A stretch of 64,000 bases of DNA, taken from positions 40,132-104,131 of the forward strand of contig CAZUZL010000001.1 in the NCBI GenBank assembly GCA_964625065.1, in the 5' to 3' direction. Both the position numbers and the translations under genes were made by a program. The first letter of the stretch is position 1, and every line of letters starts with the position of its first letter. This document shows, one piece after another, positions 1 through 64,000 of the stretch. The DNA is from an uncultured Candidatus Saccharibacteria bacterium. Lineage in GTDB: Bacteria; Patescibacteriota; Minisyncoccia; Phycocordibacterales; UBA9973. Under the pieces are notes generated by a model. That model ran no database searches and was not told where the DNA came from. It worked only from the letters and a program-made list of their open reading frames with translations.

Positions 1-18
1 CTGGTCTTCGCATATAGA

Positions 19-441
19 TTATTTAGTAGTTACTTTAGGACGTTTTGCACCGTATCTTGAACGTGACTTACCACGCTTTTCAGGAGCAGTTGCATCGAGA
101 CGACCACGAACGATGGTGTAACGTACACCGATCAAGTCCTTCACACGACCGCCGCGTATAACGACAACCGAGTGTTCTTGTAATTTGTGTCCAATACCTG
201 GAATGTAGGCTGTAACTTCTTGGCCATTAGTTAGGCGGACACGAGCAATTTTACGAACTGCAGAGTTAGGCTTTTTAGGAGTTGTAGTAGTAACCTTTGT
301 ACATACGCCACGTTTAAATGGTGACGGGTAGAACACAGGGCGGTTTTTAAGCGCATTAAAACCACGTGCTAATGCAACGGTTTTCTTTCTTTTAACCACA
401 TTTTTGCGGTTCTTTTTGATTAATTGATTTATTGTTGGCAT
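19..441 (-). CDS. rpsL: 30S ribosomal protein S12
   Basis: 140 aa translation [10 protein letters not shown]...[11 protein letters not shown] is a near-canonical S12 sequence. Confidence 0.95.
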
Positions 442-683
442 ATTTATATAGTAATTTTATAGCATATAGTTTGTCCAGCTATGGACACCCTACCTTCTGT
501 GCTCCTCTGCAACTCTTACAAAAGAGTAAAACACCGACTTATCCTAATACAAATTTGGTTTTTATGCAAGCCCCTACACCTATGTTACCATTTTGTTTTA
601 GTGTAAAATAACGACTGTCACAAAAAGAAAATATCGCGATTCGGCTGAATTTTATTACACCACACTCAAAACACTATGTTCGA

Positions 684-2846
684 TTATGGCAATATAGGTG
701 TGGGGGCAAGGGGTGCGCCTGGAACTGGGGTTTCGTATGTTTGTTCTATTATAAACTTCTCGTCCATGTAGCCTTTTTTAACAACCACAGTATGGTTTAC
801 CATTACAGGGCTGTACGAACCGTCTAGGTTCTTCTTCTCAATATTTACTTCATAAACACCGTTTGGTATTAGGCAGTAGAACTGACCGTTTTTATTAGTT
901 ATCTTTTTTATAAAGTCTTTACCGTTACGTAAAATGTGCACAATAGCATATGGGTATGGGTTACCTTTTGGTCCAACAACATAACTACGTGGTTTTGGTC
1001 GTAATGCAGTGTATTTTAGAATCAGCATTAATGTATAAAGCGCAACAACTATCATGTTGTAGTTTGAAGCTTTTGCATACCACGACAGTATTGAAACTAT
1101 ATAACCGATGAAGAAAAATACATTTGCAAAACGAACCCAGAAAACTTCGTGTGTTTTATGGTATGTCATTAATGTTTGTTGGCGTTTAGCGTATTCGTTC
1201 CAGTCAAAATGTTCTGGGTCCATTGGTATATTTGATATTACAAGACTGTTGCCGTCAGCACCTACTGTAAAAGGCATGCCATAGTACAGGTCTTTGTATA
1301 TTTCGTCTTCGTATTTACCATCTAGTAGTTTTGATGGGAAAATATAATTCGTCTTATGTGCAACAACAGTATATGTACCAGGTGGTAATAAAAATCCGAA
1401 ACGTCCATCTAAATCTGTTATAGATGTTTCTATTTCTTTACCTGTTATATCAAAAACTGAAACATACACTGGGTCTAGTGGTTGTTTAGTAACACTGTCG
1501 TACACAGTACCCCATGGGCGGTTTTTCTTTTTCAAACCTATCAGTACCAAGAACAGACTCCATAATCTAAACGGTATCAACAATAATTCACCCAACGAAA
1601 GTGGGTTTACAAACAATAGACTCATTATAGAAACAGACGAACCAGCAACAACACCAACTACCCCAGCAGTTTTAACAGCAGGTGTTATACCTGGTCTTTC
1701 AAATATTACTTTTACGGCTTTTTTTGTTGTTTCTATAACTTTGTTTGAATTAGATATACTTTTTCCAACATTGTCTGTTACATAACACCATATTGAACTA
1801 CAAACAGGTTCTACAGGGTGTCCGCCACCTCCGCCTGAGCCACCACCACCTCCGGTGCCTCCACCTCCGCCTGTTCCGCCGCCTCCAGAACCGCCTGTTC
1901 CTCCTCCGCCAGTGCCACCGCCTCCGGTACCACCGCCACCGGTTCCTCCACCACCATTACCTCCGCCCCCGCCTGAGCCACCACCTCCGGTACCGCCGCC
2001 TCCAGAACCGCCTGTTCCTCCGCCACCAGTGCCACCTCCTCCGGTGCCACCGCCGCCATTACCTCCTCCGCCGCCGTTTCCGCCGCCACCTCCACCTGAA
2101 CCGCCGCCACCTCCATGTCCACCACTTCCACAAAAACCAACTTCTACACTACCACTACTGTTATAAGTGGCTGAATTAGCTGCATTACAATCTGTATGGC
2201 AGTCTCTGTCTGTACTGTCTGTAAAAGTATCAGAATCATTATCTAAACCATCAGCACAAATTGGTCTAGAAACTTTTGGCACCCAGTCTGTTTTTACACA
2301 GGCGTCTGCATCAGCACAGTCAAACTTTATATAACCGTAGTTTTCGCTCCATGCATAACCTATAAATTCACCCGCACTGTTTATACGCACAGAAAAATCT
2401 GCATCGGCACAGCTGCCTGTCGGGTATGCCGAAGTTACATTAGAACAATTAAAAGACACCCAACCGGTGTTTTCACCCCAAGCAAAACCTGACAGTACAC
2501 CGTAACTACGGTCAGAACTTACATCTAAATTTACGTAGTAGTTAGAATCAGCACAGCCACTAGCTAGTGCGCCCACTGCGGCACAGTTTAGGCGTATCCA
2601 ACCGGTAGATTCACCGAACATCATTCCAGACAAACCGTTGTCTGTAACATGCACATTGTATGTGTCTATTCCTGGTTCTGTATAGTAGCCTGCATTTATA
2701 CGTGTACTAGTCGAAGTTTCTTTCGCTTTCCAGTATGTGGCGTCTATGGTGCCACTGTCAAAAGACGCAAACGCAACACCCGTGTTGATGCAGAAAAATA
2801 TAGAAATAATTAAAAATAATTTCTTAGAAAAAATACGGACGTCCAT
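684..2846 (-). CDS. Large secreted/membrane surface protein: N-terminal GW..F.C repeats, ~100-aa poly-Gly(S/N/T) linker, TM segments, two carboxypeptidase-regulatory-like beta-sandwich motifs
   Basis: 720 aa ORF with signal-peptide-like N-terminus; repeated GWIRLNCA/GWVSFNCS/GYIKFDCADADA units; GGGGSGGGGGGNGGGGG tract encoded by a tandem ~120-bp GC-rich repeat (1860-2100); hydrophobic helices; DITGKEIETSITDLDGRFGFLLPPGTYTV motif. Confidence 0.65.
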   Translation of the reverse strand: MDVRIFSKKLFLIISIFFCINTGVAFASFDSGTIDATYWKAKETSTSTRINAGYYTEPGIDTYNVHVTDNGLSGMMFGESTGWIRLNCAAVGALASGCADSNYYVNLDVSSDRSYGVLSGFAWGENTGWVSFNCSNVTSAYPTGSCADADFSVRINSAGEFIGYAWSENYGYIKFDCADADACVKTDWVPKVSRPICADGLDNDSDTFTDSTDRDCHTDCNAANSATYNSSGSVEVGFCGSGGHGGGGGSGGGGGGNGGGGGNGGGGTGGGGTGGGGTGGSGGGGTGGGGSGGGGGNGGGGTGGGGTGGGGTGGGGTGGSGGGGTGGGGGTGGGGGSGGGGGHPVEPVCSSIWCYVTDNVGKSISNSNKVIETTKKAVKVIFERPGITPAVKTAGVVGVVAGSSVSIMSLLFVNPLSLGELLLIPFRLWSLFLVLIGLKKKNRPWGTVYDSVTKQPLDPVYVSVFDITGKEIETSITDLDGRFGFLLPPGTYTVVAHKTNYIFPSKLLDGKYEDEIYKDLYYGMPFTVGADGNSLVISNIPMDPEHFDWNEYAKRQQTLMTYHKTHEVFWVRFANVFFFIGYIVSILSWYAKASNYNMIVVALYTLMLILKYTALRPKPRSYVVGPKGNPYPYAIVHILRNGKDFIKKITNKNGQFYCLIPNGVYEVNIEKKNLDGSYSPVMVNHTVVVKKGYMDEKFIIEQTYETPVPGAPLAPTPILP

Positions 2847-2854
2847 GTTATGTA

Positions 2855-3487
2855 TTATATACCACTACCGACAATAATGTGAGTCAAGAAATGCAATATA
2901 GGTGGAAAAACTTTTGGTGCTAGAAATATTATAAACAAAACTAACAAAATAAAACCCCATTTATTTAGAAAACTTTCTATGTATGCGTATTTTGCTGGCA
3001 AAAAAGCAAACAAAACTTTTGAACCGTCTAGTGGTGGTAACGGAATAAGGTTAAACACAACCAACACAATGTTTAAAATAACTATTTTAGAAGTTACTGC
3101 TAATACACCTGCAGTTAGTGTGCCTGTTGTTGCAAGCAAGCGAATAAGTAAACCAAAAACAACAGCCAGCAGTAAGTTAGAAATAACACCCGCTAATGCC
3201 ACCCATATAGTGCCACGTTTAATATTATAAAAGTTGTTTGGGTTTACTGGTACTGGTTTTGCCCAGGCTATCATAAAACCGGTACCTGAAAGTAGTAAAA
3301 TTAATGGCAAAAGAAAAGACCCGAAAAGTTCCAAATGTGGTAATGGGTTAATGGTTAAACGGCCAGCGTAGCGTGCGGTAGGGTCGCCAAAATATTCGGC
3401 CACATAACCATGGGCAAGTTCATGAATTACCACTGAAGCCAGTAATATAATAACGTATGTAATAATACCAATTGTGTCGCCTTGCAT
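2855..3487 (-). CDS. Site-2 protease family (peptidase M50) zinc metalloprotease
   Basis: HELAHGYVAEYFGDP HExxH motif in a polytopic membrane protein of ~210 aa. Confidence 0.8.
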   Translation of the reverse strand: MQGDTIGIITYVIILLASVVIHELAHGYVAEYFGDPTARYAGRLTINPLPHLELFGSFLLPLILLLSGTGFMIAWAKPVPVNPNNFYNIKRGTIWVALAGVISNLLLAVVFGLLIRLLATTGTLTAGVLAVTSKIVILNIVLVVFNLIPLPPLDGSKVLFAFLPAKYAYIESFLNKWGFILLVLFIIFLAPKVFPPILHFLTHIIVGSGI

Positions 3488-3520
3488 AATTTATATACTT
3501 ATGATAGCATAATACCCGTT

Positions 3521-3766
3521 ATGGCAAAAGTATGTGAAATCACAGGAAAAGGCTCTATCGTCGGTGGCGGTTATTCTACGAAGGTTCGTGCAACCAAGTT
3601 TAACCCTGTTGGCAACAGCCGTAAATACCCCAACCTTCAAAAGAAGCGTATTTTTGTTGCGGAACTAAACAAAACTTTCGTGCTTACAATATCTACTAAC
3701 GCAATACGCACTATCGCTAAAAACGGCGCATTCGCAACACTTAAAAAAGCTGGAATCATAAAATAG
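3521..3766 (+). CDS. rpmB: 50S ribosomal protein L28
   Basis: MAKVCEITGKGSIVGGGYSTKVRATKFNPVGN... matches L28; the ORF-track start at 3482 is a TTG that overlaps the upstream gene, so the ATG at 3521 is preferred. Confidence 0.85.
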   Translation: MAKVCEITGKGSIVGGGYSTKVRATKFNPVGNSRKYPNLQKKRIFVAELNKTFVLTISTNAIRTIAKNGAFATLKKAGIIK

Positions 3767-3794
3767 GTTGTAGGTTACAGCTTATAGGTTACAG

Positions 3795-3830
3795 AAAAAA
3801 GCCGTTCGAAATTCGAACGGCTTTTTTATT
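3795..3830. terminator. Bidirectional intrinsic terminator
   Basis: aaaaaa-GCCGTTCGAA-att-TCGAACGGC-ttttttatt between convergent genes. Confidence 0.65.
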
Positions 3831-4692
3831 TACATATAACAGTATTACCGTCTGAAGTACAGTTTATCGTACCCATTTTACTGGTTTCTAGATATGGAAT
3901 ATGCAGATTATTTATACGGTCCAGCACTTCTTTATGTGGGTGGCCGTATTGGTTTTTCAGACCGGCAGAAATAATAGCCAGCTTTGGGTGCACTGCCATA
4001 AGATATTCAACAGACGACGATGTGCGCGACCCATGGTGGCCAAGCTTTAAAACATCTACCGGTAACATACTTGGGTTGTGTTGTACTAAATACAGTTCCT
4101 TACCTATAGGCGAGTCCCCTGTAAACATAAACGACGTGTTGCCGTAGTCTAGTCGGGCAACAATTGAAGCTTCGTTAGTTTCCCACCCCGACACATCTGT
4201 ATCTGGGTACAGTATAGTTAAGTAAATATTATTTTTCTGGTCCAACATTATTTTCTGCCCAGCACGTGCATATATGTGCGGTATGTTTTTCTGTAATATT
4301 ATTTGTTGTAAATTTTGGTATACATCTGTGTTTACAGTTACACCTGGTTCTAACACACTTCCGACTTTATATTTTTCTAATACACTAACCAAACCTGCTA
4401 CATGGTCTGCATCTGGGTGCGTAGCAATAACCACATCTATACTGCGCTGGAAAAAAGGTAACTCTGCACCTAGGCGCGACAAAACTGTATTGTCACGCCC
4501 ACCGTCTATTAACATAGTTGTACCACTTGGTGTTTGTATTAGCATACTGTCGCCCTGGCCTACATCTAAAAAAGAAACTTTTAATTTATTTTGTGCTGGT
4601 TGTAAAAGCAAAACAAAAACCAACACCCCACCCAATACCAACAAACCCCCAACATATGCCCATAGTTTTTTGTGGTTCGGTTTTTGTTCCAT
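3826..4692 (-). CDS. Membrane-anchored metallo-beta-lactamase-fold hydrolase of the ComEC C-terminal type
   Basis: N-terminal TM helix, FLDVGQGDSMLI, ATHPDADHVAGL, GHHGS motifs typical of the ComEC/Rec2 lactamase-like domain. Confidence 0.75.
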   Translation of the reverse strand: MEQKPNHKKLWAYVGGLLVLGGVLVFVLLLQPAQNKLKVSFLDVGQGDSMLIQTPSGTTMLIDGGRDNTVLSRLGAELPFFQRSIDVVIATHPDADHVAGLVSVLEKYKVGSVLEPGVTVNTDVYQNLQQIILQKNIPHIYARAGQKIMLDQKNNIYLTILYPDTDVSGWETNEASIVARLDYGNTSFMFTGDSPIGKELYLVQHNPSMLPVDVLKLGHHGSRTSSSVEYLMAVHPKLAIISAGLKNQYGHPHKEVLDRINNLHIPYLETSKMGTINCTSDGNTVICK

Positions 4693-5138
4693 ATATGTAA
4701 CTATACCAAAGAAAAATCACTCCATAAAATATATACTAAAAAGGGCACGCAGATTTTTCCGCTAAAAAATCTCCTCAGAACTGCGCGCCGGTCGCGCTGG
4801 TAAGCCCCTTTTTAGCATACATTTTCTTCAGTGATAGCCAAGTTTAAATGCAAAAAACAAAATAGTTCTGTAAAAATGCCTGACGCAAGCCGACCGGGCG
4901 AGTCAGTAAAAAGAAATTAGTTTTTCTTTTTACCCGATTCACGAAGTGAAATTGCCGATGTGAGTGATAACGAACAGGCAATAGGAATCAATTTTCAGCA
5001 AGAAAATGTCGCGCTTAATGGACAATTGCGCGACGTGTTTGCTGGGGCAATCAAGCTTTTTTACAGAAGCTATTTTGTGATTTGCATGTATTTTACCTTT
5101 TTATACATATCCTGGAGGCCTTATGTTATACTGTATTT

Positions 5139-5744
5139 ATGCAAAAATACACACCCCAAGAATTTAACCTAGGCGAACTAATTGGCATATCAGCTAAGAA
5201 TGTTGAAGAACATTTGAAGCTATACAAAGGCTATGTAACAAACGCCAACAATGTTGTCGAAAAAATAAGTACCCTTTCAGAAGGCATGTTTAAAGACAAA
5301 GAAGACAATGGCTATGTTATAGCCGAACTTTTCCGCCGTTTTGCCTTTGAATACAACGGTATGCGTAACCATGAAGTTTATTTTAGTAGTCTTTCTGGTG
5401 GTCCAAAACCATTAAACCCAGACAGTGCATTAGCTAAACTAATAAACGAAACATGCATGTCGCTAGACATATTGTTAATGGGTTTTAAAAACATGGCTAT
5501 GACACGAGGTGTTGGTTGGGCAGTACTGTGGTACGACAAACGCGACAACCGCCTTCTAGCAAACTGGGTAGACGAACAACACTTAGGCCAACTAAACGGC
5601 TGTACTATGATTCTGGCCCTAGATATGTGGGAACATGCATATGTCTACGACTACCCAACTTCTGCAAAGAAAGATTATATCGAAGCCTTCTTTGCAAACC
5701 TAAACTGGGGCGTAGTAGAAGAAAATTTCAATAACGCACAATAA
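5139..5744 (+). CDS. sodA: Fe/Mn superoxide dismutase family protein
   Basis: DMWEHAYVYDY motif plus conserved His/Asp ligand positions; ATG at 5139 gives ~201 aa; the N-terminal EEHL region is divergent from the canonical HH. Confidence 0.75.
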   Translation: MQKYTPQEFNLGELIGISAKNVEEHLKLYKGYVTNANNVVEKISTLSEGMFKDKEDNGYVIAELFRRFAFEYNGMRNHEVYFSSLSGGPKPLNPDSALAKLINETCMSLDILLMGFKNMAMTRGVGWAVLWYDKRDNRLLANWVDEQHLGQLNGCTMILALDMWEHAYVYDYPTSAKKDYIEAFFANLNWGVVEENFNNAQ

Positions 5745-5769
5745 ATACAAACTTAATCTATTTGACATA

Positions 5770-5805
5770 AAACGCATTATCTATATAATGCGTTTTATAA
5801 TTCAT
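5770..5805 (+). terminator. Intrinsic terminator after sod
   Basis: ataaaacgcattatctatataatgcgttttat stem-loop with T-run. Confidence 0.6.
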
Positions 5806-5834
5806 ATAGTTCTAAACCTTTAAAATTTAATATA

Positions 5835-6515
5835 ATGACAAAAAAAGTAACCAGATCAGTAACAAGCCCAGAGGATTTTATTAGCATCCCCTCTGAAGAA
5901 GGCGAACGACTTATTCGTCGTATGTGGCTAGCAAGTGTATCATCTGAAGAAAAACCTTATTTGTCGCCAGTTTCGACATTTATGGCAAGATTCCGCCAGC
6001 AGATATTTATACAAAAAGACAATGGCAGCCCTCTGAAAATATACTTTTTTCTTGAAAAAGAGTTACTCCACAATAAAAAACTATTTAAAGACATTCAGAC
6101 TCTTGGCATGCTACCTAGTAATGCCTACTGCCATGCCACGATTAACGCAGGGCATGTAACTCAAATTCGCGCAAAGGGAATTCTAAGTGAAATGGACAAA
6201 GAAGAAAAAGATTTCTTTACTAAAAAAATAAAGGAAAGAATGAATGGAGTCAAAAATGAAGACCAGCCGGTTCTATTATTCTCTTTTTATGGTCCACTAC
6301 TAAAATTTAATATCAATAATTGTATTGAGAACCCTAAAGCTAAGTTTTATTGTTTCGAACCAACCCAGTATGAATACTGTAAATACTGGCTATGTAGAGT
6401 GGGTCAGATTAAACGTGATAATCCAGGCAAATCAATACAAAGACTTATTGCTGAAGGACAATACAAATCAAAGAAAAATGGAAGGTTAGTTACGCAAGAA
6501 TTTCTAATTTTGTAA
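5835..6515 (+). CDS. Hypothetical protein
   Basis: 226 aa ORF with its own terminator downstream; no recognisable motif. Confidence 0.45.
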   Translation: MTKKVTRSVTSPEDFISIPSEEGERLIRRMWLASVSSEEKPYLSPVSTFMARFRQQIFIQKDNGSPLKIYFFLEKELLHNKKLFKDIQTLGMLPSNAYCHATINAGHVTQIRAKGILSEMDKEEKDFFTKKIKERMNGVKNEDQPVLLFSFYGPLLKFNINNCIENPKAKFYCFEPTQYEYCKYWLCRVGQIKRDNPGKSIQRLIAEGQYKSKKNGRLVTQEFLIL

Positions 6516-6529
6516 AAGTTAAATAATTT

Positions 6530-6560
6530 AAAAAGTCAGGTATAGCCTGACTTTTTTTTA
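6530..6560. terminator. Bidirectional intrinsic terminator
   Basis: aaaaa-GTCAGGTATAGCCTGAC-tttttttta between convergent genes. Confidence 0.65.
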
Positions 6561-8003
6561 TTTTATAATCCCTATAACCCCATTCCCAAACAACATCACC
6601 GCCATTACCCCATACATACCCAACATTGCCCACAGTGGCAATGGGTAGTTTAGTACACCAAAAGGAACAGAGGCGAATAACATAATAACCCACAACACAA
6701 ACGTTAATAATATAGAAAGTGGAAATGCAAATAAAATAGATAAACTCGGTATAAAAAAACACAACACCAATAAAAATGTTAACCCCATAACCAGTGGCAT
6801 AAGTGGCAGTATTAATACATTGGCCGGTATTGAAACCAAAGACATAGCCCCCATAGTAAATAGTATCAGTGGCAGTACAGCAATATTTGTACCCACTGTT
6901 GTGGCAACCACGTCGCGTATACCAAACTTATCTGTTACCCATAAAAACTTGTGTAGTATTTTGGGTGTTATATATATCAGCCCTATAGTAGCTAAAACTG
7001 AAAGTTGAAATGAAACGTCGTACAGTATTGTAAATGGGTTCATTATACCCATTGCAATAATTGTTAATACCAACACCCTGCCTATATATGTTTTTCTACC
7101 GACAAGTTTTGCCAATATAACAATACCACCCATTATGCCCGCACGTATGGCAGTGGTAGAAGCACCGGTTAATATTACAAATAAAACTATACCAAATATT
7201 GAAACTATCCATGCTACTGTAACAGAAAATATTGCACCCAATGTTGCCAACATGGCTTCGACAACAATGGTAATGTTGTAGCCCGACAGGGCAATAATGT
7301 GTATAGTTCCGGAACGTACAAACTGGTCGCGCAAACCTGTTGTTAACCAGTCGCGCGAACCAACTAATATGCCACGAGCTAAGCCAGACTGCGGTTCGTG
7401 CAAATTGTTGTTTATTTGGTTTTCTATTTTATTCTTTAGTACTGCTAAACGTGCAGTAACATTCCACCTACCTGCTGGTGTGGTAGACAACACTTTTGGT
7501 TTGTCTAATGTTACATATACAAAGTCTTTTTTAAGATACGAAACATAGTCAAATACAGTGTCGTTAGAACCAGTAAAGTTTTCTGGGTATTGAAGTACGC
7601 CAGAAATTTGTACATGTTCACCCACCAACAAATTCCCGCTGTTTATTTTTACTAATACTCGAAATCTTTCACCGACGGGTTGTACTAAAACAGTTTGTAT
7701 ATTATTTTTACCTTCAGCAGTTACTACCCTGCCTGATAATGTTACATTTTTATTTATTGCATCCGTGTACAGAACAGGTATTTTTGGCATGCGCATATAC
7801 GAAACACCATAGCCAAGTAAAATAGACACCACTAAAACGAACGTTAAACCAAAAACTTTTTTAGAAAACTTACCTAAAAACAAAATACAAACCAGACAAA
7901 TAAAAACACCGGCAACTAGGCCGTATGTGTTCTGTTGTGCTGTAAATAAAATAATACCAACTACTGCGCCGAAACTTGTTCCATAAAACAAATTGTCATC
8001 CAT
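6558..8003 (-). CDS. comEC: DNA internalization competence protein ComEC/Rec2 (DUF4131 + competence channel domain, no lactamase domain)
   Basis: Polytopic membrane protein with ComEC competence-domain motifs (…TAIRAGIMGGIVILAKL…). The ORF-track GTG start at 8027 (MALPISNGM) lies inside a repeat; the ATG at 8001-8003 (MDDNLFYG) is preferred. Confidence 0.8.
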   Translation of the reverse strand: MDDNLFYGTSFGAVVGIILFTAQQNTYGLVAGVFICLVCILFLGKFSKKVFGLTFVLVVSILLGYGVSYMRMPKIPVLYTDAINKNVTLSGRVVTAEGKNNIQTVLVQPVGERFRVLVKINSGNLLVGEHVQISGVLQYPENFTGSNDTVFDYVSYLKKDFVYVTLDKPKVLSTTPAGRWNVTARLAVLKNKIENQINNNLHEPQSGLARGILVGSRDWLTTGLRDQFVRSGTIHIIALSGYNITIVVEAMLATLGAIFSVTVAWIVSIFGIVLFVILTGASTTAIRAGIMGGIVILAKLVGRKTYIGRVLVLTIIAMGIMNPFTILYDVSFQLSVLATIGLIYITPKILHKFLWVTDKFGIRDVVATTVGTNIAVLPLILFTMGAMSLVSIPANVLILPLMPLVMGLTFLLVLCFFIPSLSILFAFPLSILLTFVLWVIMLFASVPFGVLNYPLPLWAMLGMYGVMAVMLFGNGVIGIIK

Positions 8004-8191
8004 CCCGTTAGAGATAGGAAGTGCCACATTACAATATATGGAACTTCCTATAATTAGATAATTTATAATATTTCGACCATACTACTAGACCCTACAGGCA
8101 CTTCCGTAATATATTTGATTATATTTACATATTAACATAATTTATTTCTTTATTATATTAAGACAAAATAACATCTGTTATCTCAACGGGA
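8001..8191. mobile_element. 191-bp TIR-bounded repeat element (copy A); its terminal CAT is the comEC start codon
   Basis: Left arm catcccgttagagataggaagtgccac (8001-8027), inner partner ggcacttccgta (8097-8108), shared acatattaacata core, right arm atctcaacggga (8180-8191). Confidence 0.6.
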
Positions 8192-8197
8192 GGCAAA

Positions 8198-8761
8198 CTA
8201 CATAGGGGGCAACCCCTTGAAGAATTCTTTATAATTTTCTTTAGTGCCACGAAACAGTGGTGTGTTGTCTTTGTCTGCAAAACTGGTTGCAATAACATCG
8301 GCACGTTCGTTTAGTAGTACACCTGAATGCCCTGCAACTTTTTTCGTGTGTAAATTTTTACCAAAACTACGCACCAATACCATTAGTGGTTGCCATAGTT
8401 CCTGGTTTAGAACTGGTTTTTTATTTGCAGTTTTCCAACCGTTTTTCTCCCACCCTGCAACCCAAGACCCGATACCGCCTAACACATATGCAGAATCAGT
8501 ATGTACAGTAACAACCACTGTTACACTACGCCCCGCCTTTTTAACTTCTTCCTGGACTGCGCGCAAACTAGCTATAACACCCATCAGTTCCATTCTATTA
8601 TTCGTTGTATGGGCGTCGTGGCCACCTATTTCATAGACATAGTCATGTTCTGCCAATATGCCTGCGTCAAAGCCTATAACAGCCCCGTAGCCCCCTGGAC
8701 CAGGGTTACCGCGCGAAGAACCGTCTGTATATATAGATATATGTTTTTCCTGACTATTCAT
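8198..8761 (-). CDS. rnhA: Ribonuclease HI
   Basis: IYTDGSSRGNPGPGGYG...NNRMELMGVI...HSGVLLNERAD are canonical RNase H1 motifs. Confidence 0.85.
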   Translation of the reverse strand: MNSQEKHISIYTDGSSRGNPGPGGYGAVIGFDAGILAEHDYVYEIGGHDAHTTNNRMELMGVIASLRAVQEEVKKAGRSVTVVVTVHTDSAYVLGGIGSWVAGWEKNGWKTANKKPVLNQELWQPLMVLVRSFGKNLHTKKVAGHSGVLLNERADVIATSFADKDNTPLFRGTKENYKEFFKGLPPM

Positions 8762-8880
8762 CCCGTTTAGAAGCAGGTCGCGGTCAATAGAGCGCTATTT
8801 GCTTGATTATATTTATAAATTAATAATATATTACTTTCATAATTTATGCCCGTTACTGCGACCGCGGCTTCTAACGGGAT
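8759..8880. mobile_element. 122-bp TIR-bounded repeat element (copy C, short variant); its terminal CAT is the rnhA start codon
   Basis: Left catcccgtttagaagc-aggtcgcggtc (8759-8785); right gaccgcggc-ttctaacgggat (8858-8880); AT-rich core ttgattatattta shared with copy A. Confidence 0.55.
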
Positions 8881-8918
8881 TCATGTAAAGATTATAGCAT
8901 GAACATATACATAAATTA

Positions 8919-8950
8919 AAAATCACGCAGGTTGCAACTGCGTGATTTTA
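8919..8950 (-). terminator. Intrinsic terminator
   Basis: aaaatcacgcag-gttgcaa-ctgcgtgatttt. Confidence 0.55.
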
Positions 8951-9726
8951 GATATAAAACTTTCTCTAGTTTGGAGGAAAAAGTTAATATATTCCTGGTT
9001 GTTAGACTCGAACAATTCTTCGTGCCTACCAAAAGAAAACTGCACCCTATAGTGGTCTTCGTCGTTCAAAAATTTTCCAATTATTGAATAACTAGTAGTA
9101 GGAAACTTACTATGGAAAACTAAAACGAATAAATTTCTACACATTACATACTGAGATTTTCTATTCTTCTTCTTAATATCGTCAACAGAAATTATTAAAG
9201 CAAAGTATTCTGTGGCTTTTTCTGCAATATGTTTAAGTAACATTTCTGCAAATGCAGCTGGTTCGATATTAAGACTAGAAAACAAAGATTCTTTTTTAAA
9301 TACTACTTTTTCAGCATTATTCCATTCGTCGACATAAGACATGGTAAATTCCAAAAGGTTTTTGTCTTCACCTAAATGTGCATTAATTTTTTTAAACAGT
9401 GCGCTTTTTTCATAAAAATCTTCACTGTAATTCTCTTCTGTTTCAAAAAATTCTACTAACATTTTTCGGTTAATATTTTTTCTAAAAACATTAAAAAGAA
9501 AGAAAACAATTGCGGCTCGCAATGTTTTAAATTCTGCGGACACACCCCTATTTCCTAAAAGGCATTCGTGTTTTATTTCTTTTGTAAAATGCCAGGTTAT
9601 GCTGGGGTTAGATCTGATCGATTTTAAAATCGTTTCTACAACTATTAGTAAACTAACCATGGATAGGTTTGTATTTTGTATTTCCTTATTCGTGTACATT
9701 TTGTTTATTTTTAATAAACAATACAT
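8923..9726 (-). CDS. Hypothetical protein
   Basis: 267 aa ORF with no recognisable motif; the real start may be the internal MYTNKEIQ. Confidence 0.4.
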   Translation of the reverse strand: MYCLLKINKMYTNKEIQNTNLSMVSLLIVVETILKSIRSNPSITWHFTKEIKHECLLGNRGVSAEFKTLRAAIVFFLFNVFRKNINRKMLVEFFETEENYSEDFYEKSALFKKINAHLGEDKNLLEFTMSYVDEWNNAEKVVFKKESLFSSLNIEPAAFAEMLLKHIAEKATEYFALIISVDDIKKKNRKSQYVMCRNLFVLVFHSKFPTTSYSIIGKFLNDEDHYRVQFSFGRHEELFESNNQEYINFFLQTRESFISKITQLQPA

Positions 9727-9729
9727 AAA

Positions 9730-11466
9730 TTATATAGTAATGTCAACTATACGTAAGCGCATTTCTACCTTGCCCATATAACGCGATTCTTCTATATATG
9801 CAGACATATCTATATACATACCTGGTACCAGTTTTTGTTCAAAATCATTCGTAGTTTTGAAAAATGCTATGGCCTTTATCTTTGTTGTTTTTCCGTCATT
9901 GTTATGTGAAACAACTATTTCTAAGTGGTTTTTGTCTTTACCAAATTCCTTTGCTGTTTCTATTAATACACGTTTAAATACGAATAAAGGTTTTTCATTT
10001 GCCACACCAAATGGTGCAAAGTTTTGTATTGCACGATAGACTTCGTTTGTAACTATAGGTAATGTAACTTCTAGTGTTTGTGCACTATCTTTGTCAACAT
10101 TAACTTCAATTACAGCACTACTGTGCACACTGTTTAACACATCTGCCAGTGTATGTATTGCGTCATTACTAACTGAAAAACCTCCAGCACCCTCATGCCC
10201 ACCAAAGGCAACAAATGTGCCTGCCGGTGCAGCCGACATTATAGAAACAAGGTGGCACGTACCGTTAGAACGACATGAACCTTTTATAATTCCAAATTCG
10301 TCGCGTCCCCAAACAAAAACAGTTTTGTCATGTTCGTCTACAATTTTCGATGCAACCAAACCCAGCACACCAATGTTCCAGTTTGGGTTACCTATTACAA
10401 TAACAGGCTGTTCTTCTTTTTGTTTTAAAACTTTTTTTACCTCCTTCATGATAGATGCAACTTTTGTTTTTCTTTCTGTGTTTAAACCTTCTAAGTGTGT
10501 TGAAAATTCTACCGCTTCCTTAGCGTTTTTTGTTTTAAGTAATTTAAATGCAGTCATGGGCGTGTCCATGCGTGACGCAGCATTTAGTCGTGGTGCCAAT
10601 GTAAAAGTTACATCATCTTCAACTATGTGTGCCATGTCTACACCGGCTTTTTGTAATAGTAGTTGCAAGCCAGGTCGGCGAGTTTTCTTTAAAACCTGCA
10701 AACCATAGTACGCCAGTGTTCTGTTTTCCTTCAGTAGTGGTACCATGTCTGACAATGTTGCAATGGCCACCATGTCTAGCAACCATTTTTCCCACCCCAC
10801 GGGTACATTATATTCTGCACGGTATTTATCTAGGAAACCACGAACAAAAGTAAATATTACACCAGAACCACACAACATGTCGTCTGGGTAATTGTTACCA
10901 GTTTGTTTTGGGTTTATAACAGCATATGCATCTGGAATAATTTGTGTGTCTTTATTCTTCTTATCTTTAAGTATTTTCTCTAATGGCAAATGGTGGTCGG
11001 TAATGATTAAATCAATACCCTTTTCTTTACAGTACTTAGCTTGGTCGACAGCGGTAATACCAACATCAATTGTTATAATCAATGTCACCCCCTGACTAAC
11101 CAAACTATCTACAGCAGGTATATGTAAACCGTAACCTTCTTTGTGTCTGTCAGGAATATAAACAACATAATTTGTAAAACCAATAATGTCGAACATATCA
11201 GACAGTACAACTGCACCCGGTATACCGTCGCAGTCGTAGTCTGCATATATGGCAATTTTCTCGCCTTTTGCTATAGCGTTATAAACCCGTTCTACAGATT
11301 TATCCATGTCCTTCATATCTGTTGGGTTGCCTATATTTGTATATTGTGGGTGCAAAAAATCGTCAGCATCAATAGCCGACAAACCCCGCATAGTTAACAA
11401 ATGTTCCACCACTTCGTTCATGCACATTAGTCTACCATGGGGCATAAGTAATACAAAAATAGACAA
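9730..11466 (-). CDS. recJ: Single-stranded-DNA-specific exonuclease RecJ
   Basis: DHH/DHHA1 phosphoesterase motifs (DYDCDGI, ITDHH) in a ~570 aa protein; start possibly at MNEVVEH (11421). Confidence 0.8.
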   Translation of the reverse strand: MSIFVLLMPHGRLMCMNEVVEHLLTMRGLSAIDADDFLHPQYTNIGNPTDMKDMDKSVERVYNAIAKGEKIAIYADYDCDGIPGAVVLSDMFDIIGFTNYVVYIPDRHKEGYGLHIPAVDSLVSQGVTLIITIDVGITAVDQAKYCKEKGIDLIITDHHLPLEKILKDKKNKDTQIIPDAYAVINPKQTGNNYPDDMLCGSGVIFTFVRGFLDKYRAEYNVPVGWEKWLLDMVAIATLSDMVPLLKENRTLAYYGLQVLKKTRRPGLQLLLQKAGVDMAHIVEDDVTFTLAPRLNAASRMDTPMTAFKLLKTKNAKEAVEFSTHLEGLNTERKTKVASIMKEVKKVLKQKEEQPVIVIGNPNWNIGVLGLVASKIVDEHDKTVFVWGRDEFGIIKGSCRSNGTCHLVSIMSAAPAGTFVAFGGHEGAGGFSVSNDAIHTLADVLNSVHSSAVIEVNVDKDSAQTLEVTLPIVTNEVYRAIQNFAPFGVANEKPLFVFKRVLIETAKEFGKDKNHLEIVVSHNNDGKTTKIKAIAFFKTTNDFEQKLVPGMYIDMSAYIEESRYMGKVEMRLRIVDITI

Positions 11467-11542
11467 ATCTGTTGTAAGTGTTATACTAATAAAAAAACAA
11501 ATACTAGTGAGTATTTGTCAAAACAACTAAAATTAAATAAAC

Positions 11543-12133
11543 ATGGATATTATAGATTTTTTCAAAAAGCCTACATTAAAAGAATACAAGGAGGCTTTAC
11601 AAAACATTGCAAAAGTTGATAGTACTTTCACAACATCAGTTGAAGGTTTTACCCACACATCTGCCATCTATGAAGTTATTTTTGAATATTCAAAAATTGT
11701 AAGAATATACACAAATAGCATGGACGACGAGGTTACAGACAGAGATTCGTTCTGTAATTCATTGAATACATTTTTGGAAAACAAAAATAAATTACAAATA
11801 ATTGTTGATAATAACCCGTTTCGTTATGCAAAAACATCTAGAACTATAGATTTAATGACCAGATTTTATTCTAAAAATGAAAATTTAGATATTAGAATTT
11901 CAGATTCTAAATTCAAAAAATCTATTGCGGGGGTTACAAAAAATAACGAAACCTACTATTTTGTTGTTGGTGATGATTCAAAAGTAGCAATAGAAAATAA
12001 TTATACCAAACATGTGGTGCCATTATTTAGCTTCAATAATAAAGAATATGCAAATGCATATAAAAATGTTTTTGATTCACATTTTCTAAAATTACAGAGG
12101 GTATTTATACCACGTAGTCAGAACAAGTATTAA
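11543..12133 (+). CDS. Hypothetical protein
   Basis: 196 aa ORF, very AT-rich, followed by a terminator. Confidence 0.4.
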   Translation: MDIIDFFKKPTLKEYKEALQNIAKVDSTFTTSVEGFTHTSAIYEVIFEYSKIVRIYTNSMDDEVTDRDSFCNSLNTFLENKNKLQIIVDNNPFRYAKTSRTIDLMTRFYSKNENLDIRISDSKFKKSIAGVTKNNETYYFVVGDDSKVAIENNYTKHVVPLFSFNNKEYANAYKNVFDSHFLKLQRVFIPRSQNKY

Positions 12134-12150
12134 AGTACTAAAATAATTAA

Positions 12151-12186
12151 CAAAACCGATTCATATATATATGAATCGGTTTTTAA
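12151..12186 (+). terminator. Intrinsic terminator
   Basis: aaaccgattcatatatatatgaatcggttttt. Confidence 0.6.
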
Positions 12187-12321
12187 ATACAATAAAAATC
12201 TTATAACCTGCCTAGGCATATTTCGAAAAATATGTAGGAAGGCCTTGTTACACAAAGAATAGCAAATAAATCTAAAATACACAAGAAAATAAAATTATAA
12301 GCATAAATTAGATGATAAAAC

Positions 12322-13032
12322 TTAAAATGTATTAGAACTTAGTACATTTATAATTTCAATGGCCAGAGGTTCTCTTTCGTATTTCAAACTTTTTTGAAGT
12401 TTATCCATTATATCCCTAGAAGGAATTGCTAATTTTGATATTTCAGAAATAAATACAAACTGCTCTTCGGTTATTTCCGGTGGCAGACGTTTTATTAATT
12501 TAAGAATCTTTACGTCTTCTAAGTTATTTGCAGATAATTTTAAAAAATCAAGCTGATCTTTAATTAAAACCAAATTATCTATTAGAGTATCGATGGTATC
12601 TGTAGTTTTCTGTTTTATAGGACCTGCTGGAAAATTACCTAATATCTTAAAATATTCAGGAACAACTTTTTTAAATGAAGTATATTTGTAGTTTTTATTT
12701 CCTTCAATTAGAATTTGTTTTTCAACATTTTCTATAACTTCTTTCATTATAATAATTATTGTATTATTATAATTTAAAAGACGAAATAAATACTTTTTTC
12801 TTAAGCTTTTAAAGTAACGAGGAATTTTCGGAAGAATATAAACCTGGACAACTAAATAGATTGATAAGATCAAAATTAAAGTTATTATTGATTTTTGGTA
12901 ATAATTCACCAAAAACACTATTAGGCCTACTATGAATACAATAAGTGGGTAAAGAATGAATAATGGATAAAACGTAGAATTAGTACCCTCATTAATGGCC
13001 TTTTGAGATAGGTAAGATTTAGATTGTGTCAT
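12322..13032 (-). CDS. Hypothetical membrane protein
   Basis: 236 aa with two N-terminal TM helices; extremely AT-rich coding sequence. Confidence 0.4.
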   Translation of the reverse strand: MTQSKSYLSQKAINEGTNSTFYPLFILYPLIVFIVGLIVFLVNYYQKSIITLILILSIYLVVQVYILPKIPRYFKSLRKKYLFRLLNYNNTIIIIMKEVIENVEKQILIEGNKNYKYTSFKKVVPEYFKILGNFPAGPIKQKTTDTIDTLIDNLVLIKDQLDFLKLSANNLEDVKILKLIKRLPPEITEEQFVFISEISKLAIPSRDIMDKLQKSLKYEREPLAIEIINVLSSNTF

Positions 13033-13255
13033 ATTATGGATTTTTAAAGAGTGAAAATTAGATTATTTGAATATATAATAACATTAAATATCAATTTAAG
13101 CAAGTTTTTACATTACTACAAAATCTTGCATGTTTTATATGAACATGCTAAATTGTTAGTAATAAATTATATTTGCTTATCTGTAAATATAAAACTGAAT
13201 TGGTTATTAATATAGTTTTTGTTCGTTGGAATAAAATAGTAAATGATTCCTATTT

Positions 13256-13447
13256 TAGAAATAATAGGATCAGGGTAAACTAGAGTTAATAACTCTGGGG
13301 TTGTAGGATGCTTTGATTTGTGTCAAGTATTCCTAAGTAGCACATTCAGGCCAAATTTGTGAATCGACGGGTGAAATCACCAAGTCCCGTAACCCTAAAC
13401 CTTTGAACTTAAACTTTAAAACTTCGCTACGATTTGGCGGAGTTTTT
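13256..13447 (+). ncRNA. Candidate small structured RNA of unknown family
   Basis: An island of higher GC inside very AT-rich DNA; several local hairpins (agagtta/taactct, ggtg/cacc, acggg/cccgt); ends in a cuucgc/gcggag stem plus UUUUUUUAUUU; no ORF. Confidence 0.3.
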
Positions 13448-13527
13448 TTATTTAATTTTTATTCTGATAAAAAATCTAATACTAGTCTCAGTTAACATTA
13501 TTTACTTTGTAAATTATCAATACTGAA

Positions 13528-14217
13528 TTACCTTTTATAATCCACAAATTTCCCAGACCAAGTATATGCTGAAAGTATTCCTATGAATGAACCAGCAATA
13601 AACCAAAATATAAGTTCTTCAACTGGTATACCCATAGTTAAAATTCCTGATAGATATCTAAAATCATAAGTGGCTGAAACCCAGCCAGGAGTAGTTATAA
13701 TAGTTGTCCAATACAATGGAAGAATACATATAGTGGTCAAAATACCTGACCATAGACTTGGAATAATGAGGTCTTTTCTTATAATCCACATAAAAACCGT
13801 TGCCAATGTTGTAACTAATGTAAATGATTGAAATGATGTAAATCCTATATATTTAATAAGTACATGAATAACTGTCAGAACTACTACCGAAAAAAGGATT
13901 CGAAAAAGTGAATATATACTTTTTTGACTACTAATAATCTTTTTCTTGAAAAAGACTTGATAAATAACCATCATAACTCCACCAGCACCAAAACCAGTAA
14001 AAAAGTCTTCTACTCCTATTCTTGTTCCTGTTATGGTTTCTGGGTGCCACCAGTCCACTGTCCACCAAATGTAACCAGTGACTAGTGATAAAATTCCATA
14101 TAATGTAGCTGTATAAATCATAAATTTTCGTAAATCTTTTCGTAGAATATAAAAGATTGTCCAGAAAATCATCCCAACGATTACTAATATAAGGTATCCA
14201 AAATGAATAGGTAACAT
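13528..14217 (-). CDS. Membrane protein with a lycopene-cyclase-like domain
   Basis: 229 aa polytopic protein with two PxEE-like repeats (IGVEDFFTGF; GIPVEELIFWFIAG). Confidence 0.45.
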   Translation of the reverse strand: MLPIHFGYLILVIVGMIFWTIFYILRKDLRKFMIYTATLYGILSLVTGYIWWTVDWWHPETITGTRIGVEDFFTGFGAGGVMMVIYQVFFKKKIISSQKSIYSLFRILFSVVVLTVIHVLIKYIGFTSFQSFTLVTTLATVFMWIIRKDLIIPSLWSGILTTICILPLYWTTIITTPGWVSATYDFRYLSGILTMGIPVEELIFWFIAGSFIGILSAYTWSGKFVDYKR

Positions 14218-14252
14218 AATATGATTATAACTTATAGATATATTTTTAGCAC

Positions 14253-14729
14253 TTAAATATGTGATCTTAACTGCCTTACATCTTCTAAATCAACTTCACG
14301 AGCAAGTTTTGTTTTATACGCAATCAAAGATTTGATGTTTTCTACAGGTATTTTTCTACCATATACTTCCTTTATCGTTATGTTATCTAAACTACTATCA
14401 AGATATTCCCATCCTTTTGTTTGTGTATTAAAAATTTTTGCACCCGTTCCTGCAATATCTATGTCCTGACCTTCATAATTTAATGTCATTAAAAGTAAGT
14501 CCCAGTTTTCATCTTTGTATTGATTAGGTCCATACACAATATATGGTCGTATTTCATCAGACTGTGCTATTTGACCAATATCAACATCAGACACTTCTAT
14601 GTCAATGTCCGCAAGTTCTCTATTAACACCATACACCCTAGTAGCAAAGCCACCTGAAACTTTATATTTAATATTATTTTGCTCAAGAATATCTATTATC
14701 CAATTGAAAGCCACTTTAGTATTTTTCAT
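14253..14729 (-). CDS. Lnu(A)/ANT(2'')-family nucleotidyltransferase-like protein
   Basis: SGGFATRVYGVNRELADIDIEV nucleotidyltransferase motif; length 158 aa and C-terminal region are collinear with lincosamide nucleotidyltransferases. Confidence 0.55.
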   Translation of the reverse strand: MKNTKVAFNWIIDILEQNNIKYKVSGGFATRVYGVNRELADIDIEVSDVDIGQIAQSDEIRPYIVYGPNQYKDENWDLLLMTLNYEGQDIDIAGTGAKIFNTQTKGWEYLDSSLDNITIKEVYGRKIPVENIKSLIAYKTKLAREVDLEDVRQLRSHI

Positions 14730-14762
14730 AATATTTTAATACTACCACATTAAAATAAATAA

Positions 14763-14797
14763 AAATATTCTGGTGTTTAAGCCAGAATATTGCTTTT
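14763..14797. terminator. Intrinsic terminator
   Basis: aatattctgg-tgtttaagc-cagaatatt-gctttttt. Confidence 0.5.
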
Positions 14798-14809
14798 TTA
14801 AAAAATTGC

Positions 14810-15016
14810 TTAAAATTTTCTTTTCAACATCTCAATAGTGTGTTTTTTCCTCTGAGAAATAACGGCTTTATGAATTCCAAGTTTTATTAGCTCATCTTTT
14901 ATACCTGGTAGTTGAGAAAACTTTTCATGAGTAACAATTGGACCTGCGACAAAAACAAGCACTCCATCTTTCCGAGTTGGTGTTAGTTTTACGGTTTTGA
15001 ATGTTCTAGGCTTCAT
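14810..15016 (-). CDS. Small hypothetical protein, possibly a gene fragment
   Basis: 68 aa ORF, no motif. Confidence 0.25.
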   Translation of the reverse strand: MKPRTFKTVKLTPTRKDGVLVFVAGPIVTHEKFSQLPGIKDELIKLGIHKAVISQRKKHTIEMLKRKF

Positions 15017-15186
15017 AATCTAAAATTTTAATTTTTAAAATATATAAATTTATCTACTAATATAATACCATTTTATTTAATTTTAAACAAGATGTGCGTA
15101 TAGGTTCAATAGCTTGGCACCATTTGATAAAATGTTATCAAATAAATGTGATGCACAGCAACAAAAAAATTAAGTTGCAATTTATC

Positions 15187-15744
15187 TTAATTTAACTCTA
15201 TTTCCCCAAAATCCTTTATATATTCCGAATGGTTAGTTAGTTCTACATTACGTAGTATTGCCAAAGCAGATTCACGCATAGCAATACCCTCACTAGATTC
15301 GACACATTCTTCTAAAACATATGTAAAAAAACCGGCGTCAAAACTGTCAAAAGCAGTGGCCATAACACAGTCGTTTGCATCTACACCAACAATATGGACT
15401 TCTTGTATATTATTTTCTTTAAATAAAGTAATTAAATCTTTGTCGCCCTGAAATGCAGACTTAGTTGTTTTTGTAACTAGAATTGTATTTTTATTTTCTA
15501 ACTCTGACTTAATTTCAGGTATTGTTGGTTCGATTTTAAAAGTCCAGTTAGTTTGGATGTCCCACAACGAACCAGTATCTGCGTGGAATACAGCTTCTAC
15601 ATATAAATTATAGTTTCCTTTTTGTATCACCGATTGAACATTTTTTATAATGTAACGAGTTCTTTCGGGTAAAAACCCTGTTTGCATATCAACAATTATT
15701 AATGCTCGAATTTTGTTTGGGTTAGGAATTAGTATGGAATTCAT
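15187..15744 (-). CDS. Isochorismatase-family cysteine hydrolase (nicotinamidase-like)
   Basis: ALIIVDMQ and VHIVGVDANDCVMATAFDSFDAGF motifs. Confidence 0.75.
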   Translation of the reverse strand: MNSILIPNPNKIRALIIVDMQTGFLPERTRYIIKNVQSVIQKGNYNLYVEAVFHADTGSLWDIQTNWTFKIEPTIPEIKSELENKNTILVTKTTKSAFQGDKDLITLFKENNIQEVHIVGVDANDCVMATAFDSFDAGFFTYVLEECVESSEGIAMRESALAILRNVELTNHSEYIKDFGEIELN

Positions 15745-15756
15745 ATTTATATTATA

Positions 15757-16521
15757 TCATTTGCTGTGTGTTTTTATATCTATTGCTAAATGGTCAGACA
15801 CCCTATTGGGCAAAACTGTGCATAAAATATCGTTTGTTTTTAATGTACTAATATCAAAATACACATGGTCGGTACGGAACTTAAAACTAATACCAAAACG
15901 TGCAAAAAAACTATTTACCCTGTTAAGTAAAAAAGAAGATTTTTCTGTATATCGACTATCCAAAGTTGGGCCAATATTTTTACTAACACGAATAAAATCT
16001 GGTAAAAGTATTTTTTCTATTTCAGAAACTTCACCCGGAAAACCAGTATTAAAATCCCCCGCAAATACAATGGGTATATTGTTTTTATAATTAGAAAGAC
16101 TTTCTTTAATTATTTCTATTTCCTTTTTTCGTATACTTGTTTTTATGCCGGAATGTAGATGTACAGAACCTACCAATACACCCTGCCCCTGCACGGCAAA
16201 AATACCGCCAACAAAACCCCAACCACGCATTGGCATATTCGGGTCGAAATTTGCAAATGATATAAACAACGTATCTTTTAAAACAAATGCTTTTTTATAT
16301 AAAATACATACACCTGTATTAGTGCTGAGATTTACATCAAATGGACGCACCACAATATACGAATGTTCAAATTGTGTAATAATAGAAACAACTTTTGCAT
16401 CAACTTCCTGTAGTAGAACAAAATCGTATTTATCGCTTACCAACACATCATGTATAAAATCTCCGAAACTTGACTGATACGCCTTTTGTGTATTTAGTGT
16501 TAATATATTTAAGTTTTTCAT
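15757..16521 (-). CDS. Endonuclease/exonuclease/phosphatase (EEP) family protein
   Basis: LQEV, GDFN and SDHLA motifs in a 254 aa protein. Confidence 0.65.
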   Translation of the reverse strand: MKNLNILTLNTQKAYQSSFGDFIHDVLVSDKYDFVLLQEVDAKVVSIITQFEHSYIVVRPFDVNLSTNTGVCILYKKAFVLKDTLFISFANFDPNMPMRGWGFVGGIFAVQGQGVLVGSVHLHSGIKTSIRKKEIEIIKESLSNYKNNIPIVFAGDFNTGFPGEVSEIEKILLPDFIRVSKNIGPTLDSRYTEKSSFLLNRVNSFFARFGISFKFRTDHVYFDISTLKTNDILCTVLPNRVSDHLAIDIKTHSK

Positions 16522-16592
16522 AATTATTTTCTAAAACTATTTCAACAATCTTTTACTGAAGATCAAGTTTTTTAAGTTATGTTTCGTGTGTT

Positions 16593-17603
16593 TTATAATA
16601 CTATATTAGGATCAAGAATATTAATTAGTTTTTCTCTATTTTCTGTTAGATAATAAATTTCCTCTAAATTTGTTTTATATGTAATATCATTCCTAAAGTC
16701 TTCTTTTACATAATGCAGATATTCACGCCATATAGAATAGAAAGATTTTGTGTAGTACAACTCTATTGCACTTCTAAATTCAGTAGATGTAAATGAATAA
16801 ATATCAAAATATGACTTTATAAAAATCTTTGCTTTTTCTATATTTTCTAAATTATATCCATGCCAAAAACATGTAAGCGAACAGGAACGAACTAATTCAT
16901 ACATTCTAGGTGTTGGGCCTGCCATGTCTAAGTCAAAAATATTAAGAATTTTTCCGTCTTCGGTAAAAAATACATTGTCAGGATAATAGTCACCAAAACA
17001 AAGGTGTCTGTCATTCATGTTTAAAGATTCAAAAGTAGTTGTACATTCTGATACAAGTTTTTTCTTTAAATTCAATCCGTCTATACTCAAAACATCAAAG
17101 TCATTTTCTGGTTTAATAATTTTTAGTAATTCTTCAATTTCAAAAATTATGTGTTCTTTTTCCTGTAATTTAAAATGCGTATCTTCATCATATTTACCGA
17201 TAATTCCATTTTTTGTTAACAAATGAGCCTTAGCTAATTCACGCCCCATAACTTTAATAATATCTATAGGTATATTTCCAGTTTCATACTGTTTTCCACT
17301 AATAAATGGGTAAAGCACGTAACATGAGTGGTTTATTACTTCATGCAAATTACCATTCTTACTTCTTATTGGGCCGATAACAGGAATTTTATTTTGAATA
17401 AAAAAATCTTCAACTTTTTCTATAGTTTCAATTCTATCTGCACCGCTTATTCTGTGTTTTTTCAAAAAGAAAACACCATTACCAGTTTCTACCTTGTAAT
17501 TATAACTAGAAAAACCCTTTTCAACCTTAGTAAAAACAACGGGTTCAACGAGCCAAAACATTTCTATAATTTTTTCTGATATATTTTGATTCATATTATG
17601 CAA
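16593..17603 (-). CDS. Aminoglycoside/macrolide phosphotransferase (APH/choline-kinase) family protein
   Basis: Brenner-like HLCFGDYYPDNVFF and IFDLDMAG motifs; 336 aa. Confidence 0.65.
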   Translation of the reverse strand: MHNMNQNISEKIIEMFWLVEPVVFTKVEKGFSSYNYKVETGNGVFFLKKHRISGADRIETIEKVEDFFIQNKIPVIGPIRSKNGNLHEVINHSCYVLYPFISGKQYETGNIPIDIIKVMGRELAKAHLLTKNGIIGKYDEDTHFKLQEKEHIIFEIEELLKIIKPENDFDVLSIDGLNLKKKLVSECTTTFESLNMNDRHLCFGDYYPDNVFFTEDGKILNIFDLDMAGPTPRMYELVRSCSLTCFWHGYNLENIEKAKIFIKSYFDIYSFTSTEFRSAIELYYTKSFYSIWREYLHYVKEDFRNDITYKTNLEEIYYLTENREKLINILDPNIVL

Positions 17604-18822
17604 CTATAGCATTTTTCAGATACTTTTTCTCCACGAATAATATACTAAACATTGCCAACGTTATTACTGTTAGAACACTGAACGTTGTTGACGTACCACT
17701 GATATCCAGCATGACACCAATTATAATCGGGGCAACTATTTCACCCAAACACCAACTTACTGAAAGCAGCCCAGACACGCGACCCAAATGTTCTTTGGTA
17801 ACTATTGTCGTCGTAATACCATCGAAAGCAAAGCTGACTAAATTAAGAGCAAGAGACAAACCGAATGCCAATACTACACTTGCAATCACACCTTTAATAA
17901 AGATTAAGCACACCAGACAGAAAACAAGTGCCGACATACCGCACATAACGGCTTTACTACGGTTCCGATCAGCAAGAGCACCAACATAGGCACTACACAC
18001 TGACGGCAAAGCGGTTGCAGCACCTATAAGGATAACCCACGTTATACTTGCCCCGTTCGTATATGCATCAAGCGGTATAACAAAACCGGCAACAACACTA
18101 ACAAAGCCCATAAAAAATGTGGCCAGACTGATCAATCTTACACCCGGGCTCCAACTTTTTATTTCATTCCATAAACTATAAAAAACGCCATCATTAAAAA
18201 CATTTTTTATACCTGCTTTCGCACCAACATAACCAGGATCGCGATTTAGTGTTAGGAACATGAAAAGACAAATAATAGACGTTGGCAATATCACAAGAAA
18301 GAGCGAATGAATGGCAAAATAATTTACCAAGAAAATACTCGCTACGACACACACTATCCAAAAAATACTGGTAACAGCGTCGAAATAGCCAAATATGCGC
18401 CCAATAGATTCAGATGCTGAATGTCGGCGTATATAGGTACTGCGACCAACACTATCGAATGCATAACCCACCCCGTTTAGTAGTCGGGCAATAACGACAA
18501 ATATAACTGCCCCCGTAGCACCTGCCCAGAAATATGCAAAACCGATAAATGGATAAAAGAGAACACCTATAATCAATACCGTTCGGGCAGAAATTTTATC
18601 TATCAACAGCCCCACAAACGGCACTGCTAGAATAAAGGCGATGTCATACACCGAACGCAATAACCCAGTTTCTGCATATGAGTTAGCAAAAGAAAGAAGA
18701 AATATCGGTATCAATGCCTCGACTACGCCCCAGCCCATCCAACGAATAGTGGTGCCCCAGATAACAGTATTTACATCACTGGGAATTGATCGTTTTTGTA
18801 AAAATGGTTTAAAAAAAGACAT
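17596..18822 (-). CDS. MFS transporter
   Basis: About 12 TM helices and MFS signature loops; overlaps the downstream kinase by 8 nt, which suggests an operon. Confidence 0.8.
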   Translation of the reverse strand: MSFFKPFLQKRSIPSDVNTVIWGTTIRWMGWGVVEALIPIFLLSFANSYAETGLLRSVYDIAFILAVPFVGLLIDKISARTVLIIGVLFYPFIGFAYFWAGATGAVIFVVIARLLNGVGYAFDSVGRSTYIRRHSASESIGRIFGYFDAVTSIFWIVCVVASIFLVNYFAIHSLFLVILPTSIICLFMFLTLNRDPGYVGAKAGIKNVFNDGVFYSLWNEIKSWSPGVRLISLATFFMGFVSVVAGFVIPLDAYTNGASITWVILIGAATALPSVCSAYVGALADRNRSKAVMCGMSALVFCLVCLIFIKGVIASVVLAFGLSLALNLVSFAFDGITTTIVTKEHLGRVSGLLSVSWCLGEIVAPIIIGVMLDISGTSTTFSVLTVITLAMFSILFVEKKYLKNAIVA

Positions 18823-18863
18823 AGTATCGTACTTGTGAAATATTTAATAATAACATTTTTTAC

Positions 18864-19766
18864 TTATTCATTCACTCCTATTAATAAAAGTCCTGAAATA
18901 ATAATACAAAAGATTAATACTTTCTTTATAACTACCTTACGGTTTATGTCCTCTCTGAACGCTTCGGGGTTGTATTTTTTAACAGCTACAGTATACAACA
19001 AAACAAAGATTGGTATAACCATACCAATACCCTTTACCAAACTTACAGGGGCCAATTCTATAGCGTACATTTCTGCACCAACTGCTAAAAATGTAAAAAA
19101 TTCTTCTAAAAAGAAAAGTTTAAAATACTTACGGTAACTATCTTTTTCTTCTTTTAGTTGTGTTCGCAAACTAGGCATAGCAAGTATGAAAGCACAGCCG
19201 ATAATACCTGATGTAATCAATTGCCCACCTATAGCAGTACTCCACCCTATACCGTGTTCAAACATGTATTTATACAAGATACCGTCAATGGCAAGTATGG
19301 TAGATGCCAGCACTATAAGGTAAAAAGCTTTACTTAACTTTAAAGTTTTAATTTTACCTCTAAAAGCCAACAAGACATTCCCTAAAATAATAATACCTAT
19401 ACCAATATATTCGCGTAATTGTAGAACTTCACCAATAAAAACAAAGGCGAATATTGGAATTATTATTTTACCGAAAGAAAAAAATGCAGATACAACAGAA
19501 GTGTCTTCTATTTTTAAAGATTTGTAATATGGGTACAAATACAAAAGGTTCGTTAAGCCAACACCTATAAGTGGCCAAATTAAGTCAAAAGTTGGTAATA
19601 CTGGTTTTTGAATAATAAACAGTATTGGCACAAATACAAAGTTACACAAAGATGCAAAAAATATCAATGGTGCAATATTCTTAAAACCTTTATTACTAAA
19701 AAATTCATCAAAAATTTCAGCTACTGCATACAAAGCTGGGGCCAGAAAAGCAAAAAATATCCACAT
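18864..19766 (-). CDS. EamA/DMT-family permease
   Basis: 300 aa with about ten TM helices in two EamA-like halves. Confidence 0.65.
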   Translation of the reverse strand: MWIFFAFLAPALYAVAEIFDEFFSNKGFKNIAPLIFFASLCNFVFVPILFIIQKPVLPTFDLIWPLIGVGLTNLLYLYPYYKSLKIEDTSVVSAFFSFGKIIIPIFAFVFIGEVLQLREYIGIGIIILGNVLLAFRGKIKTLKLSKAFYLIVLASTILAIDGILYKYMFEHGIGWSTAIGGQLITSGIIGCAFILAMPSLRTQLKEEKDSYRKYFKLFFLEEFFTFLAVGAEMYAIELAPVSLVKGIGMVIPIFVLLYTVAVKKYNPEAFREDINRKVVIKKVLIFCIIISGLLLIGVNE

Positions 19767-19773
19767 TTGTAGA

Positions 19774-20244
19774 TTATATCACTTTTTTAATGTTTACATA
19801 ATGACCTAAAAACCACTTTAATTTATCTTGTAAATACTTGGTATTTTTAATGGTTAATTGTTGGCCCTCATATTTTATTATAACAACTGTACCTTCTAAC
19901 CTTTTATTAAAATCAAGCGAATCGGAAATGCTATCTTTTTCTATTTTAAGTATTATTAATTCTTTGTATTTATCTGATATAAAATTACCATCAGAATCTA
20001 CCCAACTAGATCTAGATTTCAATAGTGATTTTTTTCTAATTGGTGATGTAATAAAAGCACCTAAGACACCTAACAAACGAGTAAGTATATGCACATATAC
20101 AGGCATACTAATTCCAATAATATAAAGACAATCTTTAGTAACTATAATGTCTGCCATTGAAAAATTATTGTTTTTTATTGAATCTGAAAAATTAACAACA
20201 AATGTCCAATTTGGAATATATAAAAATGGTCTATATTTTTCCAT
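19774..20244 (-). CDS. Hypothetical protein
   Basis: 156 aa ORF, no motif. Confidence 0.4.
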   Translation of the reverse strand: MEKYRPFLYIPNWTFVVNFSDSIKNNNFSMADIIVTKDCLYIIGISMPVYVHILTRLLGVLGAFITSPIRKKSLLKSRSSWVDSDGNFISDKYKELIILKIEKDSISDSLDFNKRLEGTVVIIKYEGQQLTIKNTKYLQDKLKWFLGHYVNIKKVI

Positions 20245-20247
20245 AAT

Positions 20248-20445
20248 TTAATATGAATATATTTTAATTACTTGAAGTATAAAGAAAACAATAAGACCTA
20301 TGGTAAAAATTGTATTTATTTTTCTATATTTATTAGATTTTTTTATTATCTGCTCGTTTCGCAACAAGGCTTGTTTTTGATTTTCAACAGTTTCTTTTTG
20401 TAAATCACGAATTTCTTCTAATATTTTTATAGTTTTATCTTCCAT
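20248..20445 (-). CDS. Small membrane protein
   Basis: 65 aa with a coiled N-terminus and one C-terminal TM helix. Confidence 0.3.
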   Translation of the reverse strand: MEDKTIKILEEIRDLQKETVENQKQALLRNEQIIKKSNKYRKINTIFTIGLIVFFILQVIKIYSY

Positions 20446-20465
20446 ATAATTTAGTTTAGTTAATT

Positions 20466-21617
20466 TTATTTCAACGCCTTTATACCAACTAGTGTACCTT
20501 TTGCCAGGAATTCTAATGTTGCGCCACCGCCAGTAGAAACAAAAGTAAATTTATTTGCCATGCTTGATTGGTTTATAACATCCACTGTATCGCCACCACC
20601 TACGATACTAACAGTCTTTTGTTTGCCTTTGGTTTGACTTGCTAATGCATTTAACAAATCTATAGTGCTTTTTGTGTGGCCTTTTTCGTACCAGCCTAAT
20701 GGGCCGTTCCATACAACAAGTTTTGTTTTTGCCATTAATGTAGTTAGTAGTTTAACTGTTAGTGGGCCTACGTCTACTATAGTGTCGCCCTTTTGAACTT
20801 CAGCTACATTTACAGCCCAAGAATTTTTACCCCTACTATCTGTGCGGTTAACTATAACGTCGATTGGTGTTAGAACTTTTTTATTTTTAAGTACACCAGT
20901 CAGTGGTGGAGTATTTTTATCTATAACAGATTTACCAACTTCGTAACCTTTGGCTTTTAAAAAGTTGTTTGCTAATGCACCGCCGACAAACACCATATCT
21001 GCAGTAGAAACATATTTTTTAAGTAATGGCATTTTAGTTTCAAACTTTGCACCGCCTAGTATAAATAGGAATGGTTTTTTAGGTTTCAATGCACTAGACA
21101 AATTTAAAATTTCTTTTTCCATCTGTAGTCCTGCATATGAAGGCAGTAGTTTAGGTAAACCAACTATAGACATATGTGCCCGGTGCGACACTGAAAATGC
21201 GTCGTTTACATATATGTCCCCTAACGATGCAAAGTCACTAGCTAGTTGTTTGTCATTTTCTTTCTCACCCTTCCATCGGCGGATGTTTTCTATTACCATT
21301 ATGTCGCCTTCGTTCATTAGTACTATATTTTGTACAATGTCATCGAAATTTGTACTTTTTTCTAATGTTACAACTGTGTTTGGTATTAATGTTTTAAGGT
21401 AGTTAACCATAGGTAATAAGGTTTGTTTACCATCGTCCCCAGCATGTGCCAACACAACAACCTTGGCCCCCTTCTCGGTTAAGGTTTTAATAGTTTGCAG
21501 TGACGCAACAATACGAAAACCGTCGCCAACTACACCATTTACAATTGGCACATTCCAGTCTAGTCGTACTAGTGCTACTTTATTTTTTAATTGTTTTAGT
21601 TTTTTGAGTGTTTGCAT
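20466..21617 (-). CDS. pgk: Phosphoglycerate kinase
   Basis: RLDWNVP, VGGGDTV and GGGATLEFLAKG motifs. Confidence 0.92.
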   Translation of the reverse strand: MQTLKKLKQLKNKVALVRLDWNVPIVNGVVGDGFRIVASLQTIKTLTEKGAKVVVLAHAGDDGKQTLLPMVNYLKTLIPNTVVTLEKSTNFDDIVQNIVLMNEGDIMVIENIRRWKGEKENDKQLASDFASLGDIYVNDAFSVSHRAHMSIVGLPKLLPSYAGLQMEKEILNLSSALKPKKPFLFILGGAKFETKMPLLKKYVSTADMVFVGGALANNFLKAKGYEVGKSVIDKNTPPLTGVLKNKKVLTPIDVIVNRTDSRGKNSWAVNVAEVQKGDTIVDVGPLTVKLLTTLMAKTKLVVWNGPLGWYEKGHTKSTIDLLNALASQTKGKQKTVSIVGGGDTVDVINQSSMANKFTFVSTGGGATLEFLAKGTLVGIKALK

Positions 21618-22377
21618 AGTTTTCAGTATTAATTAATATTGTATCAAAATGTTTTGGCAATAGTGATTCGTGTCCTACCAGATACCCGTCGACACCACCA
21701 TGTTCTATAAACCCTAACGCGTCCTTCGGTGTTACAGACCCACCATACAGCACCTGCACATTGTGCGCATCTGCTGGGCTGAATATGTCGCTTATAACTT
21801 TACGTATAAAAAGAACAACTTCAAAACATTCAGCTGGTGTTGCAGGGCGCGGGGCGTCTTTGCCTATAGCCCATACAGGTTCATAAGCAATTACAATTTG
21901 TTCTAAAGACTTACGTGGTAAGTTACCTATAGCAGTTGTTACTTGTTCCTTTATAGTGTGCCAGAAAAAACCCTGAGTGTCGCGCAACATTTCACCAACA
22001 CATATTACAGGCACCAGACCGTTTGTAACTGCTGTTGTAACCTTAGCACGTACTGTTGTGTCTGTTTCACCCCTGGCACGAACTTCACTGTGGCCAACTA
22101 TAGTATAAGTAACACCAAACTTTTTAACCATCGACGCAGAAACTAAGCCAGTATGTGCGCCTTCTGTTGGCACCGCAATGTCCTGTACACCTAATATACA
22201 TTTTTTAGAGGCTAGTTTTTTCAGGTCAGATAAATACACATAAGGCACACAAATAACTGTTGAAACGTTTTTCAATTTAGAAGATACTTTTTTAATACCA
22301 GTAAAAATCTTCTTCGCCTCTACTGTAGTTTGGGGGTTTAGTTTCCAGTTAGCTATAATCAGGTAATTGTTTTTCAT
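21580..22377 (-). CDS. tpiA: Triosephosphate isomerase
   Basis: ANWKLN, VGHSEVR, IAYEPVWAIG and YGGSV motifs; the C-terminus is extended and overlaps the pgk start by ~38 nt. Confidence 0.9.
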   Translation of the reverse strand: MKNNYLIIANWKLNPQTTVEAKKIFTGIKKVSSKLKNVSTVICVPYVYLSDLKKLASKKCILGVQDIAVPTEGAHTGLVSASMVKKFGVTYTIVGHSEVRARGETDTTVRAKVTTAVTNGLVPVICVGEMLRDTQGFFWHTIKEQVTTAIGNLPRKSLEQIVIAYEPVWAIGKDAPRPATPAECFEVVLFIRKVISDIFSPADAHNVQVLYGGSVTPKDALGFIEHGGVDGYLVGHESLLPKHFDTILINTENYANTQKTKTIKK

Positions 22378-22421
22378 TATGTTATTGTAACATTTAGAAT
22401 GTGTGGCTTCAATGCATGCAA

Positions 22422-22460
22422 AAATAAACCGCAGTTACATAATAACTGCGGTTTATTATC
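22422..22460 (-). terminator. Intrinsic terminator
   Basis: aaaccgcagttacataataactgcggtttatt. Confidence 0.6.
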
Positions 22461-23934
22461 TTTCTTCCCATAGTATGGTTTGGTATTGGTCAGAAGTAAG
22501 TGGAAAAGAAGGTGGTGCCCCGTATAAAAGATTTGCATCGTATGTAATAGTACGTGTGTCGTATCCTGTGCCATCTGTATATGCAAAACCATAACGTTGG
22601 TTTGAACCTATCATTCCATACAAACGTAGAGAATTACGCAAATATCCCGTACCACAACTGCTAGCGTAGTACGAACGCCCAACACGACCGTTTTGAGCAA
22701 TCAATGCAGCATCTATACGTAAGTCGTTTGCACTACTTAAACCTAAGTTTATATTATTTTGTGCAACTAAACCAATTACATCTTGCCCATCGACATTCGT
22801 GTAACGTAGATCGTTATTAATAATAATACTTTTACGTTTTGTTGGGTCATCAGGAAAACGCCCCGCGGCAATAGTAATACGTGCGGAATTAATAGTTCCG
22901 TCTACCCATACGTTATCTTCAACAAAGATAACCCCATTTACAGGAAATACCACGTTGCCAGCAGTAAGTGTTTCTGTTTTTATAGTCCAAGTACTCCAAT
23001 CTAATTCATTATTTAAATTAGTACACCCGTTTGGTACAGCAGTTAGTGCAGTTACTGTATATATGTCATATGTATCGTTTGTTTTTAAAACAATATGGTA
23101 ACCCTGTTTACCTGAAGCTGCGTAATATTTACCATCGGTTGCAGAACCTAATGTTTTTAATTTAGACAAATCAGTTGTTATACCAGCAAAATCAACAACC
23201 GGCACTGGAAACTTTCTTCCCGCCATAAACACATCGGACCGGTCGGCAACTGCGTTGGGCGAAGCTTCGGCACTGCGGTATGTGTCGTTTACTGTTGTAC
23301 CAACACCTGTGTCTGTGTCGTGCGTGTGCACTGCAAATTCTGAACCTCCGGTGTGGTCAGGGTCGTCGTACGTAGTCAACGCACTAGTAACCAGATTATG
23401 GGCTATACCGTCTAGTCGTATGCCAAAATTTGAATGTAATGGTCCAAATATTTCTGTACCTTCACCAAAACGCATATTGTCATTAGCTACCACAGAAAAC
23501 TTAGCAAAAGAAGGTATAGCAAGGTCAGATTCGATAGTGCGCTTAACATTTGCCACACCAGTTAATGTTCCTGTGGAAAATATTTTTACCAACGTAGACC
23601 CAGCTGGTGGCGGGGTTATTGTTAACGAATATTGTCCTATCTGGTTTCCGTCGCTATCATAAAAAGCATGCACATATGGACCATTTGTATTTGTTCCATC
23701 TTTGTAGTCAGTGTTATTTTTAGCCAAATGCCATCTGTAGTAATCAATACCGGCTTCGGCAATTTGTAATGCTTGTTCGCGTTGCAATGTACGTCTGACG
23801 GCTGCAACACTAGTTGTAGTCCACATTACAAAAGCCAATACCACTATAACGGTTATAGCTGTAAATATAAGTACACCTAGCAACATAAATGCTTGGGGTG
23901 TTTGAATATTTTTTTTCAAATTTATATTTACCAT
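22456..23934 (-). CDS. Pilus-associated protein with N-terminal membrane anchor (putative minor pilin/tip protein)
   Basis: 492 aa with an N-terminal hydrophobic helix, Thr/Asn-rich beta-type sequence, last gene of the pilB-pilC-pilin operon. Confidence 0.45.
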   Translation of the reverse strand: MVNINLKKNIQTPQAFMLLGVLIFTAITVIVVLAFVMWTTTSVAAVRRTLQREQALQIAEAGIDYYRWHLAKNNTDYKDGTNTNGPYVHAFYDSDGNQIGQYSLTITPPPAGSTLVKIFSTGTLTGVANVKRTIESDLAIPSFAKFSVVANDNMRFGEGTEIFGPLHSNFGIRLDGIAHNLVTSALTTYDDPDHTGGSEFAVHTHDTDTGVGTTVNDTYRSAEASPNAVADRSDVFMAGRKFPVPVVDFAGITTDLSKLKTLGSATDGKYYAASGKQGYHIVLKTNDTYDIYTVTALTAVPNGCTNLNNELDWSTWTIKTETLTAGNVVFPVNGVIFVEDNVWVDGTINSARITIAAGRFPDDPTKRKSIIINNDLRYTNVDGQDVIGLVAQNNINLGLSSANDLRIDAALIAQNGRVGRSYYASSCGTGYLRNSLRLYGMIGSNQRYGFAYTDGTGYDTRTITYDANLLYGAPPSFPLTSDQYQTILWEER

Positions 23935-23943
23935 GTATATATA

Positions 23944-24588
23944 TTATAAGTTATTTTTCAAATTTCGTAACGACACTTGTGTAGTTAACGTAAATGCTGG
24001 TGGCGCCTGGTTTACATCGTCGTCAACAGATATATAAATTTTTACTAAACGTACATCTGTATACCTACTTGATGCTAAACTTGCATAGCCAGTCGCACCA
24101 GTGTAACCAGTGTCATAGTATGTAAACATTGGAGTTGTTCCGTTAACCACATTATACACAATTGTATTTGCAACTTCATTTGCTGTGTTGTATGTTAATG
24201 GGTCGCCGGTTGGTTGAGTTACACCTTTTACCAATGTACTTCCGGACTGTGTATATCGAATTCTTTCTTTTGTACCATTATTGTCTGCGTCACTATAGAA
24301 TATAAATTCTGAACCTGTCATTTTTTCTATACCAAACGCACCAGTAGACGCTGGTGACAATGAACGTATTTCTTCAACCATAGGACGCAGTATACGTTTA
24401 GTTTCGTCCTGTGCACTAAGTTTTGTTTGCGCATATTCTCTGTATAGTAACGTGTTAACTTTAAAATTCGCAATCAATTTAACAGAAAAACCCATGATGG
24501 CAATAACAATAAGAAGTTCTAACAAACTAAATGCTTTGTATGTTTTTTTATTAGAATTTAAAATTTGTTTTTTCATATTATTGAACAT
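23944..24588 (-). CDS. Type IV pilin-like (prepilin N-terminal domain) protein
   Basis: KAFSLLELLIVIAIMG class-III signal/N-methylation motif. Confidence 0.7.
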   Translation of the reverse strand: MFNNMKKQILNSNKKTYKAFSLLELLIVIAIMGFSVKLIANFKVNTLLYREYAQTKLSAQDETKRILRPMVEEIRSLSPASTGAFGIEKMTGSEFIFYSDADNNGTKERIRYTQSGSTLVKGVTQPTGDPLTYNTANEVANTIVYNVVNGTTPMFTYYDTGYTGATGYASLASSRYTDVRLVKIYISVDDDVNQAPPAFTLTTQVSLRNLKNNL

Positions 24589-26365
24589 GCATACTTATTG
24601 TTATCAAGGCCCAAACTAAACTTCCACTAGCCAAAGTAAATGTTGATGTCTGTGTATTATATCCTGGATTCGATATAGTTGCAGTATATGTACCATTTGA
24701 AAGTGCAGAAAAGTTTACATAGCCAGCTGGTGTACAACTACTAGAATACCCCACGGTTATGTCACTAACTATCGGTCTAGCAGTCGCAGGGGTGTTTGCG
24801 TGTAGGAACAGTTTATAACGAACATACTTATGTCCCTGGAACTGTGTCATGGCAGACAAACTACTATTACTAGTTGTAAAATATGTAGCACTTGTACCAT
24901 CTGGTCCGATAAAAGTATAGTCAGAAAGTAATGTCGTGTCTGCAACAGCAAGTTGGAACTTAACAGATGTGCCAGCACTTTGACTTGTTGGTTCCCAACC
25001 TACAGTAAACAAGTTTCCACTTGCTATATCAATTGCACTGGAAGTTAGTACACCATCTGTACCACCAGTTGTTGTTAATGTTATTTGCCCTGGTGTTGAT
25101 GTTGTGTTTACGTTTGAATCTGAAGACTGGAATTTTGTTGTATCTGTATACAGAGTTTGACTACCACCACCAGACCAATCTGTCTGTGTTATGTAACCGA
25201 CACCAGTTGATTTGGTTGAACTATACCCTGTTTTAGTTAGTACTACAGTTGCATTAGCCAAAGGCAAACCACTAGCAAAGTCCTTTACTGCAAACACACG
25301 ACGCACACCGTCTTTGGGGGCAACTATCGCATCGATTATTTTTGTTTCGCCTGGGTTTAACGATATAGGGTCCATAGTGTTCGAACCAATAAAATCATAA
25401 ACAGTGTCTAGGAAACTTATGTGATAAGAATCCCATTCCATATTATTTAAAGTTTTATTACCAGAACTGTCAGTTGCAGAAGTAACATTGTATTTAAACA
25501 AATCAGGTGTAGTAAATGACTTTTTAGAACCAACTAAATTATAATCCATAGATGAAACTGCCCCACAACTTGTTGTTTTACTTGTTATCTGCACAGTACC
25601 TACAACATCTATAGAAAAAGAAACTTGTGTTATACCTTCAGCTATAACAGATGCATGGGCTTTTGTAGCCGTACTTGTACCCGATTTTTTAGCAGTAGTT
25701 GCGTCAGTCGAGTAGCCAGACTTGGTAACAGTAATTTGATATGTATTAGTTGCAGGTGGAGCGTCTATTAACAACAATTGCCCGTTATTATCTGTCGTTT
25801 GTGTTGTATTAACAGCTGGAATTAAACTACTGTTAGTAATTGTCACACTAGCATCTGGCAAAGCAACTCCATTTGCATCAAAAACACGTATTAGTAAAAC
25901 TCCGTTTGAAGATTCTGATTCAAAGTTTTTAGGTGCAACATGGCTAGTATAAGTTGCTGTTACTGGTTTTCGGCAGTTTGTACATGTAACTGATATTTCC
26001 ACTAGTTTATTGTCTCCTGGGTTTGTATCTACGGGGTAAACACCGTCAAAAGGCTCGTCTATTGCACGGACTACAGTGTTTATATTATATGTATTATAGT
26101 CACGCACTAACACTTTATTTGAAACAATAACACCGGCCGGTATACCACCCACAGTACCAACACTGCTATAAGGAATGTTACGTATTATTTCTAATTGTTC
26201 TGTAGCTATACCTGTAATGATCAGTTTGTCTTGTATAACCGATGAAACTTCTATTATTTTTGTAAATATCTGATACAAAGCCAATGAAACAAGAGCTAAA
26301 ATAGTAACAGTAACTAATGTTTCTACCAACGTTACGCCTTTTTTATTTCCAAAGTACTGATGCAT
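24578..26365 (-). CDS. Large pseudopilin with carboxypeptidase-regulatory-like domains
   Basis: KGVTLVETLVTVTILALVSLALY prepilin-type N-terminus; GVLLIRVFDANGVALPDASVTITNS beta-sandwich motif; 595 aa. Confidence 0.65.
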   Translation of the reverse strand: MHQYFGNKKGVTLVETLVTVTILALVSLALYQIFTKIIEVSSVIQDKLIITGIATEQLEIIRNIPYSSVGTVGGIPAGVIVSNKVLVRDYNTYNINTVVRAIDEPFDGVYPVDTNPGDNKLVEISVTCTNCRKPVTATYTSHVAPKNFESESSNGVLLIRVFDANGVALPDASVTITNSSLIPAVNTTQTTDNNGQLLLIDAPPATNTYQITVTKSGYSTDATTAKKSGTSTATKAHASVIAEGITQVSFSIDVVGTVQITSKTTSCGAVSSMDYNLVGSKKSFTTPDLFKYNVTSATDSSGNKTLNNMEWDSYHISFLDTVYDFIGSNTMDPISLNPGETKIIDAIVAPKDGVRRVFAVKDFASGLPLANATVVLTKTGYSSTKSTGVGYITQTDWSGGGSQTLYTDTTKFQSSDSNVNTTSTPGQITLTTTGGTDGVLTSSAIDIASGNLFTVGWEPTSQSAGTSVKFQLAVADTTLLSDYTFIGPDGTSATYFTTSNSSLSAMTQFQGHKYVRYKLFLHANTPATARPIVSDITVGYSSSCTPAGYVNFSALSNGTYTATISNPGYNTQTSTFTLASGSLVWALITISMHVQ

Positions 26366-26377
26366 ATAGATTATATT

Positions 26378-27601
26378 TTATTTAACATTATCCATTAGAG
26401 AATACATCGGACTTAGCATAGATATAGCAAAGAAACCAACTGCAATACCAATAAACACCATAAGCATTGGTTCTACTATTGCAGAGAGGTCTTTTGTTTT
26501 TGTATCAACTTCGTTTTCATAAAAAATTGCAATGTCCTGTAACATAGCTGAAGTTTTACCAGTTTCTTCGCCGACTTCTATCATTTCGCCTACCATAAGC
26601 GGATACAGTTGCAGATTGCTTTTAAACGCCCCGGAAAGTGGTTCGCCCTTTTGCACATGTTCTATAGCTGTTGTTATAACTTCTTTATAATATGAATTTT
26701 GTAAAACTTCTTTTGTAATTTCCAAAGCTCGCATAATATCTACCCCAGAAGATAGCAAAGATGACAACGTTCGCGCTGTTCGGGCAGAATTAGATTCTTG
26801 GACTATAGTACCGATAACAGGTATACGCACAACAACCCATTCCATGGCGCGTTTAACTTTTTTAATTTTAGTTATATATATAACACCAACAACAAGTAAA
26901 ACTATAATTATTAATACCATCAACGGGTTTGCAGACAGTGCATCTGAAACAAAAATTACAAACTTTGTACTTGCTGGCAATTCACCGCCCATGTCTTTAA
27001 ATGTTTTTGTTAGTGTTGGTATAACATATATCATCATTAGTATACCTATAATACCAATAGCTGAAATAATAACTGCAGGGTACATCATGGCACTTTTAAT
27101 CTTCTTATTTAAGGCATAGCTTTTTTCTAAACTGGTACCTATTTCGTGCAGTGTACTTACCATGCCACCAGATTCCTCCCCGGCACGGACCATAGATACA
27201 AACAAGGCTGAAAAAACCTTTGGAAACTTAACCATCGAACCAGAAAGTGTACCACCTTGTGAAATATCGTTTTGTAGCGACTGTATTATTTCTTTGAAAG
27301 TTTTGTTTTTAGTTTGTTTTTCTAAAACTGCAAGTGCACGTGATATAGCCAAACCCGCTTCTAGCATACCAGCAAGGTTTTTAGTAAATAAAATCTTTTC
27401 CTGTAAACCAACACCTTTTTTAAGAAAAGGTATATTTAAATTTATACCTTTTGGTTTTATTTCTTCTATAGACAACACAGTACCCTGTGCATGCAGAACT
27501 TCTAAAGCACTTGCACGACTGGCAGAGTCAAGTATACTTTCTACCATCTGACCATTTTGAGATTTCATTCTATAGGAAAATTGCATACATATATTATACA
27601 T
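26378..27601 (-). CDS. pilC: Type IV pilus assembly platform protein PilC (GspF family)
   Basis: Two T2SF repeats with TM segments. Confidence 0.85.
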   Translation of the reverse strand: MYNICMQFSYRMKSQNGQMVESILDSASRASALEVLHAQGTVLSIEEIKPKGINLNIPFLKKGVGLQEKILFTKNLAGMLEAGLAISRALAVLEKQTKNKTFKEIIQSLQNDISQGGTLSGSMVKFPKVFSALFVSMVRAGEESGGMVSTLHEIGTSLEKSYALNKKIKSAMMYPAVIISAIGIIGILMMIYVIPTLTKTFKDMGGELPASTKFVIFVSDALSANPLMVLIIIVLLVVGVIYITKIKKVKRAMEWVVVRIPVIGTIVQESNSARTARTLSSLLSSGVDIMRALEITKEVLQNSYYKEVITTAIEHVQKGEPLSGAFKSNLQLYPLMVGEMIEVGEETGKTSAMLQDIAIFYENEVDTKTKDLSAIVEPMLMVFIGIAVGFFAISMLSPMYSLMDNVK

Positions 27602-27652
27602 CTTAGTTATATTTTAAACAAAGATTATAAGTTCTAAAAAATTTATATAAAA

Positions 27653-29404
27653 TTATTCAGACACAACACGGAACACTTCTTCTATAGAAGTTAAACCTTG
27701 AACTGCGCAGTATATACCGTCTTCTATCATTGTCATCATACCTTCTGATTTTGCTTGTTTTTCTATAACGTCTGCAGACGAACCTTTTAATATCATTTCT
27801 TTAATAGCTGGGCCAACAACCAAAACTTCATGTATACCCAAACGGCCTTTGTAACCGTCTTCTGATTCTTCGTTTTTGACAGGTCTATAAAAAGGTATGT
27901 TTTGCCATGTTGCATCTGGAGCTACCATTTTTTCATCTAGTAGGAACTTCATCATACGGTCTAGGTCTATGTATTTTTGAATATTTTTTATTTCTGCTTC
28001 AGACAATGTGTACTGTTCTTTGGCACTAGTAAGTTTACGCACCAAACGCTGTGAAATAACTATTTTTAAGGTCGAAACCAACAAGAAAGGTTCGGCACCC
28101 ATATCTATAAAACGAGGTATGGCACCAGCTGCACTGTTGGTGTGTATAGTAGACAACACAACGTGTCCGGTAAGCGATGCGTTAATAGCCAAACTAGCTG
28201 TTTCACCGTCACGGATTTCCCCCACCATAACTATGTCTGGGTCCTGACGCAATAGTGAACGTAGACCGTTAGCAAAAGTCATGCCAATTTCAGACTTCAC
28301 TTGGGTTTGGTTTATACGTGCCATTTGGTATTCTATTGGGTCTTCGATTGTAGATATGTTTACTTCAGGAGTATTCAAAAGGTCTAACACTGTGTAAAGT
28401 GTCGTAGTTTTACCTGAACCAGTCGGACCTGCGGCCAGTATCATACCTGTATGCATACGCATACCTTCGTGTAGACGCTCCAGACCCTCGCCATGAAAAC
28501 CAAGTTTTTCTAATGAAAAACCTTTGGAATTTTCTCGCAATATACGTATAACCACTTTTTCTCCGAAATATGTCGGTAATGTAGAAACACGAAAAGACAC
28601 CTTCATTTCGTCTTCTGTTATTTTAAAACGTCCGTCTTGGGGTAAACGTTTTTCGTCAAGCTTTAAGTTAGATAACACTTTGATACGTGCTGTTATGCCC
28701 GCCGCTGTTTCCTTGGGTAGTATCATGGCGTCTTTTAGTATACCGTCTATACGGTAACGTACTATTAACGATTCTTCTGCGGGTTCTATATGTATGTCAG
28801 AAGTGCCCTGCATTATAGCGTGCGATATTAGTGTATCGACGATTTTAACTATAGGCATGTCGTCGGCAAGTTTTTTCAAATCAGCTTCAGACTGGGCTTG
28901 GCCTGATTCTTCGGCTATCATTTTTAACGATGCACTTTCTTTAGAAATAATGTCATCGAATTCTGCCTTCAAACTTTTCTTATATAACTGTAGTGCATGC
29001 CTGATAGATGCTACGTCGGTTAGACGTGGTAATATTTTAACTTCAAACTTTTTCTTTAAGAAGTCCAGTGTAGCCAGGTCTTCTACGTCTAGCATGGCAA
29101 CTTCTATACTGTCTTTGTTTTGTTTAAAAGCCACAATGTTGTGGTTACGTGCAATAGGTTCGGGTATTAACGAAAGTATTTCGAATTCTATTTTTTCGTT
29201 AGTTAGGTTTACATATGGCAAACCTAGTACAAAAGCTTCAGCCCGCTTCATGTCTGCATCGGTAACTTTACCTTCAGAAAGCAAAGTTTGTGCCAAAGTT
29301 TGTTTTAGTTCTTTTGCTTTTTCTTCTAGTGCAATAAATTCGTCTTCTTTTATAATGCCACTGGTTAGGAAAAACTTTTTTAATTGTGTTTCATCAACTG
29401 TCAT
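27653..29404 (-). CDS. pilB: Type IV pilus assembly ATPase PilB (GspE family)
   Basis: Walker A LAAGPTGSGKTTTLY; T2SE N-terminal domain; start taken at MTVDETQ. Confidence 0.9.
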   Translation of the reverse strand: MTVDETQLKKFFLTSGIIKEDEFIALEEKAKELKQTLAQTLLSEGKVTDADMKRAEAFVLGLPYVNLTNEKIEFEILSLIPEPIARNHNIVAFKQNKDSIEVAMLDVEDLATLDFLKKKFEVKILPRLTDVASIRHALQLYKKSLKAEFDDIISKESASLKMIAEESGQAQSEADLKKLADDMPIVKIVDTLISHAIMQGTSDIHIEPAEESLIVRYRIDGILKDAMILPKETAAGITARIKVLSNLKLDEKRLPQDGRFKITEDEMKVSFRVSTLPTYFGEKVVIRILRENSKGFSLEKLGFHGEGLERLHEGMRMHTGMILAAGPTGSGKTTTLYTVLDLLNTPEVNISTIEDPIEYQMARINQTQVKSEIGMTFANGLRSLLRQDPDIVMVGEIRDGETASLAINASLTGHVVLSTIHTNSAAGAIPRFIDMGAEPFLLVSTLKIVISQRLVRKLTSAKEQYTLSEAEIKNIQKYIDLDRMMKFLLDEKMVAPDATWQNIPFYRPVKNEESEDGYKGRLGIHEVLVVGPAIKEMILKGSSADVIEKQAKSEGMMTMIEDGIYCAVQGLTSIEEVFRVVSE

Positions 29405-29487
29405 ACGTATAGTATATATGATTTTCACAAAAATCACATCACACCACATACACTTAGCGTGATTAAATAGTGCAGTGTAAAGAAAAA

Positions 29488-29515
29488 CACCAGAATATTT
29501 CTGGTGTTTTTTTAC
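29488..29515 (-). terminator. Intrinsic terminator
   Basis: aaaaacaccagaa-tatt-tctggtgtttttt. Confidence 0.6.
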
Positions 29516-29541
29516 TAAGCTTTTTTATACCAAATGAACTA

Positions 29542-29988
29542 TTATTCAACCTTTATTGTTCTAAAGCTAGAACAGCATTCTGAATCGTCCGAACAACATT
29601 CGACAGAAATTTGTTCATCGGAAGGTTCGGGATAATCCTCCTTAAAATACTCTTTAGCAATATCGGGTAATTTTAAAGCGTCACTTTCTTTTTTAGATTC
29701 TTCGGAATCAAATGGTTGGTGATGAAGCATTTTACCATATATCATATCGCAGTGTCTGCTATATAGTTTAGTATTTAAAATGTGTTGATGCCATACATCA
29801 TCTACATCTTTGGTTGGGATTATAGGTTTCTCTTGAACTGCTGTAATGTACAAATATTGTCTGTACCTTATGAGTGCATTTTTAATCCTTTGGTCTGACC
29901 AATCAAGTTTCTTTTGAATCTGTTTGGTTAAAAAATCCATATCAATTGACTGGATTGTTGTAAGTAAGTGGTCGTCGATTTTATGCAT
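29542..29988 (-). CDS. Hypothetical protein with a His-rich core and Cys-rich C-terminal tail
   Basis: 148 aa; DVWHQHIL...HCDMIYGKMLHH; C-terminal ECCSDDSECCSS. Confidence 0.4.
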   Translation of the reverse strand: MHKIDDHLLTTIQSIDMDFLTKQIQKKLDWSDQRIKNALIRYRQYLYITAVQEKPIIPTKDVDDVWHQHILNTKLYSRHCDMIYGKMLHHQPFDSEESKKESDALKLPDIAKEYFKEDYPEPSDEQISVECCSDDSECCSSFRTIKVE

Positions 29989-30100
29989 AAAAAATGTATT
30001 AAAATTTGAATATTCTATGAGTTGGATACAGAATATAACATTATATAAATTTTGTCAAGTATAATTTTAATTCAAGATGTTGTTATGGAAACAAATAAAA

Positions 30101-30132
30101 AACCACTGGGTATCTCCTAGTGGTTTTTTATT
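30101..30132 (-). terminator. Intrinsic terminator
   Basis: aaaaaccactgggtatctcctagtggtttttt. Confidence 0.6.
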
Positions 30133-31368
30133 TTAAAGTTTTTTATACCAAGCAAAGCTTTTGCCCTTTTTGATTATATACAAACCATTGTTGTTAGATA
30201 AACCGTCTAGTGTTGCGCCGTCGGTGATTTTTGTACCGCCGACTGAAACAGAACCTTGTTCTATTAGTGTACGGGCTTCACGTTTAGATGTAGCTAGGTT
30301 TAGTTCTACCAACACATCTACAACATCGTTACTACTACCAACTGCGCCTGGTACTTCTGACTGTATCATTTCTATTGCATTAGAACTTACTGTATTACTT
30401 AATGCGTCACCGAACAATACACCTGACACTTCTGCAGCTGCATTTGCTTTATCTGCACCATGGACCATTGTTGTAACTGCCATTGCAAGTTTTTTCTGCC
30501 CTGAACGTGCACTTGGGTTTGCATTATGTTCTGCAACTATGTTTTGTATTTCGTCTAAACTGTAGTCAGTGTAAACTTTTAAAAAGTTTTCTACACCTTC
30601 GTCTGTTGCATTAAACCAAAACTGGTAGAACATGTACGGGCTGGTTTTAGTAGCGTCTAACCATACTGCACCACCTTCAGACTTACCAAACTTTTTACCA
30701 GTTTTAGGGTCTACAACTAACGGTGCGGTTATGACATACACATCGGCGCCTTCTTTTTTATGAACAAGTTCTATACCAGCTACCATGTTACCCCATTGGT
30801 CAGATGCACCTATTTGTACTGTACAGTTTTTATTTTTAAACAAATACCAGAAATCGTACGCCTGTAACAAACTATATGAAAATTCTGTATAAGAGAAAAA
30901 GTTTTCAGATTCCAATCTAGTTTTAATAGATTCACGGCCCAGCAATGTATGCACTGAAAAATATTTACCAACATCACGAAGGAACTCTACCGTAGACATT
31001 GGTTGTGTCCAGTCGTAGTTGTTTACCATGTCAAAATGCCCGTCGCCAAACAGTGTGGTAATTTGTTTTTTCAAAGCCATTGCATTTTGTGCAACTTGTT
31101 CTGTTGTTAGTAGGTTGCGTTCGTCGCTTTTGCCAGACGGGTCGCCTATCATACCTGTAGCGCCACCTAGTAGTACAACTACATTATGGCCTGCCTGTTT
31201 AAGGCGTTTAAGTAACATAAATACAGCCAAATGCCCCACGTGCAACGAATCTGCTGTTGGGTCTGTGCCTAGGTATATGGTGCGTGGTTCGTTTATATAA
31301 CTTGCAACACTTTCGTTAGAAACTTGTTGCACATGCCCGCGAGCCACTAATTGTTCATATAATGTCAT
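30133..31368 (-). CDS. tyrS: Tyrosine--tRNA ligase
   Basis: HVGHL (HIGH) and KFGKS (KMSKS) motifs; C-terminal S4 domain; start taken at MTLYEQL. Confidence 0.9.
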   Translation of the reverse strand: MTLYEQLVARGHVQQVSNESVASYINEPRTIYLGTDPTADSLHVGHLAVFMLLKRLKQAGHNVVVLLGGATGMIGDPSGKSDERNLLTTEQVAQNAMALKKQITTLFGDGHFDMVNNYDWTQPMSTVEFLRDVGKYFSVHTLLGRESIKTRLESENFFSYTEFSYSLLQAYDFWYLFKNKNCTVQIGASDQWGNMVAGIELVHKKEGADVYVITAPLVVDPKTGKKFGKSEGGAVWLDATKTSPYMFYQFWFNATDEGVENFLKVYTDYSLDEIQNIVAEHNANPSARSGQKKLAMAVTTMVHGADKANAAAEVSGVLFGDALSNTVSSNAIEMIQSEVPGAVGSSNDVVDVLVELNLATSKREARTLIEQGSVSVGGTKITDGATLDGLSNNNGLYIIKKGKSFAWYKKL

Positions 31369-31448
31369 ACATATATAGTACACGAAAATTTCACGGTGTA
31401 AACAAAAAAGCCTGTAAACAATGTCTACAGGCTTCTAATATTAGAACT

Positions 31449-32387
31449 TTATTTTTTACCAAAGAATGAAATAATTCTTTGGTCTAATATTGCAATTTCA
31501 TCAATTAAGTCAATCTTTTGATACTTTAATCGTTCTATGATGGAGGTCTTTACACCTACTGCCGTTTCCAAGTCATAAGTTTGTACTTTTTTCTGCATAA
31601 AGGCAATTGACTTTTGTTTCAAATCAACATGCAGATCAACAAAAAACTTTCTATTCATTGAATCATTATCAGGGAAATACCCGAAATCAGATATTCTATA
31701 ACGGGCAAATGCTATAAATTTATGAAAATCACCGTCTGCTCTTTCCATCTGTTCTTCGGCAACAGTAATGGTCTTTTTTGTAGACTCAGAATGAGCTTCA
31801 AGGAATTTTTGAAAAAAATCTTCCCACTTACTAGATCGTGGCGAAAGCAATAATTCGTATGCTTTATCCCAGATTTCAAGATCGTATAAATTTATAGATT
31901 TGGTCAACATATCAATCTGACGAAGCAGTGCATCAAAAAATATTTCGTTTATTTCAGTCGGACTGGTCATTTGAAAAAAGTTTTTTTCTTCCTCGGAATT
32001 CAATAACTTTCGATACATGTCGTAATCTAATATAAAATAATTACGATTTTCATCCTTACCTGTAATCCACTTGTTCATAAACTTTTCAAACAATTGTATT
32101 TTTTCTTCTCTAGTAATACATTGTTCGTCGGATTTTACGTCATAATATGATTTTGGAAGGTAAAGAGCTCTAACAAAACTCTCCGTAAAAGACATTGTTT
32201 CAATTAAGTTGTTAAACATATCCATTACCTGTTTCTTGTTTAATAAATTTTCTTTTCTACTCAATGCATTTGAAAGAATAAAAAATTTTGCATTACATGT
32301 TTTATCCGATGACTGATTGTGGTCAAGGTAACTTCCTAATCCATCGAGGTTGTAGCCATTAAAGGGGTCAATTTTTTGTGCTTTCAT
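31449..32387 (-). CDS. Hypothetical protein
   Basis: 312 aa ORF, no motif. Confidence 0.45.
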   Translation of the reverse strand: MKAQKIDPFNGYNLDGLGSYLDHNQSSDKTCNAKFFILSNALSRKENLLNKKQVMDMFNNLIETMSFTESFVRALYLPKSYYDVKSDEQCITREEKIQLFEKFMNKWITGKDENRNYFILDYDMYRKLLNSEEEKNFFQMTSPTEINEIFFDALLRQIDMLTKSINLYDLEIWDKAYELLLSPRSSKWEDFFQKFLEAHSESTKKTITVAEEQMERADGDFHKFIAFARYRISDFGYFPDNDSMNRKFFVDLHVDLKQKSIAFMQKKVQTYDLETAVGVKTSIIERLKYQKIDLIDEIAILDQRIISFFGKK

Positions 32388-32499
32388 GATATATATTTAA
32401 TTTTAAAATTTACTCTATTAAACCACATTTTAAAAAACATTGCAAACAAAAAACTTGGAAGCCAGGCTTCCAAGTTTTTTATATCTGTTTCGTGTAACG

Positions 32500-34263
32500 C
32501 TAGCCCAGTGTTGCCTTTAGGCGGCGCACTCCTTGTGAAACCGATTCTTCTTTACCTATTGTTACGTGGCCTATGTCAGCTGTATTTGTAACGTGTGGCC
32601 CACCACAGAATTCTTTCGACACATACGCATCAGCAGGGTCCTGTATTGTATAGACACTAACTACGTCTGGGTACTTGGCACCGAACTCCATTTCTGCACC
32701 CAGTGCCTCTGCCTCGGCCTTTGGCATTTCGCGACGAATAACGGGTAAACCTGCACTGACCCAACCGTTTACCAAGTCTTCTACCCTTTTCTTTTCTTCG
32801 TCTGTTACCTTTCTGTCGAATGCAAAATCTATGCGTAAACGTTCTTCTGTAATGTTACTACCTTTTTGTTTAACAGATTTACCTAACACTTCTTGCAACG
32901 CAGCTAAAACCAAATGGTGTGCAGTGTGTAGTTTTATAGTTTGTTCATTTGTATTTGCAAGGCCGCCGCGGAACATACCTGCAGATGCAGACTGAGAAAG
33001 TTTTTGGTGTTCCTTCATTTGTGCATCAAACTTTGCACGGTCTATTGTTATGCCTTTTTCTTTTGCTAATTCTTCGGTAAGTTCAATCGGAAAACCATAT
33101 GTGGTTGCAAGCACGAATGGGTCTACACCACGTTCGAATTCCTTCAAGCCTAATTCTAGTGTTTTTCTAAACTTTAATTCTTCTACTCTAATCACTTCAT
33201 GAATATGTTGTTCATTTTCATGGGTAAAATTCTTAAAATATATTTCTTTGTATTTATAGAAAAATGAAGCCACCATCTTTACAAGTGTAAAGTTACTCCA
33301 AAATCCAAGTTGGTCTGATCGTAAAACTGCTCGTCTTATAAGACGACGTAACACATACCCCTGATCTTTATTACTCGGTATTACACCGTCAGCTATTAAA
33401 AAAGTAGCTGTTCGCATATGATCCATCACTATTCTCATTAATTTCTCAGAGTACTTATCTCCTGAAATACTCTTGAGATTAATTTTTATATCTTCAAATA
33501 TATCCGTATCATATGCAGTCTTCTTGCCTTGCATTACAGCAGTTATACGTTCTAAGCCTGCACCAGTGTCTACGTTTTTCTGGGCTAGTTTACCTATTAC
33601 CTTTCCGTCTTTCTTTTCAAATTCCATGAAAACGTCGTTCCAGATTTCGATAAAGTTTTCAGATTTAACTTGTTCAACAAATTCTTCTTTACTTAAAACT
33701 TTTCCAACAAACATTTCTTCCATGTCGTAGAACATTTCAGAACATGGGCCACATGGGCCGTTGTCGCCTGGGCTCCAGAAGTTGTCTTCTGCAGGTAGTG
33801 CATATATGCGGTGTTCGGGTATACCTAACGACATCCATATATTTTTTGATTCTTCATCTAGTGGTGCACTTTCGTCACCTTCGAAAATTGTAACTGCAAG
33901 TCTGTTTGCATCTAAGCCTAAACCTTCTTCTTTGCTAGTTAAAAATTCGTAACTCCATTTTATGGCGTCTTCCTTAAAGTAGTCGCCCAAAGACCAGTTA
34001 CCCATCATTTCAAAAAAAGAAAAATGTCTGTTGTCGCCAATGTCGTCTAGGTCGCCTGTACGTACACATTTTTGTACATCAGCAATACGTGTACCCATTG
34101 GGTGTTTTGTACCCATCAAATATGGTACCAACGGTTGCATGCCGGCAGTATTAAAAAGCACCGAAGGGTCGTTTTCAGGCACAAGTGAAGCCGACGGTAT
34201 AATAGCGTGGCCCCGTTTAGCAAAAAAGTCTAAAAACTTTTTACGAATTTCTGTTGAAGTCAT
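32500..34263 (-). CDS. alaS: Alanine--tRNA ligase (short form, ~588 aa)
   Basis: N-terminal MTSTEIRKKFLDFF; class-II catalytic core; editing-domain HTAHHLV and CGGPHV motifs. The ORF-track N-terminal extension is rejected because it runs into the promoter region. Confidence 0.88.
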   Translation of the reverse strand: MTSTEIRKKFLDFFAKRGHAIIPSASLVPENDPSVLFNTAGMQPLVPYLMGTKHPMGTRIADVQKCVRTGDLDDIGDNRHFSFFEMMGNWSLGDYFKEDAIKWSYEFLTSKEEGLGLDANRLAVTIFEGDESAPLDEESKNIWMSLGIPEHRIYALPAEDNFWSPGDNGPCGPCSEMFYDMEEMFVGKVLSKEEFVEQVKSENFIEIWNDVFMEFEKKDGKVIGKLAQKNVDTGAGLERITAVMQGKKTAYDTDIFEDIKINLKSISGDKYSEKLMRIVMDHMRTATFLIADGVIPSNKDQGYVLRRLIRRAVLRSDQLGFWSNFTLVKMVASFFYKYKEIYFKNFTHENEQHIHEVIRVEELKFRKTLELGLKEFERGVDPFVLATTYGFPIELTEELAKEKGITIDRAKFDAQMKEHQKLSQSASAGMFRGGLANTNEQTIKLHTAHHLVLAALQEVLGKSVKQKGSNITEERLRIDFAFDRKVTDEEKKRVEDLVNGWVSAGLPVIRREMPKAEAEALGAEMEFGAKYPDVVSVYTIQDPADAYVSKEFCGGPHVTNTADIGHVTIGKEESVSQGVRRLKATLG

Positions 34264-34303
34264 ATGGGTATAATCTAGCATAAAAAATGGGTATAATAAA
34301 GAA

Positions 34304-34733
34304 ATGAGAAACCCCCACTCGGCCTCCCCCTTATCAAGGGGAGGAGAAAAACATCCATTTATACCATATAAAAAAGAACTCCCTGAAAAAGCACGAGAGT
34401 TAAGAAATAATGTAACAAAGGCAGAAGAAAAATTATGGCATGAAGTTTTAAGAAACAAGCAATTTTTAGGATTTAGATTTGTGCGACAAAAGCCATTGAA
34501 ATATTTTATTGCAGATTTTTATTGTGCCAAACTTATGCTTGTTATAGAAGTGGATGGTAGTGTACACAACAAAATAAAAGAACGAGATGCTGAGAGAACA
34601 GAAATATTAAAAGGAATACATAATATAAAAGTGGTTCGATATACAAATGAAAATATTCTAAAAAGAATTGGCTGGGTTAAAGAAAGTTTAGAAAAAGAAA
34701 TTATTCAAAGAGAAACTGAACTTTCACAATAAG
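34304..34733 (+). CDS. DUF559 (Vsr-like endonuclease fold) protein
   Basis: EKLWHEVLRNKQFLGFRFVRQKP...ADFYCAKLMLVIEVDG...ERDAERTEILKGIHNIKVVRY is a typical DUF559 signature. Confidence 0.7.
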
Positions 34734-34780
34734 CAGTTAAATTCCCTCCCTTGATAAGGGGAGGGTTAGGGTGGGGTTTC
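34304..34780. mobile_element. About 480-bp cassette: DUF559 ORF bracketed by ~37-bp imperfect terminal inverted repeats
   Basis: IR-L gaaacccccactcggcctcccccttatcaaggggagg (34308-34344) against the reverse complement of IR-R ccctcccttgataaggggagggttagggtggggtttc (34744-34780); each arm also holds a CCCCTT..AAGGGG palindrome. Confidence 0.55.
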
Positions 34781-34901
34781 TTGTTATTTTGCATACATAT
34801 ATAATGTATGCTATAGTCCATGTATTACCTGTCACTTCTGTGCCAGGCATTTTTATTAAAAATTAAATAATGGGGAGTTTCCCTAAAAACTAAATAAATA
34901 T

Positions 34902-36176
34902 ATGTTTGATTTAAAGACAATGAAATTGGCGATGGACCAATTGGAACAAGAAAAGAAAATACCAAAAGACAAAATACTAGAAGCTATCGAACATTCGTTA
35001 GCTGCAGCTTATAAAAAAGAATACGGAAAGAAAGGCCAGATAGTACGTTGTAAGTTTAACTTAGACGACGGTACTACTAGTTTCTACCAAGTTAAAATAA
35101 CTGTAGACGAATCTGTTGTTCGTATTGTTGCCGAAGGTGAAGAAGAAACTGAGATAGTAGCCGAAGGCGACGAACGTTCACGGTACAACGAAGAACACCA
35201 CATAATGATAGACGATGCACGTCGTATAAAGGAAAACGCTCAACTAGAAGACGAAGTTATATTTCCATTAGAAGACAAAGCCGACTTTGGCCGTATTGCT
35301 GCACAAACTGCAAAGCAAGTTATAATTCAGAAAATCCGTGATGCAGAACGCAGTACTATAATCGACGAATACGGTAGTAAAGAAGGCGAAATAGTTCATG
35401 GACATGTAGAAAAATTTGAAAACGGAATTGTATATGTAGACTTCAACCGTGCCAAAGGTATAATACCTCGCGAAGAACAAATTCCTGGTGAACGTTTCGA
35501 ACGTGGCGACAGAATCAGTGCGTACCTATTTTCTGTAGAGGAAGGCATGCGTGGAGTTAACCTACGACTGTCACGTTCACACCCACAGTTTGTTAAAGCT
35601 TTGTTTGAAATCGAAGCCCCTGAAATAGCAACTGGTGTTGTAGAAATAAAATCTATTGCCCGCGAAGCCGGTAGTAGAACTAAAATAGCAGTTTCATCGA
35701 ACGACCCACACGTAGACCCGACAGGTGCATGTGTTGGCGGACGTGGTGTACGCGTTACAACAGTAACCAACGAAATCAACGGTGAAAAAATCGACGTTAT
35801 CGAATGGTCAGAAGACCCAGCCATATATGTAGCCAAGGCTTTAGCCCCTGCAAAAGTATTAGACATACAAATAGACGAAGCTGAACACCAAGCAAAAGTT
35901 GAAGTTGCCGAAGACCAACTTTCATTAGCTATCGGTAAGGGCGGACAAAACGTACGCCTAGCAGCAAAACTTACTGGATGGCGTATTGATATCAAGGGTC
36001 AAAAAGGTGAAGTTATACAAGGAGGCGACGATATTTTCGGTGACGTAGAGGCAGAAGAAAGCGACGCTGAAATAGAAGAAACAGTTGCGGAAGACAAAAC
36101 TATACCTGAAGAAAACACAGTGACTGAAGTTCTAGAAGAAGTTGAAAAAGTTATCGAAGAAGAAACAAAAGAGTAA
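34902..36176 (+). CDS. nusA: Transcription termination/antitermination factor NusA
   Basis: S1 domain and two KH domains (GACVGGRGVRV), plus an acidic C-terminal tail. Confidence 0.9.
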   Translation: MFDLKTMKLAMDQLEQEKKIPKDKILEAIEHSLAAAYKKEYGKKGQIVRCKFNLDDGTTSFYQVKITVDESVVRIVAEGEEETEIVAEGDERSRYNEEHHIMIDDARRIKENAQLEDEVIFPLEDKADFGRIAAQTAKQVIIQKIRDAERSTIIDEYGSKEGEIVHGHVEKFENGIVYVDFNRAKGIIPREEQIPGERFERGDRISAYLFSVEEGMRGVNLRLSRSHPQFVKALFEIEAPEIATGVVEIKSIAREAGSRTKIAVSSNDPHVDPTGACVGGRGVRVTTVTNEINGEKIDVIEWSEDPAIYVAKALAPAKVLDIQIDEAEHQAKVEVAEDQLSLAIGKGGQNVRLAAKLTGWRIDIKGQKGEVIQGGDDIFGDVEAEESDAEIEETVAEDKTIPEENTVTEVLEEVEKVIEEETKE

Positions 36177-36278
36177 TTTTATTAATCTAATTTAAGAGGT
36201 TACTGAACTCACTGTAAACTGTTCACTGACCACTGTTAACTATTTATGGCCAACATAGACCACAAACCAAGTAAGTTC

Positions 36279-36839
36279 ATGATGAACTTACTACACATAT
36301 TGCCACCATATACTAATGGCGACAAAACAACTGTAAACGCACTTATAGAAATAAACCCTTCAACTATAAATAAGTACGAATTTATAACTGAAACCGGACA
36401 TTTGAAACTAGACCGCGTTGGATATTCGTCTCTTGCATACCCTATTACCTACGGTGCTATACCCCAAACATGGGACCACGACGGCGACATGTTAGACATA
36501 GTTATAGCAAACGTAACTGAACCACTTATACCAGGTTCATTAGCAGAAGCCCGCATAATAGGTGTAATGGAATTCGAAGACAGTGGCGAACGCGACGACA
36601 AGATAATTGCCGTTCTAGCCGACGACAAACGTATGGACCACATAACCCACTACGAACAACTAGGCGAACACTGGCAGGACGAAACCATGCACTATTTCGA
36701 ACACTACAAAGACCTTAAAAAACCTGGTTTATGTAAAGTGTTAGGTTTCTATGGTGTAACCGAAGCCGTAGCTATAGTCGACGACTGTGCTAACCGTTAC
36801 AACACAGATTACTTACCTAAGTTTGAAAAAGAGGCTTAA
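36279..36839 (+). CDS. ppa: Inorganic pyrophosphatase (family I)
   Basis: YPITYGAIPQTWDHDGDMLDIVI...DDKIIAV motifs; start taken at MMNLL. Confidence 0.85.
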   Translation: MMNLLHILPPYTNGDKTTVNALIEINPSTINKYEFITETGHLKLDRVGYSSLAYPITYGAIPQTWDHDGDMLDIVIANVTEPLIPGSLAEARIIGVMEFEDSGERDDKIIAVLADDKRMDHITHYEQLGEHWQDETMHYFEHYKDLKKPGLCKVLGFYGVTEAVAIVDDCANRYNTDYLPKFEKEA

Positions 36840-36850
36840 AAACCTCAGAT

Positions 36851-36883
36851 AAAAAGCACCCCCTTGGCGGGGTGCTTTTTTGT
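36851..36883 (+). terminator. Intrinsic terminator
   Basis: aagcacccccttggcggggtgcttttttg. Confidence 0.65.
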
Positions 36884-36918
36884 AATATTATGCTAGTATG
36901 AACGTCATCATGTACGTA

Positions 36919-37449
36919 ATGAAGGAATTAGTTAAAAAATGCTTAATAGGTATCGCCTTCCTCACCCTTTTTGCTGGGGGTCTTGCACATGCCGAGACTA
37001 CAGACAATAAGGCCGGAACTGACACCAAAGAAGTAATAAAAGCTGACAAACCAGCCTCTCTTACTGCCAAGGAACAACGCGACCAATACGAAGCTATATA
37101 CAAACAATTGACCAAAGTGTATACAAAAATAGCCGATGGCGTAGACAAACTACAAGCAGCAGACGAAGACACAATTGCAATAGAAAAGAAACTCCTAGAT
37201 GCTAAAAAGTCTCTATTAGATGCAGATAAAATACTACATCCTAAACTAGAAACAAAGGCTGACATTAAAAGCGACTCTAAGGTAGACAGTACAAAAACAG
37301 ATGTTGTTACTACAACTACATTAACACTGGTAGACACAAACAAGAAACCAGTAGTTAAGAAAGACATCAAAAACGTACTCGAAACTGCCCAAAAGCAACT
37401 TAAAGAATCTCTAAATCTATTAAAAGAATTCATTATCGATTCGAACTAA
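36919..37449 (+). CDS. Secreted Lys/Asp-rich hypothetical protein
   Basis: Signal peptide MKELVKKCLIGIAFLTLFAGGLAHA; low-complexity charged sequence. Confidence 0.5.
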   Translation: MKELVKKCLIGIAFLTLFAGGLAHAETTDNKAGTDTKEVIKADKPASLTAKEQRDQYEAIYKQLTKVYTKIADGVDKLQAADEDTIAIEKKLLDAKKSLLDADKILHPKLETKADIKSDSKVDSTKTDVVTTTTLTLVDTNKKPVVKKDIKNVLETAQKQLKESLNLLKEFIIDSN

Positions 37450-37462
37450 CGAATAAACACAT

Positions 37463-37498
37463 AAAAAAACCCGGAACAATGTTCCGGTTTTGTGTTTT
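37463..37498 (+). terminator. Intrinsic terminator
   Basis: aaacccggaacaatgttccggttttgtgtttt. Confidence 0.65.
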
Positions 37499-37502
37499 AA
37501 AA

Positions 37503-37535
37503 ATATTGACATAAGTATATACATTGTATATACTT
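37503..37535 (+). promoter_or_regulatory. Sigma70-like promoter with palindromic operator upstream of mazEF
   Basis: TTGACA -17 bp- TATACT; the duplicated gtatatac palindrome overlaps the -10. Confidence 0.5.
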
Positions 37536-37540
37536 AATGC

Positions 37541-37780
37541 ATGACTACAACAATACAAAAATGGGGTAATAGTTTAGGGGTACGAATTCCTAAAAACATA
37601 GCTACTAATATGGGTCTAAAGGCTGGTAGTGGTGTTTTTGTTTCTGAAAAAGACGGAATTATGATTTTAGAGAAAAAATCAAAATTACTGAATCTTAAAA
37701 AAGCTATGAAAGACTACACACCTGAAAATTACCACCAAGAAGTCGACTGGGGTACCCCTGTCGGTAAAGAAATATGGTAA
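37541..37780 (+). CDS. mazE: MazE/PemI-family antitoxin (AbrB/SpoVT-type DNA-binding domain)
   Basis: MTTTIQKWGNSLGVRIPK swapped-hairpin motif. Confidence 0.8.
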   Translation: MTTTIQKWGNSLGVRIPKNIATNMGLKAGSGVFVSEKDGIMILEKKSKLLNLKKAMKDYTPENYHQEVDWGTPVGKEIW

Positions 37781-38109
37781 AAAAATATATTCCAAAACAG
37801 GGTGACATTATTCTGATATCTTTTGACCCAACAGTCGGACATGAACAACGCGGTAGTCGCCCAGCTATTGTTGTGTCTGCCACAGAGTACAACACTCGTA
37901 CTGGTATGATGCTTGTGTGTCCAGTAACATCTAAGGGTAAAGGTTATATTTTTGAAGTAAAAATTAAAGGAAATAAAATAAACGGGTTTATATTAGTAGA
38001 CCAAATTCGTTCAATGGACTGGTTCGCACGAAAACCAAAATTTGTAGAGAAATGCAAGACAGAAGAACTTTCACAAATCAAACTACTAATAGCAAGTTTA
38101 GTACAATAA
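37774..38109 (+). CDS. mazF: MazF/PemK-family endoribonuclease toxin
   Basis: YIPKQGDIILISFDPTVGHEQRGSRPAIVVS motif; 7-nt overlap with mazE. Confidence 0.85.
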   Translation: MVKKYIPKQGDIILISFDPTVGHEQRGSRPAIVVSATEYNTRTGMMLVCPVTSKGKGYIFEVKIKGNKINGFILVDQIRSMDWFARKPKFVEKCKTEELSQIKLLIASLVQ

Positions 38110-38183
38110 CGTAATGAAGAAACACCTTCCAGCAATGGAGGGTGTTTTTTGACAAAAGGCCTATTTTCTACTACACTATTGCC

Positions 38184-39269
38184 ATGTCAAAAGAAATAAA
38201 ACCCATAAAAACAGCAGTGGAAAAACAACCAGGCAGTAACGTAGAAGTCAAAGTAACACTTGCTTGGGCTGACGTTGCTAGTTATAAAGACGCAGTTATG
38301 TTGTCTATTCAGAAAGACTACGAAGCCGACGGTTTCCGTAAAGGCAATGTGCCTATTGCAACTATAGAGAAAAACGTTTCTGCTTCTCTTGTAAACGAAA
38401 TGATGGCCGAAGAAGCCCTAAACGATATATACCCTACTATACTAAAAGACAACAACATTGACGCTCTTGGACGACCTGAAGTTATATTTACAAAACTAGC
38501 CGATGGTAACGATGTAGAATGCACCATTAAAACTGCGGTATACCCAGAATTTACACTACCTGATTACAAAAAAATTGCTAAGACTGTTGTAAAAGAAGTT
38601 GTAGAACCAAAAGAAGGCTTTGCAGCTACAGACGAAGAAGTAACACAAGCATTCAAAGAACTGCAACATATGCGCGCCCACCAAGAAATGCACAAGGAAG
38701 GTGGCCACGATGAACACGACCACAACCATGCACCGATAGATGAAAAAGACTACCCTGAAGTAAACGAAGCATTTGCAGGAAGTTTCGGTTTCGAAGACTT
38801 AGAAAAAATGCGTGAAAAAGTTCGCGAAAATCTTAAGAAAGAAAAAGAACAAAAACACTCAGAGAAAAAGCGTTTAGCTATAGTTGAAAAAGTTATCGAA
38901 GAAACAACCATCGACATACCACAATCAATAATAGACACTGAACTAGACCAAATGGTAGCCCGCATGCGCCACGATATACAAATGATGGGTATGGTATTCG
39001 ACGACTACCTAGTGCACCTGAAGAAAACAGAAGCCGAACTACGCACAGACTACACACCAGACGCAATAAAACGTGCAAAACTGAACTTTATCGTAGAAAA
39101 ACTAGCATTGTCTGAAAACCTTAAACCAACAGACGAAGAAACAGAAAAAGAAATCCAAAAAATAATGGAAGCCTACCCCGACGCAGACCGTACCAGTGCA
39201 ACCATGTACATAACAACAACACTGACAAACCAAAAAGTTTTTGACTTCCTAGAAAAATCAGCGCAGTAG
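38184..39269 (+). CDS. tig: Trigger factor
   Basis: N-terminal ribosome-binding domain GFRKGNVP; ~360 aa with an acidic/His-rich insert; start at MSKEIKPI. Confidence 0.8.
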   Translation: MSKEIKPIKTAVEKQPGSNVEVKVTLAWADVASYKDAVMLSIQKDYEADGFRKGNVPIATIEKNVSASLVNEMMAEEALNDIYPTILKDNNIDALGRPEVIFTKLADGNDVECTIKTAVYPEFTLPDYKKIAKTVVKEVVEPKEGFAATDEEVTQAFKELQHMRAHQEMHKEGGHDEHDHNHAPIDEKDYPEVNEAFAGSFGFEDLEKMREKVRENLKKEKEQKHSEKKRLAIVEKVIEETTIDIPQSIIDTELDQMVARMRHDIQMMGMVFDDYLVHLKKTEAELRTDYTPDAIKRAKLNFIVEKLALSENLKPTDEETEKEIQKIMEAYPDADRTSATMYITTTLTNQKVFDFLEKSAQ

Positions 39270-39280
39270 ATTATAGAAAT

Positions 39281-39308
39281 AAAAACTCCCTTAGGGGGTG
39301 TTTTTATT
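39281..39308 (+). terminator. Intrinsic terminator
   Basis: aaaaactcccttagggggtgttttt. Confidence 0.55.
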
Positions 39309-39311
39309 TCC

Positions 39312-39490
39312 CCTACTTGTGGAGGAGGTGAGCTTGTGGGTAGGGACCCGTAAGTGCAAGACCTTGAGTATCTGTAGCTAAGATGCGAAAGGTGTACAGC
39401 TTCAGTAAGAAGTGGCACTCCTGTGACGGGGTGGTGATTTACATGATTAGTCACCACCTCCCCCTACGGGTACTCCTCCTCAACAAGGAG
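39312..39490 (+). ncRNA. GC-rich structured element of unknown family, closed by a ~13-bp helix
   Basis: 5' cttgtggaggagg pairs with 3' cctcctcaacaag; internal ggtggtga/tcaccacc hairpin; direct repeat of cccctac; alternative pairing of cctcctc with a downstream ggaggag; sits between tig and clpP. Confidence 0.3.
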
Positions 39491-39537
39491 GAGATTAACA
39501 ACATTGAAAATTTCTTAAATAATGCTACTATATAGCC

Positions 39538-40122
39538 ATGTTAATACCAACCGTAATTGAAAAAACCCCTAATGGCGAACGTGCATACGACATATATTCA
39601 CGCCTTTTAAATGAACGTATAATATTCCTAACTGGTGAAATAAACGACGCAGTAGCAAACACTGTTATTGCCCAGTTGCTGTTTCTAGAACATTCAGATG
39701 CCAAGAAAGACATTTCTTTCTACATCAACAGCCCAGGGGGTTCGGTGCATTCAGGTCTAGCTATACTAGACACAATGAACCACATCAAATGTGACGTATC
39801 TACTGTATGTGTTGGTATAGCTGCATCTATGGGCGCTATGATACTGTCTGCTGGTACAAAAGGCAAGAGATTTGCATTACCTAATTCTGAAATCATGATA
39901 CACCAACCAATAGCAGGTGTAGAAGGCCAGGCTTCAGACATAGCAATAACCGCTAAAAACATATTACGTGCCCGTGAAAACCTATACCAGATACTTTCTA
40001 AAAACACCGGCAAACCAGTTTCGCAAATAGAAAAAGACGGTGACCGCGACTACTGGATGACATCCAAAGAAGCAAAAGCTTACGGTATAATAGACGAAGT
40101 AATGACAAAAAAGTCTAAATAG
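39538..40122 (+). CDS. clpP: ATP-dependent Clp protease proteolytic subunit
   Basis: INSPGGSV...VGIAASMGA...MIHQP, the Ser-His-Asp triad context. Confidence 0.93.
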
Positions 40123-40166
40123 CCACCGCCTGAACGACCAGAAAAGCTTATATTATATAAACTTTA

Positions 40167-40200
40167 TAGAAAACACACCCACTTTTGGGGTGTTTTTTCG
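40167..40200 (+). terminator. Intrinsic terminator
   Basis: aacacacccacttttggggtgttttttcg. Confidence 0.65.
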
Positions 40201-40210
40201 TATCAAAAAA

Positions 40211-40245
40211 GCTTGACAATTTCTGTGTATGTGCTATACTACCAA
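40211..40245 (+). promoter_or_regulatory. Strong sigma70-like promoter
   Basis: TTGACA-atttctgtgtatgtgc-TATACT. Confidence 0.5.
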
Positions 40246-40616
40246 TATAAGTTATTTATACCTCAAATGGGGTGACGTAGAGTATGCAGCTGGAATCTGT
40301 CTGGTTATATATTGCGTACAGCGTTAACAATATTGTGCATTGCACAATATTGCCATAAATAATAAAAGAAAACCGCTCAAAGGCTTAGCTTTTGCCAAAA
40401 TTTAGACAATTTTAGAGCAATCAAAAACATCAGTGTATATATTATCTTTATTGATTTGTGTAATGAGATGTTAAAAATTTGATTAAAAGTTTTCTTAAAC
40501 AAATAGATAAAATTAGTAATTTAGACATTATTTTTTTATCTTTCCAAATGGGGTCTTCACTACGTAGTGGGGGCCCTTTTTCATTTTTTATTTTATAACT
40601 TTATACTTTATAACTT

Positions 40617-42149
40617 ATGTTGTATACTGTTTCCATGCACATAACCCCCTACTTGCTGGCTGGCGCAGGCCTAATAGCCGGTTTTATACTACGCACTCTA
40701 TATATGCAGGGCAAACGCGGTAGTCTAGAACTTGAACTTAAAAAAATGGAACTCGCCGCTAAGGACGAGGCTTTGAAGATTATCGAAGACGCCCGCCACA
40801 ATGCAGAATCTCGTGAACGCGAAATAAAAATGATGGCACGCGAAAAAGAACATGAAGCTAAAACATTAGAAATGCGTGTGCAAAAACGCGAAGACATGTT
40901 AGACATCCGCCAAGAAGAACTAAACCGCGAAGCTGACACTTTAAAAAAACAAGCCGACGATATACGCACAATAAAGGAAAATATTAAAAACATCGAGGCA
41001 CGTGTAATGTTAGAACTAGAACATGTGTCACGCATGTCTATAGACGAAGCCCGCGACCAACTAATGTCTATAACTGCAAAACGTTACGAAGACGACATTG
41101 CCCTACGTTTACAAAAACTTGAACAGTCACACCAAGACCGTTTCGAACTTCGTGCCCGTGAAATACTAACCAGTACAATGCAACGGCTTTCTACATCTAC
41201 TGTGCAGGAACATGTTACGTCTTCTATAACGCTGGAAAACAGCGACATTAAAGGTAAAGTTATAGGCAAAGAAGGCCGTAACATAAAAACATTTGAACGC
41301 ATGGCTGGTGTAGAACTGTTGGTAGACGAGTCCCCTGAAACCATTGTTATTTCAGCCTTTGATCCAGTTCGTAGACAAGTTGCAAAAACAGCACTAGAGG
41401 CACTGATATCTGACGGACGCATACAACCCGCACGTATAGAAGAAGAAATAGCAAAAGCCCAAGAAAACATAAACCAAACAATGACAGAACGTGGCGAAGC
41501 CGCTGTATACGAAACAGGTGTACTACAACTACCACCCGGCGTAGTACAAATACTTGGCCGACTTGCCTACCGCACCAGTTACGGGCAAAACGTATTGCAA
41601 CATTCTGTAGAAACAGCATATATAGCAGCAATGTTAGCAGAGGAACTTGGTGCCGATGTAGCCATAGCCAAGGCCGGTGCATTAGTACACGACATAGGTA
41701 AGGCACTAGATCATGAAGTTGAAGGCACGCATGTAAACATAGGTATGCGCATATTAGAAAAGTTTGGTGTAGACACACGCATTATAGATGCAATGAAAAG
41801 CCACCACAACGAATACCCGCACGAGTCACTCGAATCTGTTATTGTTCAAGTTGCCGACCATATTTCTGGTGGACGCCCTGGTGCCCGCAGGGATAGTGTA
41901 GAACAATACGTTAAACGCCTTGCAGACCTTGAAGCCATAACAACAAAGTTCCCTGGTGTTGAACGCAGTTATGCATTACAAGCAGGCCGTGAAATACGCG
42001 TGTTTGTAACACCAGAAAAAGTTTCTGATGCGGAAGCTAAAAAACTTGCGCGCGACATTGCAGTATCTATCGAACGTGAATTAAAGTACCCAGGAGAGAT
42101 TAAAGTGACTCTTATAAGAGAAAACCGCGTTACCGAATTCGCAAGATAA
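40617..42149 (+). CDS. rny: Ribonuclease Y
   Basis: N-terminal TM helix, coiled coil, KH domain, HD domain (LVHDIGKA). Confidence 0.9.
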   Translation: MLYTVSMHITPYLLAGAGLIAGFILRTLYMQGKRGSLELELKKMELAAKDEALKIIEDARHNAESREREIKMMAREKEHEAKTLEMRVQKREDMLDIRQEELNREADTLKKQADDIRTIKENIKNIEARVMLELEHVSRMSIDEARDQLMSITAKRYEDDIALRLQKLEQSHQDRFELRAREILTSTMQRLSTSTVQEHVTSSITLENSDIKGKVIGKEGRNIKTFERMAGVELLVDESPETIVISAFDPVRRQVAKTALEALISDGRIQPARIEEEIAKAQENINQTMTERGEAAVYETGVLQLPPGVVQILGRLAYRTSYGQNVLQHSVETAYIAAMLAEELGADVAIAKAGALVHDIGKALDHEVEGTHVNIGMRILEKFGVDTRIIDAMKSHHNEYPHESLESVIVQVADHISGGRPGARRDSVEQYVKRLADLEAITTKFPGVERSYALQAGREIRVFVTPEKVSDAEAKKLARDIAVSIERELKYPGEIKVTLIRENRVTEFAR

Positions 42150-42151
42150 AA

Positions 42152-42185
42152 ATAAAACACCTCGCACGAGGTGTTTTATTTTTAT
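42152..42185 (+). terminator. Intrinsic terminator
   Basis: aaaacacctcgcacgaggtgttttattttt. Confidence 0.65.
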
Positions 42186-42374
42186 CGCGCAAACTCAAAA
42201 AAACCTTACTAAATCTACATTTTATTGAAAATAATAAACAACAAATATAAATGTGGGTCAATAGCCTACCTATTGCGTTAAAAAACCCTTATTTTGTATA
42301 ATAGATACAGCTTATACTGTCGTGTGTATAAGTTAACATTACATGGTCGCGCATTACATATAATCAAAAATACT

Positions 42375-42647
42375 ATGAATAAAGCAAATCTAGCAGAACT
42401 GGTTCATACAATGATTGGCGGTACTAAAGTACAATCAGAAGAAGTAATCGAGGCTATACTAGGTGCTATCGTTAAAACCCTAAAAAGTGGAAACGAAGTA
42501 TCTATTGCAGGTCTAGGTATCTTCTCAGTTAAGGCACGTCCAGCTCGTATGGCACGTAACCCTAAAACAGGTGAAGCAGTTAAAGTTGCAGCTACGAACG
42601 TTCCTAAGTTCCGCCCTGCAAAGGCATTGAAAGACGCTGTAAAATAG
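42375..42647 (+). CDS. hup: DNA-binding protein HU
   Basis: MNKANLAELV...GLGIFSVKARPARMARNPKTGE; TTGCGT -18 bp- TATAAT promoter upstream. Confidence 0.9.
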   Translation: MNKANLAELVHTMIGGTKVQSEEVIEAILGAIVKTLKSGNEVSIAGLGIFSVKARPARMARNPKTGEAVKVAATNVPKFRPAKALKDAVK

Positions 42648-42683
42648 CACTTTCATAAATCGACCTGATAGTACGGCATATAT

Positions 42684-42770
42684 AAACCCCTCCTTACGGA
42701 GGGTTTTATATATGGGCAGAAAATAATTTAAAATGACAAAATCTCCTTCGTAGGAGATTTTGTTTTTGAA
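42684..42770. terminator. Two tandem stem-loops (aaacccctccttacggagggttt; aaatctccttcgtaggagatttt), bidirectional
   Basis: GC stems with flanking A/T runs between convergent genes. Confidence 0.6.
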
Positions 42771-42808
42771 TTTAACTGTCTATGTTTAATAAATAAAAAT
42801 CAAACTTT

Positions 42809-43933
42809 CTAGTTCTCGATTAAACCATTTGGTATCATTTGTTTAACCTTGTTCTTATTAAGAAACCTTTGATAGGAATTGTAATTTAGAAGATTCTCGT
42901 ACTGAAGGTGCCCAATAAGTAAGCTTGGGTGCATACCTAATTCTTGACTCTTTTTATTTATAATTTGGGGTGTTATTTCTATAAACTTAAGGCTTTCTAT
43001 TACACCATCTAATCCCAAACTGCTGACAGCGAATTCATTAGCTTCTTCTTCTTTATCATCCTTAGAGGGACTGTGAATATCGTCTATAAAACATGATCCG
43101 GCTGGTAAAAAATCATGTAGAATTAAATGACCGATTTCATGTAGTAAGGTAAAATAGAAATTATCAATTCTTTCATATCTTAAAGACATAATAATAACAG
43201 GACTGGTAGAATCTAACCAACATGCAGCGCCGTCTACACGAGTCTTTGAAAAGTGTGGCAGGAAAACAATTCTAACTCCAATATTTTTTAGTTCTTCAAC
43301 TATATTTTTAATACCACCTGATTCAGAAGAAAAGTTTTTTATTTTTTTTGAAAAATCTATGAGCTTATTTTTATCGTATACACCTACTTTTTGCCTTTTA
43401 GCAATTTTTTTTGCAAGCAAAACCCAAGACCTTAAATAACTAAAAACGATTTCTCCTTCTGAGGCCCTTAAACGTGCGGACACCAGCGTTTTTAAATCTC
43501 CTTCAGATGAGATACCCAGTAATTCAAATATATCTTTTTTCAAATCCTCAACACCTTTTTTCCTTTTTATGTATTGACGCCTAACTAGATCAGCAATTGG
43601 AAAGAAAGAGTACAAATCAGATCTTTCTTTTATCTCTAAGGGCTTATCTTTTGTTTTTTTATTTAGAATAAAAAGATCGTATTCAACTTGTAAAGAAAGC
43701 CACATGCTTGGGGTTGTTCCTAGCGCAGCAGAAATTATACCTGCTGTTTCTGGAGTAATTCCGCGCTTACCTTTTATTATCTCATTAACAGTTCTTGCTG
43801 GTCTACCTATAATATCCGAAAACTCTGCCTGTGTAAGCTGTCTCTCTGTTATTTCATCAAGTAAAATCTCCCCAGGGTGAAATACTCGGGCAGCCTGATC
43901 TTTATTTTTTTTAAAATTTGTATCTATTTTCAT
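42809..43933 (-). CDS. HigA-type HTH antitoxin fused to ImmA/IrrE-family zinc metallopeptidase domain
   Basis: N-terminal HPGEILLDEI...GKRGITPETA...PSMWLSLQVEYDL is a HigA-family XRE HTH; C-terminal FTLLHEIGHLILHD is the ImmA/IrrE HExxH motif. Confidence 0.7.
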   Translation of the reverse strand: MKIDTNFKKNKDQAARVFHPGEILLDEITERQLTQAEFSDIIGRPARTVNEIIKGKRGITPETAGIISAALGTTPSMWLSLQVEYDLFILNKKTKDKPLEIKERSDLYSFFPIADLVRRQYIKRKKGVEDLKKDIFELLGISSEGDLKTLVSARLRASEGEIVFSYLRSWVLLAKKIAKRQKVGVYDKNKLIDFSKKIKNFSSESGGIKNIVEELKNIGVRIVFLPHFSKTRVDGAACWLDSTSPVIIMSLRYERIDNFYFTLLHEIGHLILHDFLPAGSCFIDDIHSPSKDDKEEEANEFAVSSLGLDGVIESLKFIEITPQIINKKSQELGMHPSLLIGHLQYENLLNYNSYQRFLNKNKVKQMIPNGLIEN

Positions 43934-43942
43934 AATTATGTT

Positions 43943-44239
43943 CTATGAGTAGTGATTAGAAATTTCTTTAATCAATATAATCTTGCAGGTTCCGTCGTTC
44001 TCTAAACTAAAGATTAACCGGTACTGCTGATTTAATCTTATTGAATAATTATCTTCTTTACCTGCAAGCTTCTCGAAATGGTTTCCTTTTATGGCCCTTA
44101 AATCATTTTCATTAGATGCCGACTTAATAATTTGCATTTTTTTAAAAAATGAACTAACAACATAATCAGGATAGTTTTCTTTCCCTATTTCTTCATAATA
44201 TAAGTCGGATAATTCCGAATTTGCGAATTGAAATATCAT
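43943..44239 (-). CDS. higB: HigB/RelE-ParE-family toxin (plasmid maintenance system killer type)
   Basis: NYSIRLNQQYRLIFSLENDGTCKIILIKEISNHY signature; start taken at MIFQF (98 aa) because a TTGACC -17 bp- TATTAT promoter lies inside the longer ORF-track N-terminus. Confidence 0.75.
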   Translation of the reverse strand: MIFQFANSELSDLYYEEIGKENYPDYVVSSFFKKMQIIKSASNENDLRAIKGNHFEKLAGKEDNYSIRLNQQYRLIFSLENDGTCKIILIKEISNHYS

Positions 44240-44626
44240 TGTTTCTTTTAAAATCGACCTTTTATGTATCGAATATGCTGTATGGTTATAATAACAGCTT
44301 GGGTAGCATAGGTCAACTAAAGTTTTACACACATTGTAAATATAGGGTTAACTATTGATTTACAATATATGTTAATTTACTATTGACTCTGATTACCTTG
44401 GCATGCTACATTATAGCAAGAGCTTGCTTTTAAGTAAAATCAATTGAAAATCAAGAAAAGCCACCAATTTCTTAGTAGCTTTTCTGGGCGTTTAAATTAA
44501 ATAAGGGGTACATTCCTAAAATACTCCGTGTCGATTATTTTATATTAGTTAAAATATCAGTAAAGTCTTACATCTATACTGTACCATAACTTACGCCCAA
44601 ATATCAATCTAACTCAAAAAATAAAA

Positions 44627-44785
44627 TGAGTGCAGGAGCAAAGACATTTACACTTGGCAGAGATTCTAGAACTGGCGAATTTATCACCGTTAAGGAAGCT
44701 GAGCGACGTCCAAACACCACTACAGTTGAACGAATCCCAAAACCTGGGAACGGCGACACTAGTAATAGTGGTAAAAGAAGGTAAC
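44627..44785 (+). CDS. Unannotated small ORF (52 aa) with its own terminator
   Basis: MSAGAKTFTLGRDSRTGEFITVKEAERRPNTTTVERIPKPGNGDTSNSGKRR followed by the hairpin atcacacac-tgaaagg-atgtgtgat and a T-run; below the length cutoff of the ORF track. Confidence 0.35.
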
Positions 44786-44859
44786 AGAGCTTGGTAATAA
44801 TATAAAAATCACACACTGAAAGGATGTGTGATTTTTATATTTCAATCTTTATTAGTGTC

Positions 44860-45066
44860 TTAAAAGGTCAATAATTTTTTTAGTCCAATTTTGAAAGAAT
44901 TTACAAGTATTAAATACTTTTTACCATCTGAAGTTTCAATAGTTATTCCTGCTTCAATAATAACCACAATGAACGCGACATATATAAAATTAATTGGCTT
45001 TTTAAAAAGATTTACTGGAAAAGTAGTAGATTGCTCTACAGGTTGCATATTTTTATTATAACACAA
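44860..45066 (-). CDS. Small single-TM protein
   Basis: 68 aa, INFIYVAFIVVIIEAGITI helix. Confidence 0.3.
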   Translation of the reverse strand: MCYNKNMQPVEQSTTFPVNLFKKPINFIYVAFIVVIIEAGITIETSDGKKYLILVNSFKIGLKKLLTF

Positions 45067-45127
45067 TATTTAAACTGAAGTATTACCATAAGTAGTAAAA
45101 AGGCTCTTTGGAAGCCTTTTTACTATG

Positions 45128-45198
45128 TGCGGGATAAGAGAATCGAACTCTTGCCAACAGTTTGGAAAACTGTGGTTCTACCACTAAACCAATCCCGC
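45128..45198 (-). tRNA. tRNA-Gly (anticodon UCC), no encoded CCA
   Basis: Hand-folded cloverleaf: acceptor GCGGGAU/AUCCCGC, D-loop AGUGGUA, anticodon loop UUUCCAA, T-loop UUCGAUU. Confidence 0.85.
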
Positions 45199-45315
45199 AA
45201 TATTTTGATTGGTTCGCTTCAAAGCTTAGTTTAAGGCTAATCGAATCGCCCTTATCACTTCGTGCCGCAGATGTCCCCGGGACATCTGGGTTGTGTTTTC
45301 TGCTTCAAAACTTAG

Positions 45316-45386
45316 TCGGGGTGCCGGGAATCGAACCCGGCCCTTATGTTCCCAAAACATAGATACTACCGATATACTACACCCCG
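45316..45386 (-). tRNA. tRNA-Pro (anticodon UGG), no encoded CCA
   Basis: Acceptor CGGGGUG/CACCCCG with the C1:G72 pair typical of bacterial tRNA-Pro; anticodon loop UUUGGGA with G37; T-loop UUCGAUU. Confidence 0.85.
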
Positions 45387-45608
45387 ACTAAGCTTTTAAA
45401 CATCGCACAACCCCCACACATAGATACTACACTTATAGACTACGCTGGGGCACAGCTTTTATGCTACCAATTATTTTCAATAACAGTGCTTATTATTGCA
45501 CAAATAAAGCTTAATTTCAAGTGGTTATGCGCCTTCTAGTATTTTACGTTTTATTGTGCTAGTTTAAGGAAAAGAAACACATATCCACAATTTAATAAAC
45601 ATATCTAT

Positions 45609-46274
45609 ATGACACAGCAATTTACTGAAACACTCCCCCGTTCTGCATGGGAAAATGTAGTAATAAATGAAAACAACGAACCATTGGTTCTGCTTTTAGA
45701 AACCGACAGTCTTAAAACAGGTATTGTTGGCAAAAAATACAAACCACGTTTTTACGTTCGTAAAACTATCGCGGACAAGCTTTATGGTATTGCAAATTCT
45801 TTACCCAAAGGTATATGTTTAGTAGTAATTGAAGGTTACCGCTCAACCCAAGACCAACAAAACACTTGGGACAATGTATTTGCATTATTAAAAAAAGAAA
45901 ACCCAACATGGTCCGAAGAAGCAGTGACCCAAAAAGTTGGCCTTGTCGTTGCTAAACCACTACCCCTAGCTAACCACCACTGTGGCGGTGCTGTAGACGT
46001 AACGCTTATGCGTTCAGACGGAACATTGTTAGACATGGGCACACCCTACCCTAGCGAACCGTTAGGCACAGAGTGGTACGAAAAATTCCCCATGCTTTCT
46101 AAGAAAGTTGATAGTTGGCACAAACGAAACCGTCAATTGCTACGCAACGCAATGCAAGTAAAAGGTTTTGTTTGGTACCCAGGTGAATGGTGGCATTACT
46201 GTTGGGGCGACAGAATGTGGGCCGTATATTCTGGCAGAACAAAATGTATTTATGGTTCTGTAGAACTGCCCTAA
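45609..46274 (+). CDS. ddpX: D-alanyl-D-alanine dipeptidase (VanX/DdpX, peptidase M15D)
   Basis: ANHHCGGAVDV and EWWHY zinc-site motifs. Confidence 0.8.
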   Translation: MTQQFTETLPRSAWENVVINENNEPLVLLLETDSLKTGIVGKKYKPRFYVRKTIADKLYGIANSLPKGICLVVIEGYRSTQDQQNTWDNVFALLKKENPTWSEEAVTQKVGLVVAKPLPLANHHCGGAVDVTLMRSDGTLLDMGTPYPSEPLGTEWYEKFPMLSKKVDSWHKRNRQLLRNAMQVKGFVWYPGEWWHYCWGDRMWAVYSGRTKCIYGSVELP

Positions 46275-46284
46275 GTAATTGCAT

Positions 46285-46325
46285 GAATTAAGGAATCCCC
46301 GGAAATTATTTTCCGGGGCTTTTCT
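46285..46325 (+). terminator. Intrinsic terminator
   Basis: ccccggaaattattttccggggcttttcttttttt. Confidence 0.65.
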
Positions 46326-46373
46326 TTTTTTAAAATATGTGTTATAAAGATGTAAACTAAACCAAAATACGAT

Positions 46374-46958
46374 ATGGAGCAAGAAAAACTTCTCGAACGA
46401 GTGTTCGATAAAAACCCGATTATATTAATGAACGGCTGGTCACTCTTAGAAATAGAAGTCCAGACAGTACTTTTAAAAAAGTCTTACAAGAAGCTGCATA
46501 GAACCAAAGATCTAGCGGTTATAGACATGGAGACAGAGATAATTTCTGAATACCATAAAATGAAGCCCGCTGCGTCAAAGAAATTACTAGCAATGCAAAA
46601 AGCTGGCAAAAAACACTCTTTTGCTATCGAAGTTATGTTGTGGACACAAAAGATTCTTTTCGTATACGACACCGACTGCCCTGTTGTAATAACAGGGTCA
46701 CCTCGGAGTGAGGATGAAGCAAGGGCACTTTTAAGTTTTTCTGAAACATTACATAAACAATTGTACGTTTTCAACATCAAAACTGAAAAGAGCACTGACA
46801 ACCGCGCGGAAATAGAAAAATATGACAATATGGTAAACCCCGCTTTAAGAGTACTTTCAGGAAAGCAAGTTCACATATTAAATGTAGAGATTAATTCAAA
46901 GACAACGCACCAAAGCGTGCATGACAAATTACTTAAACATATAGGCAATGTTAGGTAA
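46374..46958 (+). CDS. Hypothetical protein
   Basis: 194 aa ORF with terminator hairpin aaacccttggaaatttattttcaagggtttttt at 46958-47000. Confidence 0.5.
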   Translation: MEQEKLLERVFDKNPIILMNGWSLLEIEVQTVLLKKSYKKLHRTKDLAVIDMETEIISEYHKMKPAASKKLLAMQKAGKKHSFAIEVMLWTQKILFVYDTDCPVVITGSPRSEDEARALLSFSETLHKQLYVFNIKTEKSTDNRAEIEKYDNMVNPALRVLSGKQVHILNVEINSKTTHQSVHDKLLKHIGNVR

Positions 46959-47001
46959 AAACCAAACCCTTGGAAATTTATTTTCAAGGGTTTTTTGATT
47001 C

Positions 47002-47409
47002 CTATAATATCAAATCTTCGTACATTACTACCCTACCGGTTTTGTTTTCCATATCTAGGTACGCACATGCCAAGTCTATATATACCTTTGTTTTATAAGA
47101 CACTTTTCGTTCTAGCAGGTATGTTTCTATGGTGCGTAGCATTTTCCGTGCCTTCATAGGGTGCATGTTTTGGGCTGGGTCGTAACGCATGTATTTAACT
47201 TGAGCCAAATCCCCCACTTTTATGGACTTAACTTCTATAAAATGTATATTGTCGGGTCCATTTGTTACACGAGTAACAATGTCTATCTCGCCCCACTTTT
47301 TAGTGTAGTTGCGTTCTAGTATTTCATGGCCGTGTTTCATGAGGAACGTACAAACTACGTCCTCTCCTATTTCTCCAGTCTTTTGTTTATCTGAAGTAAA
47401 AACCTTCAT
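47002..47409 (-). CDS. YraN-family (UPF0102) predicted endonuclease
   Basis: GEDVVCTFLMKHGHEILERNYTKKWGEIDIVTR...IHFIEVKS; start at MKVFTSD; the ORF-track extension MALPISNGM is repeat-derived. Confidence 0.7.
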   Translation of the reverse strand: MKVFTSDKQKTGEIGEDVVCTFLMKHGHEILERNYTKKWGEIDIVTRVTNGPDNIHFIEVKSIKVGDLAQVKYMRYDPAQNMHPMKARKMLRTIETYLLERKVSYKTKVYIDLACAYLDMENKTGRVVMYEDLIL

Positions 47410-47597
47410 CCCGTTAGAGATAGGAAGTGCCACTACATAACATAGAAAACATTTACTATTCTCGATTTTAATTATAATCTATTCGACTAATTACATATCT
47501 AGCACTTCCGTAGATTAATTCAGTATATATACATATTAACATATTACGAGTGCATGAAACATATAAGCAATTAAGCATCTATAATCTCTAACGGGAT
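47407..47597. mobile_element. 191-bp TIR-bounded repeat element (copy B); its terminal CAT is the yraN-like start codon
   Basis: The 27 nt catcccgttagagataggaagtgccac are identical to copy A; inner partner agcacttccgta (47501-47513); tacatattaacata core; right arm atctctaacgggat (47584-47597). Confidence 0.6.
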
Positions 47598-47989
47598 TCA
47601 CTACTTAACTTCAAAATGTTTCATGAATAACACAAATGTCCGTTTCAGTACCAAAATGATCGAATTCCACTAAAGTGTGCCACGTGAAACATCTTTATGG
47701 CTATATCTAACTAATATAATATGTATTCTAATGTGTATTTTATAAATACCCTTATTTTTATAGGTATTTTAGATTTTTGGGGTATAGTATGACATTTTTT
47801 TGACATGTCTGTATACTGTCTTTTATAAACAATATACACAGACTTATCCACACTTATACACAGTTTTCTATATAAAATATAGGTTTTAATGAATATAAAA
47901 GACGATTCTTACAAGAATTGTGTCGCGCAATGTCCTTTGAAGCGCGACCCGTCAAAAAAGTCTTTAATAAAAAGGGCAGAAAAAAGAGA

Positions 47990-48420
47990 GGGGGGCAAAA
48001 GGGGAATCGGTTGCGATTTTATAACAACAGGGAATCGCCACCTACCGTGGCGAGTGCTTTGAACAAAAAGGGGAATCGGCCACGGTTTGCTGGTATTAGA
48101 AATGCGGAATGGGGATCGGCTTCGCCTCTCACCTCGTCAGTCACTCGGTTCGGGCTAGCCACCGCCTCGCACCCACACTGCTGTGTGGGACCCGCTCCGG
48201 CGTCCGATTCAGAATAACAGGGAATCGCCACCTACCGTGGCGGGTGCTTTTAGTAACAATAGGGAATCGGCCACGATTTGCTGACATTTTTCATCACAAG
48301 TTCGAAAAATACCTAGCAATCCCGGCCCGGACTCGGCGACAAGCATTCCTTGTTACACAGGAATCTTGTATACCGCCTCCGTCTTCCGATTCCCCTATTA
48401 CGCATAAAATAAAATCGCCC
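47990..48420. repeat. GC-rich non-coding block of direct repeats derived from the 3' end of tRNA-Gly(GCC)
   Basis: A composite ~70-bp unit occurs twice (48027-48094 and 48217-48288); core gggaatcgg occurs at least 7 times in gene orientation and once inverted (48395-48413); hairpins cgccac-ctacc-gtggcg and cccacac-tgctg-tgtggg. Confidence 0.55.
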
Positions 48421-48450
48421 GAAGGTATACTTCGGGGTCATTTATTTTTG

Positions 48451-48521
48451 TGCGGAATAGGGGAATCGGACCCCTGTCTCATCCTTGGCAAGGACGTGTT
48501 CTACCACTGAACCAATTCCGC
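48451..48521 (-). tRNA. tRNA-Gly (anticodon GCC), no encoded CCA
   Basis: Acceptor GCGGAAU/AUUCCGC, D-loop AGUGGUA, anticodon loop UUGCCAA; the T-loop UCCGAUU carries an unusual C55; a hairpin cccgaag-uauac-cuucggg plus U-run follows the 3' end. Confidence 0.75.
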
Positions 48522-48684
48522 ATTTATTTATGTTTTGTTATTATAGTGTTTTTTGTAAAAAAAAGCAAACACAACATAGATGGTGTGGTGTTGGTAAAAT
48601 AGGCTTATTTTATATAGGTTTTATACATACATTTGTTAAAAGTCAAAATATAATGTATAATCAACATATTAATAATAATTAATA

Positions 48685-48756
48685 GCGCTTGTAGCTCAAT
48701 GGATAGAGTGACCGTCTTCGGAACGGTTGATGTGGGTTCGATTCCTGCCAGGCGCA
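48685..48756 (+). tRNA. tRNA-Arg (anticodon UCG), no encoded CCA
   Basis: Acceptor GCGCUUG/CAGGCGC, anticodon stem ACCGU/ACGGU, loop CUUCGGA, T-loop UUCGAUU; the T-stem has two G-U pairs. Confidence 0.78.
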
Positions 48757-48759
48757 CAA

Positions 48760-48912
48760 GACGATGAAAAGTAGACTGCTCTACTTTTCGAGTACTTGTG
48801 CGAGACGGAGCGATGTTTTGCAAGCATGCAAAACCGCGAGTCGGACCGTCTACAGGTGTCCATCTTATGCCGTGATGGACTTCGAGAAATTTTATGAGTG
48901 ACGACGAATAAA
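48760..48912 (+). other. Three consecutive stem-loops between tRNA-Arg and cca (possible leader or processing structure)
   Basis: aaaagtaga-ctgc-tctactttt; gagacgg...gttttgcaagcatgcaaaac...ccgtctac; gtccatc-ttatgccgt-gatggac; acgaata-aaa-tattcgt. Confidence 0.3.
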
Positions 48913-48943
48913 ATATTCGTGGCCAAAAGACAAAAACATTAGT

Positions 48944-50485
48944 ATGAACCAAATCACCATAGACCATAATATAATACCAACTTATGTTACACATGTAACA
49001 CAAACCCTTGAAAATGCCGGTTTCGAGGCTTTTCTGGTGGGTGGGTGTGTTCGCGACATGGTCATGGGTAAGGTACCAAAAGACTGGGATATTACTACCA
49101 ATGCATTGCCAGAACAAATCATTCCACTATTTGAAAAAACAGTATATGAGAATACATTTGGAACTGTAGGAGTTTGTGTTCCTCGTGAAACTGAATCTGT
49201 CCACTCTACACTGCCCACTGTTCACTATGACATTCTCGAAGTCACACCGTACCGTAAAGAGGGTAAATATGAGGACTTTAGGCACCCAAATGACGTACGT
49301 TTCACGAATAACATAGAAGAAGACCTAATAAGACGTGACTTTACCATGAACGCCCTGGCATATAGCCTTAGTTCTGCGTATAAAGGACATTCTAACGGAC
49401 AAATAGTGGACATATACGGTGGCATGCAGGATATAAAGGACAAAACTATTCGTGCAGTTGGAAACGCAAATGACAGGTTTAATGAAGACGCTTTACGAAT
49501 GTTGCGCGCTGTGAGGTTTTCCACAGTTTTGGGTTTCACCATATCTGCGGAAACATTTCAAGCTATTGTTGACAATGCACACCTTTTGAAACATATTTCG
49601 CAGGAACGTATTCGTGACGAATTTATTAAAATAATAGAAAGCCCAACACCAGCGCTAGGTGTAGGCTTACTGCAAAAGGCCGGACTATTGCAATATATAG
49701 TGCCTGAACTTATAGAAGGTATCGGCTGTGTACAGGGCGGGGTACATATGTATGACGTTTTTGAACACCTTTTAGCTGCACTGGACCATGCTGCGCAAAA
49801 GGGCTATTCGACAGATATACGCCTTGCTGCGCTTTTCCACGACATAGGCAAGCCACGCACCAGACGCAAAGGTGAAAAGAAAGAATACACATTCTATGGC
49901 CACGAAGTAGTAGGTGCGCGTATGGCAAAGGTAATACTGGAACGCCTACATATGCCAACCAAGTCTGTAGAATACATTACCAACATGGTACGTAGACACA
50001 TGTTTTTCTCTGATACTGAACAAATAACATTATCTGCTGTACGCCGTATAGTAGCCAGTGTCGGTGCCGATCATATATGGGAACTAATGCAAATACGCGA
50101 AGCAGACCGTGCTGGTATGAAGAAAACTGAAGCATCATACCGCCTACGTAAATACCATGCCATGATAGAGGAATGTTTGCGCGACCCTATATCAGTTAGC
50201 CAGCTTAAAATAGATGGTAACTACCTAATGCACGACCTAAACATAAAACCAGGGCCACGCATGGGCTGGATGTTACTAGCACTACTAGAAGAAGTGCTAG
50301 ACGACCCTACTAAAAATACAGTTGAATATCTAAGTAAACGTGTAGGTGAATACGAACAAATGCCCGATGCAGAACTAAAGGCACTAGGCGATAAAGCTAA
50401 GGAAACTAAAGACGAACTGGAAGGGGAAGAAGTAGCAAAGTTGCATGCCAAACATGGTGTGGGAAAGAAAAAACACCTTTCATAA
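48944..50485 (+). CDS. cca: CCA-adding tRNA nucleotidyltransferase with C-terminal HD domain
   Basis: GGCVRDMVMGKVPKDWDITT poly(A)-polymerase head; LAALFHDIGKP HD motif. Confidence 0.85.
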   Translation: MNQITIDHNIIPTYVTHVTQTLENAGFEAFLVGGCVRDMVMGKVPKDWDITTNALPEQIIPLFEKTVYENTFGTVGVCVPRETESVHSTLPTVHYDILEVTPYRKEGKYEDFRHPNDVRFTNNIEEDLIRRDFTMNALAYSLSSAYKGHSNGQIVDIYGGMQDIKDKTIRAVGNANDRFNEDALRMLRAVRFSTVLGFTISAETFQAIVDNAHLLKHISQERIRDEFIKIIESPTPALGVGLLQKAGLLQYIVPELIEGIGCVQGGVHMYDVFEHLLAALDHAAQKGYSTDIRLAALFHDIGKPRTRRKGEKKEYTFYGHEVVGARMAKVILERLHMPTKSVEYITNMVRRHMFFSDTEQITLSAVRRIVASVGADHIWELMQIREADRAGMKKTEASYRLRKYHAMIEECLRDPISVSQLKIDGNYLMHDLNIKPGPRMGWMLLALLEEVLDDPTKNTVEYLSKRVGEYEQMPDAELKALGDKAKETKDELEGEEVAKLHAKHGVGKKKHLS

Positions 50486-50486
50486 A

Positions 50487-50521
50487 TAAAAAAACAGCCG
50501 TACAATACGGCTGTTTTGGTT
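50487..50521. terminator. Bidirectional intrinsic terminator
   Basis: aaaaaaacagccgtacaatacggctgttttggttt. Confidence 0.65.
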
Positions 50522-50535
50522 TGGAAATTGGTGTG

Positions 50536-51027
50536 TTATTCATTTATGTCGCCATACTCCAATAAAGATTCGTCGGATCTTTCAAATGGTAGTTCACCTA
50601 GGTGAGGTCGATTTTTGAAAAAATTCAAAGATGTTCCTTTTTCCAGAATTTGATCTGAATAGACCATAACCAAATTTGAAACAAAAGCTTCTTGCTTAAT
50701 TACTATATCATACCCTTTTCTGAAATAGTTTATTTCATTCCTGTCTCGTAATAAAATTATACATTTTTTTATGTGTAATTCACCTACAAGACATATTCTG
50801 GTAGTAGATTCTAATGCCACCAAAAGACCTATTTTCAACTCTCTTTGTCCATAAACCTTTAGTCTACATGTATCAACTGTTAAAAACATAAGCTCATGCA
50901 CCTGCCTTTGTTTAAAAAAATGCAGAAAAGTACTGTAACTATTACTGGCAATCCTGCCGGTAATATTTTGCTCGCCGATCAGATCCACTAACCTAACAAG
51001 CTCTTTTTCGATATTCGTATTTTCCAT
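50536..51027 (-). CDS. Hypothetical protein
   Basis: 163 aa ORF, no motif. Confidence 0.4.
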   Translation of the reverse strand: MENTNIEKELVRLVDLIGEQNITGRIASNSYSTFLHFFKQRQVHELMFLTVDTCRLKVYGQRELKIGLLVALESTTRICLVGELHIKKCIILLRDRNEINYFRKGYDIVIKQEAFVSNLVMVYSDQILEKGTSLNFFKNRPHLGELPFERSDESLLEYGDINE

Positions 51028-51130
51028 TTGATTAATTTACTTTTTTTATTTACATTACCACCTGTATATACATATGTCAAACAAAAAAACCCAGGTCGTA
51101 CAGACCTGGGTTTCGCAATTTTAGTGCATT

Positions 51131-51589
51131 TTATTTTGCAGGACGGGATGACGCCAAAAACATTTCTTTGGCCGGACCGTCTTCAAGAACATGTTCATGT
51201 GAAAGGGAAAGTAAAATACTATCATTTAATAGTATTCTTTTTTCCGTAGTAATTTCTTTCGAAAAAAGGTAGCGGAAAGTTTCGTGTTCCTTTACATAAA
51301 CTATGGCTCGAATAAGTCTTTTACCAGCTATAACAGGGTGGTGGCCCGAATTATCTATTAATCCGGCGATTACTCCAATTGGAGTAATGTTCACATGGGT
51401 AAGGGAAAGAGACCCTTTATACTTTTGATGCAAATCTTTGGGTTCTTCACCAGTCACAACAAACGATTGACCCCTTACATGTTTTAGTGTTTCAAAAATT
51501 TTGCTGATTTTCTGCATTGCTTCTCTTTGATGCAATGGCAAACCTGATTGCAATACGCGACGAAGGTCGCCAATGTTTTCTTGTTGCAT
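51131..51589 (-). CDS. Hypothetical protein (weak resemblance to PPC/DUF296-type domain)
   Basis: 152 aa; THVNITPIGVIAGLIDNSGHHPVIAGK; terminator aaacccaggtcgtacagacctgggttt downstream at 51087-51113. Confidence 0.4.
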   Translation of the reverse strand: MQQENIGDLRRVLQSGLPLHQREAMQKISKIFETLKHVRGQSFVVTGEEPKDLHQKYKGSLSLTHVNITPIGVIAGLIDNSGHHPVIAGKRLIRAIVYVKEHETFRYLFSKEITTEKRILLNDSILLSLSHEHVLEDGPAKEMFLASSRPAK

Positions 51590-51686
51590 GGTACTATAGT
51601 TATTAATTTATAAAACATAGTACAGCACTAACTAGGTTTTGTCAACAAAATCACACCAAATAAAATACAAAAAGGAAAGTAAAAAA

Positions 51687-52478
51687 TTAAATATCTAAAT
51701 CAATATAAATAGGGCAGTGGTCGGAACCCATGTAGTCGATCAGTGTTTCAAACTTTTTTATTTTTGGTACCAGTCCAGCTGAAGCAAAAAAATAATCTAT
51801 GCGCCAGCCAACGTTACGGTCGCGGGCTGCGGTTTTCTGGTCCCAGTATGTATATATGTCTGTAACGTTTCCGTGTATGTGTCGAAACATATCTGTATAG
51901 CCATGGCCTACAACCTGGTCTAACCATTCGCGTTCTATGGGCAGGAAACCTGTGTTGTCTGCATTTTCCTTGGGCCGGGCAAGGTCTATTTCAGTGTGCG
52001 CAGTGTTTACGTCGCCACAGAACAGTACCATGCTACCTTTTTTCTGTAGTCCATCTACATATTTTAAATATGTATCATAAAATTTTAGCTTATAGTCTAA
52101 ACGTTCAGGACCACCACCACCGTTAGGGAAGTATGTGTTAATCAGTACAATAGAGTTTGTTTTGGTTTGTATTGTAGTTACGATGTTACGACCCTCTACA
52201 TCAAAAACTTCGTTACCTATACCGTTTACTGGTACTGTAACATCGAAACCGTCTTTGATATAAAAACCAACACCGCTGTAGCCCTTACGTGCACGTGAAG
52301 CAGATACATATAATGTATAGCCGTGTACGTGTTGGTATTCGGCAGGTATTTGTTCAAGTTCAGCCTTTATCTCTTGTAAACAAAGTATGTCGGGCTTGTA
52401 TTTAGTCAGTAATGGATCTAAATTACCTTGTTTTATAGTTGCCCGCAGGCCGTTAGTGTTCCATGAAATTATGCGCAT
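51687..52478 (-). CDS. xth: Exodeoxyribonuclease III (AP endonuclease)
   Basis: MRIISWNTNGLRA...LCLQE...SDHCP motifs. Confidence 0.9.
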   Translation of the reverse strand: MRIISWNTNGLRATIKQGNLDPLLTKYKPDILCLQEIKAELEQIPAEYQHVHGYTLYVSASRARKGYSGVGFYIKDGFDVTVPVNGIGNEVFDVEGRNIVTTIQTKTNSIVLINTYFPNGGGGPERLDYKLKFYDTYLKYVDGLQKKGSMVLFCGDVNTAHTEIDLARPKENADNTGFLPIEREWLDQVVGHGYTDMFRHIHGNVTDIYTYWDQKTAARDRNVGWRIDYFFASAGLVPKIKKFETLIDYMGSDHCPIYIDLDI

Positions 52479-52553
52479 AAAGGTAGTATAAACTACTTTC
52501 CTTTTCCGTGAAACCCAGTAGTAATGACTACATACTACCGGGCATGCTTTTTA

Positions 52554-53483
52554 TTATTTTGATTTTCCGTGGAATTTCTTATGTATATCACGTAGTTGTG
52601 AATCGGTAACGTGTGTATATATCTGTGTTGTGGCTATATTTGCGTGGCCTAGCATCATCTGCACACTGCGTATGTCTGCACCGTTAGACAACAGATCTGT
52701 AGCAAAACTGTGGCGTATAACGTGTGGGGTAACTTTTTTTGATATGCCCGCCATTATGGCATAGTGTTTAATAATACGTTCTATAGAACGTGAAGTTAGT
52801 CGTGTGTTGTTTTTAGCAAGTGAAATAAACATTGGTTCTGACATGTCTCTTCTGTTTTTTATATATGTCTGCACTGCGTCCTTAGCAGTTTCTGATAGGA
52901 AAACCACGCGAACTTTTTCGCCTTTACCACGGATAGAAAATTCGTCTTTAGACAGATCAAGGTCGCGGTTTAGCGAAGCTATTTCTGAAACACGCAGGCC
53001 AGTAGAAAACAGTAGTTCTAACATAGCTCTGTCGCGAAGTAGTTTTGTTTTATCTATACCTTCGGCAGTAGGTAGGTTTATTTCCGGTGCATGTAGTAGT
53101 CTGTTTAGTTCGTCTACTGTTATCAGGTCTAGGTGGCGTTCTTTAAGTTTAGCCAGTTCTATACGGTCTGGTGGTAGGGAAGTTACACCACGCTTCATTA
53201 AATATTTTAAGAAAACACGTATGGCTATCATGTGGTAGTTTTGTGTGTTTTTTTTCAGGGTTGCCGCCACTTGACCCTTAACTTTCATACCAGACTGGCG
53301 GTTTAGATAAAGGCGGAATTCACGCACAACGTCGTCTGTAATGTCAGTAGGGGTTTTAATGTTCGACACTGCAAAAAAGCGTATTAAGTACCTGTCATAG
53401 TTAGCCACAGTTTTTAAACTTTGGCCTTTTTCGATTTCAACATATTCAAGGAACTGCCTTTTACATGTATTAATGTCATCCAT
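52554..53483 (-). CDS. Tyrosine site-specific recombinase XerC/XerD
   Basis: R...HxxR...Y catalytic residues (GLRVSE, VIRHSFAT, LGHANIATTQIYTHV). Confidence 0.85.
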   Translation of the reverse strand: MDDINTCKRQFLEYVEIEKGQSLKTVANYDRYLIRFFAVSNIKTPTDITDDVVREFRLYLNRQSGMKVKGQVAATLKKNTQNYHMIAIRVFLKYLMKRGVTSLPPDRIELAKLKERHLDLITVDELNRLLHAPEINLPTAEGIDKTKLLRDRAMLELLFSTGLRVSEIASLNRDLDLSKDEFSIRGKGEKVRVVFLSETAKDAVQTYIKNRRDMSEPMFISLAKNNTRLTSRSIERIIKHYAIMAGISKKVTPHVIRHSFATDLLSNGADIRSVQMMLGHANIATTQIYTHVTDSQLRDIHKKFHGKSK

Positions 53484-53596
53484 TGCTAAATTATATCACA
53501 ATGTCGCACAATATTACCTTGTGTTTATACAGTTGACAAGTTATACCATATCTGCTATAGTATATTCAGCTAAGTTCTAACTAAAAAAGCTACCAA

Positions 53597-53923
53597 ATGG
53601 TGAAGAATAAAAATAAACAAATAATAAAAAAACTTGTTGCAGTGAAGAATAAACCTAAAAACCCTGAATTTTTTGTTGAAGAAAAGATTGAGGGCATCAG
53701 AGAGGAAATGGGCATGCTACAAGTGTTAATATACGAATTTTCAGAACCAAACGCTGTGAAAACAGAAGAAGTTCATGAAACTGTTAAGTTTTCTGAGGTA
53801 AAAAAGAGTGTAAAATTCACTCGTGAAAGAGAAGTAAATTACGTACATTCAGAAAATGCTTACGTAGCAACAAGTGTTGCTGTACATGATCTAGTAAAAC
53901 AATATAAACCTTGTTTTGACTAA
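53597..53923 (+). CDS. Hypothetical protein
   Basis: 108 aa Lys/Glu-rich ORF with terminator aaagtcgaggaattcctcgacttttttt at 53950-53978. Confidence 0.4.
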   Translation: MVKNKNKQIIKKLVAVKNKPKNPEFFVEEKIEGIREEMGMLQVLIYEFSEPNAVKTEEVHETVKFSEVKKSVKFTREREVNYVHSENAYVATSVAVHDLVKQYKPCFD

Positions 53924-54038
53924 AAATATGGGTGCGGTTTTTTGTGAAAAGTCGAGGAATTCCTCGACTTTTTTTATTGCCTGGGTATTTAGACTGGCCC
54001 TTGCATAATTTGTCAATATATGCTACATTATAAACACT

Positions 54039-54299
54039 ATGTTAACAACAAAGAAAAAGCAGAACGTAATAAAAAAGGTGCAATTGCACGACACAGACAC
54101 AGGGTCTTCTCCTGCACAAATTGCTATTTTATCTGCTAGAATAGACGAACTTTCTGGCCACTTGAAAAAACACAAAAAAGACAACCATTCACGCCGTGGT
54201 TTGATCAAAATGGTAGCTGACAGACGTAGTCACCTTAAATACTTGGAAAAAAACGACAAAGCTCGTTACGACCAAATGATAAAACTTATCAAGGCATAA
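54039..54299 (+). CDS. rpsO: 30S ribosomal protein S15
   Basis: GSSPAQIAILSARIDELSGHLKKHKKDNHSRRGL motif; terminator aaaagaacctcgttaaaacgaggttctttt follows. Confidence 0.92.
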   Translation: MLTTKKKQNVIKKVQLHDTDTGSSPAQIAILSARIDELSGHLKKHKKDNHSRRGLIKMVADRRSHLKYLEKNDKARYDQMIKLIKA

Positions 54300-54355
54300 A
54301 ATAAAAGAACCTCGTTAAAACGAGGTTCTTTTATTTTCTATGGTATAATACACAT

Positions 54356-54862
54356 ATGACAGTAATAAAACAAAAAGAACAACGTGTGGGTATATTTATA
54401 GATGCACAGAACATGTACCACAGCGCTAAAAACCTTTACCACCGCAAAGTAAACTTTGCCGCCATTATGCGTGAAGCGTTGGCTGGCCGTAAACTGGTAC
54501 GCGCCATTGCATATGTTATAACTTCAGATTCAGGTGAAGAAAAAAACTTTTTTGATGCACTTATAAAGTCTGGTATAGAAACTAAAACCAAAGACTTACA
54601 AACTTTCTACGGCGGTGCTAAAAAAGCCGACTGGGACGTGGGTCTAGCAGTAGACGCTATTAAAATGGCACCACGTCTAGATGCAATAGTTATAATTTCA
54701 GGCGACGGAGACTTTGTACCCCTAGTAGAATACTTAAAAACTATGACACAGGTAGAGGCTATGTCTTTTGGTAAATCTACATCTAGTAAACTTATAGAAT
54801 CTGTAGACGACTTTATAGATATGTCTCTAACACCTAAAAAATATTTGATAGGCATGAAGTAG
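54356..54862 (+). CDS. NYN-domain (LabA-like) protein, predicted RNase
   Basis: VGIFIDAQNMY...DVGLAVDAI...IISGDGDFVPLV motifs. Confidence 0.75.
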   Translation: MTVIKQKEQRVGIFIDAQNMYHSAKNLYHRKVNFAAIMREALAGRKLVRAIAYVITSDSGEEKNFFDALIKSGIETKTKDLQTFYGGAKKADWDVGLAVDAIKMAPRLDAIVIISGDGDFVPLVEYLKTMTQVEAMSFGKSTSSKLIESVDDFIDMSLTPKKYLIGMK

Positions 54863-54877
54863 TTTATAAAATATAGT

Positions 54878-55780
54878 TTGTACCTTATGGAAAATGTTCC
54901 ACAAAAACCACAAATACAAAACGAAAACATTCTTGTAGAACAAGGGGCTGTTCATACTTATGAAAAAGATATGGAACAAGCCCTACGTGGGGAACAAAGT
55001 GGTTTAGTTAAAGAAACCATCGAACGTGCCCGCGAAGACCAAAATGCTCGGGGCAGTATAGCCAGAGAAAAAACTAAAAACCAAATTTTAGTTTGGTTAA
55101 GTGTGTTGTTTATATTGGTTAGTCTTGGCAGTATTTACTATTCTTGGACAACACAACAGCAACTATCTATACCGGCCACACCTACTATAGTACCTGTGGT
55201 ATTTTTCAATACAACGACACAGCCAACAGTACTACCCAGTACAACACAAGTTGTTTCAGACATTATAATGCAAGCAAAAAACGAAACCCTTAGTCCAGGC
55301 ACACTACACAGAGTTTTGTTTACTGACACAACTAACACACCTGCATCGAGTATTTTACTATTCCAAAGTTTAGGCTGGCATATAGACGAATTTCTAACAC
55401 ATAGTCTGTCAAGCAGAAGCGAAGTTGGTATTTATACAAACCCTGATGGAACAAAGTCACCATTTGTACTAGGCACAACAGATGGAACTGACGCAGCATA
55501 CCGTGGTCTAGCCACGTGGGAAACTAAGGCCCTAGAAGACACAGCAACATTGTTTGACATACAAACTAAAACCATAAACGACGCATTGTACCAAAAAAGT
55601 TTTGAACAAATAACAATAAAAAACAAAGACGGACGTGCACTATACGACGACCAAAACAAACCCCTAATAATAATCGAGTTCCTTGACAACAACCATTTTA
55701 TTGTGACTAATTCTAAAGACGCCGTCAAAGAAGTCTTAGTCCGCTTGGCCAAAGAACAAAGTAGAAATGTTGCCCAATAA
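54878..55780 (+). CDS. Membrane-anchored hypothetical protein
   Basis: 300 aa with a single TM helix ILVWLSVLFILVSLGSIYY and a Thr-rich extracellular region. Confidence 0.5.
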   Translation: MYLMENVPQKPQIQNENILVEQGAVHTYEKDMEQALRGEQSGLVKETIERAREDQNARGSIAREKTKNQILVWLSVLFILVSLGSIYYSWTTQQQLSIPATPTIVPVVFFNTTTQPTVLPSTTQVVSDIIMQAKNETLSPGTLHRVLFTDTTNTPASSILLFQSLGWHIDEFLTHSLSSRSEVGIYTNPDGTKSPFVLGTTDGTDAAYRGLATWETKALEDTATLFDIQTKTINDALYQKSFEQITIKNKDGRALYDDQNKPLIIIEFLDNNHFIVTNSKDAVKEVLVRLAKEQSRNVAQ

Positions 55781-55843
55781 TGCTATTTTTTGGGTAAAAA
55801 CTATTTGCTATTTTTGTGGTTATGCTACAATATACGGAACATG

Positions 55844-56215
55844 AAATTAGACACAAACTACAAACAAATACGTGAAGGCCTATCTATCGAAAAAGAAAAG
55901 ATAGAGTCTGAACTAAAAGACATTGCCAGCTACAGTACTGAAACCCGTTCTTGGGAAGCAATGCCTACATCACAAGACGACGGACCAGAATCTGATGCGG
56001 TAGATTTAGCAGACCGCCTAGAAGAATACGAAACACGAAGTGAAATGGTTCGTACACTTGAAAAAAGACTAAACTCTATAAACAGTGCAATAGAAAAAAT
56101 AGACGCAGGTAAAGGTTTCGGTATATGTGAAGTTTGCAGTAAACAAATAGAAGGCGACAGACTTATGGCAAACCCTTCAGCAAAAACATGTAAAGAACAC
56201 ATGAACAACAGATAG
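55844..56215 (+). CDS. DksA/TraR-family zinc-finger protein
   Basis: Coiled coil followed by CEVC-x17-CKEH; start taken at MKLDTNYK. Confidence 0.65.
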   Translation, partial: KLDTNYKQIREGLSIEKEKIESELKDIASYSTETRSWEAMPTSQDDGPESDAVDLADRLEEYETRSEMVRTLEKRLNSINSAIEKIDAGKGFGICEVCSKQIEGDRLMANPSAKTCKEHMNNR

Positions 56216-56258
56216 TCGAATATCAATGGACATCATCCGACATGATTTTTGAGAAAAT

Positions 56259-56290
56259 CAAAAGCGACACATTGGTGTCGCTTTTTATTT
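56259..56290 (+). terminator. Intrinsic terminator
   Basis: aaaagcgacacattggtgtcgctttttattt. Confidence 0.6.
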
Positions 56291-56335
56291 ATTAAATTTA
56301 TTTGTTATATTTTTTCTACAGGTTATAATATTTAT

Positions 56336-57886
56336 ATGTCATTCGCACGGTTATATAGTGCTCAGATGCAATTACTAAAAGGCCAGCTTGTTACTGTCGA
56401 GGTAGACATATCTCGAGGGTTAAATGCTTTTTCTATTGTTGGTTTACCCGACAAAGCAGTAGAAGAAGCCCGAGATCGCGTTGGCGGTGCATTGAAAAAT
56501 TCTGGATTTCCTTCACCTAAACATACAAATGTAAAAACAATAGTTTCATTAGCGCCAGCAGAACTTAAAAAAGAAGGTGCTTATTTTGATGTAGCCATAG
56601 CACTTGGTTTTCTACTTGCGTCAGACGAAATACGTTTCGACCCCGAGGGCAAAATATTTATCGGTGAACTGTCTTTAAATGGCGACATACAAAATGTGCG
56701 GGGTATTATACCTATAGTCCAAGCCATGCAGAAAAAAGGTATACGTGAAATGTACGTACCGTGGGGCAACAGACGCGAAGCCGCATTAGTACCAGGCATA
56801 ACAATATACGGGGTAAAAACATTCCGTAACTTAGTCGACCACCTAGACGAAAAAATTCGTGTAGAAAAACCCACACAACTTTTTGAACAACCGCAAACAG
56901 AAGTAAGTTACGCAAACACATTTAGTAGTGGTATAGATTTTTCAGATGTCCGCGGGCAGGAAACAGCAAAGCGTGGGCTAGAAATAGCCGCAGCAGGTGG
57001 GCACAACATAGCTATGTATGGCCCACCTGGCACAGGTAAAACAATGTTAGCCCGTGTGTTTGCAACACTACTACCACAAATGGACCTGCCAGACGTATTA
57101 GAAGTTACAGGTATACATTCTGCTGTAGGTGTAAACGAAAACGACATTATTACGGAAGTACCGTTCCGTAGCCCACACCACACAGCCAGTTATGTTTCTA
57201 TGGTCGGCGGTGGGGCAAACCTACGTCCTGGCGAGGTTACGCTGGCACATAAAGGTGTTTTGTTTTTAGACGAATTTCCAGAGTTTGATAAAAAGGTAAT
57301 AGAAGCATTACGCCAACCACTAGAAGACAACGTAGTGTCAGTTTCGCGTGCACGTGGTACTGCCAACTTTCCTTCAAACTTTATTTTAGTAGCAGCCATG
57401 AACCCATGCCCATGTGGCAACCTGGGTAACAAACAAAAACGCTGTATATGTAAACCCAACGACATTGCACGTTACCAACGCAAAATTTCCGGGCCCATTA
57501 TAGACCGCATAGACATATGGGTACAAGTTGCCGATATAGATTATAAAAAACTAGCAGGTGTAGGTACCGGAGAAAAAACAGAGGTTATAAAAACACGTGT
57601 GCAGTCTGCCCGTAACAAACAAAAACAACGTTTTACTAACCACAAGAAAAACATAACAACTAACGCTGAAATGAATGTTAAAGACCTGGCCGTACATGCA
57701 CAACTTGCACCCAAAGTCCGCGACTTGCTAGACCAGTCTGCCGAGAAACTGCAACTCTCCCCCCGGGCATACCACCGTGTTATAAAACTTGCCCGCACCA
57801 TAGCCGACCTAGCCAACGCAAACGAAATAGAAACAACACACATTTTGGAAGCTTTACAATACAGACCGAAACTAGAACAATATTAA
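56336..57886 (+). CDS. comM: YifB/ComM-family Mg-chelatase-like AAA+ ATPase
   Basis: N-terminal Lon-like domain, Walker A GPPGTGKT, C-terminal ChlI domain; start taken at MSFARLY. Confidence 0.85.
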   Translation: MSFARLYSAQMQLLKGQLVTVEVDISRGLNAFSIVGLPDKAVEEARDRVGGALKNSGFPSPKHTNVKTIVSLAPAELKKEGAYFDVAIALGFLLASDEIRFDPEGKIFIGELSLNGDIQNVRGIIPIVQAMQKKGIREMYVPWGNRREAALVPGITIYGVKTFRNLVDHLDEKIRVEKPTQLFEQPQTEVSYANTFSSGIDFSDVRGQETAKRGLEIAAAGGHNIAMYGPPGTGKTMLARVFATLLPQMDLPDVLEVTGIHSAVGVNENDIITEVPFRSPHHTASYVSMVGGGANLRPGEVTLAHKGVLFLDEFPEFDKKVIEALRQPLEDNVVSVSRARGTANFPSNFILVAAMNPCPCGNLGNKQKRCICKPNDIARYQRKISGPIIDRIDIWVQVADIDYKKLAGVGTGEKTEVIKTRVQSARNKQKQRFTNHKKNITTNAEMNVKDLAVHAQLAPKVRDLLDQSAEKLQLSPRAYHRVIKLARTIADLANANEIETTHILEALQYRPKLEQY

Positions 57887-57915
57887 AACCGATTCGGATG
57901 AATCGGTTTTAATAT
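57887..57915. terminator. Bidirectional intrinsic terminator
   Basis: aaaaccgattcggatgaatcggttttaat. Confidence 0.65.
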
Positions 57916-57917
57916 TT

Positions 57918-59168
57918 TTAGTCTTTACTGTTTACGTCACCAGTAGAACCTTTTATTGCAAATGAGTTCTTTGCACCGCGGATTTCAAAGTGTAAATGTG
58001 GTCCTGTCGAGTGTCCTGTAGAACCAACATACGCTATTGTTTGGCCCTTGGTTACAGACTGACCAACTGTAACTATGTTAGATGTGTTGTGTGCGTAAAG
58101 TGTTTGTGTGCCGTTAGGGTGTTTAATAGCTAGATATGTACCATAACCACCACCGTATGTACCACGAGAGTCGGCAATAACTACACCGTCTGCTGCTGCC
58201 ATAACAGGTGTACCTTTAGGTGCAGAAATGTCGATACCATTAAATGCGTGTAGACCCTGAGTAACAATACCACCACGAACAGGGAACATGTAGTAACCAC
58301 TGTATTCTGCTGCATTAAAGCCCCAAGTCTTTTCACCCCGTGCACTGCGCATAACAGCGTCGCCAGATTTTGGACCTGATAGATCAAGTTCGCCGGTAGA
58401 TTTAAGTTTATAGACACCAGTACCTGTGTATTTACCCGTTTGAGATTTAGTAGTAGTACCTTTTGCTGTTTTATTTGCAGGCTGGGCGACTGTTTGTTGT
58501 TCACCGTTAGGTATTATTATAACTGTGCCAGGTTCTACAACAGTGTCTACTGTTATACCGTTAAATAGTTCTATGTCAGAGGTGTCTGCACTATATTTTT
58601 TAGCTATAGACTTTATGGTGTCGCCCTTTTTAAATGTATATCGTAGACCAGTAACAGGTAGTATTGTTAGCATTTGGCCTTCCTTAAGGGTGGGGTTTTG
58701 ACTTAGGTTGTTAGCCCAGATAATGGTGTTTGGTGTAACGTCGTATAGGTTTGCCACTGTTTTAATAGTGTCGCCTTTTTTAACGGTATATAAACTAATC
58801 TGGTCTGTATCTGGAACGTACTGTTCTACATCTAAGGCAGTGCCCATAGGGCCCACATCTGTAGACAAAACACCGTCGTCTGACAACATAGTAGTGTCAA
58901 CATCGTCGCCGCCCAAAACAGTAGAAACAACAGTTGATGGGTCGGGTAAAACTAGGGTTTGAGAGTTTTTGGTTATTTCAACCTTGCCTTGGGCGTCTGC
59001 TATTTTGCCTAGAAAGCTAAAAATACCCGCGTGTACGTAGGTCGGAACAAATATGGTTAGAGTAGCTAAAGCAATAAAAGCTTTAGAAATAAGGATTTTT
59101 TGAACAAAGCGGACCAAAAGGGTGGGGGGTACGGTTTCGCCGGTTGTTTGTTTATTATTAGGTAACAT
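57918..59168 (-). CDS. LysM-domain M23-family peptidoglycan endopeptidase
   Basis: Two LysM repeats (YTVKKGDTIKTVA; YTFKKGDTIKSIA) and C-terminal GIDISAPKGTPV...HLHFEI. Confidence 0.8.
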   Translation of the reverse strand: MLPNNKQTTGETVPPTLLVRFVQKILISKAFIALATLTIFVPTYVHAGIFSFLGKIADAQGKVEITKNSQTLVLPDPSTVVSTVLGGDDVDTTMLSDDGVLSTDVGPMGTALDVEQYVPDTDQISLYTVKKGDTIKTVANLYDVTPNTIIWANNLSQNPTLKEGQMLTILPVTGLRYTFKKGDTIKSIAKKYSADTSDIELFNGITVDTVVEPGTVIIIPNGEQQTVAQPANKTAKGTTTKSQTGKYTGTGVYKLKSTGELDLSGPKSGDAVMRSARGEKTWGFNAAEYSGYYMFPVRGGIVTQGLHAFNGIDISAPKGTPVMAAADGVVIADSRGTYGGGYGTYLAIKHPNGTQTLYAHNTSNIVTVGQSVTKGQTIAYVGSTGHSTGPHLHFEIRGAKNSFAIKGSTGDVNSKD

Positions 59169-59323
59169 AACGTAGGCCTAGGCCTTACCTATATAATGGT
59201 AGCACGCTAAAAAACAGAGTCAACAGACAAAAAGTGCAAAAAATGTTGTAATAAACACCTATTTACAAGGGTTTTAAGCCGAAAAACTCTGAGAATCAAG
59301 CTTTTTATGGTATTATTGGACAT

Positions 59324-61252
59324 ATGCATTATCTAGAAGGACTAAATGAAGCCCAAAACCAAGCCGTAACCCATATAAATGGACCACTTTTGATAGTTGC
59401 CGGGGCTGGTGCAGGCAAAACTAAGACCATAACCCACCGTATTGTACATCTTATATATAGTGGCGTCAGACCAGACCAGATACTGGCCATAACATTTACC
59501 AACAAAGCAGCCAAAGAAATGCGTGAACGCGCCGAGAAGATAATACACCAGAACATAGAAAACGTAGTTGGCATGCCCACACTACTAACATTCCATTCGT
59601 TCTGTGTACGCATATTAAAGGAACAACATGCATTATTAGGACTGAAAAAGCACTTTGTTATTTTGGACGAGGGCGACGCTGTGTCTATGATCAAAGATGC
59701 AATAAAGTCTATAGGCCTGGACCCGAAGCAATACGAACCTAAAAAGATAAAGGGTATTATTTCACGTGCTAAATCAAACATGACAACACGTGAACTGTTT
59801 ACTGAACGCGCGACATCTACCATTGAATCTATAGTTGCGCGTGTTTGGGCATTGTATGAAAAAGCATGCAAAGACGAAGGTGCGGTAGACTTCGACGACC
59901 TACTATTAGAAACAGTTTTGCTATTTGAAAGACACCCGAGTGTTTTAGAAATGTACCAAGACCGTTACCCATACATACACATAGACGAATACCAGGACAC
60001 AAACGAAGTTCAATACAGACTGGCAACATTGTTAGCTAAAAAATATAAAAACATTTGTGTAGTGGGTGATAGCGACCAGACTATATATACATGGCGTGGG
60101 GCAAATATAAAAAACATTTTACAGTTTGAAGAAGACTACCCAGATGCATTAGTAGTTCTACTGGAAGAAAATTACCGTTCAACTAAAAACATTATTACCG
60201 CAGCAAACAGTGTAATAATAAAAAACAAAGAACGTAAAGACAAAACTCTGTTTACCAGTAAATCAGACGGCGACGCAATAGGGGTGTACCAAGTGTTCGA
60301 CGAAAAAGTTGAATCTAATTTTGTAGCAACACAATGTTTACAGTTAATAGACGAAGGTGTTAGCCCAGACGACATTGCTGTACTGTACCGTGCAAACTTT
60401 CAGTCTCGTGCTATAGAAGAAGCCATGTTAGACAACCACGTACCATATACTGTTTTAGGTACAAAGTTCTTTGACCGCAAAGAGGTTAAAGACGTGTTGT
60501 CTTATTTACGTGCAGCCCAGAACCCAGATTCATTGTCTGACATTAAACGTATTATAAACTTCCCGGCGCGCGGTATAGGCAAAACAACACTGGCTAAACT
60601 TTTCTCTGGTATGCGTGACCAATTGCCCCCAGCAATGCAGAAAAAAATTGAAATGTTTTACCATCTACTGGCAACCATCGATGCATATGCAACAGTAAAC
60701 ACACCCAGTGAAGTTCTACGCTACATAGTTCAAACAACAGGTATTGAATCTGAACTAAAGGCCGGTAGTGCCGAAGACATAGAAAGACTAGAAAACATCA
60801 AGGAACTAGTTACACTTGCGCAGAAATACGACGAATACCCATTGGAGGAAGGTATAGACCACCTACTATCAGACGCGTCACTAATGAGCGACCAAGACAC
60901 CCTAACACACACAGAAGAAAAGAAAGGTGTACGCATGATGACAGTCCATGCATCAAAAGGTTTGGAATTTCCATATGTATTTATTGTTGGGCTAGAACAT
61001 GGATTGTTTCCCCATCAGCGCGACGGGCGCAGTTCTGAGGCTGATAAAGAAGAAGAACGCCGTCTGTTCTACGTAGCCTTAACACGCGCTGAAAAAAAGC
61101 TATACTTAGTACATGCAGAACTACGAACCATATTCGGCATGCGACAAATAAATTCACCATCAGAATTCCTTTTCGACATACCAAACGAAATAATAGAAGT
61201 AGAACACATACATGGACCACGTGAAAAAACAGTTTACTTTGAGGCATTCTAA
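59324..61252 (+). CDS. UvrD/PcrA/Rep-family DNA helicase
   Basis: AGAGAGKTKTIT Walker A, DEYQDTN, and subsequent helicase motifs. Confidence 0.9.
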   Translation: MHYLEGLNEAQNQAVTHINGPLLIVAGAGAGKTKTITHRIVHLIYSGVRPDQILAITFTNKAAKEMRERAEKIIHQNIENVVGMPTLLTFHSFCVRILKEQHALLGLKKHFVILDEGDAVSMIKDAIKSIGLDPKQYEPKKIKGIISRAKSNMTTRELFTERATSTIESIVARVWALYEKACKDEGAVDFDDLLLETVLLFERHPSVLEMYQDRYPYIHIDEYQDTNEVQYRLATLLAKKYKNICVVGDSDQTIYTWRGANIKNILQFEEDYPDALVVLLEENYRSTKNIITAANSVIIKNKERKDKTLFTSKSDGDAIGVYQVFDEKVESNFVATQCLQLIDEGVSPDDIAVLYRANFQSRAIEEAMLDNHVPYTVLGTKFFDRKEVKDVLSYLRAAQNPDSLSDIKRIINFPARGIGKTTLAKLFSGMRDQLPPAMQKKIEMFYHLLATIDAYATVNTPSEVLRYIVQTTGIESELKAGSAEDIERLENIKELVTLAQKYDEYPLEEGIDHLLSDASLMSDQDTLTHTEEKKGVRMMTVHASKGLEFPYVFIVGLEHGLFPHQRDGRSSEADKEEERRLFYVALTRAEKKLYLVHAELRTIFGMRQINSPSEFLFDIPNEIIEVEHIHGPREKTVYFEAF

Positions 61253-61255
61253 AAT

Positions 61256-62077
61256 ATGAAAACTCACTCACCTAAAAAATCTCTCGGACAGAACTTTCTG
61301 AAGTCACAAAAAGCTTTGGCGGAAATTTTACATGCCGGTTCAGTTTCTATAGGTGACACTATTTTAGAAATAGGCCCAGGTAAAGGTGCACTTACTGAAA
61401 AACTTCTTTCCACTGGTGCACATGTGGTGGCCATAGAAAAAGACCAGGAACTAGTTCCATACCTACAGGAAAAATTTGCTATTGATATAGAAAAAGGCTT
61501 GTTTACATTAATAGAGGGCGACATTTTGGAATTTGATATAGAATCCATAACAAAACTAACCCCCCCTTCGCAGGGCGGGAAGCAGCTACCGAACTATAAA
61601 CTAATAGCCAACATTCCATACAACATAACCGGTGCCATAATACGCATGTTTTTAGAAAGCAAAAACCAGCCTACAACAATGGTGCTGCTTGTTCAAAAAG
61701 AAGTGGCCGTACGCATAGCCCGCGACAAAAAGGAAAGTATTCTGTCTCTTTCAGTTAAGGCATACGGTACACCTACGTACGTTTCCACTGTTTCGAAAAG
61801 GTATTTTAACCCAGCCCCTAAGGTAGATTCGGCCATAATAGCAGTACAGGGCATAAACCGAAATAGATTTGTTTCACAGACACACGAAGCTGAGTTTTTC
61901 AAATTAGTAAAAACAGCATTTGCCCATAAACGTAAGCAACTGGCAGGCAACCTAAAAGAAGGTGGTTATAGCACAGAATGGATAAATACAACTTTTTCTA
62001 ATAACAAAATACCCGAATATGTCCGTGCCGAAGACATACACATACAAACATGGCTACACATGTCTAATAACATATAA
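61256..62077 (+). CDS. rsmA: 16S rRNA (adenine1518/1519-N6)-dimethyltransferase
   Basis: LGQNFL, ILEIGPGKGALT and NIPYNIT motifs. Confidence 0.9.
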   Translation: MKTHSPKKSLGQNFLKSQKALAEILHAGSVSIGDTILEIGPGKGALTEKLLSTGAHVVAIEKDQELVPYLQEKFAIDIEKGLFTLIEGDILEFDIESITKLTPPSQGGKQLPNYKLIANIPYNITGAIIRMFLESKNQPTTMVLLVQKEVAVRIARDKKESILSLSVKAYGTPTYVSTVSKRYFNPAPKVDSAIIAVQGINRNRFVSQTHEAEFFKLVKTAFAHKRKQLAGNLKEGGYSTEWINTTFSNNKIPEYVRAEDIHIQTWLHMSNNI

Positions 62078-62117
62078 ATGTTATTGCTAAAACAGCACTA
62101 TACTGTACAATATATGT

Positions 62118-62504
62118 ATGTATCGTGCATATATATACCCTATAGTTACTTTAATAATACTTGGTAGTTTTTTTACACTACCTGCAAACGCCCTTACCCT
62201 AAAAAAACCATTGGCTTCTTTTGGTGGTAGGGTTATTCTGACACAAGTACCAGGCGTTACATGTACAGGCCAATACTGGCTAACAACAAAACCTAGTGGA
62301 GGGTTTCCTATAAACACACCACTAGTTATAGAGGCGACCAATAAAACTATTTCGCCTGGGGCAAATATTTTAGGCTTAGTAAACCCTGTATCTGACATGA
62401 ACACCTGTTTTATACCAACACCGACAGGGCCAATATATATACCTTCATGGCGCATAGACACTACACACATGGGCGTTTCTACTATTAGACCTAAACTAAG
62501 ATAA
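62118..62504 (+). CDS. Small secreted hypothetical protein
   Basis: Signal peptide; same strand and flow as neighbours; preferred over the antisense ORF 62087-62515. Confidence 0.4.
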   Translation: MYRAYIYPIVTLIILGSFFTLPANALTLKKPLASFGGRVILTQVPGVTCTGQYWLTTKPSGGFPINTPLVIEATNKTISPGANILGLVNPVSDMNTCFIPTPTGPIYIPSWRIDTTHMGVSTIRPKLR

Positions 62505-62507
62505 ACT

Positions 62508-63392
62508 ATGAACATTCAACCATATTTACCAAGTGCGTTATTTAAAAAAAGACTAATTGTTATTAGCGCATTAGTGATTATTTTAATATTAGTACCTAAA
62601 ATATGGGTATTTGTTACTTCAAAGATTAAAACACACCGTATAACAGATTCTGAAGCTGCAGTTATAGCAGCCACAGACACAGACGGTGACAGTGTTTACG
62701 ACTGGCAGGAAAAACTTTGGGGCACAGACATAAACAACATAGCAACGTTTGGTGTACCCGACGCAACATACATAAAAAACAAACAAACAGAACTAACAAC
62801 TAACGATACGGCAACAGACAACAAAACAGACATATTAAGTAAACAGCTTTTTGCTACAGTTAACGCAATAAAGGCCAGTACAACATTAAACCCGTCTGAC
62901 AGTTACAAAGAAATAGCCGAAAACGTTGCCCAGTTTGTAACAGACAACCCAAACCCAGACGTAGTTGTTATAACAAGCAAAGACATAAAAACAATACCAA
63001 ACAACCCTACAAACAAAAAACTTTATGCAAAGTCTATAGGGAACCTTTCTGGTACATATTTTGGTAACAATACTAAAATAGGCACTGAAACAAGTATTTT
63101 ATACTATGCATTAATAAACGAAGACCCAGCACACATACCAGACCTGGACCCTATTATTTCAGACTACGAAACCCTAGCTAAAAAACTAACAGCAATAAAA
63201 GTACCTGAACTAGCAGTTGCCGACCACGTACAACTTGTAAACGCATTATATGCAATAAGTTCTGCTTTAACAGAAACAAAGTCTTTATTTTCTGACAGCG
63301 TTATTGGAATCCGCGGTGTAGTGGGGTATAATAAAACTGCTACTGAATTAGACACTATTATAGATAGACTACAAACATATGCTTCGAACTAA
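62508..63392 (+). CDS. Membrane-anchored hypothetical protein
   Basis: 294 aa, N-terminal TM helix, Thr/Asn/Asp-rich. Confidence 0.5.
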   Translation: MNIQPYLPSALFKKRLIVISALVIILILVPKIWVFVTSKIKTHRITDSEAAVIAATDTDGDSVYDWQEKLWGTDINNIATFGVPDATYIKNKQTELTTNDTATDNKTDILSKQLFATVNAIKASTTLNPSDSYKEIAENVAQFVTDNPNPDVVVITSKDIKTIPNNPTNKKLYAKSIGNLSGTYFGNNTKIGTETSILYYALINEDPAHIPDLDPIISDYETLAKKLTAIKVPELAVADHVQLVNALYAISSALTETKSLFSDSVIGIRGVVGYNKTATELDTIIDRLQTYASN

Positions 63393-64000
63393 AAAACAAA
63401 CATTTAATTTTTTATTAAGCTCGGTGTTACTTACCAGCTTTTTAGTTCCTGCAATAACTAGTGCACAAAGCATATCAAAACCAGCTATTAACCCATCACA
63501 GGTAGGGTCTGCGCTAGTTGGCTGTTTATCTATAAACACAAAACTGGCAAAATTTGTTACTGGGTTTACAAGTAAAGTAAATGCTACTCAAGTTGCTGTT
63601 AATAACCCCACTGACAATAACCGTAAAGATTGTTTAGACAAAGTTGGCTACCTTGCTGCACGACTAGCAATACAACAAATAACAAACCGCACCATAGCCT
63701 GGATAAACACTGGTTTCGACGGCAACCCTTTCTGGACAACAGAAGACCAAACCCTATACGACAAAATAAGTAATACTCAAATCAAAGACCTTGTTGCCCC
63801 ATACGCACTGACAAAAACACAAGGCCAGGAATTTGCTAAAGACATTGCCCGCCAGTTAATAATAGAATCAAAAACAACAGTAGACCGAAAAACTGGGTTT
63901 ACAGGTCCAGGCAGAACATTTACAAACAACTTTCAGGCAGGTGGAGGTTGGAAAAGTTGGTACAACTTAACTTCAAACCCAGCAAACGACCCAATTGGTT
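63379..64000 (+). CDS. Secreted hypothetical protein (partial, runs off the window end)
   Basis: ATG at 63379 then a signal-peptide-like MLRTKKQTFNFLLSSVLLTSFLVPAITSAQS; open frame to position 64000; not in the ORF track because no stop is reached. Confidence 0.45.
   Translation, partial: MLRTKKQTFNFLLSSVLLTSFLVPAITSAQSISKPAINPSQVGSALVGCLSINTKLAKFVTGFTSKVNATQVAVNNPTDNNRKDCLDKVGYLAARLAIQQITNRTIAWINTGFDGNPFWTTEDQTLYDKISNTQIKDLVAPYALTKTQGQEFAKDIARQLIIESKTTVDRKTGFTGPGRTFTNNFQAGGGWKSWYNLTSNPANDPIG

Follow-up and report, generated by a model that had tools for sequence, protein, structure and literature searches.

Relation to described mobile elements and GIY-YIG genes

MITEs such as the Correia elements (CREE) of Neisseria, together with ERIC, RUP and the Rickettsia palindromic elements, are short and non-coding, end in terminal inverted repeats and are flanked by a short duplication of the target. 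The repeats described here share these properties. Like MITEs, they are also present in many copies, are co-transcribed with their neighbours, contain a long hairpin and derive by internal deletion from a longer coding element. However, the parent is a ~280-bp unit with a single GIY-YIG ORF rather than an insertion sequence with a DDE transposase. The family also differs in inserting at start codons, where its end base rebuilds ATG or GTG, and in being distributed across many CPR classes with 13-bp ends that are almost invariant.

Free-standing GIY-YIG homing endonuclease genes, including T4 seg and mob and the I-TevI family, are likewise selfish GIY-YIG genes lying between host genes that still function. 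Their products are 200–250 aa long and carry a DNA-binding domain, whereas the protein described here is a catalytic domain of ~80 aa alone. Homing genes spread by recombination at allelic sites with long homologous flanks, without inverted ends or target duplication; the present unit has both inverted ends and a 4-bp duplication, and its non-homologous host genes number in the hundreds. It shares with homing endonucleases the GIY-YIG domain and its catalytic residues, but association with a cognate allelic site, intron or intein was not found.

The closest proteins by sequence are the stand-alone UPF0213/YhbQ/prokaryotic Slx1-like proteins (PDB 1zg2 and 1ywl), which likewise consist of the minimal domain and lack accessory domains (PMC1564403). 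These are treated as cellular genes of repair or unassigned function, however, and no report of inverted ends, duplication or mobility was found for them. IS200/IS605 elements and PATEs resemble the present family in their very small size, a target preference on the scale of a tetranucleotide, a subterminal hairpin and non-autonomous derivatives. In contrast, IS200/IS605 has neither terminal inverted repeats nor target duplication; both are present here, and HUH/Y1 TnpA and TnpB are absent. The IS200/IS605-like TnpB that the first-pass annotation suggested looking for is not supported as a partner; the cognate gene is for an 85–95-aa GIY-YIG nuclease and takes up the full length of the intact element.

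In CPR bacteria, GIY-YIG-encoding insertions that are not introns occur at scattered sites in rRNA genes and are CPR-specific (PMC11270868). They differ in being reported inside rRNA genes only, and ends, duplication and start-codon insertion are not described for them (PMC11270868). A full-text literature search gave no account of GIY-YIG minigenes bounded by inverted repeats, nor of elements inserting at start codons in CPR; related literature was limited to the work on rRNA genes (PMC11270868) and a 2006 survey of the superfamily (PMC1564403).

Three copies in the window and their empty sites

The window, which is the whole stretch of 64,000 nucleotides analysed, contains three copies of the repeat, A, B and C, all in minus sense (Table 1). 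They are very probably non-autonomous, decayed members of a family of very small mobile elements of the CPR/Patescibacteria.

Table 1. Repeat copies, their parts and the adjoining host genes in the window
Feature	Coordinates	Strand	Description
Copy C	47409..47596	-	188 bp, non-autonomous, decayed; L087-type GIY-YIG element minus ~90-nt centre
Copy C gene-proximal 13-bp terminal inverted repeat	47409..47421	-	mRNA sense ATCTCTAACGGGA
Copy C distal 13-bp terminal inverted repeat	47584..47596	-	mRNA sense TCCCGTTAGAGAT
Copy C target duplication, proximal	47405..47408	-	TGAA in gene sense (TTCA forward); TG completes yraN start codon
Copy C target duplication, distal	47597..47600	-	TGAA (TTCA forward); preceding base G (GTGAA)
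Copy C subterminal hairpin	47422..47511	-	arms ~47423-47430 GGAAGTGC and ~47502-47509 GCACTTCC
Copy A	8003..8191	-	189 bp; same subfamily as copy C; between rnhA stop and comEC start
Copy B	8761..8879	-	119 bp; subfamily other than that of A and C; at rnhA start codon
Copy B target duplication, proximal	8757..8760	-	TGAA; empty allele ...CTTTAC/ATGAATAGT
Copy B target duplication, distal	8880..8883	-	TGAA, 3′ of original A of ATG and TATAAT-CTTTAC
YraN/UPF0102-family protein	47002..47409	-	135 aa; true start ATG 47409-47407; PF02021; homologues found
comEC-like	6558..8003	-	true start ATG 8003-8001; Pfam Competence/DUF4131 in relatives
RNase HI (rnhA)	8198..8761	-	start ATG 8761-8759; PF00075

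Each copy is bounded by 13-bp inverted ends, TCCCGTTAGAGAT and ATCTCTAACGGGA, and a start codon directly adjoins it. At yraN, the A of the ATG is the last A of the gene-proximal terminal inverted repeat of copy C. The base before the distal TGAA of this copy has become G, so the old yraN start codon now reads GTG. Copy B has ends of the form TCCCGTTAGAAGC... with an extended, G+C-rich stem, and the TATAAT-CTTTAC ahead of its distal TGAA is a leaderless-type promoter. The flank duplication of copy A has decayed. Exact look-ups of the RNase HI of the window and of the protein P0253 gave no record.

The first-pass annotation placed a repeat at the start of the YraN-like gene, and this location holds with boundaries of 188 bp plus 4-bp TTCA flanks. 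Its observation that the first 27 nt, CATCCCGTTAGAGATAGGAAGTGCCAC, are identical to those of copy A is also correct (8001-8027 and 47407-47433); overall, copies A and C are 72.5% identical. The MALPISNGM shared by two ORFs is accounted for by the codons GTG GCA CTT CCT ATC TCT AAC GGG ATG. As had been described, the inner partners GGAAGTGC and GCACTTCC and the AT-rich core are kept between copies, and in all three CAT/CCCGTT coincides with the start of a long ORF at its initiation codon (comEC-like, RNase HI and YraN/UPF0102). The hairpin arms of copy C correspond to the LRKR and KRFL codons of intact elements. A 12-mer from the element end, allowing at most one mismatch, occurs four times in the window against 0.15 expected, and none of 100 shuffles reached four. 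Three of these matches are element ends; the other, at 58435, was rejected as a fourth copy, being a chance near-match within coding sequence.

No intact nuclease gene was detected within the window by tblastn (E<1e-3), and the three copies contain no ORF homologous to the nuclease. They align as internal-deletion derivatives of intact elements. The short ORF that begins at the distal ATG of decayed copies never reaches the host ATG and stops within ~10–20 codons.

Close relatives have empty sites at all three positions, which proves insertion. At rnhA, the filled allele is exactly the empty allele plus the element and a duplicated TGAA. This site is empty in all of the relatives L206–214, and copy B is 78% identical to copies in L058. 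The comEC site is filled in L211–214, with copies 92% identical to copy A, and empty in L206–210. The yraN site is filled in L216 by an orthologous copy (88% identical) with ATGAA on both sides of the element, and is empty in L215 and L219/L220. The distribution at yraN is at odds with protein identity, as relatives of 95% and 92% identity are empty and one of 86% is filled; loss or repeated insertion is therefore needed. The alleles demonstrate both mobility and presence/absence polymorphism. Of the two explanations offered by the first-pass annotation, insertion exactly on start codons is upheld by the empty alleles, and the portable 5′ leader or initiation module, which it had favoured, is not supported.

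Anatomy, coding capacity and insertion sites of intact elements

In public CPR genomes, the same ends enclose units of ~275–282 bp that are composed of one ORF of 85–95 aa with a GIY-YIG domain. Inverted 14-mer pairs at a spacing of 69–282 bp were found in CPR genomes only, among 120 genome hits. The ~280-bp class has an intact ORF, the GIY-YIG domain of which matches PF01541 with E=1.2e-17. Among solved structures, UPF0213 BH0048 comes closest (1zg2; E=1.5e-9 over residues 7–74), with SLX1 at E=0.46, and the NCBIfam model for group I intron endonucleases reaches 19 bits, its cut-off being 56. Residues that match the motif positions GIY, YIG, Arg, Glu and Asn do not vary. The protein is a predicted minimal GIY-YIG nuclease of the UPF0213/Slx1-like branch. 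It is the only ORF of the parent element, and a recognised transposase, DDE or other, is absent.

The nuclease family comprises >4,600 clusters at 90% identity, all of 85–95 aa, and 92 of the top 120 clusters end in RFLSLTG. The element ends sit within the coding sequence: the 5′ end is read as (M-N)-P-V-R-D and the 3′ end as L-S-L-T-G, except in one subfamily that reads the 3′ end in a different frame (..GASYL and a stop codon). Both inverted repeats are present at ~70 of 80 metagenome loci that were chosen via internal protein motifs and so form an unbiased sample. One protein, P0075 (103 contigs), gave a single genomic context on look-up.

A census covered 149 elements at 129 loci. The terminal inverted repeats are exactly 13 bp long, with complementarity of 95–100% at positions 1–13 and ~0.3 at position 14. 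The two ends covary at position 1 (T:A in 124, C:G in 22), position 11 (G:C in 126, A:T in 15) and position 13 (T:A in 112, C:G in 26). Constraint on the ends acts on their nucleotide sequence. Flanks are duplicated perfectly over 4 bp in 88 of the 149 elements, most often as TGAA (57), TGGA (12) or TGAG (5). An A directly precedes the distal duplication in 70 of the 72 start-adjacent cases, and GTG starts arise from the C:G-ended subfamily. Among 77 ORF-bearing long elements scored, the stop codon supplied by the duplication is TGA in 47 and TAA in 9 (one reverse-strand artefact).

A start codon followed by an ORF of at least 60 codons adjoins 100 of the 149 elements; random positions reach 1.7% and TGAA sites 16.8%, so the coincidence with start codons in the window is not the sampling luck that the first-pass annotation had allowed for. 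The host genes are unrelated and include TopA-like, TypA, MurG-like, RNase HI, ComEC and YraN genes. Each of the 50 intact copies next to an ORF points in the same direction as the host gene; strict co-orientation is claimed for intact copies only, the automatic hairpin test being ambiguous for most non-coding ones. Approximately one quarter of intact copies lie away from start codons, for example at stop codons or within the 3′ end of an ORF6N-like gene. Their flank repeats are varied or absent, and target recognition is thus loose. Purifying selection in compact genomes could account for part of the start-codon excess, and the bias probably reflects targeting, not selection alone.

Shorter copies at different loci of one genome share a common deletion structure, as in window copies A and C (~72% identity), L028 and L079 (80%) and L115 a and b (86%). 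Tandem and nested copies are also found. The window copies are decayed internal-deletion derivatives comparable to MITEs, and are remnants of a mobile element, not a dedicated leader. They have the terminal inverted repeats, target duplication and small, non-coding, multi-copy nature of MITEs, as well as a longer coding parent with the same ends; the transposase that a MITE parent encodes is lacking.

Proposed mode of spread and its alternatives

The element inserts with a 4-bp target duplication, usually TGAA, overwhelmingly where a host gene starts with A/TGAA. The TGAA on the upstream side retains the host A, promoter and ribosome-loading signals and can therefore act as the start codon of the element. 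The host start codon is rebuilt from the terminal A of the element (G in one subfamily) and the downstream TG. The same downstream TGA usually acts as the stop codon of the nuclease ORF, so that the nuclease and host ORFs overlap as ATGA, a layout that is consistent with translational coupling. Internal deletions yield derivatives of ~120 and ~190 bp that retain the ends and the subterminal hairpin and go on spreading to further start codons; their mobilisation is presumably in trans. The nuclease would be the mobilising enzyme, either cutting the ends and the target or making breaks that are repaired by copying. The mode of translation of host genes behind decayed copies is also something that we infer.

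Taken jointly, these features may define an unrecognised class of prokaryotic DNA transposon, a reading for which we judge the chances to be about even. Its sole encoded protein would be a GIY-YIG nuclease of ~90 aa, and no autonomous mobile element smaller than this one of ~280 bp would be known. Having neither a start nor a stop codon nor a promoter of its own, it would take over the start codon and transcription signals of the host; the TGAA duplication would provide the stop and would also, together with the terminal A or G, rebuild the host start. Such elements would have spread across much of the CPR radiation, spawning MITE-like derivatives.

Alternatively, spread could be homing-like, with the nuclease nicking or cutting ATGAA-like sites and the donor being copied in by repair through ATGAA microhomology, which would then appear as a duplication. 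GIY-YIG enzymes are classic homing nucleases (PMC1564403), and the flank repeat is most often ATGAA, which is also the start context that occurs most frequently (74% of the perfect duplications next to a start codon versus ~20% background). In addition, the distal and proximal NN are mismatched in a few copies (L100, L043 and L115), and codon 2 of comEC is GAT in filled and TCx in empty alleles, as expected from co-conversion of the flank. However, rare duplications (TGCG, TGAG, TGAT and TGGA) agree on both sides and with the second codon of the host, and a staggered target cut therefore fits better than copying of donor flanks. The covarying 13-bp inverted ends, moreover, have no obvious role in homing. 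We consider this route unlikely.

It is still less probable that the repeats are ordinary MITEs moved by a conventional transposase encoded elsewhere, with the GIY-YIG ORF a passenger or an unrelated gene that carries the ends. Inverted repeats at both ends, flanked by a short duplication of the target, are the classic hallmark of DDE transposition. It is established for the family that GIY-YIG nucleases are not known for strand transfer; they are hydrolytic nucleases. Characterised GIY-YIG enzymes leave short 3′ overhangs, from which a 4-bp duplication is not an obvious outcome, and both points count against the nuclease as the mobilising enzyme. A passenger would nevertheless hardly be expected to span the element end to end with its start and stop borrowed from the duplication, or to be oriented for translation from the host start in every intact ORF-adjacent copy. 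The presence of the ends at most GIY-YIG genes picked by internal motifs also argues against it, and no larger unit with the same ends was seen in ~200 loci, within a pairing limit of 330–600 bp.

It is very improbable that the repeat is a portable 5′ leader, a promoter or an initiation module, retained for the control that its RNA structure or an internal promoter exerts on the downstream gene. The elements do always directly precede the ATG, mostly in the orientation of the gene, but the genes so preceded are mutually unrelated, and the element is present or absent among strains with host genes ~91% identical in DNA (86–98% in protein). Structure is maintained: the terminal stem and subterminal hairpin are kept, with compensatory changes in the subterminal stem across 25 non-coding, non-autonomous copies, and the folding z-score is ~ -4.5 to -4.8. 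Against a function in RNA, the terminal stem lacks the G:U-tolerant intermediates that RNA pairing would permit, and the interior is nuclease coding sequence in decay. A structured RNA or ribozyme was rejected, as Rfam (gathering threshold for the window, E<=10 for 47300-47700) returned only four tRNAs, none at the element. The old upstream -10 box is remodelled in filled alleles, yet a sigma-70 scan for a portable promoter found none in copy C and nothing clearly above shuffles in copy A. An integron attC or dif-like site, considered for the GTTAGAG core and AT-rich centre, was dismissed because the centre is decayed coding sequence and the hosts have housekeeping roles rather than being cassettes.

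Should movement be driven by the nuclease, as the transposon reading holds, GIY-YIG would be an added catalytic class among the enzymes that move bacterial transposons, and the element would set a new lower size limit for autonomous elements. The minimal nuclease and its defined 13-bp end sequence could serve as a tool, and the elements are presence/absence markers at the strain level. They also lead to systematic mis-annotation of start codons and N termini, as MALPISNGM-type extensions and fused ORFs, in thousands of CPR genes. Many targets have a -10 box 6–7 nt ahead of the ATG, which suggests that these uncultivated bacteria have many leaderless genes and that the element exploits such genes. 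The family illustrates near-harmless parasitism in a streamlined genome, in which the element inserts at start codons, borrows the expression signals of the host and hands translation on via the ATGA overlap.

Inverted-repeat copies in the window and in other genomes

The repeat described in the first-pass annotation at 47407–47597, here copy C, is present, as are copies A and B (Table). In gene sense, the minus-strand layout of copy C is ...GTGAA/TCCCGTTAGAGAT...ATCTCTAACGGG/ATGAAGGTT..., with slashes at the junctions. The first 27 nt are identical between A and C and read GTG GCA CTT CCT ATC TCT AAC GGG ATG, giving rise to a spurious common peptide, MALPISNGM. Gene callers run the host proteins through the 3′ end of the element (MALPISNGM...; window 47409–47433 and 8003–8027). 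In database proteins P0260, P0262, and P0387–P0389, the nuclease ORF carried by intact elements is fused to the host ORF, or the host N terminus is extended into the element; the fused ORFs are called as 223–600-aa 'GIY-YIG' proteins. Such N-terminus calls are a systematic annotation artefact across CPR genomes.

Positions of the repeat copies, the ORF behind copy C, and other features of the window
Feature	Position	Strand	Remarks
YraN/UPF0102-family ORF	ATG 47409–47407	minus	135 aa; opened by the ATG abutting copy C
Copy A	8003–8191	minus	Precedes ComEC-like ORF; ~39 kb from copy C
Copy B	8761–8879	minus	Precedes RNase HI; ~39 kb from copy C
G+C-rich block	47900–48470		Within A+T-rich genome; no Rfam match at E ≤ 1; kept in part upstream of yraN in relative L215
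Direct repeats in the block	48018–48069 / 48208–48259		85% identical; ~190 bp apart
AAAAGGGGAATCGG... in the block	47997, 48066, 48257		Occurs three times
43-nt palindrome	48385–48470		Extends into tRNA-Gly(GCC), 48450–48521
Tandem repeat	1827–2099		15-nt period; ten overlapping 117-nt copies, 60–78% identity; probably a repetitive coding segment
48-nt inverted repeat	34298–34345 / 34743–34790		71% complementary; contains CCCCCTTATCAAGGGGAGG; 397 nt enclosed; may be another hairpin-bounded insertion

The 12-nt end, allowing at most one mismatch, has four matches in the window against 0.15 expected. Three are element ends; the fourth, at 58435, sits in coding sequence and is due to chance. Each copy is predicted to form a long closed hairpin (z of roughly −4.5 to −4.8). 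An Rfam search of the whole window returned four tRNAs only and no match in the element region even at E ≤ 10; the element is not an Rfam RNA. The window strain was found again, unchanged, in two sequencing runs.

The 14-mer ATCTCTAACGGGAT was scanned over one genome per species (596 Gb). Single matches occur in organisms of every kind, as chance alone would produce with a 14-mer in a search space of that size. Inverted pairs spaced 69–282 bp apart are found, among the 120 genome hits, in CPR/Patescibacteria genomes only, including Paceibacteria, Saccharibacteria, Levyibacteriota, and others. In a looser search, nearly all copies lie in one orientation with an ATG right behind ...CTAACGGG that opens an ORF of 60–900 codons, and most carry the identical five letters ATGNN at the far side. 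As a control for bias, 80 metagenome loci were retrieved by two internal peptide motifs rather than by the ends; both inverted repeats are present in about 70 of them.

The GIY-YIG element and its decayed derivatives

The 275–282-bp size class is composed of one uninterrupted nuclease ORF that fills the unit (example, MNPVRDQSLMLYVYVIQSEKNEDWYTGYTNNLRKRFNQHNTGKSTWTKERGPWKIIYYEACLDEEDARSRENYLKTGMGKRYLKNRLKRFLSLTG). In the long copies, the ORF matches PF01541, the GIY-YIG catalytic domain, at E = 1.2e-17. Its nearest solved structure is the UPF0213 protein BH0048 (E = 1.5e-9), and the similarity to Slx1 is faint only. Across 12 aligned sequences, the residues at the GIY, YIG, Arg, Glu, and Asn motif positions do not vary. 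In a collection of 5.8 billion proteins, upwards of 4,600 relatives reach E ≤ 1e-5; all are 85–95 aa long, and those that carry a name are called 'GIY-YIG nuclease family protein' of Parcubacteria or Patescibacteria. Among the best 120 of these, the N terminus is mostly MNPVRD or an internal Met (MFYxYV), and the C terminus is RFLSLTG in 92. Clustering at 50% leaves 527 representatives at E ≤ 1e-10, so the nuclease family is large but tight. With a GIY-YIG nuclease as the cognate ORF, the expectation of an IS200/IS605-like or TnpB partner was not borne out.

The inverted ends belong to the nuclease reading frame: TCC CGT.. at the 5′ end has the in-frame reading ..T CCC GTT AGA GAT (P-V-R-D), and the 3′ end has CTA TCT CTA ACG GGA (L-S-L-T-G). 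In 149 pooled elements, the end pairing spans exactly 13 positions that are 95–100% complementary, the value being ~0.3 at position 14. The pairs covary between T:A and C:G at positions 1 (124 and 22) and 13 (112 and 26), between G:C and A:T at position 11 (126 and 15), and between A:T and G:C at position 12 (129 and 9); G:T combinations are rare at these variable positions. In one subfamily, the ORF starts at an internal ATG, runs through the 3′ end in the other frame, and stops at a TAA within it (..GASYL-stop), with the end nucleotides unchanged. The covariation and the frame-shifted subfamily show that it is the nucleic acid (DNA or RNA) of the ends that is conserved, not the protein.

MAFFT alignment with intact elements of the type at locus L087 shows that copies A and C retain the 5′ end and ~95 nt of decayed sequence for the nuclease N terminus, as far as the LRKR codons (TTACGGAAGTGC); after a gap of ~90 nt come ~70 nt of similarly decayed sequence for its C terminus, followed by GGCACTTCC-TATCTCTAACGGG. 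The inner partner noted in the first-pass annotation is the pairing of the LRKR codons with the KRFL codons, and the 'tacatattaacata core' is decayed coding sequence. In a ~120-nt class, a larger deletion leaves the LRKR/KRFL pairing as a tight hairpin, which carries 3–10 double compensatory changes per pair among 25 copies. Copy B belongs to another subfamily with ends TCCCGTTAGAAGC and a G+C-rich stem extension, and shares 78% identity with copies on a Saccharibacteria contig. Many ~120-nt copies (e.g., L009:2519–2641, L024, L042, L075, and L115) also contain an internal (A)CGGGA(T), 30–50 nt from the 5′ end, that could pair with the 5′ TCCCG. An A+T-rich box resembling AAATTAATTA lies 10–20 nt ahead of the subterminal hairpin in many of these ~120-nt copies.

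The same deletion structure recurs at different genes of one genome (window A/C, 72.5%; L028/L079, 80%; a pair in L115, 86%), indicating that these non-autonomous, non-coding derivatives spread as such. Their new landing places are still start codons. Tandem or nested arrays (L004, L007, L021, L116, L125, L153, L159, L161, and L189) fit with each insertion re-creating the target on both sides. Up to three elements lie head to tail with ATGAA common to neighbours, hairpin mini-copies of ~51 bp are inserted within other copies, and a G+C-rich-stem mini-copy is often next in line to an intact copy.

Insertion at start codons

Identical 4-nt flanks border 88 of the 149 elements (TGAA 57, TGGA 12, TGAG 5, TGCG 2, TAAA 2, and the rest singletons). 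An A precedes the distal (upstream) copy in 70 of 72 start-adjacent elements with a perfect duplication, so the site before insertion was ATGNN. In the subfamily with a C:G terminal pair, the proximal junction is ...CGGGG/TGAA, which creates a GTG start (L151, L154, L180, and L192). The duplication is thereby set at 4 bp (TGNN), and the element's last base becomes the initial base of the restored start codon.

Stop codons were scored in 77 ORF-bearing long elements, one of them a reverse-strand artefact. The ORF ends at the TGA of the duplicated TGAA in 47, overlapping the host start by 4 nt (ATGA), and at the TAA of a duplicated TAAA in 9; in 10, it ends at a TAA inside the 3′ end, 7 nt ahead of the host ATG (TAACGGG-ATG). 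Of the 47, 25 can be read without interruption from the distal start codon, which derives from the host, and at least two of these 25 (L100 and L108) have no internal ATG. An intact element therefore often has neither start nor stop codon of its own and takes both from the duplication.

The three sites in the window can be compared with relatives from the assembly collection, whose RNase HI is 98% identical (P0121) and whose YraN is 86–98% identical. At rnhA, all relatives are empty (...GCTATAATCTTTAC/ATGAATAGTCAGG), and the window reads ...CTTTAC-A-TGAA-[TCCCG...119 bp...CGGGA]-TGAA-TAGTCAGG; the filled and empty alleles differ by exactly the element plus TGAA. The comEC site is empty in L206–L210 (TAGTT/ATGTCAGAC; TAATAT/ATGTCCGAC) and filled in L211–L214 with an orthologous copy 92% identical to A, whose flank repeat has decayed. 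Codon 2 of comEC is GAT in the copy-A alleles (ATGGATGAC; L211–L214 and window 7995–8003) and TCC or TCA in all empty alleles (L206–L210), a change of three adjacent substitutions exactly at the junction that could reflect flank co-conversion on insertion or ordinary divergence. The yraN site is empty in L215 (95% protein identity; TGTATAATGTGGGG/ATGAAGAAG) and in L219/L220 (92%; TATATAATATATAA/ATGAAAAAG), and filled in L216–L218 (86%) with an orthologous copy 88% identical and ATGAA on both sides. This pattern is out of step with protein identity and reflects either clean element loss in some lineages or repeated hits on one site. Presence/absence polymorphism at all three sites, with the exact rnhA difference, proves insertion there and supports the proposal that it occurs at ATG. 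The alternative that had been preferred, a portable 5′ leader, is not supported: the interior is decayed nuclease coding sequence, strains occur with and without a copy, no Rfam family matches, and simple scans found no convincing internal promoter in copies A and C.

The start-codon coincidence is not sampling luck, as 100 of the 149 elements adjoin an ATG, GTG, or TTG opening an ORF of at least 60 codons; several of the other 49 are truncated where a contig stops or belong to tandem arrays. In the same loci, 1.7% of random positions pass this test, as do 16.8% of all TGAA sites, a figure that overestimates true starts. Elements with a perfect TGAA duplication lie at starts in 53 of 57 cases, and all 50 intact copies that adjoin an ORF are co-oriented with it. 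The dinucleotide after ATG at start-adjacent perfect duplications is AA in 74%, GA in 15%, and AG in 7%, with no pyrimidine-first second codon; a rough background of first-ATG ORFs gives 20%, 11%, 7%, and roughly 35% pyrimidine-first, pointing to a sequence preference as well. Such a preference plus selection could account for the start excess instead of true start-codon targeting. Selection could act on the host, the genomes being compact, or on the element, whose translation depends on landing in frame at a start codon. About one-quarter of intact copies lie off start codons, with varied or absent flank repeats (L131, for instance, is at a stop codon), so targeting is strong but not absolute. 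An ORF6N-like gene (...EKKYDAQFKVVFDAIR...) is a recurrent non-start target: its 3′ end harbors intact elements on five contigs (L146, L170, L172, L179, and L186) at two or three differing positions without a clear flank repeat.

Proposed mechanism and relation to known systems

The GIY-YIG protein would mobilize the element, since ORF and ends are co-extensive, no other gene was seen between such ends in the loci examined, with ends paired within 330–600 bp, and the orientation is always translatable. A staggered cut around TGAA, with cuts at the ends, would fit the rare duplications that match the host's second codon. Break-induced copying via ATGAA microhomology would fit the ATGAA excess, the few mismatched flank pairs, and the altered comEC codon 2. 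Given the UPF0213/Slx1 affinity (PMC1564403), the protein could conceivably cut the 13-bp stem structure-specifically at its base.

Termination-reinitiation is the probable route of host-gene translation behind intact copies. In decayed copies, the short upstream ORF ends early; for initiation of the host gene, upstream translation might open the terminal stem, or the stem might bring the two AUGs together. At many targets, the empty rnhA and yraN sites among them, a −10 box lies 6–7 nt before the ATG, so the element may in many cases be expressed at the head of a leaderless transcript. The box is TATAAT-like, sometimes with TGn ahead, and no Shine-Dalgarno sequence accompanies it (window 8884–8897; L215:~870–900; L219:~625–653; also L060, L088, L115, L007, and L042). 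This suggests that leaderless genes are frequent in these lineages and form the usual landing place.

The window copies resemble MITEs in having inverted ends, a duplication, and a coding parent of which they are non-coding derivatives, but that parent lacks any recognised transposase. The intact parent resembles a free-standing GIY-YIG homing endonuclease gene, but has inverted ends and a duplication, lacks a DNA-binding domain, and does not home to an allelic site. A full-text literature search found no published account of such elements. Closest in the literature are a report of GIY-YIG proteins encoded by scattered non-intron insertions in CPR rRNA genes (PMC11270868) and a 2006 GIY-YIG survey, in which Slx1-like proteins of the minimal, stand-alone kind count as ancestral cellular proteins (PMC1564403). 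Conservatively, they represent a selfish nuclease gene plus its MITEs. The chances are about even that they constitute a new class of transposon whose enzyme is a GIY-YIG protein, and include the smallest autonomous element known.

Follow-up and report, generated by a model that had tools for sequence, protein, structure and literature searches.

What occupies the GC-rich stretch beside the tRNA-Gly(GCC) gene of this window (the whole 64-kb piece of DNA that was analysed), and how did so many copies of the 3' end of that tRNA come to lie in it? The first-pass annotation had described a non-coding block of higher GC content, built from partial tRNA copies left by repeated site-specific integration and excision, with an unrecognised structured RNA as the alternative. 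The composition was borne out, with a GC content of 54.1% for the block (47990-48403) compared to 37.1% for the window, 28.7% for the upstream spacer, and 19.6% for the spacer beyond the tRNA. The genes flanking the block encode a UPF0102 protein and a CCA-adding enzyme, and the three open reading frames listed across it (47918-48217, 48019-48231, and 48109-48510) gave no Pfam match of significance (the best, with an E-value of 0.039, fell short of the curated cutoff), in keeping with its description as non-coding.

The sequence GGGAATCG, the reverse complement of the T-loop and 3' T-stem of tRNA-Gly(GCC), occurs eight times in the 64 kb against an expectation of 0.47 (eight or more copies in 0 of 100 shuffles). 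Six of the eight copies fall within the block, with one in tRNA-Gly itself and one in tRNA-Pro. Five of the block copies, starting at 48002, 48030, 48071, 48220, and 48262, are read on the plus strand, which corresponds to the orientation of the tRNA, and only one is inverted (48387-48394), while CCGATCCCCATTCCGCA at 48103-48119 represents a seventh gene-orientation copy with indels. A composite repeat of ~70–80 bp occurs twice at a spacing of 190–191 nt (48018-48069 against 48208-48259, 85% identity; 48071-48097 against 48262-48288, 89% identity), such that both the duplicated ~70-bp unit and the predominance of gene-orientation copies reported at first pass were reproduced. The tRNA tail, a hairpin, and the anti-tail described below together form an 86-nt inverted repeat with 43-nt arms. 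Its tip is a terminator hairpin (48418-48436), which parts the block from tRNA-Gly.

The spacer of the window at 47844-47862 carries one perfect and one near-perfect DnaA box, both kept in relatives. Because DnaA-box-like sites are not enriched in the window and the units of the block are present at many other loci, the block is not a feature of a replication origin (oriC).

Composition of the array

The block is a tandem array of whole and broken small, non-coding, structured elements in the 3' trailer of tRNA-Gly(GCC). The window contains one intact unit at tRNA-Gly, one unit without its 5' arm, and four shorter 3' fragments, plus a further intact unit behind tRNA-Arg (Table 1).

Table 1. 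Features of the tRNA-Gly(GCC) and tRNA-Arg(TCG) region, in window coordinates
Feature	Coordinates	Strand	Sequence and evidence
tRNA-Gly(GCC)	48450..48521	-	intact; ARAGORN; Rfam tRNA 68.3 bits
tRNA-Gly(GCC) tail copied by the block			last 19 nt of the tRNA, CCGATTCCCCTATTCCGCA
Terminator-like hairpin, bidirectional	48415..48441, stem 48418-48436	.	two-strand terminator scan; between the tRNA and the first unit
Unit D1, full length	48258..48403	-	anti-tail, two-domain GC-rich core, tail copy
D1 anti-tail	48386-48403		GCGTAATAGGGGAATCGG, contiguous 18 nt; 17/18 complementary to the tRNA tail
D1 tail copy	48258-48270		CCGATTCCCTATT
Family-A 3' fragment	48212..48251	-	remnant of P3 3' strand, P4 hairpin CGCCACGGTAGGTGGCG, tail CGATTCCCTG at 48218-48227
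Unit D2 without 5' arm	48103..48210	-	no acceptor-like strand, no P1; anti-tail cut to GAATCGG
D2 tail	48103-48119		CCGATCCCCATTCCGCA, extends to the discriminator base
D1-type 3' fragment	48066..48102	-	distal strand of the long hairpin, tail CCGATTCCCC at 48070-48079
Second family-A 3' fragment	48022..48062	-	P4 hairpin, tail CGATTCCCTG at 48028-48037
Most distal fragment	47990..48021	-	tail copy CCGATTCCCC (48001-48010), short flank
tRNA-Arg(TCG)	48685..48757	+	divergent neighbour of tRNA-Gly with a downstream unit of its own
F-type unit	48757..48924	+	directly 3' of tRNA-Arg; fold z = -4.9

A complete unit, read on the strand of the tRNA, passes from an anti-tail through a conserved three-way-junction core to a tail, at a total length of ~95–150 nt. 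The anti-tail is the Watson-Crick complement of the last ~18–20 nt of the adjacent tRNA (T-loop, 3' T-stem, 3' acceptor strand, and discriminator), either contiguous or split by a conserved P1 hairpin, with up to three separated tRNA-specific segments, and the tail is a direct copy of the same tRNA nucleotides. The core families are labelled here as A, B, C, D1, D2, and F. The window D1 has every feature of such a tail-copy element, and the F unit has an anti-tail and tail in reduced form only.

Homologs of the window D1 were found in L004, L030, L148, and L113, and their consensus fold is closed by an anti-tail:tail helix (compensatory pairs, 14/34; single-sequence fold of the window D1, z = -5.7). 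The window D2 is homologous to the full-length D2 of L005 (nhmmer E = 8e-25), but the latter folds with z = -6.7, compared to only -1.3 for the truncated window copy; the D2 of L004 is also truncated, but elsewhere along the unit. The first family-A fragment shares 97% identity with the 3' end of an intact family-A unit (L004:4919-5055), and was recovered both as a partial covariance-model match (model positions 40–109) and as a solitary 3'-half HMM hit. The second is 85% identical to 48208-48259 and 94% identical to L004:4925-4959, with a weak partial covariance-model match. The D1-type fragment matches the D1 3' end at 83–89% identity and occupies the same position in L004 and L005, and the most distal fragment adjoins flanking sequence common to both. 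In the F unit, a P1 hairpin closed through pairing with the tRNA 3' end and trailer is followed by GAGACGGAG-hairpin-CGAGTCGG, another hairpin, and a conserved 3' part, GAGTGACGACGAATAAAATATTCGTGGCC. Relatives of the F unit occur behind tRNA-Arg, tRNA-Gly, and tRNA-Lys in L187, L006, L013, L167, and L103, while in L003 and L005 only its 3' part is kept, with the 5' 133 nt missing.

RNA structure and matching of the arms

The units are structured as RNA on the tRNA-sense strand. Among eight family-A seed sequences, 23 of the 34 pairs are compensatory, and across 86 family-A units 90.8% of the cells are paired, compared to 37–51% in slid controls, with double changes in 29 of the 34 pairs (observed value met by 0 of 500 shuffles). 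G-U pairs are frequent at fixed positions, indicating that the tRNA-sense strand folds as RNA, and the junction nucleotides cGAAAGacUUUUC ... GAAAAguAcCuG ... GUa are kept across very different environments. The statement at first pass that nothing of an island is left between the copies was therefore not upheld, as the intervening DNA is itself a conserved ~95–150 nt structured element with RNA-type covariation.

The sole inverted copy in the block is real and is part of the D1 anti-tail, the Watson-Crick complement of the tail. Of 12 acceptor positions that form a G-U pair in the tRNA itself, 11 have in the unit the Watson-Crick partner of the tail, as for the A3 opposite U70 in units behind tRNA-Ala, and in 29 of 41 family-A units position -1 is paired with the discriminator. 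By these base identities the anti-tail truly is complementary to the tail, and a decayed 5' half of the tRNA does not account for it. The replacement of G3:U70 by A3:U70 behind tRNA-Ala also indicates that the units are not aminoacylation mimics. A tmRNA-linked unit (L155) reads with the same G3:U70 change.

Even in units whose own tail no longer has its acceptor part, the complementarity of the anti-tail to the upstream tRNA is preserved, and orthologous units, such as those of L026 and L029, differ by compensatory changes. Comparison of the arms shows them matched to whichever tRNA or tmRNA stands upstream. The predicted fold of the L005 D2 includes an acceptor-like helix of 7–8 bp, and in predicted precursor folds the tRNA tail and the tail copy compete for the anti-tail; in the precursor predicted for the window, the tRNA tail pairs with the anti-tail through the terminator hairpin.

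Distribution across the Patescibacteria

Among 177 tRNAs in related loci, 22 have a copy of their own 3' 16 nt on the same strand 94–176 nt downstream (≤1 mismatch; the count includes one assembly-gap artefact), and ~12–17% of the tRNAs in these loci carry a unit. The family-A covariance model recovered ~100 units above the cut-offs used, and a same-strand tRNA lies -16 to +43 nt upstream in ~85% of those with enough upstream sequence. The tRNA and its unit are often separated by a terminator hairpin. Across genomes and metagenomes of the Patescibacteria, at least 19 tRNA isotypes bear units, which also occur behind tmRNA genes. With the covariation, this breadth places the unrecognised structured RNA of the first-pass annotation nearer to what is present; overall, its interpretation was partly supported. 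Exact-protein look-ups for alleles of the source population gave only short Logan contigs ending inside repeats, and an exact search with a 21-mer of the D2 core had no match among viral and metagenome contigs, as the core is too lineage-specific.

Gain, loss, and decay of units

The filled/empty pair of L012 and L016 differs by an element plus a 19-nt tail duplication placed exactly at the tRNA 3' end. Orthologous tRNA-Gly(GCC) and tRNA-Arg(TCG) sites hold family D/F, D2, B, or A units, or nothing, with most tRNA-Gly(GCC) sites being without a unit. Such alignments show units gained or lost as core-plus-tail modules exactly at the 3' end of the gene, and the block itself is an insertion specific to its lineage, placed between the tRNA and the upstream spacer. 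An insertion-type organisation in relatives, which the first pass had proposed to look for, was thus recovered, but its attribution to integrase-mediated integration and excision was not supported, since no integrase is linked to the units. Units on different isotypes can share cores of 88–98% identity, hypervariable hairpin included, with arms that are 24–63% identical.

Intact and broken copies build up into arrays in the aligned loci. The array of L005 has a full D2 followed by a D1 fragment; that of L004 has a full A, a full D1, a truncated D2, and a D1 fragment; and that of the window has a full D1, an A fragment, a truncated D2, a D1 fragment, an A fragment, and a terminal fragment. LINE-like 5' truncation, hinted at by the arrays of the window, L004, L005, L119, and L189, was given up as a general rule, since in family A a half-profile census away from contig ends gave seven solitary 5' halves and six solitary 3' halves. 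This lack of bias means that a LINE-like signature of target-primed reverse transcription is not supported. No excised or circular form of a unit was seen.

Proteins, known families, and viruses

No protein gene travels with the units. Clustering of 408 ORFs from ~75 metagenome loci gave no enriched neighbour (no family in more than six loci), and neither the window nor these loci have an integrase, an excisionase, or an ORF remnant in or beside the units, or a gene for a recombinase, nuclease, or reverse transcriptase beside them. Against Rfam 15 (4227 models, including group I/II introns, small ribozymes, T-box, tmRNA, HEARO, 6S, and RNase P), the window gave only tRNAs at the gathering threshold and the block gave no family at E≤10, so that the check proposed at first pass leaves the block covered by no known family; six loci with intact units likewise gave nothing but tRNAs at E≤1. 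By eye, none of the hammerhead (CUGANGA/GAAA), HDV-like, hatchet, pistol, or twister-sister cores fits, in line with the lack of Rfam hits. A phage or viral origin was rejected, with no BLAST match among 50,697 phage records and with the covariance model discarding all 15 motif matches in IMG/VR. Full-text literature searches found no description of such units, the nearest being a paper on group I introns within tRNA anticodon loops of the Patescibacteria (PMC13011429), and this kind of element is apparently undescribed so far.

Interpretation of the units

With a probability of roughly 0.5, we favour the reading that the units are selfish, co-transcribed mini-elements that home to tRNA 3' ends via base pairing. 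They would be non-autonomous mobile elements, transcribed along with the tRNA through read-through, with the anti-tail recognising its target by pairing with the 3' end of the tRNA gene. Insertion at the tail, whether Campbell-like or target-duplicating, would leave the tRNA intact and the tail doubled, and later recombination among tails, anti-tails, and conserved core segments would produce shuffled, truncated, and deleted units. Candidates for the mover are a trans-acting recombinase or a reverse transcriptase. We know of no mechanism that rewrites the anti-tail when a unit moves to a new tRNA. Weighing against mobility, compensatory evolution of the kind seen between L026 and L029 and an orientation strictly that of the tRNA are also compatible with an RNA that benefits the host, deletion between tail repeats and homologous recombination between strains can yield presence/absence polymorphism without transposition, and near-identical cores at different tRNAs could reflect gene conversion and not movement. 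A bolder version, possible though tentative, is that the units form a new class of protein-less, RNA-structured, base-pair-programmed homing elements. Each would combine a constant three-way-junction scaffold with two matching parts, the anti-tail as a ~20-nt guide that can be rewritten and the tail as the copy of the target. Such an element might settle behind any gene with a tRNA-like 3' end, and would move through an RNA intermediate or by a host or trans enzyme encoded elsewhere; its conserved junction might act as a catalyst, a new small ribozyme.

The main rival, which seems to us rather unlikely, holds that the units are host-functional 3'-trailer RNA of tRNAs and tmRNA, a co-transcribed part of the tRNA precursor. 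The anti-tail:tail helix could mimic an acceptor/T-stem minihelix, or the anti-tail could transiently pair with the tRNA 3' end, and so direct or regulate the processing of the 3'/5' ends, the addition of CCA, or quality control; another possibility is that the unit yields a stable ~120-nt regulatory RNA comparable to the E. coli 3'ETS-derived sponges. The strict placement directly 3' of the gene on the same strand fits such a role, as do the structure and junction nucleotides retained across environments, the occurrence of units with every RNA bearing a tRNA-like 3' end, tmRNA included, the acceptor-like helix of the L005 D2 with the pairing of position -1 and discriminator, the match of anti-tails to the upstream tRNA even behind eroded tails, the predicted competition for the anti-tail, and the compensatory changes between orthologous units. 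The patchy carriage, however, with most orthologous tRNA-Gly(GCC) sites empty, is difficult to reconcile with it, as are the several unrelated core families at the same site in close relatives, the broken copies in arrays that no longer fold (such as the window D2), the terminator hairpin so frequently interposed, and the exchange of the Ala identity pair G3:U70 for A:U.

Repeated integration and excision by tyrosine integrases of prophages, islands, or satellites at the tRNA 3' end, with degraded element DNA such as attP arms in between, would also produce direct repeats from the T-loop to the 3' end around inserted DNA with an intact tRNA. The tRNA and tmRNA genes are classical targets of such integrases, tycheposons are documented to stack their integrations and leave partial tRNAs scattered among them (bioRxiv 10.1101/2020.12.28.424599), and a gene for a Xer-like tyrosine recombinase lies ~4 kb from the block (52554-53483). 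Yet we hold this att array improbable: the units of the window and of the ~75 metagenome loci lack any integrase, excisionase, or ORF remnant, and viral contigs and phage genomes contain nothing of the kind. The DNA between the repeats is conserved as RNA structure, with compensatory and G-U pairs, while protein-binding attP arms are not expected to conserve a secondary structure of RNA type. Integrases are also site-specific, one family using one or few tRNA sites, while here a single ~100-nt core is joined to the tails of 19 isotypes and tmRNA and the units contain the tail also in inverted Watson-Crick form. A further reading, in which the copies are tRNA pseudogenes left by tandem duplication and decay and owe their GC-richness to the tRNA sequence, is highly improbable. 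Fragments resembling both the 5' acceptor strand (GCGGAAT-like, 48103-48109 on the plus strand, in the inverted tail) and the 3' end are present, and the GC content resembles that of tRNAs, but the block has no cloverleaf or tRNA covariance-model signal even at E≤10, with only four true tRNAs detected. Core and P1 are shared by units on different tRNAs and so do not derive from the D and anticodon arms of each tRNA, and at 11 of 12 wobble positions the acceptor-like 5' strand has the base complementary to the tail instead of that of the tRNA 5' strand, which effectively refutes a pseudogene origin.

Implications

If the favoured reading is correct, the ultra-small genomes of the Patescibacteria host a diverse and abundant family of structured elements of ~100–150 nt, which in these lineages may follow one in six tRNA genes, each matched through Watson-Crick pairing to the final ~20 nt of its tRNA or tmRNA. 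Mobile units would represent natural, sequence-programmable targeting without a linked protein, with a bearing on RNA-guided insertion systems, while host RNAs would imply that the maturation or control of tRNA/tmRNA includes a step not yet known in organisms whose RNA biology is already atypical. In practice, the units account for assembly breaks at tRNA loci and lead, in MAGs of the Patescibacteria, to false ORF predictions and to ‘partial tRNA’ signals, and a covariance model built from them is ready for use in annotation.

Comparison with known systems

The att repeats of tyrosine integrases (islands, prophages, and tycheposons) resemble the array in their T-loop-to-3'-end repeats of tRNA/tmRNA, the intact tRNA, and the stacking of events; the units differ in having neither integrase nor cargo, in an insert that is a ~100–150 nt RNA-structured core, in the inverted tail copy within each unit, and in the use of many isotypes by one core family. 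Like MITEs, the units are small, non-coding, multi-copy, and polymorphic in presence, with an 18-nt inverted repeat in D1-type units (anti-tail/tail) and a duplicated target segment on the flanks. Both the 19-nt duplication and the polymorphism were seen, though the duplicated segment also belongs to the folded unit and is, at 19 nt, unusually long. In contrast to MITEs, the terminal repeats of the units vary with each target tRNA, which excludes them as binding sites for a transposase. Every insertion is co-oriented and lies at the same exact position, and selection acts on RNA-type structure.

Integron attC arrays are likewise composed of structured, single-strand-folding units beside a fixed primary site, and there too a short conserved core, paired with its inverted copy within the unit, marks the unit ends. 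The units described here have no integron integrase and no R''/R' GTTRRRY cores, form a three-way junction instead of a single bulged hairpin, use a tRNA gene as the primary site, and possess G-U pairs that indicate RNA and not single-stranded DNA. The acceptor/T-stem-like coaxial helix ending at the discriminator and the location in the tRNA 3' trailer recall tRNA-like and tRNA-precursor-derived RNAs (the tRNA-like domain of tmRNA, YrlA, viral tRNA-like structures, mascRNA, and the E. coli 3'ETS sponge RNAs). Unlike these RNAs, the units have a base-paired T-loop, no D or anticodon arms, a lost G3:U70, and arms matched to the neighbouring tRNA.

With group II introns (EBS-IBS), the bridge RNA of IS110/IS1111, and the omega-RNA of TnpB/IscB, the units share an RNA segment complementary or identical to the DNA of the insertion site, and they have the constant scaffold with changing specificity segments that characterises RNA-guided elements. 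A unit is far smaller than a group II intron and had no Rfam hit, and no gene for a reverse transcriptase, recombinase, or nuclease is adjacent; what sets the units apart from these RNA-guided systems is also that guide and target copy share one unit and pair with each other.

A modular array downstream of tRNA-Gly(GCC)

The window belongs to a Patescibacteria genome (CPR; Paceibacteria/Nomurabacteria-like), and the closest relatives of the flanking CCA-adding enzyme (95%, 88%, and 77% amino-acid identity) all occur in such Patescibacteria MAGs. In the block beside tRNA-Gly(GCC), RNA-structured elements of one superfamily, some intact and some broken, form an array. On the tRNA strand, each unit runs from an anti-tail (the Watson-Crick complement of the last ~18–20 nt of the adjacent tRNA) through a structured core to a tail (a direct copy of those nucleotides).

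Coordinates of features at the tRNA-Gly(GCC)/tRNA-Arg(TCG) locus in the window (z, fold score of a single unit sequence)
Feature	Position	Strand	Remarks
tRNA-Gly(GCC)	48450-48521	minus	
Bidirectional terminator hairpin	48418-48436		after tRNA-Gly(GCC)
GC-rich block	47990-48403		beyond terminator hairpin; 54.1% GC
Unit D1	48258-48403		nearest tRNA-Gly; anti-tail, two-domain core, tail
D1 anti-tail	48386-48403		contiguous 18 nt; 17/18 complementary to tRNA tail
D1 tail	48258-48270		
Family-A 3′ fragments (two)	48212-48251 and 48022-48062		94–97% identical to 3′ end of intact L004 family-A unit
D2 unit without 5′ arm	48103-48210		fold no longer significant (z = −1.3)
D1 3′ fragment	48066-48102		
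Terminal tail fragment	47990-48021		
F-type unit, full	48757-48924	+	directly after tRNA-Arg(TCG)

For comparison, the spacers flanking the block have 28.7% and 19.6% GC and the window averages 37.1%. The reverse complement of the tRNA-Gly T-loop and 3′ T-stem, GGGAATCG, occurs eight times in the window (0.47 expected), with five copies in the block in tRNA orientation and one inverted; a further, indel-bearing tail copy (48103–48119) extends to the discriminator. These results bear out the first-pass annotation, which had described a GC-rich non-coding block of repeated tRNA 3′ ends (its ORFs have no significant Pfam match), with a composite repeat, here ~80 bp long, and an inverted copy, which is the D1 anti-tail.

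Compared with the two closest loci retaining the region (L004 and L005), the block is modular. The D2 unit of L005 consists, past the tRNA and terminator, of a 7-nt acceptor-like GTGGAAT, a hairpin, GGGGAATCGG (the complement of the T-loop and T-stem 3′ strand), a GC-rich core of ~90 nt, and CCGATTCCCCTATTCCGC (a copy of the last 18 nt of the tRNA), and its predicted fold combines an acceptor-like helix, the hairpin, and a long core-closing helix (z = −6.7). Unit D1 of the window also has a predicted fold (z = −5.7), and in the consensus with its homologs (L004, L030, L148, and L113) the closing helix and the two domains persist, with 14 of 34 pairs compensatory. From the tRNA outwards, the array reads D2 full and D1 fragment in L005; A full, D1 full, D2 truncated, and D1 fragment in L004; and D1 full, A fragment, D2 truncated, D1 fragment, A fragment, and terminal fragment in the window. 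The distal part is common to all three, and the tRNA-proximal part differs.

In Logan short-read contigs from the same population (SRR13208906/889), L001 and L002 begin at window position 48479 and L197 stops near 48052; the breaks fall within tRNA-Gly and within the block, and 48052–48479 is missing from these contigs, marking the array as an assembly breakpoint. The AT-rich spacer beside the block (47440–47989) holds a 36–46 nt motif (47815–47862) with a perfect DnaA box, TTATCCACA (47844–47852), and an adjoining near-perfect one, TTATACACA. At least 10 related loci share the motif at 85–93% identity, and in each it lies near tRNA-Gly. It may serve as an origin or as a site of DnaA regulation; across the window as a whole, DnaA-box-like sites show no enrichment (16 observed vs 21 expected).

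Match between units and neighbouring genes

The elements sit in the 3′ trailers of tRNA and tmRNA genes, and the tail copy and Watson-Crick anti-tail match each to its gene. Among 177 tRNAs from 74 related loci and the window, 22 have their own 3′ 16 nt copied 94–176 nt downstream on the same strand (≤1 mismatch over 16 nt; one of the 22 is an assembly-gap artefact), and with flanking identity the tail repeats span 16–23 nt. The intervening segments sort into families A, B, C, D1, D2, and F; family A has the signature cGAAAGacUUUUC ... GAAAAguAcCuG ... GUa, D1 and D2 are GC-rich, and F is related to D. In ~85% of units with enough upstream sequence, a same-strand tRNA ends −16 to +43 nt upstream, and these tRNAs cover 19 isotypes. 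Several units without an upstream tRNA follow tmRNA genes, including two confirmed by ARAGORN, where family-A units lie 34–40 nt downstream with arms matching the tmRNA 3′ end (L155:4175–4290, minus; L170:10050–10172, minus). One unit (L110:1894–2016, plus) has arms matching a tRNA-Arg(TCG) 1.4 kb distant; the DNA between them ends in an apparent IS3-family transposase C-terminus, which we take to mark an IS3-like insertion separating the two. A complete, solitary family-A unit with full tail and matching anti-tail (L153:1857–1977, plus) lies on a 2.2-kb contig with no tRNA detected, including in the 1.86 kb upstream.

The tail is 16/16 identical in about half of the units, with others retaining the T-loop and T-stem part only, and anti-tail complementarity to the upstream tRNA persists even where the tail is truncated. 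Of 12 acceptor positions at which the tRNA has a G-U pair, 11 show in the unit the base that forms a Watson-Crick pair with the tail. G3:U70 becomes A3:U70 in tRNA-Ala units and A:U in tmRNA-linked units, and the discriminator is paired with an additional 5′ base in 29 of 41 units. The 5′ acceptor-like strand follows the complement of the tail and is therefore not a relic of the tRNA 5′ half. Decayed tRNA duplicates are ruled out by these tail-matched positions and the discriminator pairing, and the change to A3:U70 is evidence against aminoacylation mimicry. In predicted minimum-free-energy folds of whole precursors, the anti-tail is taken up by the tRNA tail and the distal tail copy by the 5′ acceptor strand of the tRNA, so that tRNA tail, anti-tail, and tail copy may compete.

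RNA structure and distribution

Eight family-A units lying behind Gly, Pro, and Arg tRNAs could be aligned well, and 23 of the 34 pairs in their consensus fold show compensatory changes. The covariance model built from these seeds matched 31 units in related loci and at least 91 more in 120 metagenome contigs chosen by a short core motif; many more family-A units exist than those counted. In an 86-unit alignment, 90.8% of cells were paired (a fraction inflated by fitting to the model) compared to 37–51% with partners slid by 1–3 columns; double changes occurred in 29 of 34 pairs, and none of 500 shuffles matched the observed pairing. Support for a real family-A structure comes from the slid controls and from the seed result, which is independent. 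G-U is frequent at fixed positions (e.g., 54 G-U vs 18 G-C at one pair), so it is the tRNA-sense strand that folds, as RNA.

A known RNA family covering the block, for which the first-pass annotation had proposed an Rfam search, was not found: no family other than tRNA matched the window, the block, or six loci with intact units. No recurrent neighbouring protein was found among 408 ORFs from ~75 loci. Phage genomes and IMG/VR contigs yielded no unit copy; the 15 motif matches in IMG/VR all failed the covariance model and double as a negative control for the motif-based scan of metagenomes. A 309-aa XerC/XerD-type tyrosine recombinase (Phage_integrase and SAM-like N-terminal domains; 52554–53483, minus) lies ~4 kb from the block, and nothing was found tying it to the units.

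Gain, loss, and exchange

The units show a modular population with fast turnover, as seen from a filled and empty site, variable site occupants, a unit lacking its 5′ part in relatives, different arms on near-identical cores, and a terminator swap. Two loci with 88% identical flanks (L012, filled; L016, empty) differ by an element plus a 19-nt tail duplication exactly at the tRNA-Gly(GCC) 3′ end. Orthologous tRNA-Gly(GCC)/tRNA-Arg(TCG) sites beside the CCA-enzyme gene hold a D/F, D2, B, or A unit or none, with most empty. The F unit of the window has no sequence relationship to the Gly block beyond the motif GAGACGGAG-hairpin-CGAGTCGG, and its 5′ 133 nt (48760–48892) are missing in L003 (the 95% relative) and L005, which keep the conserved 3′ part alone. 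Core identity of 88–98%, extending to the hypervariable hairpin, occurs between units whose arms match different isotypes (Arg/Ser, Trp/Tyr, Gly/Ser, and others) and are just 24–63% identical. Two close relatives (L014:4608–4991 and L061:3886–4270) both have the same two tandem units after tRNA-Pro with the two different preceding terminator hairpins swapped, pointing to recombination at tail or anti-tail repeats. A half-unit census found no excess of 5′-truncated family-A copies (seven solitary 5′ halves vs six solitary 3′ halves), and a LINE-like reverse-transcription signature is therefore not claimed.

In the 88% relative, the tRNA-Arg (L004:5172–5232) has the opposite orientation to the CCA-enzyme gene from that in the window, so the tRNA-Gly/tRNA-Arg locus is rearranged between close relatives. 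Elsewhere in the window, the 116-nt spacer between tRNA-Pro(TGG) and tRNA-Gly(TCC) (45199–45314, minus) contains a direct repeat (taagttttgaagc / taagctttgaagc), a perfect hairpin (cagatgtcccggggacatctg), and a T-arm-like GGGCGATTCGATT; it may be a decayed unit, given the D2-type unit in the corresponding spacer of L023. Just past this tRNA pair, a HigB-like toxin gene (43943–44332) adjoins an HTH and M78 (ImmA/IrrE-like) peptidase gene (42809–43933), which together form a toxin-antitoxin-like or regulatory pair (42809–44332, minus).

Discussion

The favoured reading, with a joint probability of about 0.5, treats the units as selfish, non-autonomous elements. Read-through from the tRNA would account for their transcription, the anti-tail would recognise its target through base pairing, insertion at the tail, Campbell-like or target-duplicating, would leave the tRNA intact, and arrays would evolve as tails, anti-tails, and conserved core segments recombine with one another. 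The main rival, a dispensable host RNA in tRNA/tmRNA maturation or control, would suit the strict position, conserved junction, and compensatory evolution, but patchy occurrence, several families at one site, and broken copies make it a clearly less probable explanation.

The att scars of repeated integration and excision proposed in the first-pass annotation hold in part, since they account for the direct tail repeats and the filled/empty pair with its 19-nt duplication, and such scars are well documented elsewhere, in tycheposons (bioRxiv 10.1101/2020.12.28.424599). Integrase activity leaves unexplained, however, the RNA covariation, the anti-tail, one core serving 19 isotypes, and the absence of any integrase, and is improbable as the origin of the units. 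An origin as tRNA pseudogenes is far more improbable still, being excluded by the Watson-Crick match to the tail where tRNAs have G-U.

A full-text literature search, within its finite coverage of literature and databases, found no description of the units. In the nearest work, which concerns group I introns in the anticodon loops of Patescibacteria tRNAs (PMC13011429), T-loop/T-arm features, tRNA-like elements, and duplications go unmentioned, and ‘downstream’ is used in methods contexts only. The units represent a widespread element class that appears undescribed so far.
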